Shown in pieces: positions 1 to 13,059 of a stretch of DNA of 13,059 bases. Source of the stretch: Candidatus Hodarchaeota archaeon. Its GTDB lineage: Archaea; Asgardarchaeota; Heimdallarchaeia; Hodarchaeales; Hodarchaeaceae. Both the position numbers and the translations under genes were made by a program. The notes beneath the pieces are model-generated. The model had not been told where the DNA came from. It searched no databases and saw only the letters and a list, made by a program, of their open reading frames with translations. Numbering within the stretch: position 1 is the stretch's first letter; every line of letters begins with the position of its first letter. Location: assembly GCA_016839785.1 (NCBI GenBank), contig JAEOTQ010000008.1, forward strand, positions 1 to 13,059, written 5' to 3'.

Positions 1-340
1 CGATGAGTGGCAGTGTTTAAAACACACTGAGCATGTCAGAAAACCTCCACGCGTATTTATAAAACGAATACTGCTCTATCAACGGGATTTTTCTTCAAAA
101 ATACCCCAGCACTCGTTTACCATCTCATGGTTATCGTCGCCAATCCCCATGGCTTTTCGCTGATGGCAAAATGGATTCATCTTTTCGAGGTCCGTTTCGT
201 GCTTTCTTTTAAAGAAAGCATTCAGCACTTATCGGTTAGCGCGTGGCGGCCGGGCAGTACCCTTCCAGATAATCCGTAGACTAGAGGCACCCATATCCTG
301 TTCCTCTCGTCCTGAGGACACGTTCCTCTCACGAATCCAA
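1..340 (-). pseudogene. Degenerate 23S rRNA 3'-end (domain VI, H94-H101) fragment; longest copy (A) of the interspersed repeat, cut by the left window edge
   Basis: The + strand follows the reverse complement of the 23S 3' end in order: ctctatcaacggg (74-86), cttttcgagg..gtttcgtgct..gcattcagcacttatc (181-233), gcgcgtggcggccgggcag, actagaggcaccc, and tcctgttcctctcgtcctgagga (H95/SRL, archaeal GAGAGGAAC type). H94-like pairing tggattc(172-178)/gaatcca(333-339) is kept. The SRL is mutated (AGUACGAGAGG to AGGACGAGAGG) and similarity stops near 340, so this is not a functional rRNA gene. Confidence 0.8.
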
Positions 341-589
341 AAATATACTAATGCACCTTTAATAACTAAATCAGTAAATTAAACATCTAATTCAAATGAA
401 TTTCTTTGCAGAAATCATTAAATTATCCACTCATGGTTTAGAAAAATATATTTTCCTTTTACATTTAATAAAAGTGTTAATTGATATTATAGTAGTCTTA
501 AATGGTTGAAAATATACTCTAGTAGTATTAATAGACTTATGTACCGAAATACACTTTAAATAGTCTAATAAAAATGATATAACCAAGCT

Positions 590-625
590 ATACAAAGTAT
601 AAATAACACAAAGTATTTATAAGTT
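590..625 (+). promoter_or_regulatory. Putative archaeal promoter (TATA box TTTATAA at 616-622) of the TA-like operon
   Basis: TTTATAA lies about 30 bp upstream of ATG 652, the spacing expected for a leaderless archaeal transcript. It is preceded by the direct repeat acaaagtat (592-600, 608-616). Confidence 0.5.
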
Positions 626-651
626 TACATCATATGTAAAATTGAATGTGA

Positions 652-1689
652 ATGGCAAGTCAATCTACATATAATTCAAGTCAACTATTCAATGATGTAT
701 CACTAGAGATACTATTTGATTTATATCATGCAAAAAAAGCTTTAACAATATATGCGTTTGATAAGAAATACTCTTATCGCCAATATCAGTATATGTTAAA
801 AAAACTTGAATCTAATCTAATAATCAAACCTTATAAGGAAGGAAAGAAGAAGTTTTACAAGTTAAATCACTTTAATAATGAGCTGGTGAGATCAGTGCTA
901 GAAATAAAAAAGTGGGAGGAAACAAATGACCATAACGAATTTCCTCAATCCCTATCAGATGACAAAAGGTTTTTTCGAGTTCTATCCGCTCTGAAAGAAA
1001 CACATGGATGGGCTTTTACTGATACAACAGCATTACTAATATGGGCACCTTTTCTTGATCTTCAATTACCATATTTTACTGTATGTGTTAGAGATCGATA
1101 TCTAAAGAGCAAACTGGAAGAAAACTTCCCACGTTCAGTTCTTAGAGTCCAGTTACAGGCAAAGTTTTTTTCACAGGAATCAAACATCACAGACATAAAA
1201 GGTGTGCCAGTGCTGAAACCAGAAATATTAGTTCCTAGACTTTTATGTGATGAAAATACCCGAGTAAGACTTTCTTCTTTGTTCTTACTTCCATTTTTAT
1301 CACCAAGAAGAGTCCTTAAATATCAAGAAAAGAATACAAAAATATTTCCAAGTATACTGTACTTTTTATTCGCGCTAGAGAATGTACTGAATAGAGATTC
1401 GACGCTTTCTACATTCTCAAGGCAATGGTTTTATAATTTTGACCATTTTGATATGAATCTGTTGTTTTCACACTATCTACAACAGATGGGTAAAAAAAGG
1501 AAGAGCAAACTAAAGCCAACAACTTTTAAGCGGTATGAGCTTTTGAGAATAAAACAACAACTACAGTCAAATCAATGGACTGAATGGGATCGACTGGGGA
1601 TGCTTTTTCCAGACAAAACGGTAAATTTTGAACCAAGTGATCTATTGGAATTAATAATCTCCTCATCTCCCTTGCTAGCAGAGGCCTGA
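652..1689 (+). CDS. Winged-helix transcriptional regulator, AbiEi-like (type IV TA) antitoxin candidate
   Basis: 345-aa ORF. The N-terminal part is wHTH-like (YSYRQYQYMLKKLESNLIIKPYKEGKKKFYKLN). The central GWAFTDTTALLIWAP...FTVCV and IKGVPVLKPEILVPRLL segments resemble the AbiEi C-terminal domain. It lies 3 bp upstream of a nucleotidyltransferase gene. Confidence 0.6.
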   Translation: MASQSTYNSSQLFNDVSLEILFDLYHAKKALTIYAFDKKYSYRQYQYMLKKLESNLIIKPYKEGKKKFYKLNHFNNELVRSVLEIKKWEETNDHNEFPQSLSDDKRFFRVLSALKETHGWAFTDTTALLIWAPFLDLQLPYFTVCVRDRYLKSKLEENFPRSVLRVQLQAKFFSQESNITDIKGVPVLKPEILVPRLLCDENTRVRLSSLFLLPFLSPRRVLKYQEKNTKIFPSILYFLFALENVLNRDSTLSTFSRQWFYNFDHFDMNLLFSHYLQQMGKKRKSKLKPTTFKRYELLRIKQQLQSNQWTEWDRLGMLFPDKTVNFEPSDLLELIISSSPLLAEA

Positions 1690-1692
1690 AAT

Positions 1693-2346
1693 GTGAATCG
1701 TGAATTCCCACGTTACAGAGACTTTCTCACCATTCAAGAAAAACTGGAAGAAAGTTGCCCAGTTCAAGTATTTGCGATTGGTGGAACATTCCTTCAAGGA
1801 TATATCAATACAGTATTCACCAGAGACATTGATATAGTGGTTGCTATCACATCATCAGTATTAAACCCAATCGAAATACTAGATCCTGTTTTAAATGATT
1901 TAGACTTCAAACGTGTGTCAACGCTGATGGATAGTTACTTTCGGTTCGAAAAAAGTGATGGGTTAAAGCTGGACGTTTTTATCAATAAGGTCTTTATGTT
2001 CACAATAACCCCTTCTATATTATCTAGGGCTATAAATAAGAAATTATCACCTGAAGATGTTTTTCTTCTAAAAGCCCAATCAACTCGTGGATTGGATAAA
2101 GAATTTACAGATTTAAAACAGATAATCTCAAATATAACTAGAGGAAAGTTCGATTATCAAATCATTGTTGAAGAAATTACCTATCAGCTAAAAAACACTA
2201 TTACTCTCAATCCTCAAAACCTTATCAGATTATTAAAAATACTCGAAGCAATTGAACAATTGAATGAAATATTCCCAGATGAGGTACCATACGTTTTCCT
2301 CAATGAGATTGAGAGGATTTATTCTCTTCACGGAATTTTTGAATAG
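1693..2346 (+). CDS. DNA pol beta-superfamily nucleotidyltransferase, AbiEii-like toxin candidate
   Basis: 217-aa ORF with GTG start. It carries the motif VFAIGG...TRDIDIVV and a later KLDVF acidic residue, plus PEDVFLLK and TDL segments typical of AbiEii-type NTases. It is tightly coupled to the upstream wHTH gene. Confidence 0.7.
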   Translation: MNREFPRYRDFLTIQEKLEESCPVQVFAIGGTFLQGYINTVFTRDIDIVVAITSSVLNPIEILDPVLNDLDFKRVSTLMDSYFRFEKSDGLKLDVFINKVFMFTITPSILSRAINKKLSPEDVFLLKAQSTRGLDKEFTDLKQIISNITRGKFDYQIIVEEITYQLKNTITLNPQNLIRLLKILEAIEQLNEIFPDEVPYVFLNEIERIYSLHGIFE

Positions 2347-2400
2347 AGACTTTAGTAAGATGAGAAACTCACACGAAAAACGAGGGTACTAATAAAAAAA

Positions 2401-2498
2401 ACCATAAGAAAGAAGACCAGACCTCTCATCAAACACATTTTACGACTCCTGAAGGCTATTTCTTTGAGAAAACGAGAGGACTGAAAATTTCCATATGG
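2401..2498 (-). repeat. Interspersed repeat copy B (3' module only, most truncated)
   Basis: gactcctgaaggctatt-tctttgaga-aaacgagaggactgaaaatttcca matches copies C, D, F and G. It ends about 10 bp from the stop codon of ORF 2509-4275. Confidence 0.9.
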
Positions 2499-2508
2499 TC
2501 TAGAGATT

Positions 2509-4275
2509 TTAGACATTCAATACGATAAGGGCTTTTGGTCGACCTCGTTTACTCCGTTTCGGACGCTGGTAAAGGACAGAAAGGTACGGGGAAGTAATTT
2601 TTTGAATCGAGGTGATAACTGAGGAAAGACGGGGACGGAGAAGACGATTACGTAAATAGAACTTCGCTTTCTGATTACCTAAATAACGTTCTTTCTGGAC
2701 CCAGAGATCTAGCACTTCTTCTCGGGTGAAAGTAACTTTTTTCGATTGAGCATAAGCGGTCTGCAAAAGGTCTTTTATGATAATGAGATCACTAGGGGCA
2801 ATATGTGGTACCTTTGGTGGATCAGTTTCAGGGGATGTTATCTCTATTCTTTCTAAATTCAATTTAACAAGTTTTTTGTACAGATTAAGCAGTCCGTTCT
2901 TATCAGATGGATGAGATTCAAAATACAAACAATCTAAATCATCTGCCAACTGCTGACCCTGCTCAGTAGTCACTTCTTCCGAATCAGTAATAACGCCAAG
3001 TATTGCAATAGGTTTCTCTACACCTTGGACTTCCCGATAATCTTGATACCAATATTGAACAGTATCAAACGAGGCCCGATCACCTTTATCAAAGATAATA
3101 ATACACCCACTTGAGCCTTCATAATAAAAACGGCGTAACTTCCCAAAATACTCCTGGCCTGCCGTGGTATGCAAGATGAGCTTCACTTCTTGATCGTTAA
3201 CCGTAATCACCTTAGATGCAATGTCAACGCCAATTGTTGGCATATAGTTCATCGAAAAAGCCCCTTCAGCCGTGTTACGAACAAGTTGACAAATCATGTT
3301 TGTAATTCTCCCAGAAATACAAACCTTGAGCACATAGCGGTCTTTCAAACGGGCCCTGGATAAAGAAGGCACCTGAGATTGTGGAACGTCTGATCTATGA
3401 AGATGCCTGTGAATCTCTTTCTTCTTCCTCTTCTGAGTGTTTAATTCAAATTGTACGGGAGAATGTTGAACCCGATTATCTGATAATCCAAGAATTTCCA
3501 GATTAGAAAGGTTTTGGAGACTTGTGGGAGGAGAAGTTAGCGTTATATTGCCCTTCAAGAATAACCTACGGAGGTGAACTAATGAACCAAGGGAAGCTGG
3601 AAGGGAAGTAAGAGAATTATATTCCAAGGATAATTCTCTTAAATTCTTAAGGTTACCAAGGGAGTCTGGAAGTGTAACAAGCTTATTGTGACGACACCAT
3701 AACTCCTGAAGATTTTTTAACCTGCCTAGTTTTTCAGGAAGTAAGCGTAAATGGTTGTAATCTAGATCTAAGACCTTAAGGTTCAAAAGGTCCCCGAAAG
3801 AATCAGGTAAGGAAGTAAGCTGACAACGCTGTAGTTTTAAGACTTCTAAATACTTAAAGACACTAATAATCGGGGGTAAAGAACCAATATTATGCCCAAT
3901 TAATGTTAATCGCAATAAATGTTGATCTTTAATTTCTAGATTTCTAATCTTGGAATTAAGTGGAAATTCTAATTGAGAACCCAGTTCTAGTAACGCTGTG
4001 GCTTCACTAGGAATGAGAAACGAACGAAGCCAATAATTTTGGAGATACTTTGGGTGAATTTCCAACCGTTTGCATTCTTTTCCTAGAAGAAAATCGAACT
4101 GTTTTATGAATTGATAGTGGCCGGTTGAAAGTAACTCTCCGATCAATTTCTCAGAAATTGCTTCTTTAAGCTGAAAATAATTTGAAAATTCCTTAATACT
4201 TAGTGATAAGTGGCCTCCTGAATTGTTAAACTCTTGGTGTATATGTTTTAAGAGATCTGCGTGTGAAATCTCCAA
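2509..4275 (-). CDS. LRR + degenerate Rab-like GTPase fusion with putative terminal winged-helix domains
   Basis: 588 aa, TTG start with SD-like GAGGG. About 7 LRRs of 23 aa (LxxLxLxxNxLxxLPxSLG). A Rab-like domain (~3336-2860) has YMPTIGVDI and TTAGQEYFGKLRRFYYEG but no GxxxxGK[ST] or NKxD. The C-terminus is basic and ends KRGRPK. Confidence 0.85.
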   Translation of the reverse strand: MEISHADLLKHIHQEFNNSGGHLSLSIKEFSNYFQLKEAISEKLIGELLSTGHYQFIKQFDFLLGKECKRLEIHPKYLQNYWLRSFLIPSEATALLELGSQLEFPLNSKIRNLEIKDQHLLRLTLIGHNIGSLPPIISVFKYLEVLKLQRCQLTSLPDSFGDLLNLKVLDLDYNHLRLLPEKLGRLKNLQELWCRHNKLVTLPDSLGNLKNLRELSLEYNSLTSLPASLGSLVHLRRLFLKGNITLTSPPTSLQNLSNLEILGLSDNRVQHSPVQFELNTQKRKKKEIHRHLHRSDVPQSQVPSLSRARLKDRYVLKVCISGRITNMICQLVRNTAEGAFSMNYMPTIGVDIASKVITVNDQEVKLILHTTAGQEYFGKLRRFYYEGSSGCIIIFDKGDRASFDTVQYWYQDYREVQGVEKPIAILGVITDSEEVTTEQGQQLADDLDCLYFESHPSDKNGLLNLYKKLVKLNLERIEITSPETDPPKVPHIAPSDLIIIKDLLQTAYAQSKKVTFTREEVLDLWVQKERYLGNQKAKFYLRNRLLRPRLSSVITSIQKITSPYLSVLYQRPKRSKRGRPKALIVLNV

Positions 4276-4470
4276 GTTTTACCCTCTTTCAACCCTGATG
4301 GGAAAGGAATCTGTCTTATTACTATGAAATATCACAACGTTCCGACAAAATTTTTCTTGTGGTCAATGATTTACTAGAGTGACACTTCTTAGTTAAGGAG
4401 TTAACTAGAGAAAGTCTTCGCAAGTTAATGGATAAAAAGTGGGATTCAAAACGAACCAGAACTAAAAGAA

Positions 4471-4721
4471 GTGACCATCAGACATAAGATCAGAAGACTT
4501 ACCACATATACTCTATTTGACTCCTGAAGGCTATCTTACGAGAGGACTGACAATTTTCACCTTGTTTAGAAACAATAGCCCGTGAGCGAGGAGTGGTAGT
4601 GTTTAAAACACACCGAGTATGTCGGAAAACCACCACGTGTATTTCTAGTAAGAAAACTGCTCTATCAACGGGATATTTTTTAAGAAAGATCCCAGCACTC
4701 GGTTACCATCACATGGTTACC
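4471..4721 (-). repeat. Interspersed repeat copy C (3' module plus ~145 nt of 23S-like sequence)
   Basis: 4587-4719 aligns closely with 1-133 (gtgtttaaaacacac, atgtc.gaaaacc, actgctctatcaacgggat, cccagcactcg.ttaccatc.catggtta). 4471-4586 aligns with copies B, D, F and G. Confidence 0.95.
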
Positions 4722-4743
4722 AGATAACTAAACCACCTCTCAT

Positions 4744-5769
4744 CTAAATTTGTTTAATTCTAAGATGTAAGATTAGATTCTCCAGTAAGGAAGAAACCGA
4801 TAAATTAGGGATCTTACTTAAGTAAAAGCGAAGATATTCACCTTCCTGCGTTTCATAGATAAGAGGGGCAAGTCTAAACGGTTCTAGAGAACGATGAAAG
4901 ACTTCCTTGGACTGTGTTTGAACAAGCCAGTCATCGCAAGAGTCTTCATAACATTGATACCCCAGATCGAAAGTTACATGAGAAAAACCATACTCCTTCA
5001 TCCGTCGGACAAGACTCAACCCAGCTAATAATTCATGAAGCTGAAGGTCAGGGGGGATGGTTTTTAGGGTGGTCTGTAGTTCTTGGAGGGAGAGACCACT
5101 ATAAATTCTAGCACAGGGATTTAATAATGAATTTTCCGTTAGATCGAGGGTTTTTAGAGTTGGAAGGTCACCTACAACCCTCGGGATAAGCGAGAAATTA
5201 TTGTTCGCTAAAACAATACATTCGATATTGGGAAGCTGACTAAGAGTGAGGGGGAGGGTAGAAAGGCGGTTTTTCCATAATTCTAGCTCTCTTAAATTAG
5301 AGAGCTGCCCAAGCGAGTCAGGTAAGTAGTCTAACTGGTTATCGTTAAGAGCAAGGCTCGTAAGCGTCCTAAGGTGGGTAAGGGAATCAGGAAGAGAAGG
5401 GAAATTATTCGAGGATAATTTAAGCACTTCGAGTTGGGTTAGCTGACTAAAGGAATCAGGAAGGGTAGAAAGCTGATTATTATCCAATAAAAGAACCTTG
5501 AGTTTTCCAAGACATCCAATACTTGGAGGTAGTGTGGAGAGAAAATTCGAACTCAGATCTAACCATTCCAGCTCCGAAAATACCTCAAAGAAATTGGGAT
5601 GTAGTTCTAAACGGTTTTTAGATAAATTAAGTCGCTTTAAGTTAATGAAAGTTGTTATAATTTCAGGGATTGAGGTTAATTTTTCTCCCTCAAAGGAGAG
5701 CTGAACCACGCGTCCTTCCTGATCGACTCCTATTCTTCCCACCTTGAGCTGTTCTTCGTGAATCTCCAA
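4744..5769 (-). CDS. Leucine-rich repeat protein
   Basis: 341 aa, TTG start with GGAG about 10 nt upstream. About 8 canonical 23-aa LRRs (e.g. LKVLLLDNNQLSTLPDSFSQLTQ) followed by a C-terminal domain of unknown function. Confidence 0.9.
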   Translation of the reverse strand: MEIHEEQLKVGRIGVDQEGRVVQLSFEGEKLTSIPEIITTFINLKRLNLSKNRLELHPNFFEVFSELEWLDLSSNFLSTLPPSIGCLGKLKVLLLDNNQLSTLPDSFSQLTQLEVLKLSSNNFPSLPDSLTHLRTLTSLALNDNQLDYLPDSLGQLSNLRELELWKNRLSTLPLTLSQLPNIECIVLANNNFSLIPRVVGDLPTLKTLDLTENSLLNPCARIYSGLSLQELQTTLKTIPPDLQLHELLAGLSLVRRMKEYGFSHVTFDLGYQCYEDSCDDWLVQTQSKEVFHRSLEPFRLAPLIYETQEGEYLRFYLSKIPNLSVSSLLENLILHLRIKQI

Positions 5770-5795
5770 TTGTGGTATACTCCATTTATAACTTG

Positions 5796-6875
5796 CTATT
5801 CCGCATAGCCATCCTCAATAACCTTTCTAGACAGATATGTAAAAATTTCAAACGCTTGGTGCAGATCAGTGGGTTTGGACTCGAAATACTTCATGTTAAG
5901 TTGAGTGGCAAGCGCTTGGCATTCCTCAAAAGAGAGTGTTTCAGAATTCTCTTCACAGTGAGTAATTAGGCCAACTAATGCAATGGGGACATCAGGTTGG
6001 ATATACGTCTGAAATTCTTTTAGCCAGTACGGAACAGCATTGAAGGTTTGACGAGAACACTTGTCAAACAAGATTGAGGCAGCACTAGCCCCCCGATAAT
6101 AAGAGGGACGGAGTTTCCCAAAAAATTCTTGTCCTGCTGTATCAACTACGATTAATTTAACTGGAATCTCTCCTACGTTAATTTTCCTAGATCGAATATC
6201 GACTCCTAGGGTAGGCATATTATCCTGTGGGTTCTTGTATCCTACAAAAGAGTGAATAAATTTGGATTTAAGTTGAGAAACACTTCCGATGACACATATC
6301 TTAAGTAAATACGCTTGGTCGTCAAAGGAGTCCTTTCGAAGCTTCTGGATAAAGATATCACTTAATTTATCTAAGAGTGATGAATTGACAATAGAAGTTT
6401 CAAAAAGCTCTAATTTAAGATTCGCTGCAGTTTCCCGAACCATCTGTGGACTCATATAGCCAGCTTCATTCTTAATACCAAGCAGGATCACAGGAAGCGA
6501 TTTTGAAGTAAAAACCCTGAGCTCTTTCAGCCAATCCTTTAGATCCTTCACTGACTCAAGATATTCGTAATCCCATACTGAAATTGCTCCCGCAGCCTCA
6601 TGATAGAATGCCCCTTTTTTTTCACTTCCCTCTTCCGAAATATCAATAGCTAAATCAGAATACGTGAAATTAAAAGTAAAATGAAATCTTCTATACGCTA
6701 CCTCGTGAATCTCAGATATAGCTTCTTGACTCTGAAATTCTGTACTGTCATTGAGAGGACTTTCTAGTTCTGGTTGAAGAAGCTTTGCCACTAGTTCACT
6801 TGGAGTGCCAATAATGACAATCTTGTAAATATCAGCGTCGTTCCCTTGGTCAGGCATGATCAGTTCTTCTTCCAC
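5796..6875 (-). CDS. Tandem two-domain Rab/Ras-like small GTPase, P-loops degenerate
   Basis: 359 aa. Domain 1: YKIVIIG...FYHEAAGAISVWD...PVILLGIK...LFETS. Domain 2: LKICVIG...NMPTLGVDI...VDTAGQEFFGKLRPSYYRGASAASILFD...YFES. Neither has an intact GxxxxGK[ST]. Confidence 0.85.
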   Translation of the reverse strand: MEEELIMPDQGNDADIYKIVIIGTPSELVAKLLQPELESPLNDSTEFQSQEAISEIHEVAYRRFHFTFNFTYSDLAIDISEEGSEKKGAFYHEAAGAISVWDYEYLESVKDLKDWLKELRVFTSKSLPVILLGIKNEAGYMSPQMVRETAANLKLELFETSIVNSSLLDKLSDIFIQKLRKDSFDDQAYLLKICVIGSVSQLKSKFIHSFVGYKNPQDNMPTLGVDIRSRKINVGEIPVKLIVVDTAGQEFFGKLRPSYYRGASAASILFDKCSRQTFNAVPYWLKEFQTYIQPDVPIALVGLITHCEENSETLSFEECQALATQLNMKYFESKPTDLHQAFEIFTYLSRKVIEDGYAE

Positions 6876-7064
6876 TCTTGGTTATTAATTCCAGGACATA
6901 TCTGTAAGAAGATTTTTCGTTCAGTAAATCTCCCGACAAAAATCAACCAAAGATCAATAATAGGAATATCTTGGATTGTTCACAATTAAGGAGTTATCTA
7001 GAGAATCTATTCGAGAAAGAATTCACAAAAAGATAAAATTACAGAGAAATTAAGGGAAAAATAA

Positions 7065-7198
7065 GTGACCACCAGACATAAGACCAGAAAACTCACGAAC
7101 ACACACTATTAGACTCCTTAAGGCTATTATTTCTAAATAAACGAGAGGCCTGAAAATTTCCACACGGAAATTCAAAAATAGCCCGTGTGCGATGAGTG
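7065..7198 (-). repeat. Interspersed repeat copy D
   Basis: gtgacca.cagacataagaccagaa..ctca..cacactatt.gactcct.aaggctatt-atttctaaat-aaacgagaggcctgaaaatttccac..aatagcccgtgtgcgatgagtg matches the other copies. Confidence 0.95.
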
Positions 7199-7395
7199 AC
7201 TGGCTGCTCCGCTTTTATTCAAGACCTCTCTACTTAATGTTTATTTTGGTGAAAGGGAAAAAATAAGAATTTAAGATTGAGAGTCTCGTGTAGATGTGGT
7301 GGATATATTTAACCAGCTGAATTTCTTTCAAAATGGGTTTATGACCCATTCACTTCTTTTTCCATCCTTATCTTGATAGATAGCTTCTTGAATAA

Positions 7396-7671
7396 CTAGT
7401 TCTTCATAGATTCGAATTCTGTCTTACGATATGTCATCACCCAAAAATACATCGCAAGGATGACGAGCATAACAACACAAAAAATTATAAATCCTAGTAG
7501 AAGACCCTGTGTCTGATTTATGTCGTTAATAATTATTCCAAAACCCAGAGTTACCAGTAGTACCGCAATCACACCAACTATCTTTAGAATTGGTGGGAGA
7601 GGCGCAAGAATTCCTACCAAGCTTAATATGATTTTGACAAACCAGTTTTCCTTTGAAGGTGTCTCATTCAT
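7396..7671 (-). CDS. Small membrane protein with 2-3 TM helices, function unknown
   Basis: 91 aa. ATG is preceded by a strong SD (GAGGTGA). Hydrophobic segments IVGVIAVLLVTLGFGIII and GLLLGFIIFCVVMLVILAMYFWV. It is the only credible ORF between repeats D and E. Confidence 0.7.
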   Translation of the reverse strand: MNETPSKENWFVKIILSLVGILAPLPPILKIVGVIAVLLVTLGFGIIINDINQTQGLLLGFIIFCVVMLVILAMYFWVMTYRKTEFESMKN

Positions 7672-7859
7672 ATTATCACCTCATTTTCGAGTTGAAACAT
7701 TACTGTAGTTTTAACAGATTGTATTTTGTATTTGCTTAGTTTTTTGCAACAATTTCTCACAAAATTAAAGCAAATTTTTTAGGAGAGGTTGTTATTTTTA
7801 AGATTTACTAAGTAAGATTTTTCATTTCAAATAATCGGACACAATTGCAGAGTACTAAA

Positions 7860-8055
7860 GACCATTATACTCAAGTTACTCACTCTTTTACGCTTCCTGG
7901 AAGCTATTTCTCCTATAACACGAGAAGATTGACCCTTTCCACTTTTCTAAATAGAAGTAGCCCGTGTGCGATTAGTGATAGTGTCTAATGCACACTGAGC
8001 ATGTCGGAAAACCACTACGCGTATTTTCTTATAGAAGACTGTTCTATCAACGGGA
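7860..8055 (-). repeat. Interspersed repeat copy E (more diverged 3' module plus ~95 nt of 23S-like sequence)
   Basis: aagctattt..acgagaagattgaccctttccac..tagcccgtgtgcgattagtg..cacactgagcatgtcggaaaaccactacgcgtattt..actgttctatcaacggga aligns with copies A and C. Confidence 0.92.
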
Positions 8056-8558
8056 GGTTTTAAAGACAGAGGAGCTTAAACTAATGGTTACAAATGCGGC
8101 AAATGCATTAAGAAAGAGAAGAAATATAGTAATTGTCGGAGTGTAAAGACGGAGAAGTTCTGGCCGACCAAGGACAGAGCGACCCAGAACCTCACTAAAA
8201 ATTGTAAAATCAAAAAACTTAAGACGGACGTACCATAAAGGAAGGAGGGGATCAATATCACTGGTGACATGAAAGGGAAAAGACAAGAAATGGGTGAGAT
8301 CAAGGTTTAAGACTGACAATAGAGAGAGAACAAGGATTATCGAAAAGATCAGCAAGTGAAGGAGAAAACGAAAGCGAGAAAACACTGATGTAAACTTCGT
8401 TGTCCCAAGATTCCAGATAAGAAACCCAAAAGCCATACTTAGCAACATAGAAATTTATCTCCCTGAAACAGAATTTGGTGAATGCAATAATAACCCTCAT
8501 AAGCCCTGAACGCTCTTTAAACACATCTGTAAGACTCTTTGAAGAAGTTTTTCCATTT

Positions 8559-11264
8559 TTACATTCTAGATTTAGACCGTTTAAGCACCATTAAATTAAA
8601 CAAGACGATAAAAACAATTAGGAAAGATAATCCATTAGCTGATGAGGGAGAAGCAATACTGATGGGGCCCACATAAACGGAAGTACTAAGCTCAGTATCA
8701 CTAGCAACAACCAATAAATAATAGGTTCCGGGAGTTAGAGTAGAGAGAGCCCAAATATATGAAGATTCTTGATAATTAGATACTATTTGTATCCACGAAC
8801 TATTATCATTGCTATAGTAAATACTGAAATAGAGGGAATCACGAAGATTTGGATCTGATGCTTCCCAAGAAATTATAATCTCCTTGGAATATTCGTTATT
8901 AACTTTTGGTGTCAGAATAGTAAGTTCAGGAGCATAATTATTAGCGATCTGAATCTGTATAACTTCTGTTACTGTAGAAGTGTCATCTGAAACCATAAAT
9001 CTTAGATAGTATATTCCATTATTTAATTCGGAGATACGCCATAAATATTGTGTTCCAGAATTAGAAACAACCAAGGGGTACCATACGACTTGATCTGAAC
9101 TATAATGAATGTCAACGAGAATTAGATCATTCTCTACATCATTAGTTGACCATTGAATTTGAATCTCGTCAGAAAAGCTCGAATAACTAAAGGGACTGGA
9201 TATTGTAAGAGTGGGGGGGATGTTTTGATTATGGATATCAATTAAAAATATTGAGGATGTGAAATCTCCACACCAAATTTCAAGAGAATAAGCACCGTCA
9301 GAGAAAAGTGTTGTATCTAGATCATAGTCAAACTCAGAGAGGTTTTCTGCAATTGATATCGAATGAGAACCATTCATCAAATAGAGATTGAAAAAACAAT
9401 CTGAAATTTCTCCACCTGTAAGGTTCCATCTAATATTGACTGTATCTATCCAAAAGGAATTAGTTAATGTCAATAAGTCGATAACAGGCATCATAAGCGA
9501 AATCGGATAGGTTTTTTGCCCAAGAGATTCCCAGACTACAACATCTGAAATATCTTTTATGGCAAGGAGGGAGTTAACGGAGGTTTTATCATAGAAATCT
9601 TTGGGAACTGTAAAATTTGAATAGAAAAATCCAGGCCTAGTTAGGGATTCAATAGTATCACCTGTTTCTTCAGCCCAAAAAAAAGGAAACGAAGTAGTGT
9701 TATACCATTCAATTATTGGATAATAGGTTGCATCTGGGAATACAAAAAGACATGAAGCAAGTAAATCGGTAGAATTCGAATCCCTCCAAATAACAAAACA
9801 TCCAAGTGAGTTATCAGTGAAGAGTGATGAGTCGTTGGTTAATTCAAGGTCATAAGACATTGAATAGATAGTGCAATTTGTAAAAAAAACATTAGAATGA
9901 TCTAACAACAAATCAAAATCAATGACACTATTAATAAACGAGGCATTGGAATTAGTAATAACAGTTTCATCAATACCTACATCGACGAGTGTTATATTGG
10001 AGGAAGAAGAATCAGTTATAAAAAATGAATTAATATCAACTGTATCTAAATATAGAGAGAAATTACTGCAATTAAAATTCACAATATTAGGAGTACTAGT
10101 AGAAGTACTTAAAATAGTTACATTAGACCCGTGGAGAGTCAGTTGTGGGATGGTTGAAGTATGCTGTAGCTCAAGAATAACATCAGCATTATTTATATCA
10201 GAATCTCCACCGATGTCAAAATTAGATATTTCTACAGTTGAATTCTCAATCAAGACACTTAAAACATAAGTATTATGGTCTGAATAACCCGAAAAAATCG
10301 AATCCTGGATAACAATGAAACCGCGAAGTTCAATTGTATCAATTACAACAATGGATCTCATACAGGAAAAATTGTCGATATTAGGGGAAGTAGTGGTTGT
10401 GCTTGAGAGAGTCACATTCGAATCATCAAGTGTTATTTGAGGAATATAGGAAGAGGGTTGTAACTCTAACACCACATTAGAATCAGAAATTTCTGTTATT
10501 CCATCGATTTCAAGATCAAAAACGGCTACAGTTGAATTCTCAATTAAAACACTAGCAACATTAGAGAAATAGTCAGCTAAACCAAAGAAAATTGAATCTT
10601 GAATAACTAAAGACCCCAAGAGCTGAATAGTATCAATCGAAATATTTGATTTGTAACATGACAAATCATTGATATTAGGAGAACTAGTAGTAGAACTAAA
10701 AAAAGTCGCATTGGAATTAATAATCGTCATTTGGGGGGTATTAGAGAAGTACAACAGCTCGAGAAGCACGTCGGAATCGACTATTTGACTTACTCCATTA
10801 ATCACTATAACACTAAAATTTACTGAAGAATTGCTTATATAAAGAAAGTTAATATCAGGAGCACTGGATGTACTCGAACTAGCGACATCTATTTCGGAAT
10901 TAATTGTAGTAAAATTGGAAATTATTGAAAAATAATCCAAATTTCCCTGAAGTAATGAATTTCCATAGACTGAACAGGTCCCTGTTAAATCTAATTTTAT
11001 AAACCGAAACTCAGAATTTGACTCGACAAGCACACTAGTTTCTACTGTGACACTAGAAGCATCTACGGTCAAAGTACCTCCATTTCTAACTATTATGCTG
11101 TTGTAAGTCTCAACAGTCGAAATTGTTATTGATTCATTATCAACTATTAGATCAGGACTAGCTACAACTATAATACTCAGGTTAGAAGTAATTATCGGGA
11201 ATATTACTATGACAAGGAGAACCTTAATTCCCATAATTTTAGCCAAAATTCCATCCTCAAACAA
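8559..11264 (-). CDS. Large cell-surface protein: signal peptide, beta-solenoid-like repeats, Ig-like domains, C-terminal TM anchor
   Basis: 901 aa; the real start may be the ATG at 11234. It has an N-terminal hydrophobic segment, a Ser/Thr/Asn/Ile-rich repeat region with many N-x-S/T sequons, about 3 Ig/FN3-like units (PTLTISSP...IQIQWSTND; PELTILTP...IIISWEASD) and a C-terminal GLSFLIVFIVLFNLMVL-KRSKSR anchor. Confidence 0.85.
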   Translation of the reverse strand: MFEDGILAKIMGIKVLLVIVIFPIITSNLSIIVVASPDLIVDNESITISTVETYNSIIVRNGGTLTVDASSVTVETSVLVESNSEFRFIKLDLTGTCSVYGNSLLQGNLDYFSIISNFTTINSEIDVASSSTSSAPDINFLYISNSSVNFSVIVINGVSQIVDSDVLLELLYFSNTPQMTIINSNATFFSSTTSSPNINDLSCYKSNISIDTIQLLGSLVIQDSIFFGLADYFSNVASVLIENSTVAVFDLEIDGITEISDSNVVLELQPSSYIPQITLDDSNVTLSSTTTTSPNIDNFSCMRSIVVIDTIELRGFIVIQDSIFSGYSDHNTYVLSVLIENSTVEISNFDIGGDSDINNADVILELQHTSTIPQLTLHGSNVTILSTSTSTPNIVNFNCSNFSLYLDTVDINSFFITDSSSSNITLVDVGIDETVITNSNASFINSVIDFDLLLDHSNVFFTNCTIYSMSYDLELTNDSSLFTDNSLGCFVIWRDSNSTDLLASCLFVFPDATYYPIIEWYNTTSFPFFWAEETGDTIESLTRPGFFYSNFTVPKDFYDKTSVNSLLAIKDISDVVVWESLGQKTYPISLMMPVIDLLTLTNSFWIDTVNIRWNLTGGEISDCFFNLYLMNGSHSISIAENLSEFDYDLDTTLFSDGAYSLEIWCGDFTSSIFLIDIHNQNIPPTLTISSPFSYSSFSDEIQIQWSTNDVENDLILVDIHYSSDQVVWYPLVVSNSGTQYLWRISELNNGIYYLRFMVSDDTSTVTEVIQIQIANNYAPELTILTPKVNNEYSKEIIISWEASDPNLRDSLYFSIYYSNDNSSWIQIVSNYQESSYIWALSTLTPGTYYLLVVASDTELSTSVYVGPISIASPSSANGLSFLIVFIVLFNLMVLKRSKSRM
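10060..10810 (-). repeat. Intragenic 294-bp (98-aa) repeat, about 2.5 units
   Basis: ttagg (PN motif) at 10087, 10381 and 10675, and ctacagttgaattctcaat at 10232 and 10526, both recur with an exact 294-bp period. Confidence 0.85.
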
Positions 11265-11371
11265 AGGTTACATTGAATTGATAAGTCAAATTGTTAATAC
11301 TCTATAAAAAATATTGGAATTCTCCAATTAATACTGTTTTCAGATTTCCACTTTTTTCCCTCAAAGGTAAA

Positions 11372-11498
11372 ATGACTATCAGAAATAAAACCAGAAGACT
11401 CATCTACACACTATGTACGACTCTTTGAGGCTATTACTTAGAAGTAAACGAGAGGACTGACAATTTCCACACGGTTAGCCCTTGTGAGAGGAGTGGTA
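11372..11498 (-). repeat. Interspersed repeat copy F
   Basis: tgactatcagaaataaaaccagaagactca..cacactat..gactctttgaggctatt-acttagaagt-aaacgagaggactgacaatttccacacgg-ttagccc..gaggagtggta matches the other copies. Confidence 0.93.
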
Positions 11499-11574
11499 AT
11501 TGACTGAACCAGCCTGTTTTTAAGAGGAGAGAATTAACTAAATGATGGATTATCCAGAAGAAACACACACATAC

Positions 11575-12819
11575 TCACATTGCCAGCAATCTATCAATAT
11601 CTGATTGTGTTATCTCTTTGGGATCCAAATTTCTAACCAAATCTCGAATGATTCGAATTTGAGCTTCAGTCAGATTTGCAGGGAGTTTAATATCGTAATC
11701 TGCCCCTAAAAGTTCGGAAGTAGTGAAAGGTATTCGAATATTGAAATCTAGTTCTTCAAATTGCTCATATACCATCACAGTTTTGGTAATATAGGATTGA
11801 GCATTCACCATTTCTTTGAGAATTATTTCTTTTTTGGCTTGGGACTGAAGTAAATTTCGAATCTGCTTAACGAAAATCGTTAAGTTAGAATAGAAATTGT
11901 CCGGAAAATAATTATACTTAGGATGTTGCAGTATTACTTTTTTCTGTGGAGGAGAACGTATCGTAAATGCAAGTGTAAAATTATTTCTTTTATCAGGAGA
12001 ATCAGGATTTGCAGTTGCAAAACCAAAAGCAAGGATAGCACATCTCTCAAATTTTTCTCTTTGTACCCGTGCAAATATAATCCTTCCACAAGTTGGGCAT
12101 AAAGTTTGTTCATCAGTTACGAATTCAAATTCAAAGCGGCTAGGTATGATCTGATCAAGGTTTAATCCAGTTCCCACTAATCCAGTTCCAGAAAACACTC
12201 GCTCTGCAAGATTTTTAGAATTTTTTTGAGGAAAACGATTGTTAAAAGTATCCAACATTGGAATAGGGCCAGTACCATGAGAGAAAAACGACAAAAGCGA
12301 ACCATAAGAGAGTTCATCCATTCTTTTCTCAGCTTCAAGGTTAGGAATTCGGTGTATTTCGGCTTCCATCGCTTGAATCACCTTTTCTTGCAATTTGTAT
12401 TCAGTTATCGTTTTAATATCAGGATAGGTTTGTGCTGCATTGGGATATGCCAAATTAATATGTGAGAGAAGAATTTGTTCATTGAAATCGGGCTGATAGC
12501 GGGTTTGTAGCCCCCTCAGAAAATTTTTGAGGAAAATGAGCTGGATCAAACCACCTCTGTCAGAGGGATAAGAAATTGGAGAATGATTACTTGAGTGAAG
12601 CTCTTTCTGCTCAGTATGACGTCGCATGATAGTCTTGATAGAATTTTCCTTAACCCCAGTAATTTCCTGGATTTCTGAGTAAGTAAAGCCTAAACTTACA
12701 AAATAAACAATAATTAAATGTTTGATACGCATTTGAGCCATAGGTTGGGCAAGAAATTGTTTAATCAAATCATCATTCAAATCAAATAAAATCATCAAAA
12801 TCGAGAGTAAATATGACAT
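11575..12819 (-). CDS. Hypothetical protein with N-terminal HTH and a CxxC motif
   Basis: 414 aa. LGFTYSEIQEITGVKENSIKTIMRR resembles a sigma-70 region 4/LuxR-type HTH, and there is a CPTCG knuckle. No catalytic motif was recognised. Confidence 0.7.
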   Translation of the reverse strand: MSYLLSILMILFDLNDDLIKQFLAQPMAQMRIKHLIIVYFVSLGFTYSEIQEITGVKENSIKTIMRRHTEQKELHSSNHSPISYPSDRGGLIQLIFLKNFLRGLQTRYQPDFNEQILLSHINLAYPNAAQTYPDIKTITEYKLQEKVIQAMEAEIHRIPNLEAEKRMDELSYGSLLSFFSHGTGPIPMLDTFNNRFPQKNSKNLAERVFSGTGLVGTGLNLDQIIPSRFEFEFVTDEQTLCPTCGRIIFARVQREKFERCAILAFGFATANPDSPDKRNNFTLAFTIRSPPQKKVILQHPKYNYFPDNFYSNLTIFVKQIRNLLQSQAKKEIILKEMVNAQSYITKTVMVYEQFEELDFNIRIPFTTSELLGADYDIKLPANLTEAQIRIIRDLVRNLDPKEITQSDIDRLLAM

Positions 12820-12883
12820 GATATATTATCAAGGTTTCGAAATGAAACCATGTCAACTGTCTGTTGACTTCAAATTAAACTCT

Positions 12884-13007
12884 ATCAAAAACCCTCCACA
12901 CACTCCAGGTGGCTCCTTAAGGCTTTTTTTCTAATTATTTGAAATAAACGAGAGGCCTGACAATTTCCACACTAATTTCAGATTAATAGCCCGTGCGCGA
13001 GGAGCGG
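12884..13007 (-). repeat. Interspersed repeat copy G
   Basis: cacacact..ggctccttaaggcttt..ttatttgaaataaacgagaggcctgacaatttccacac-taatttcagatt-aatagcccgtgcgcgaggagcgg matches the other copies. Confidence 0.92.
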
Positions 13008-13059
13008 GAGCTTGCTGAAAAATATAATTTCATGGCATTTGATTATATTTCGAATGAAA

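Follow-up and report, generated by a model that had tools for sequence, protein, structure and literature searches.

What are the repeats that divide this stretch of archaeal DNA into short gene units, and do they belong to a system that collects genes? The window (the whole stretch analysed, 13,059 nt) is a complete contig of a Candidatus Hodarchaeota archaeon (genome G000). The original prediction described a cassette-like array of genes punctuated by seven co-oriented, rRNA-derived elements. The seven elements are real: a profile search placed all of them, with the rRNA sense on the - strand, and repeat families D1-D8 agree. The copies are:

1..342, - strand: copy A, long form, a 23S domain VI-like fragment, profile positions 7-338
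2391..2512 (profile match 2398-2506), - strand: copy B, short form, trailer part only, profile positions 354-463
4465..4721 (profile match 4468-4721), - strand: copy C, intermediate form, profile positions 214-466
7058..7207 (profile match 7064-7205), - strand: copy D, short form, profile positions 323-464
7841..8061 (profile match 7856-8061), - strand: copy E, intermediate form, profile positions 256-450
11367..11514 (profile match 11371-11514), - strand: copy F, short form, profile positions 312-464
12864..13019 (profile match 12893-13018), - strand: copy G, short form, profile positions 319-434, 41 nt from the contig end

The contig start cuts copy A at the 23S 3' end, so this copy has no trailer. 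The core ACGAGAGGNCTGANNNTTTNCA, allowing up to two mismatches, was found at the six sites reported for it (2472, 4538, 7141, 7920, 11448 and 12948), all on the + strand and spaced 2066, 2603, 779, 3528 and 1500 nt apart. Shuffled sequences gave an expected count of 0.00, and none of 200 shuffles reached six.

Judged by sequence comparison, the repeats are the 3' domain of 23S rRNA, truncated from the 5' side, followed by about 135 nt of genuine 3' trailer, that is, the 3' strand of the processing stem. The proposed 23S origin was borne out by the long copies, which match the true 23S 3' end of a congener at 75-76% identity over 284-308 nt (E 2.6e-50 and 2.3e-58; the former is copy A, at 75% over 284 nt), in an alignment that spans the sarcin-ricin-loop region to the 3' end. 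An Rfam search of the window found no rRNA at E<=1, and the full archaeal LSU model had no match in G000, which is 84.5% complete and whose own 23S is unassembled. Isolated copies in relatives cover only positions 2721-2973 of the 2987 in the LSU model. The ACGAG core, which reverse-complements a trailer motif, is not the sarcin-ricin loop. A sarcin-ricin-loop-like stretch occurs in copy A only, near position 330.

Real trailers from two relatives, G005 and G008, share the modules GTGTGGAAATT, GTCCT.TCGT, GCTTAAGGAGTC and TTC.G.TCT..TGTCTG with the trailer part of the copies. In G008, predicted pairing between the trailer and the 23S leader reaches -48.9 kcal/mol, compared to -28.7 +/- 4.2 in 300 shuffles. 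Mean column identity among the copies is 57%, and the best-conserved columns are the processing-stem modules. The copies also have a hairpin of 16-17 nt, with its length kept and compensating changes in its stem (at least five of six outer positions are paired in 72%, versus 4.8% in shuffles), and a weaker second hairpin. The 16-17-nt hairpin is missing from both real trailers. A consensus fold of 19 copies (RNAalifold) contained 0 pairs and no long hairpin like that of attC. The linker of copy D is an inverted copy of the adjacent GGAAATT motif; that of copy F is a gene-like 6-nt AACCGT.

The copies are 110-470 nt long and fall into two discrete classes with many intermediate lengths. Among 169 copies, 80 end at profile positions 460-479 (mostly 460-470 on a fine scale), whereas starts fall at positions 0-19 in 18 and at 320-339 in 47. 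Twelve copies with starts at 0-19 that were checked away from contig ends begin at positions 2-7, and six more long copies, from four genomes, all begin at position 2 with no continuation into 23S.

We found that the copies are clustered in arrays and not scattered, as the original prediction had supposed. The 29 copies in G000 are all on seven short contigs. In nine genomes of the genus, each of 40 array contigs has all its copies in one orientation, 169 copies in total (log10 P = -38.8 for random orientation), and in 458,374 bases of rRNA-sense strand the trailer motif occurred 96 times in sense and 0 times as its complement. Within the genus, 13 of 22 genomes have multi-copy 23S ends (up to 43 copies in one genome), as against 0 of 61 genomes from elsewhere in the class. 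All the genomes compared are metagenome assemblies. This co-oriented clustering does not fit a dispersed repeat of the MITE or SINE type.

A related idea is that the copies are SINE-like retro-copies of the pre-rRNA 3' end, primed where the transcript ends, shortened at the 5' side by incomplete reverse transcription and placed in a pre-existing island. The common 3' end with variable 5' truncation fits this, as do the two preferred starts, which coincide with landmarks in the RNA: one opens domain VI, the other the terminal helix strand. We nevertheless regard it as highly improbable. No dispersed or inverted copy was seen among the 29 in G000 or the 169 on 40 contigs, the copies go together with cargo units and lie precisely at the ends of genes, and the reverse transcriptase family RVT_1 is present in one of five array-rich genomes and had no match in the other four.

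A real rRNA gene at the head of an array, the anchor that had been anticipated, was found in one relative. Over its last 956 nt, contig G008:C8 leaves the array and continues upstream, past the copy limit, as real 23S sequence. G008, the one genome from which this junction is known, belongs to the other clade of the genus. Elsewhere, the copy at the head of a ~30-kb array in G011 stands isolated as a fragment; the contig runs on for 10 kb past it without any 23S. G010 and G016 have small clusters of copies at 3-5 separate places. The best explanation of the window is that it is part of a large array of accessory genes directly behind the rRNA operon.

The genes between the copies in the window are:

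652..1689, + strand: 345-aa ORF without a family match, opposite in sense to the repeats, with a 77%-identical homologue beside a long copy in G014
1693..2346, + strand: 217-aa ORF with a weak DUF2204 nucleotidyltransferase match (E 9.5e-5, 22.5 bits, cut-off 20.3)
2509..4275, - strand: 588-aa protein with LRR and Roc/Ras GTPase domains (Ras 9.6e-27, LRR_14 1.2e-16)
4744..5769, - strand: 341-aa LRR protein (LRR_8 3.5e-23)
5796..6875, - strand: 359-aa protein with two Ras-like domains (Ras 7e-37)
7396..7671, - strand: 91-aa hydrophobic ORF without a family match
8047..8448, - strand: 133-aa hydrophobic ORF, overlapping the 5' edge of copy E by 14 nt
8559..11264, - strand: 901-aa repetitive surface-type protein, with a 76%-identical homologue in a G004 array
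11575..12819, - strand: 414-aa ORF with a possible N-terminal helix-turn-helix, all families below cut-off

The first two ORFs had been called a toxin-antitoxin pair. We do not keep this name, the sole basis for which is the weak nucleotidyltransferase match; the partner protein has no match. The report that stops adjoin copies was accurate: ORF 2509-4275 stops 3 nt from copy B and ORF 4744-5769 about 7-23 nt from copy C. Genes lie on the - strand, with the repeats, in five of the six units, as described for the window, but this does not hold as a general rule, since the ORFs in all arrays divide into 124 with the repeat and 107 against it. These 231 ORFs are very diverse and form 158 clusters. 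Small (Ras-like) GTPases are enriched among them, which agrees with the suggested cargo of eukaryotic-signature type, and the arrays are also rich in genes of toxin-antitoxin type. Genes in the sense of the repeat stop a median of 31 nt from a copy, and gene starts are a median of 142-218 nt away from copies.

It is conceivable, but improbable, that the repeat is a selected functional module (an rRNA operon terminator, an insulator or an RNA-processing signal) that was copied into an ordinary variable island. The short distance from co-oriented stops to the copy ahead and the conservation of the processing-stem modules point that way. So does an oligo-T tract of T5 or longer, which follows 48 of 91 complete 3' ends compared to 15.6% of random 46-mers. 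Against it, 107 of 231 genes face the opposite way, the copies retain as much as 330 nt of useless 23S sequence and lose parts by deletion, the arrays have no partner leader strand, and both the anchoring at 23S and the polarity are left unexplained.

We compared arrays between relatives. As the original prediction had proposed, units have been gained, lost, duplicated and reordered, with breakpoints at the repeats: 35 of 56 ends of homology blocks lie within 60 nt of a copy, compared to 10.4% of bases. Homologous units keep the same orientation to the repeat in 52 of 53 pairs while their order varies between species, and duplicated units were found inside a single array. When G002/G014 junctions were read base by base, the switches fell between profile positions ~285 and ~430. 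G014 has lost 190 nt of a trailer that is still present in G002. A copy-free stretch distal to the G004 array holds cassette genes of other genomes. There was no clear age gradient along G004:C196. A search for circular junctions, in short assembled contigs only, found joints between copies with sides of 20-34 nt that are accounted for by other copies of the repeat. Neither an excised circle nor a sign of present-day activity was seen, nor any polymorphism inside a population.

Genes are tied more often to where the following copy starts than to the copy that precedes them. For example, the 133-aa ORF has a 77%-identical homologue in G002 that is followed by a copy starting at profile position 255 (256 in the window). 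This linkage to the following copy is a better fit to cassettes made of a gene and its following site than to insertions made of a new end and its cargo.

Could these junctions be an artefact of assembly or binning, with rRNA-like reads misjoined to unrelated genes? The genome is a metagenome bin, its contigs are short, and seven of 14 contig ends are within 400 nt of a copy. However, the same units with the same junctions are found again, at 80-97% identity, in other species that were assembled independently, arrays are present on contigs of 55-525 kb with ordinary genes, and array GC (36.8%) is close to that of the remainder of the genome (36.1%). Because the junctions are conserved across genomes, we consider an artefact refuted for practical purposes.

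The copies appear to be of local origin. The two long copies of G008 are 91-92% identical to that genome's own gene and 69-75% identical to copies from the other clade. In a tree, copies cluster by genome in G008, G001 and G000 (supports 100/98-99), and the real 23S gene is on a zero-length branch. Gene conversion could also give this genome-wise grouping.

The enzyme proposed for the array end (a recombinase, a reverse transcriptase or a Y1 transposase) did not turn up near any array. No integrase, homing nuclease, reverse transcriptase, resolvase or Y1 transposase was found within the arrays. We searched five genomes (G000, G002, G004, G008 and G014) for PF00589. The 17 matches, of which 16 reached the family cut-off, all lie on contigs without an array, and in every one of these genomes a single match of ~300 aa is strongly conserved. 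For homing nucleases the search covered LAGLIDADG_3; at least 39 matches were listed in five genomes, none of those listed on an array contig. Y1_Tnp is present in one of the five, and TnpB is common, with a single array copy, as cargo. A Pfam search of 149 of 185 array ORFs gave no recombinase among the 25 commonest families listed.

A dedicated system could still act from elsewhere. In such a system, circles would be excised and reinserted by a site-specific recombinase (a Xer-type tyrosine recombinase or an unrecognised protein) that is encoded outside the arrays and acts on the 23S 3' end, the short hairpin and a GTGGAAA...CCTCTCGT block. Strict polarity of the copies, changes of order with orientation kept, two discrete 5' limits, a conserved hairpin that real trailers lack, and a link between a gene and the 5' portion of the copy that follows, like that of an ORF with its attC, would all be expected. 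In addition, the switch points are within the most conserved 150 nt and the cargo (toxin-antitoxin genes, acetyltransferases and unknowns) resembles that of chromosomal integrons. We think this unlikely, given that PF00589 is missing from every array contig in the five genomes, the switch points are spread over ~150 nt instead of one position, the element has no consensus fold and little column identity, and the copies cluster with the resident 23S gene.

The reading that we prefer, to which we give a probability of about one half, is that serial insertions at the 23S 3' end duplicated the tail and that recombination between the copies later reshuffled the units. One- or two-gene segments would have entered there repeatedly, each time leaving or bringing a working gene end (domain VI or the last ~15-20 nt, plus a trailer of ~135 nt with the 3' strand of the processing stem and an oligo-T tract at its end) and pushing the earlier end downstream, where the displaced ends became the repeats. 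Displaced 23S ends would all point in the same direction and share a 3' limit, with 5' shortening to two preferred limits. They would then decay by truncation, deletion and small palindromic insertions. Because the copies are direct repeats that would recombine, units could be deleted, duplicated and moved without inversion. For entry itself, our guess is that general recombination is likelier than a dedicated integrase: the conserved rRNA gene may have anchored homologous recombination on one side, and the far side may have been joined illegitimately.

A bolder possibility, which we hold only tentatively, is an active, integron-like platform that captures and shuffles genes through recycled 23S tail and processing-stem junctions, by an unrecognised enzyme or by host recombination. 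If so, it would be a main engine that multiplies and diversifies small GTPases and other eukaryote-like signalling genes in this lineage, and its junction would be a copy of the 23S tail rather than a dedicated att sequence.

In this Asgard genus, the row of gene units is long and changes fast, and it appears to be a means, not described before, of gathering and shuffling accessory genes behind the rRNA operon. Integron cassette arrays have IntI, attI and attC, an imperfect inverted repeat that folds into one long hairpin; their cassettes are mostly promoterless, co-oriented and of a single ORF, and are excised and inserted as circles. The 23S arrays resemble them in being one-way, with small units of unrelated genes, a degenerate junction element between units, order that changes while orientation is kept, abundant toxin-antitoxin and unknown genes, and a fixed landmark at the head, here the 23S rRNA gene. 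Unlike integrons, they lack an adjacent or nearby integrase. Instead of an attC hairpin, a pseudo-copied gene end of 110-470 nt forms the junction. Genes point in either direction, and the 140-220 nt kept upstream of them leave room for promoters of their own. The integron-type organisation originally suggested thus does not apply, and the array is not an integron.

Tandem integrative elements and islands at the 3' ends of tRNA and tmRNA genes each encode an integrase. As in those islands, the target is a stable-RNA gene, insertions displace partial 3' copies that are direct repeats in gene orientation, and an intact gene stands at one end (for the 23S arrays, in one genome, G008). In contrast, the target here is 23S rRNA with its processing trailer, there are up to 43 copies per genome, the units are 1-3 kb and without an integrase, and the copies are old and diverged, in two length classes with intermediates. 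Eukaryotic rDNA elements of the R1/R2 type disrupt the gene and encode a reverse transcriptase and an endonuclease of their own. They too use the large-subunit rRNA gene as a safe, conserved target, but here the 23S gene stays whole and the inserts are ordinary cellular-type genes. The 23S arrays also differ from islands in which a homing endonuclease replaces a gene end, as none of the 39 LAGLIDADG_3 matches listed is on an array contig.

Passages of Wu et al. 2022 (PMC8813620) present HeimM2 of Ca. Heimdallarchaeum as one 8-kb mobile element that lies between the 16S gene and a tRNA gene and carries a leucine-rich-repeat protein and a homing-endonuclease homologue. The 23S system differs in being an array of rRNA-end copies, none of which those passages describe for HeimM2. 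The two are alike in being Asgard, in lying beside an rRNA gene and in having a leucine-rich-repeat protein aboard.

We found that the repeats in the window are displaced 3' ends of 23S rRNA. The window is the complete contig C5 of a 4.04-Mb, 248-contig assembly, and a profile search located seven co-oriented copies in it:

1-342, - strand: repeat copy
2398-2506, - strand: repeat copy
4468-4721, - strand: repeat copy
7064-7205, - strand: repeat copy
7856-8061, - strand: repeat copy
11371-11514, - strand: repeat copy
12893-13018, - strand: repeat copy

The six core motifs of the original prediction were at exactly the predicted places, all on the + strand (0 expected from 200 shuffles). Its gene map also held: of nine ORFs, seven are on the - strand, and two have stops that abut copies. 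The proposed derivation from rRNA was borne out by two long copies (C5:342-1 and C106:792-1260, read on the - strand). They align with the true 23S rRNA of a congener between the sarcin-ricin-loop region and its 3' end, with 75-76% identity over 284-308 nt (E = 2.6e-50 and 2.3e-58).

Behind the 23S part of the copies, the next ~135 nt contain the modules GTGTGGAAATT, GTCCT.TCGT, GC(C/T)TTAAGGAGTC and TTC.G.TCT..TGTCTG. All four modules were found again 3' of the real 23S genes in two relatives, G005 and G008; judged by its sequence, this trailer is no random spacer. In G008, pairing between the trailer and the 23S leader reaches -48.9 kcal/mol, versus -28.7 +/- 4.2 for 300 shuffles, and the trailer is thus the 3' half of the processing stem. 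The acgag core could be ruled out as the sarcin-ricin loop; it is the complement of one trailer module. Rfam gave no rRNA match in the window at E<=1, and its two hits, a snoRNA and a miRNA, were at chance level. The window copies are invisible to the Rfam LSU model because they are too short or too diverged. There was also no LSU match in the whole source assembly (84.5% complete), and in relatives there were isolated mid-contig matches at model positions 2721-2973 of 2987. The summed contig depth at window positions 248-273 was 150-545x in three sediment metagenomes, compared to ~4-6x in unique parts; here the universally conserved sarcin-ricin-loop stretch recruits 23S contigs of other organisms.

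The copies are clustered, and their polarity is absolute. The source genome has 29 copies by profile search, all on seven contigs of 2.8-18.4 kb and none elsewhere, with a single orientation within each contig, in line with the original prediction of an array of co-oriented copies. At seven of the 14 ends of these contigs a copy is found within 400 nt, so the contigs probably derive from larger arrays, one or a few in number. Using a sequence model of the core, we found copies in 17 of the 22 genomes of the genus, the richest three holding 43, 34 and 23. On 40 array contigs fetched from nine genomes, the 169 copies have one polarity per contig (log10 P = -38.8 under random orientation) and a median spacing of 1.8 kb. 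When at most eight candidates per genome were scored across the class, at least two matches to the 23S part were found in 13 of the 22 genomes of the genus, and at most one in each of 61 genomes from the other 17 genera.

Long contigs link arrays with ordinary chromosomal DNA in G004 (C196, 113 kb), G008 (C8, 55 kb), G011 (C12, 525 kb), G031 (C28, 147 kb) and G002 (C50, 67 kb). At its other end, the G008 array runs into the real 23S gene: the last 956 nt of the contig are trailer, domain VI, an insertion of ~320 nt, and then more upstream 23S sequence. A real rRNA locus, which the original prediction named among the features to look for at the array end, was thus found in this one genome; the 23S gene of the source genome is absent from its assembly. 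Every genome compared is a metagenome assembly. The "closed" genomes G010 and G016 have no LSU match, and the single contig of G010 has runs of 100-300 N in all three copy-bearing regions (C1, L058-L061), so neither is fit to serve as a gap-free reference.

The insertion in the real G008 23S gene (L022, G008:C8 ~54,300-54,630; 129-448 of the reverse-complemented contig end) lies between ...AACGUGA and GCUGGGUUUAGA, and is flanked by the inverted repeat AUGACUUAGC / GCUAAGUCAG; the long copies have their 5' limit ~36 nt downstream of it. It is probably an archaeal rRNA intron without an ORF. The operon at the head of the G008 array contains, inside its 16S region (L025, G008:C9 2500-2730, - strand), a 232-aa LAGLIDADG_3 frame, probably an intron-encoded homing endonuclease.

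The copies share a sharp 3' limit and have two preferred starts. Along the repeat profile, which runs from the domain VI side of 23S to the trailer 3' end, 80 of the 169 copies end at positions 460-479, on a fine scale mostly at 460-470. Starts are bimodal, with 18/169 at positions 0-19 and 47/169 at 320-339; the others are scattered from ~40 to 420, mainly 200-380. The 12 starts of the first class that were checked away from contig ends fall at positions 2-7, approximately the start of domain VI. Another six long copies, found in four genomes, begin without exception at position 2, with no 23S sequence beyond. Starts of the second class lie ~15-20 nt before the mature 23S 3' end, and these copies therefore comprise the complete 3' strand of the helix formed by terminal and processing stems. 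Of 91 complete 3' ends, 48 are followed by an oligo-T tract, compared to 15.6% of random 46-mers. Where a gene has the orientation of the repeat, its stop is a median of 31 nt ahead of the copy, and gene starts are 142-218 nt away from copies. Based on these distances, units resemble tightly packed whole genes, each with an upstream region of its own. We found no consensus fold among 19 copies and no leader-like partner strand within arrays.

Both long copies of G008 are close to the 23S gene of that genome (91-92% identity) and more distant from copies of the other clade (69-75%). A maximum-likelihood tree was built from 20 long copies and real genes. In it, the copies of G008, G001 and G000 (the source genome) group by genome (supports 100/98-99); the branch of the real G008 gene has zero length, and those of the copies are 0.009-0.11. 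We conclude that copies either derive from the resident gene or are homogenised with it, and that they afterwards evolve faster than it does.

Part of this change is palindromic. Both real trailers have 6-nt linkers, AACCGT and then CAGTTG/CAGTTA, and most copies have 16-17-nt palindromes at both places. RNA folding energies of these short hairpins scarcely differ from those of shuffles because the stems are A+T-rich, and we therefore counted complementary positions directly. At least five of the six outer positions were paired at the first linker in 72% of copies versus 4.8% in shuffles; at the second linker, 31% were paired versus 7%. Older-looking copies have similar palindromic extensions of ~10 nt in hairpin loops of the 23S part. 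Such A+T-rich inserts are placed exactly at hairpin loops and linkers, and lengthen existing stems, in window copies 1-342 and 4468-4721, in C106 and in the long copies of G002 and G004, and the insert at window 7173-7190 is an inverted copy of the adjoining GGAAATT. The inserts in decaying copies look like template-switch mutation or selection for hairpins. A long copy in G031 that has no palindromic changes has the shortest branch and lies directly behind the stop codon of an ORF.

The cargo is heterogeneous. Clustering of the 231 array ORFs with a length of 100 aa or more gave 158 clusters, 126 of them singletons, and small GTPases (33 members) are the only large family. Over the arrays, genes lie in either sense with respect to the repeat (124/231 same, 107/231 opposite). 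A Pfam tally of 149 of 185 ORFs from five genomes, with the 25 commonest families listed, gave Ras (15), Roc (13), Arf (6) and PIN (6), and further domains include beta-helix, LRR, nitroreductase, methyltransferase and Fic. Scans of single ORFs add ParE/RHH, GNAT, HSP20, AFOR with ferredoxin, WD40, Kelch, TPR and Hcp-like proteins. The array contigs of the source genome make up ~1.6% of it, yet hold 5 of its 54 Ras matches. GC content is 36.8% in these arrays and 36.1% in the rest of the genome. Of the 19 source-genome array ORFs with any hit, only 2 had a relative of >70% identity outside its array contigs, so recent copy-and-paste of cargo from this genome is not evident. These sole close outside relatives (C208:11390-12016 and C157:31-345; 84% and 74% identity) are on contigs that may be further array pieces without detectable copies. 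PADLOC had no hits among the nine window proteins, and kinship of the 345-aa window protein with AbiEi was unsupported (E = 0.16). One unit of G004 is filled by a single open frame of 3524 aa (L016/L017, C196 96,803-107,377, - strand). In G014, an archaeal ORF with homologues in G002 and G004 (L018, C70 8947-9561) matches Hcp, the tube protein family of bacterial type VI secretion (E = 8.3e-29). It is paired with an unknown ORF of 221 aa, and the two move together as a unit.

As had been predicted, units differ between species in gain, loss and order, and they differ at the repeats. Reading from the 23S-proximal end, G004 has a nitroreductase, a 136-aa PIN protein, a 137-aa PIN protein and a 996-aa protein; G031 has the 996-aa protein, the 136-aa PIN protein, the 137-aa PIN protein and the nitroreductase. 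In G014 the large protein precedes the homologue of the 137-aa PIN protein, and in G004 one Ras unit is present twice. Homology blocks (at least 600 bp and 80% identity, leaving out block ends at contig ends) had 35 of 56 ends within 60 nt of a copy in five genomes, compared to 10.4% of bases, although the ends are not independent events. Deletion also removes copies. Distal to the G004 array, a stretch without copies carries genes that occur in other genomes as repeat-flanked cassettes. In 52 of 53 homologous pairs from different arrays (at least 60% identity, the pairs not being independent), the two genes have the same orientation to the repeat. The copy behind a gene started at the same point among homologues in seven families and did not in three, by eye, and the start of the copy in front was less often shared. 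Base-by-base comparison of G002 and G014, which are 92-96% identical in shared blocks, placed the switches in identity within copies, at approximately profile positions 285, 420 and 430. Three runs of one study cover the window as short assembled contigs at ~4-6x depth; the ten joints between copies had sides of 20-34 nt, as other repeat copies would give.

A search of six enzyme families for a mobilising enzyme in the arrays had a negative outcome. Tyrosine recombinases (PF00589; 17 matches in five genomes) were absent from array contigs, and each genome has one well-conserved match of ~300 aa elsewhere, which we take for a Xer-type enzyme. None of the 39 LAGLIDADG_3 matches listed was on an array contig; most, in long frames, are presumably inteins. 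Resolvases were found in three of the five genomes and never on array contigs. Reverse transcriptase (RVT_1) and Y1_Tnp were each found in one of the five. TnpB is frequent, with one copy inside an array as cargo: a 426-aa frame between two repeat copies (L041, G031:C121 1029-1229, - strand), an IS200/IS605-type element.

These results bear on how the arrays are built. It is possible that an integron-like system with a dedicated enzyme moves the units, and this main rival would suit the two discrete 5' limits of the copies, the conserved hairpin and the link between an ORF and the site behind it. However, the switch points are spread over ~150 nt and no recombinase was found, and we therefore favor general recombination over a dedicated enzyme. 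Genes would have been inserted repeatedly at the 3' end of the 23S gene, each insertion bringing a functional substitute for, or a duplicate of, all sequence between the entry point and the trailer end. The trailer would be needed at each entry, since the operon still has to undergo processing and termination, and this need would give the copies their sharp common 3' limit. Later recombination between the direct repeats would move or delete units without inverting them.

A passage in Wu et al. 2022 (PMC8813620) describes a single element next to the 16S gene of a Heimdallarchaeum, with an LRR protein and a homing-endonuclease homologue. The literature we searched, mostly outside subscription journals and supplements, gave no description of cassette arrays at rRNA ends. 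Asgard archaea are studied for the gain and expansion of eukaryote-like genes, and this locus is a defined, lineage-specific hot spot of turnover: in one third of a megabase of array sampled across the genus, accessory genes are stacked, duplicated and reordered. Because contigs break at the repeats, array regions and the neighboring rRNA genes go missing from metagenome bins, and stray 23S 3' fragments in such genomes should not be tallied as rRNA gene copies.

To our knowledge, this would be the first gene array for which the end of an rRNA operon provides both the landing site and the junctions, and a new kind of landing site. The likeness to an integron array is one of outcome; three defining features of integrons, an integrase gene next to the array, a long attC hairpin and mostly promoterless co-oriented cassettes, were looked for and not found. 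Tandem islands at tRNA and tmRNA genes follow a similar logic to the arrays described here, in which the units have no integrases and the target is the rRNA operon.

Follow-up and report, generated by a model that had tools for sequence, protein, structure and literature searches.

Same-strand copies of a 23S rRNA gene tail between gene cassettes in Hodarchaeota

Repeat families that descend from rRNA genes are known from eukaryotes, where rRNA-derived SINEs occur as dispersed retroposons. Repeated RNA gene ends have also been described as borders of gene cassettes: in the additive flexible genomic islands of Alteromonas, cassettes accrete at the 3' ends of tRNA and tmRNA genes, and each cassette is then followed by a partial repeat of the gene (Lopez-Perez et al. 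2016, PMC4898812). Integrons and CALINs, i.e., attC arrays devoid of an integrase, were reported in Archaea (Ghaly et al. 2022, PMC9668308). Furthermore, the element HeimM2 of Candidatus Heimdallarchaeum encodes a leucine-rich-repeat (LRR) protein together with a homing-endonuclease homologue and resides beside the 16S rRNA gene (Wu et al. 2022, PMC8813620).

The stretch of DNA analyzed in this study (the window) comprises 13,059 bp and represents the entire contig C5 of G000, a metagenome-assembled genome (MAG) of an Asgard archaeon of Hodarchaeales type (248 contigs, 4.04 Mb, 84.5% complete). Its positions 1 to 342 (minus strand) probably represent a displaced and decaying copy of the 23S rRNA gene tail, located at a cassette joint and left there by the accretion of cassettes; a probability of roughly 0.7 is assigned to this interpretation.

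Anatomy of the rRNA-derived repeat

The preliminary description of the window had derived its first 340 nucleotides from domain VI at the 3' end of 23S rRNA, and this origin was confirmed by means of Infernal in E-value mode. Positions 2725-2881 of the 2987 positions of the archaeal LSU rRNA model RF02540 were aligned to window positions 338..173 on the minus strand with 110.6 bits (E-value of 1e-32), compared with a gathering score of 50 for this model. An Rfam scan of the whole window in gathering mode with fast filters returned no matches; the fragment surfaces only in E-value mode. Within the Infernal alignment, H94 (closed by GGAUUC/GAAUCC), H95, which encloses the sarcin-ricin loop (SRL), and H97 (GUGCU/AGCAC) are paired, which bears out the earlier statement that these three stems are kept; the alignment also covers H96, and the H97 loop carries an insert of 12 nt. 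The SRL of the window reads AGGACGAGAGGAAC, and the AGGA in place of AGUA, likewise noted before, results from a U>G change at window position 311 (c on the plus strand). The features of the window, comprising rRNA-derived units and the genes located between them (cargo), are as follows.

1-342, minus strand: long repeat unit, a spare copy of 23S domain VI whose 3' side is cut by the contig start (nhmmer, reference-unit positions 28-359)
1-116, minus strand: H99-H101 region, reaching to ~15 nt short of the 23S 3' end (comparison with the full copy on contig C106)
117-172, minus strand: insert at the H98/ES39 site (comparison with the full copy on C106)
173-338, minus strand: H94-H97 with the SRL at 300-313 (LSU model alignment)
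311, minus strand: private SRL change U>G, AGUA to AGGA (LSU alignment; alignment column 68T>G)
652-2346, plus strand: cargo, a 345-aa ORF without Pfam match, then a DUF2204 nucleotidyltransferase
2398-2497, minus strand: short repeat unit, trailer part only (nhmmer, reference 384-484, E-value of 8.2e-07)
2509-4275, minus strand: cargo, LRR and Roc/Ras GTPase protein of 588 aa
4471-4721, minus strand: 5'-shortened unit, H99-H101 region and trailer (nhmmer, reference 235-484), starting 23 nt past the stop of ORF 4744-5769
4744-6875, minus strand: cargo, LRR protein (341 aa) and Ras/Roc GTPase (359 aa)
7064-7206, minus strand: short unit, last ~30 nt of 23S and trailer (nhmmer, reference 343-485)
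7857-8060, minus strand: 5'-shortened unit overlapping the stop of ORF 8047-8448 (nhmmer, reference 278-470)
8047-11264, minus strand: cargo, ORFs of 133 aa and 901 aa, no family assigned
11361-11498, minus strand: short unit (nhmmer, reference 348-491)
11575-12819, minus strand: cargo, 414-aa ORF, no family assigned
12901-13012, minus strand: short unit, 47 nt from the contig end (nhmmer, reference 345-447)

Upstream, the window fragment ceases to resemble all other copies within ~0-20 nt of the 5' strand of H94 (about 340-350 in the window). From position 343 onward, A/T-rich non-rRNA sequence and then protein ORFs follow, and no continuity with domains I-V was observed; a functional 23S rRNA gene was ruled out since these domains are missing upstream. 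No tRNA genes were detected within the window. The fragment had been described as a whole structural domain ending at ~340. Its 5' limit indeed coincides with the domain V/VI junction, whereas the repeat runs past window position 1, because the contig begins inside the repeat and other copies continue into a trailer. Identity between the window copy and the full copy on C106 amounts to 90% over 340 nt.

Complete units begin at the domain V/VI junction, include an ES39-type insert and run past the 3' end of 23S for about 130-170 nt of trailer. The LSU model was aligned to the full copy on C106 up to the 3' end at position 2987 (137.6 bits), with the insert located directly after the H94 3' strand. 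According to Penev et al. (2020, PMC7594248), Asgard LSU rRNAs bear expansion segments at the H98/ES39 site, i.e., at the same place as the insert of the unit. The true 23S tails of the related genomes G008 and G005 also possess this insert. In G008, the trailer is complementary to the leader ahead of its 23S gene, and the trailer part of the unit is therefore the 3' strand of the pre-23S processing stem.

A shared 3' limit at reference positions 480-500 was observed for 35 of the 72 nhmmer hits in the window's own genome and ten array loci. The 5' starts are less uniform: 25 of the 72 hits begin at the most frequent place, 340-360 (~30 nt before the 23S 3' end), 11 at the domain V/VI junction, and the others at intermediate positions or within the trailer. 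The trailer motifs are well conserved among units. In comparison to the true trailer of G008, most units of G000, G002, G004, G014 and G031 feature two extra small hairpins, one just past the 23S 3' end and a T-rich one after TCAGTCCTCTCGT, the stem sequences of which vary while complementarity is kept.

Cassette arrays and their position behind 23S rRNA genes

Screening of G000 by nhmmer with the full unit yielded 25 hits on 7 of the 248 contigs, seven of them in the window. Within each contig harboring several units, all hits are located on one strand (seven on C5, nine on C33, including two that belong to a single copy, and three each on C106 and C117); the chance of a single orientation in all four contigs is about 2^-17. 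Several contigs begin or end inside a unit. The cassettes between units measure 1-4 kb and contain one or two genes, and units often begin 0-25 nt past a stop codon. ORFs on the 5' side of units face in the same orientation in 39 cases and in the opposite one in 27 cases. The constant orientation of the units accordingly represents a property at the DNA level and does not result from a shared 3' UTR. A T-run of five or more following the conserved trailer motif was found in 18 of 47 motif-bearing units. Given this share and the 39 versus 27 ORFs, the units make a weak candidate for a 3' UTR or terminator of the cargo, and this possibility was set aside.

Across arrays, the cargo is of an accessory nature and includes Ras/Roc GTPases, LRR proteins, toxin-antitoxin-like pairs of PIN and nucleotidyltransferase type, and methyltransferases. 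A Ras-like cluster accounts for 20 of 188 array ORFs, and 120 of the 188 are singletons. For 103 further cargo ORFs, the matches listed include seven PIN, five methyltransferase, four beta-helix, two Fic and two nitroreductase proteins; no integrase was present among the families listed for these ORFs (25 of 93 matched). Array genes with protein identities of 83-97% recur in different genomes beside different neighbors.

Some further observations concern individual cassettes. The DUF2204 nucleotidyltransferase of the window starts 4 nt after the 345-aa ORF (652-1689), and the pair at 652-2346 is possibly antitoxin/toxin-like. An AbiEi/AbiEii pair occupies the equivalent place beside a displaced tail copy in G008; no significant similarity between window ORF 652-1689 and the AbiEi protein of G008 was detected. 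A weaker second motif (TTCTCTAG-TAACTCCTTAA-like) is located ~60-130 nt downstream (in unit sense) of the units at 4471 and 7064, and also occurs on C106 and at the loci L054 and L056. Its place is between the 3' end of the unit and the next gene, where other cassettes feature TTTATAAA-like and GGTGATC-like motifs; such motifs may represent pieces of a promoter or leader shared by cassettes. A single ORF of 3,524 aa lies between two units of the G004 array (L053:804-11378, G004:C196, minus strand), showing that cassettes can be very large.

Among five public sequencing runs found to contain this DNA, none was an RNA run. The unique parts of the window were recovered in contigs from four public DNA runs at a depth of ~2-6, compared with 16-82 for the units. 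Unit-unit 'joints' in such contigs were considered as evidence of excision and rejected: their sides comprise only 20-36 letters at 90% likeness, and they carry no weight since they probably originate from other unit copies.

The connection to a real 23S gene was observed in relatives. In G008, the 3' part of the true 23S gene (model positions 2545-2987) is located at a contig end, and two fragments on the same strand follow 7.3 and 18.6 kb further on (d1, the nearer, and d2, the more distal one), both of them covering model positions 2721-2973. In G005, a spare short unit resides 3.6 kb behind the true tail, again on the same strand. An array start at an intact 23S 3' end was thus seen in G008 and G005. 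Since no 23S gene was found in the G000 assembly upon searching this genome, the adjacency of the G000 array to an (unassembled) 23S gene is deduced from these relatives and would correspond to their arrangement.

Unit matches were obtained in 15 of 22 genomes of the genus, with 10-25 matches each in five of them, and matches of the motif scan were confined to Hodarchaeota or Heimdallarchaeota records. The trailer motif was not matched in viral contigs. In the closed genome G010, used for an empty-site comparison, just two weak nhmmer hits of ~70-80 nt were obtained, to which Infernal gave no LSU matches; likewise, G010 showed no protein similarity to the distal flanking regions of the arrays in G004 and G008. 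The window copy belongs to an A/T-richer type of tail ('type II'), and no true 23S tail of this type was found in the searches made. In metagenome contigs, the junction pattern expected of a true type II tail gave no matches, and the H94-H95 pattern of this type gave one, namely a displaced copy that has lost an internal piece of H96-H97. A displaced fragment of the G008-like type is present in G000 alongside A/T-richer copies (G000:C63:6-194, minus strand), so that two types of tail copies coexist in one genome.

Two observations relate to the 23S genes of the genus sample. The true 23S gene of G008 (L051:8272-8610, G008:C8, minus strand) features a 337-nt insert near LSU model position 2650 (H91-H92), replacing ~16 model positions; this insert is possibly an rRNA intron or intervening sequence devoid of an ORF. 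The sole full-length 23S gene in the genus sample (L009, G001:C57:307-3242) is devoid of the ES39-site insert and ~70% like the tail copies, whereas the two isolated tail fragments of G001 do carry the insert; the contig of L009 may be a binning contaminant or represent a second rRNA type.

The history of a single cassette could be followed in three genomes. In G000, G004 and G031, a 642-aa gene is followed by a unit starting at the identical place, the H94 3' strand. This unit has a ~190-nt internal deletion in G000 and is shortened and fused to the upstream region of the next cassette in G004. The shared boundary implies that a downstream unit belongs to its cassette and has a 5' limit peculiar to that cassette; many of the 'short' units are deletion derivatives.

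Since the boundary of the long copies is nearly fixed, a site-specific enzyme represents a serious, albeit rather unlikely, rival to cassette accretion by means of shared tails. Such an integron- or homing-like system would rely on a dedicated recombinase or endonuclease whose gene lies elsewhere or in unassembled DNA, and for which the units would be att- or attC-like sites in the 23S tail or trailer. Likeness to rRNA begins within one stretch of ~20 nt just upstream of H94, at the domain V/VI junction, in 16 displaced long copies from nine genomes, and the upstream flanks of these copies are unrelated to each other and to rRNA. Moreover, ten isolated fragments from seven genomes of the same genus share the model limits 2721-2973. 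The sharp 3' end of the units, the compact cassettes and unit starts close behind stop codons fit a site-specific system as well, and HeimM2 with its homing-endonuclease homologue beside the 16S gene offers a precedent (Wu 2022, PMC8813620). However, the boundary of the long copies is fixed only to within ~20 nt, and many units have intermediate 5' limits. Searches of the array contigs of five genomes (G000, G002, G004, G008 and G014) for Phage_integrase (PF00589), Resolvase (PF00239), LAGLIDADG_3 (PF14528) and the TnpB zinc-ribbon (PF07282) gave no hits, on which grounds an integrative element with its own integrase was also rejected. RNAalifold predicted no consensus structure for 61 short units on either strand, unlike attC hairpins.

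Base pairing, covariation and decay of the copies

Eighteen long copies, comprising the two true tails of G008 and G005 and 16 displaced ones, were aligned and evaluated against the consensus structure of Rfam, to which the aligned sequences had not contributed. Standard pairs were found in 92.3% of the cells, compared with 31.7-44.6% for slid partners. Changes on both sides were observed in 26 of 73 pairs, versus 2-8 with slid partners and 14.4 +/- 1.9 after shuffling (0 of 500 shuffles reach 26), and RNAalifold assigned compensatory changes to 37 of 95 pairs. With respect to the question of compensatory versus random substitutions raised in the preliminary description, the copies hence show a strong compensatory signal. 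This covariation is no proof of present function, because the signal separates sequence types, each of which was possibly once a working tail. Judged by the sequences, the covariation appears to be explained by descent from functional rRNA tails.

The canonical SRL 14-mer is present in 16 of the 18 aligned copies, including 14 of the 16 displaced ones; the window copy and d1 of G008 are the exceptions, and the AGGA variant occurs in the window copy only (1/18). Regarding private changes at columns invariant in the other 17 copies, none was found in the true G008 tail, nine in d1 (two of them in the SRL), five in d2 and three in the window copy, namely the SRL U>G and two in H96 (90C>T, 106G>A). 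Two of the private sites of the window show the canonical letters in high-depth metagenome contigs. Four of 91 pairs are broken in the window copy. The functional tail of G005 also has six private changes, with 2 of 95 pairs broken, and the contrast in decay between true and spare copies therefore rests mainly on G008. Within the rRNA part of the G008 copies, the true tail alone differs at two sites, d1 alone at 11 (in addition to a 7-nt deletion in H96), and d2 alone at 17, in a small sample polarised with a fragment from G003. A hint of recombination among units comes from the trailer, in which the true tail of G008, its two displaced copies and the fragment from G003 share variants in a mosaic manner. 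Taken by their substitutions, the spare copies appear to be under relaxed constraint, as expected of displaced gene ends.

It was also considered that the copies might act as RNA, either as a domain VI ncRNA or decoy for SRL factors, or as an rRNA terminator or processing signal reused for cassette transcripts. This would agree with the kept pairing and its both-side changes, with the canonical SRL in most displaced copies, with the fold of the window fragment, which is more stable than 100 of 100 shuffles (z = -4.52), and, for the terminator variant, with the T-runs and the unit starts right past stop codons. Against this stand the lack of domain VI in most units, the mixed orientation of neighboring ORFs, the SRL changes in two copies, the deletions in H96, and a compensatory signal that separates sequence types, each of which may have been a working tail. 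A function as RNA is thus very improbable. In particular, the exapted ncRNA or SRL decoy proposed in the preliminary description was not substantiated: AGGA is a one-off, and spare copies gather private changes at invariant sites while the true tail of G008 does not. The 'recombination site' proposed there as another role comes close to the anatomy observed, i.e., same-orientation cassette joints and arrays behind the 23S gene in two relatives.

Least probable of all is an origin as a dispersed, SINE-like retroposon or MITE derived from rRNA, as mere rRNA debris or as an artefact of assembly, since, although 5'-shortened copies with a common 3' end recall reverse-transcribed retroposons and contigs break at units, the copies are confined to few contigs with one orientation per contig instead of being dispersed in either orientation, the architecture recurs in independently assembled genomes, three of which share an orthologous cassette with a common unit boundary, and the unique parts of the window are present in public DNA runs.

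Cassette accretion and comparison with known systems

According to the accretion interpretation preferred here, incoming DNA would bring its own copy of the 23S tail and trailer, which would recombine either with the tail of the resident gene or with one of the spare copies of the array; this could occur by single- or double-crossover homologous recombination or by means of a trans-acting enzyme. Each event would add cargo as well as one more tail copy behind the gene. Displaced copies, being outside the ribosome, would then degenerate through point changes, of which the SRL U>G is an example, and through deletions located internally or at the 5' side. This mechanism is conjectural, given that a recombinase or nuclease was not found on the array contigs. 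Moreover, the high pairing and the intact SRLs of displaced copies could reflect selection on the copies themselves, and the conserved trailer motifs as well as the missing true type II tail also speak against accretion.

A further-reaching, tentative proposal, which is considered possible but doubtful, regards the spare tails as functional elements of a platform that is anchored on the rRNA gene and captures genes without an integrase, with the tail serving as a homology handle screened for ribosome competence. Whenever a handle lands in the live gene, part of it would join the functional 23S rRNA and its processing stem, so that handles would be screened repeatedly. Such screening would explain why 92% of pairs are kept in types that are ~20% apart and why the SRL is intact in 14 of the 16 displaced copies.

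In full-text literature searches covering main articles, no description of 23S-tail cassette arrays was found; the text of the Atabeyarchaeia mobile-element paper (PMC11529989) contains neither '23S' nor 'rRNA', and no mention of 23S tail repeats was found in the accessible text of Wu et al. (2022, PMC8813620). For practical work, it is of importance that MAG assemblies break at the units, that the units may be taken erroneously for rRNA genes or novel ncRNAs, and that covariation tests on such tail copies yield false evidence of present function. Hodarchaeales represent the group placed closest to eukaryotes. If recombination with the live gene tail takes place, horizontal gene flow would be linked to ribosome evolution and processing in Hodarchaeales, and if the tails form a capture platform, the flow of accessory genes and the evolution of the rRNA tail would be coupled in these archaea.

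Like rRNA-derived SINEs, the units constitute a repeat family descended from an rRNA gene. Unlike these dispersed elements, they occur in clusters of a single orientation and are bound to the downstream region of the rRNA gene itself; with 25 hits on 7 of 248 contigs and one orientation per contig, identity as an rRNA-derived SINE or MITE was rejected.

HeimM2 (Wu et al. 2022) shares with the arrays the mobile insert by an rRNA gene, the archaeal group and leucine-rich-repeat cargo. It differs in its location on the 16S side and its homing-endonuclease homologue, in contrast to the array contigs behind the 23S tail, which gave no LAGLIDADG_3 hits. Separately from the arrays, a LAGLIDADG_3 match in a 232-aa open frame was observed in G008 (G008:C9:2500-2730, minus strand) ~1 kb upstream of the 23S 5' end, hence in or beside the 16S gene or the spacer, which recalls HeimM2.

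Integrons and CALINs resemble the arrays in their compact one- or two-gene cassettes, the repeat of constant orientation after each of them and the common toxin-antitoxin-like cargo. In contrast to them, no IntI-type tyrosine recombinase was found on the array contigs, the units are recognisable rRNA gene tails without an attC-like hairpin fold, and the facing of the cargo is mixed (39 vs 27).

With the additive flexible genomic islands (Lopez-Perez et al. 2016), the arrays share the conserved RNA gene end as insertion hotspot, the direct repeat of a gene part after each cassette, cassette content that differs between close relatives, and the occurrence of the same cassettes in different species. 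Accordingly, the 23S-tail arrays display same-orientation repeats of a gene's 3' part bounding the inserts, and their content is variable and reshuffled. In contrast to these islands, the arrays consist of dozens of very small cassettes, occur in Asgard archaea and have no integrase on the array contigs examined; the anchor comprises the 23S tail and processing arm, i.e., hundreds of bases, instead of the short tRNA 3' segment of tRNA islands. Capture hotspots with repeated gene ends are thus already known at tRNA and tmRNA genes, whereas the anchor of the present arrays is an rRNA gene, with a repeat of several hundred bases that includes the sarcin-ricin loop and the pre-rRNA processing arm and bounds dozens of small cassettes.

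Follow-up and report, generated by a model that had tools for sequence, protein, structure and literature searches.

Copies of the 23S rRNA tail in a Candidatus Hodarchaeota contig suggest a hot spot of gene insertion at the 23S rRNA gene end

The window analysed here is a whole contig of 13,059 nucleotides from a Candidatus Hodarchaeota archaeon. It is composed of blocks of one or two genes with copies of the rRNA operon tail between them, all tails being co-oriented. The window is probably (roughly 60%) part of an additive island of gene cassettes that has the 3' end of the archaeon's rRNA operon as its anchor. The evidence set out below speaks for a hot spot of gene insertion where the 23S rRNA gene ends rather than for reverse transcription. 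Such arrays of 23S tails were not found described in the literature searched.

Repeat copies in the window

Seven copies of the repeat were located by a profile search, using a 454-position profile built on a full-length copy. All are on the minus strand and lie where the first-pass annotation had placed seven repeats. Coordinates are window positions.

Copy A, 1..345, minus: profile 12-321, E 1.7e-100; displaced 3' fragment of 23S rRNA that opens with domain VI, shortly ahead of the sarcin-ricin loop, and extends in the direction of the 23S end; truncated by the contig end
Copy B, 2400..2516, minus: profile 326-452, E 1.9e-18; trailer alone, essentially without a 23S part
Copy C, 4473..4721, minus: profile 213-452, E 1.5e-51; last 120-145 nt of 23S plus full trailer
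Copy D, 7067..7229, minus: profile 281-452, E 5.7e-34; standard unit, last ∼30 nt of 23S plus trailer
Copy E, 7857..8097, minus: profile 246-433 for 8061-7857, E 1.1e-32; 23S part of ∼90-125 nt, one hairpin of which is replaced, and trailer with a diverged terminal motif; reaches ∼8097 by a GTAACCAT match to 23S
Copy F, 11374..11514, minus: profile 294-452, E 1.7e-26; standard unit
Copy G, 12866..13019, minus: profile 300-444, E 1.4e-25; standard unit with diverged terminal part; adjoins the contig end

The repeats reproduce the final part of the 23S rRNA gene together with its ∼115-nt 3' trailer. The rRNA-like part proposed earlier is genuine. Over 284 nt, copy A and the true 23S gene of a relative (G005) are 75% identical; the sarcin-ricin loop of copy A reads GGACGAGAGG vs GTACGAGAGG in relatives. 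An Rfam search of the window itself returned nothing; a sister of copy A in the same genome (G000:C106, 799-1128), 90% identical to it, was called LSU_rRNA_archaea 2721-2973 with 131 bits, the call also given to long copies. The lengths of 23S that the first-pass annotation had assigned to each copy were roughly right, and its common 3' end was recovered in copies B, C, D and F, which end within 2 nt of the reported 2401, 4471, 7065 and 11372. The ends of E and G had been described as less clear, and the terminal part is diverged in both. A repeat search found no inverted repeats of at least 30 nt in the window.

The 3' edge of the repeat

The repeat consists of the last ∼30 nt of the 23S gene, the 3' strand of its processing stem and a terminal motif, followed by a T-run; some copies retain more of 23S, at most all of domain VI. 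In G005 and G008, the repeat matches the true 23S gene with its trailer. The terminal motif can base-pair with the leader that precedes the 16S gene (G002:C88, G008:C9), and two clades differ in this pairing by matching changes on both strands. The median computed duplex energy with the G002 leader was −27.4 kcal/mol over 56 copies, vs −12.1 kcal/mol for shuffles, with 91% of the copies below the shuffles' 5th percentile. For the window copies, values of −20.5 kcal/mol (terminal part of copy B with the G002 leader) and, with the leader, −32.6 (copy C), −31.5 (copy D) and −24.1 kcal/mol (copy F) were computed. A run of at least 4 T within 25 nt past the edge was present in 55 of 75 copies, compared with 23.5% of random 25-mers. 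The trailer of G019 and G015 matches the 23S leader in inverted orientation. Judged from the leader-pairing motif and the T-run after it, the shared 3' edge is the predicted functional end of the rRNA operon transcript.

Position of the arrays

On contig G008:C8 the array begins directly behind the end of the true 23S gene and comprises 21 co-oriented copies in 51 kb. On both G005:C44 and G016:C95 a copy lies 3.6-4.3 kb behind the true 23S gene. All three genomes have a true 23S gene with an intact tail and, after it, displaced partial copies in the same direction, the arrangement expected when DNA inserts within a stable-RNA gene, in its 3' part, and the gene is regenerated; for the window's own genome (G000) this arrangement is presumed. 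The rRNA operon of G000 is unassembled, so the linkage of its contigs to the 23S gene is drawn from the relatives. The freshest case is that of G005: the duplication begins ∼30-50 nt short of the 23S end and stops exactly at the T-run, with 85.9% identity over 184 nt. Copies near the true 23S gene of G008 are no more similar to it than distant copies, and there is thus no age gradient.

The survey was extended by profile search to 135 copies on 27 contigs of 10 genomes. All copies are co-oriented within each contig, and a direct repeat of the target's 3' fragment stands at the far end of each block (135 copies, 7 of them in the window). This distribution bears on the idea that the tail itself is mobile, as a small non-autonomous rRNA-trailer element spread between resident genes. 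The standard unit is indeed uniform in size (∼150 nt), as such an element would be. The copies of G000 are, however, concentrated and co-oriented on few multi-copy contigs (26 strong matches on 6 contigs, with 2 weak single matches elsewhere); the array of at least 35 kb on G004:C196, which ends at 78,861, is followed by 38 kb with no copy; and the blocks that move between genomes include cargo. A mobile tail is accordingly hardly credible.

Ends of the copies

The 5' starts of 83 of the 135 copies lie at profile 280-339 (∼30 nt before the 23S end), 33 of these in the bin 300-309. A further 19 start at profile 4-15, the start of domain VI, and the remainder are scattered between. Overall the starts span ∼380 profile positions. 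The terminal motif (profile ≥440) is reached by 82 copies and missed by 53. After exclusion of 5 copies cut by contig ends and 2 that are first halves of composite copies, 46 true 3' truncations remained among 128 assessable copies, so the 3' edge is not strictly fixed. About one third of copies are cut on the 3' side or internally deleted. The pattern described by the first-pass annotation, variable 5' truncation with a constant 3' end, therefore stands in that most copies share the 3' end, and needs amending for the 3' truncations, the clustered 5' starts and the internal deletions.

Unrelated cargo adjoins the preferred 5' junction points. An orthologous module with its cargo is 92-100% identical between G000:C106 and G002:C65; at ∼300-304 one of the two genomes has cargo joined to it, the other 23S sequence. 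In three composite copies, 23S sequence is fused to profile 303-311. A second family (G016) has the same preference, 7 of its 15 extra copies starting 10-23 nt before the 23S end (the true gene and one leader-side match were left out of the 15). Junctions are clustered with a spread of ∼10-15 nt, which fits later small deletions and an imprecise mechanism equally.

The ends also speak against target-primed reverse transcription, in which an rRNA-derived RNA would be copied from a fixed 3' end with variable 5' truncation. This was the first of two options offered by the first-pass annotation, and it would account for a 3' end common to most copies and a variable 5' extent. The copies do not form an unbroken gradation of 5' truncations with an unchanging 3' end, scattered over dispersed sites: their starts are clustered, 3'-truncated and internally deleted copies are common, and all are restricted to one co-oriented array behind the 23S gene, with promoter-bearing genes in both directions between them. 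A search for reverse transcriptase genes, suggested in the same annotation, gave no RVT_1 match in G000, although only 84.5% of this genome is covered by the completeness estimate. We give retro-insertion almost no credence.

Plain duplication and decay, with local unequal crossing-over or slippage, old neighbours as intervening genes and ends set by neutral deletions, would explain the frequent internal deletions and both-side truncations. The GC content of array contigs (36.8%) also equals that of the genome (36.1%). Such a process is nevertheless very unlikely: the starts are clustered and not uniform, the terminal motif is kept in 82 of 135 copies while starts span ∼380 positions, cargo varies among close relatives, and the same cargo is found beside different neighbours. 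Equal raggedness of both ends had been named beforehand as the sign of ordinary deletion decay. Both ends are ragged to a degree and decay is real, but it is superimposed on insertion and is no substitute for it.

Cargo genes and their exchange between genomes

The following blocks lie between the copies of the window.

Cargo 1, 652..2346, plus: 345-aa ORF without Pfam family (652-1689) and 217-aa DUF2204 nucleotidyltransferase (1693-2346), both running against the rRNA sense
Cargo 2, 2509..4275, minus: 588-aa LRR and Ras/Roc GTPase protein (Pfam Ras 9.6e-27, LRR_14 1.2e-16)
Cargo 3, 4744..6875, minus: 341-aa LRR protein (4744-5769; LRR_8 3.5e-23) and 359-aa Ras/Roc GTPase (5796-6875; Ras 7e-37)
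Cargo 4, 7396..7671, minus: 91-aa ORF, no family match
Segment conserved as one unit with copy E, 8038..8442, minus: 86% identity to G002:C79 6424-6828; overlapped by a 133-aa ORF (8047-8448) of doubtful reality
Cargo 5, 8559..11310, minus: 901-aa ORF without significant family; own TATA-like promoter region at ∼11265-11310
Cargo 6, 11575..12819, minus: 414-aa ORF, no family match

In G002 the unit with the segment at 8038..8442 comes after a proper repeat copy and is thus a cassette of its own. Across arrays, cargo blocks hold 1-3 genes, in either direction and with their own promoters, and their content varies among close relatives. Cargo 1 and its junction with copy A are kept in G023:C70 (81% over window 71-1382), and cargo 5 has an 80% identical counterpart at G004:C158 302-3062, flanked there by other repeat copies. 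In total, 57 inter-genome blocks of at least 400 nt were found in shuffled order, and shared cargo genes have different cassettes as neighbours from genome to genome. G002 and G023 have two blocks in common at 92-94% identity overall, most 40-nt windows in cargo being 90-100% identical; between these blocks lie 1.6 kb vs 6.5 kb of differing cassettes. No free circular cassette was seen, viral contigs giving no matches and metagenome matches being short linear contigs.

The recent breakpoints between G002 and G023 lie at several places in the module (∼283-290, 300-304, 380-387), at edges of conserved stretches, and homologous recombination therefore fits them as well as a site-specific enzyme does. 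It is conceivable, if unlikely, that recombination alone made the arrays, the rRNA tail being merely portable homology through which strains swap cassettes via the 23S gene or any tail copy, with no site-preferring insertion; such swapping has been put forward for hypervariable regions flanked by rRNA genes. This would agree with the lack of a dedicated enzyme among the genes found and with the SAR11 hypervariable region, which according to the accessible text of its report likewise lies between rRNA genes (10.64898/2026.04.03.716430). Recombination alone cannot make the first tail duplication, nor non-homologous junctions of cargo and tail clustered at 280-339 and 4-15, and the same preferred junction recurs in the second family.

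Search for an insertion enzyme

No genes for reverse transcriptase, integrase, serine recombinase, Cas1 or LAGLIDADG proteins were found on any array contig examined. All PF00589 matches in G000, G002, G004, G008, G022 and G023 are on non-array contigs, and all matches to PF14528, PF00239 and PF01867 likewise fall on contigs other than arrays. Among 48 ORFs of at least 80 aa on 7 array contigs of G000 no recombinase or nuclease domain was found, with the near-exception of a 142-aa ERCC4-domain ORF on G000:C63. The ORFs that precede the rRNA operon in G008 and G002 contain no recombinase domain. Neither an integrase gene within the island beside an att site nor an intI tyrosine recombinase with attI beside the array was found. 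As no cassette encodes a recombinase, the insertion enzyme would act in trans. Each of the 6 genomes searched has a single tyrosine recombinase with a strong match (E ∼1e-46 to 1e-49), which we take to be XerA-like and which is one candidate for such an enzyme.

A nuclease encoded elsewhere might act instead, in the manner of intron-less homing: it would cut the 23S tail, and a donor with a cut-resistant tail plus cargo would repair the break. Preferred yet slightly ragged junctions and the lack of an integrase would suit this scheme, which we nonetheless regard as doubtful. LAGLIDADG_3 had no match on the array contigs of 5 genomes searched, so that no such endonuclease gene lies in or beside an inserted block there; most of its matches fall in ORFs >800 aa, and no candidate target-site difference was found between functional and displaced tails.

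Proposed course of insertion

On the cassette-island reading, an inserted block would comprise a replacement module followed by cargo and would enter a resident module, preferably ∼30 nt before the 23S end and less often where domain VI starts. A working tail would thus be preserved in the rRNA operon, and the old tail, truncated at its 5' end, would be displaced downstream. To restore function, an incoming block would have to bring rRNA sequence up to a certain point, and the fixed 3' edge may be that point. Modules could later serve as portable homology, through which recombination would shuffle cassettes, and deletions that shorten copies would produce most of the spread in 5' ends. This corresponds to the second option of the first-pass annotation, repeated cargo insertion by integrating DNA through which an RNA gene regains its 3' end, which gains support from the functional 3' edge, the copies behind true 23S genes and the shared cargo. 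Several points count against it: no recombinase or nuclease was found for the insertion step, and the ragged junctions are not exact to the nucleotide. The G002/G023 breakpoints, the 3' truncations, the lack of an age gradient in G008, the unassembled operon of G000 and the lack of a circular cassette weigh in the same direction.

Comparison with known systems

Eukaryotic 28S rDNA harbours R1/R2-type non-LTR retrotransposons, which insert specifically into the large-subunit rRNA gene and leave 5'-truncated copies with a constant 3' end; they encode reverse transcriptase and interrupt the rRNA gene. Here, in contrast, no reverse transcriptase was found, the rRNA tail is duplicated and the cargo consists of unrelated cellular-type genes.

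Tycheposons of Prochlorococcus reportedly build up islands as cargo modules insert one after another at RNA genes, some of these modules lacking a recombinase; they are said to target tRNA genes, with tyrosine or serine recombinases in complete elements. The arrays resemble them as probable islands built from serial cargo-module insertion at RNA genes and differ in that no complete recombinase-bearing element was seen.

With integrons the arrays share an ordered, co-oriented series of small cassettes without their own recombinase, each bounded by a recombination-site-like repeat. Unlike integrons, they have no adjacent intI, their repeats are rRNA-tail copies and not attC hairpins, and their cargo genes run in either direction from their own promoters.

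SAR11 HVR2 is a large hypervariable region between the 23S and 5S rRNA genes and resembles the arrays in placing accessory genes directly behind the 16S-23S genes. It is bacterial and bounded by tRNA genes, and the accessible text reports no repeated rRNA-tail copies (10.64898/2026.04.03.716430).

Additive flexible or tandem islands at tRNA/tmRNA genes are described, in the accessible parts of the sources, for Alteromonas (PMC4898812) and under the Islander principle (PMC4383910). In comparison with these, the target here is a 23S rRNA gene with its operon processing trailer and not a tRNA gene, the repeat measures 150-450 nt vs tens of nt, no integrase was found in the arrays examined, an array holds at least 20 cassettes and the host is an Asgard archaeon. 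As in those islands, cassettes pile up behind an RNA gene that remains intact, a direct repeat of the gene's 3' part marks each addition, and cassette content varies among close relatives.

Repeat copies in the window

The 13,059-nt window makes up the entire contig C5, which belongs to a genome bin of 248 contigs that is 84.5% complete (G000); the genomes compared with it are numbered G001 to G023, and contigs are given as genome:contig. The host is an archaeon, the archaeal LSU model being the best-scoring one for the 23S genes of same-genus genomes. The window's genes include LRR and Ras/Roc GTPase proteins, and the direct repeats between genes on the - strand were confirmed with a repeat finder and by multiple alignment. 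A repeat profile of 454 positions was derived from a full-length copy on G023:C70. Searching with this profile returned seven copies at E-values of 2e-18 to 2e-100, and both ends of the contig are repeat copies.

Repeat copies in the window (window coordinates, strand, profile positions)
Copy A: 345-1, - strand, profile 12-321, cut by the contig end
Copy B: 2516-2400, - strand, profile 326-452
Copy C: 4721-4473, - strand, profile 213-452
Copy D: 7229-7067, - strand, profile 281-452
Copy E: 8061-7857, - strand, profile 246-433, terminal part diverged
Copy F: 11514-11374, - strand, profile 294-452
Copy G: 13019-12866, - strand, profile 300-444, terminal part diverged

An eighth, degenerate copy spotted by eye at 8470-8545 was discarded, the profile giving nothing there even at E-values up to 10. 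No tRNA was found in the window.

Identity of the repeat

An Rfam search of the window, copy A included, returned no family match, and the rRNA identity was therefore taken from relatives and from a sister of copy A on G000:C106. This sister is 90% identical to copy A and was assigned by Rfam to LSU_rRNA_archaea positions 2721-2973; equivalent isolated fragments in G008 and G011 received the same call. Copy A itself shares 75% identity with the true 23S 3' end of G005 across 284 nt. Set against the true genes in G005 and in G008, all copies have in common the last ∼30 nt of the 23S gene and ∼115 nt of 3' trailer.

Two 23S genes had features of their own. The full-length 23S gene on G001:C57 is only ∼73% identical to copy A over 126 nt and its trailer is unrelated to the repeats, whereas other contigs of G001 hold typical fragments; it may be a contaminant of that bin. 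The 23S gene of G008 (G008:C8) carries an insertion of ∼385 nt, ∼130-510 nt from the contig end in the rRNA sense and ∼60 nt short of the domain VI junction, which is absent from the G005 gene, holds no long ORF and looks like an rRNA intron.

The 3' edge and pre-rRNA helices

By their complementarity to leaders and spacer, the conserved trailer motifs are the 3' strands of pre-rRNA helices. In G002:C88, the spacer immediately before the 5' end of the 23S gene is complementary to the trailer stretch GTCAGTCCTCTCGT...AGCCTTAAGGAGTC, and the trailer and 23S leader of G019 and G015 align as inverted matches of 54-58 nt. The last conserved trailer motif reads CTTCTGRTCTTATGTCTG in the window's clade and TTCGGTCTGATGTCTG in that of G008. 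It complements a leader motif that lies, in G002:C88 (∼3278-3308) and G008:C9 (∼4100-4125), 130-230 nt ahead of the 16S gene; partners in the window are, for example, at 4473-4495 and 7067-7090. Between the two clades, this last motif and the leader motif differ by matching changes on both strands. In G001:C38 this leader motif immediately precedes the 23S gene.

For the 56 end-reaching copies of the window's clade, the duplex with the G002 leader had a median energy of −27.4 kcal/mol against −12.1 kcal/mol for shuffles, and 91% of these copies fell below the 5th percentile of the shuffles. A T-run of at least 4, a putative archaeal terminator, followed within 25 nt of the edge in 55 of 75 copies, compared with 23.5% of random 25-mers from the same contigs. 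Leader pairing and T-run together indicate that the fixed 3' edge is, as judged from sequence, the functional end of the rRNA operon transcript. The pairing of trailer and leader suggests a helix that would close the whole 16S-23S primary transcript.

Distribution of starts and ends

Starts and ends were tabulated for 135 copies on 27 contigs of 10 genomes, the contigs having been chosen because earlier searches had found copies there. Orientation was uniform within each contig for all 135 copies. Starts fell at profile positions 4-15 (19 copies, two of them true genes), 48 (1), 144-165 (4), 201-251 (18), 280-339 (83, of which 33 in the 300-309 bin) and 340 or beyond (10). Ends lay at position 440 or later in 82 copies and earlier in 53; the early ends comprise 5 cuts by contig ends, 2 first halves of composite copies and 46 real truncations. 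Many of the 46 truncations lie directly after CCTCTCGT (∼372-386) or after GGAGTC (∼400-412), and the terminal motif came directly next to an early-ending copy in one case only.

The first-pass annotation had described a constant 3' end with variable 5' truncation. The ends of copies B, C, D and F lie within 2 nt of where it had placed them; across the larger sample, the 46 real 3' truncations limit the constancy of that end. The asymmetry between the two ends is real, but the 5' ends do not form a truncation series: their starts are clustered, and the copies divide into a standard unit of ∼150 nt, a long form of ∼440 nt from the start of domain VI, and deletion derivatives. Ordinary deletion decay was seen directly and accounts for much of the 5'-end spread. 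The same cargo is followed by a copy from position 155 in G022:C159 and by one with the same start and ∼177-320 deleted in G000:C33, and in three copies 23S sequence is joined directly to positions 303-311.

Location and extent of the arrays

The contig end of G008:C8 cuts through the true 23S gene, behind which 21 partial copies, all co-oriented, extend over 51 kb; an age gradient was looked for along this array and none was seen. In G005:C44 the true tail is followed after 3.6 kb by a copy that is 85.9% identical to it over 184 nt. The likeness sets in ∼30-50 nt ahead of the 23S end and stops exactly at the T-run, past which the sequences are unrelated. On G004:C196 the array occupies the stretch between the contig end (113,639) and 78,861, and the following 38 kb hold no copy. 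The distal flank of this array had no counterpart in the examined regions of G008, G010 and G011, and therefore defines no conserved array end.

G000 has 26 strong matches on six contigs and a 23S fragment on C63, with 2 weak single matches elsewhere. Its rRNA genes are unassembled, and the linkage of its arrays to the 23S gene is therefore drawn by analogy with relatives. Tail matches were found in 17 of the 22 genomes of the genus (for example 17 in G021 and 9 in G003). G016, from a second family, gave 17 matches, co-oriented on each contig with several tail copies, and their starts cluster 10-23 nt before its 23S end. No tail arrays were found in the closed genome G019 or in G015, of a third family. 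G010:C1 is listed as a single contig and contains 100-N gaps at 2,886,539-2,886,638 and 2,247,055-2,247,154, exactly at the expected 23S and 16S sites, and no 23S match was obtained in G010; given these gaps it is a scaffold, from which the linkage of array and rRNA genes cannot be read.

Cargo genes and blocks shared between genomes

Each stretch between two copies contains one to three genes, which run in either direction. On the array contigs of G000, seven in number (C5, C33, C106, C16, C117, C239 and C63), there are 48 ORFs of at least 80 aa, ∼21 of them without a Pfam family; the others include Ras/Roc GTPases, LRR, Kelch, WD40, fn3 and transglutaminase-like proteins, nitroreductase, aldehyde:ferredoxin oxidoreductase, a ParE/RHH pair, HSP20 and a CAAX protease. 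The G008 array contributes further families, among them methyltransferases, beta-helix proteins and AbiEii. Ras-family matches number 54 across G000, and 4 Ras genes lie on the array contigs, which make up 1.6% of the genome, a roughly four- to five-fold excess in small numbers.

Several cassettes were traced in other genomes. The gene for a 901-aa protein in the window is 80% identical to a gene on G004:C158, where the homology extends from a TATA-like box, right behind a different tail copy, to just past the stop codon; behind the homologue comes a tail copy whose profile start is position 212. G023:C70 preserves copy A together with the junction to its cargo, and copy E with segment 8038-8442 forms a separate cassette in G002:C79. 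G000:C106 and G002:C65 have an orthologous tail and downstream cargo in common, and this stretch is joined at ∼300-304 to an unrelated gene in one of the two genomes, in the other to 23S sequence.

Across the fetched arrays, 57 inter-genome blocks of at least 400 nt were found in shuffled order. Two blocks are common to G002 and G023. Their overall identity is 92-94%, and within the cargo most 40-nt windows reach 90-100%; the cassettes lying between these blocks differ and amount to 1.6 kb versus 6.5 kb. Block breakpoints fall inside tail copies, at ∼283-290, 300-304 and 380-387.

Other features of the window's cargo were recorded. A putative ORF of 133 aa at 8047-8448 overlaps the 23S-derived part of copy E; the segment it lies in is 86% identical to G002:C79 6424-6828. 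At 652-2346 a 345-aa ORF without a family is followed, 3 nt behind, by a DUF2204 nucleotidyltransferase; the pair is kept together with copy A in G023:C70, and its layout looks like that of a toxin-antitoxin or defence pair. The regions upstream of two GTPase cassettes (4340-4440 and 6863-7010) have motifs in common, and a single stretch of G004:C158 (3325-3474) matches the two of them; duplication of the paralogous GTPase genes seems to have included these upstream regions.

Enzymes, free forms and mechanism

The first-pass annotation had offered retro-insertion of an rRNA-derived RNA or repeated insertion of cargo at variable points within the element as explanations. Insertion by reverse transcription is not supported: RVT_1 had no match in G000 (84.5% complete), and the starts are clustered. 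Insertion with regeneration of the end of an RNA gene is supported by the movement of cargo, the position behind the true 23S gene and the clustered junctions. The observation as a whole is partly confirmed.

Searches for recombinases covered several genomes. Each of six genomes has one strong tyrosine-recombinase match (E ∼1e-46 to 1e-49), and all tyrosine-recombinase matches in these six lie off the array contigs, as do all LAGLIDADG_3 matches in five genomes, which are mostly within very long ORFs. Of 22 genomes, 8 have serine recombinases and 3 have Cas1, in all cases away from the array contigs. No recombinase domain was seen in the ORFs that precede the rRNA operon in G008 and in G002. 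The freshest insertion, in G005, carries a Schlafen AlbA_2 protein along with two unknowns. In the arrays of G000 a single nuclease-like cargo gene was seen, a 142-aa ORF with an ERCC4 domain on G000:C63 (L012:2332-2757; E 6.9e-6, just above the Pfam cut-off).

In a search for free forms on viruses or plasmids, two module motifs gave 0 matches in viral contigs. A metagenome scan returned 76 loci, 12 with real units, all on short linear contigs. Public reads were examined as Logan contigs from three runs of one study at a depth of ∼4-5. The joints listed there connect different copies with short sides (20-36 nt); they probably represent cross-matches among the many tail copies of the sample and not excision products.

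The arrays fit an additive cassette island at the end of an RNA gene. An incoming block, consisting of a replacement tail followed by cargo, would enter the resident tail at a preferred point; the operon would keep a working end, and the displaced old tail would become the next 5'-truncated copy. The edge would be fixed because such a block must bring rRNA sequence through to the end of the closing helix and the terminator. Clustered non-homologous junctions with many unrelated cargos count for a site-preferring step, as do the same junction in the second family (G016) and the case of G000:C106 and G002:C65. The junctions are ragged by 10-15 nt; this raggedness, the breakpoints inside the module and the negative enzyme searches leave room for a nuclease-plus-repair mechanism, and point to homologous recombination that reshuffles the array afterwards. 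A 150-nt target-site duplication by staggered cuts was also considered. It agrees with the two sharp edges in G005 but not with how little the first displaced copy in G008 resembles the true tail, and was rejected.

A further reading, to which we assign a chance of roughly one in four, is an integrase-less form of gene capture in Asgard archaea. The recombination site would be the single rRNA operon's 3' processing module, a host factor would insert blocks of tail and cargo at a defined point ∼30 nt before the 23S end, and the arrays of tens of cassettes would be a main point of entry and shuffling for accessory genes. The host factor could be the tyrosine recombinase with one strong match per searched genome, or an undescribed nuclease.

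Significance and comparison with known systems

The cargo includes families counted among the eukaryotic signature proteins; if the further reading is true, the arrays would also take in and shuffle eukaryote-like signalling families (Ras/Roc GTPases, LRR, Kelch, WD40). The arrays break short-read assemblies at the rRNA locus, and the displaced 23S fragments can be misread as rRNA genes.

Islands built up by insertions at tRNA gene ends are textbook knowledge. Among described systems, the closest are the additive flexible genomic islands and tandem islands at tRNA and tmRNA genes, from which the present arrays differ in their rRNA target, in a long repeat tied to pre-rRNA processing, in their size and in having no integrases seen within them. 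What is new is the tail of an rRNA operon as island site, with repeats of 150-450 nt, at least 20 cassettes and no integrase in sight. No description of rRNA-tail arrays was found in the literature passages searched. The word rRNA was absent by term search from a review of archaeal tyrosine recombinases (PMC8371274), and the portions covered of the Asgard mobile-element literature held nothing alike (PMC8813620, PMC11529989, 10.1101/2025.07.27.667033). A positional analogue is the hypervariable region that SAR11 has behind its 23S gene, for which the portion covered reports no tail repeats (10.64898/2026.04.03.716430). By this comparison, the rRNA-tail arrays would represent a known island principle in altered form, with a proposed mechanism.
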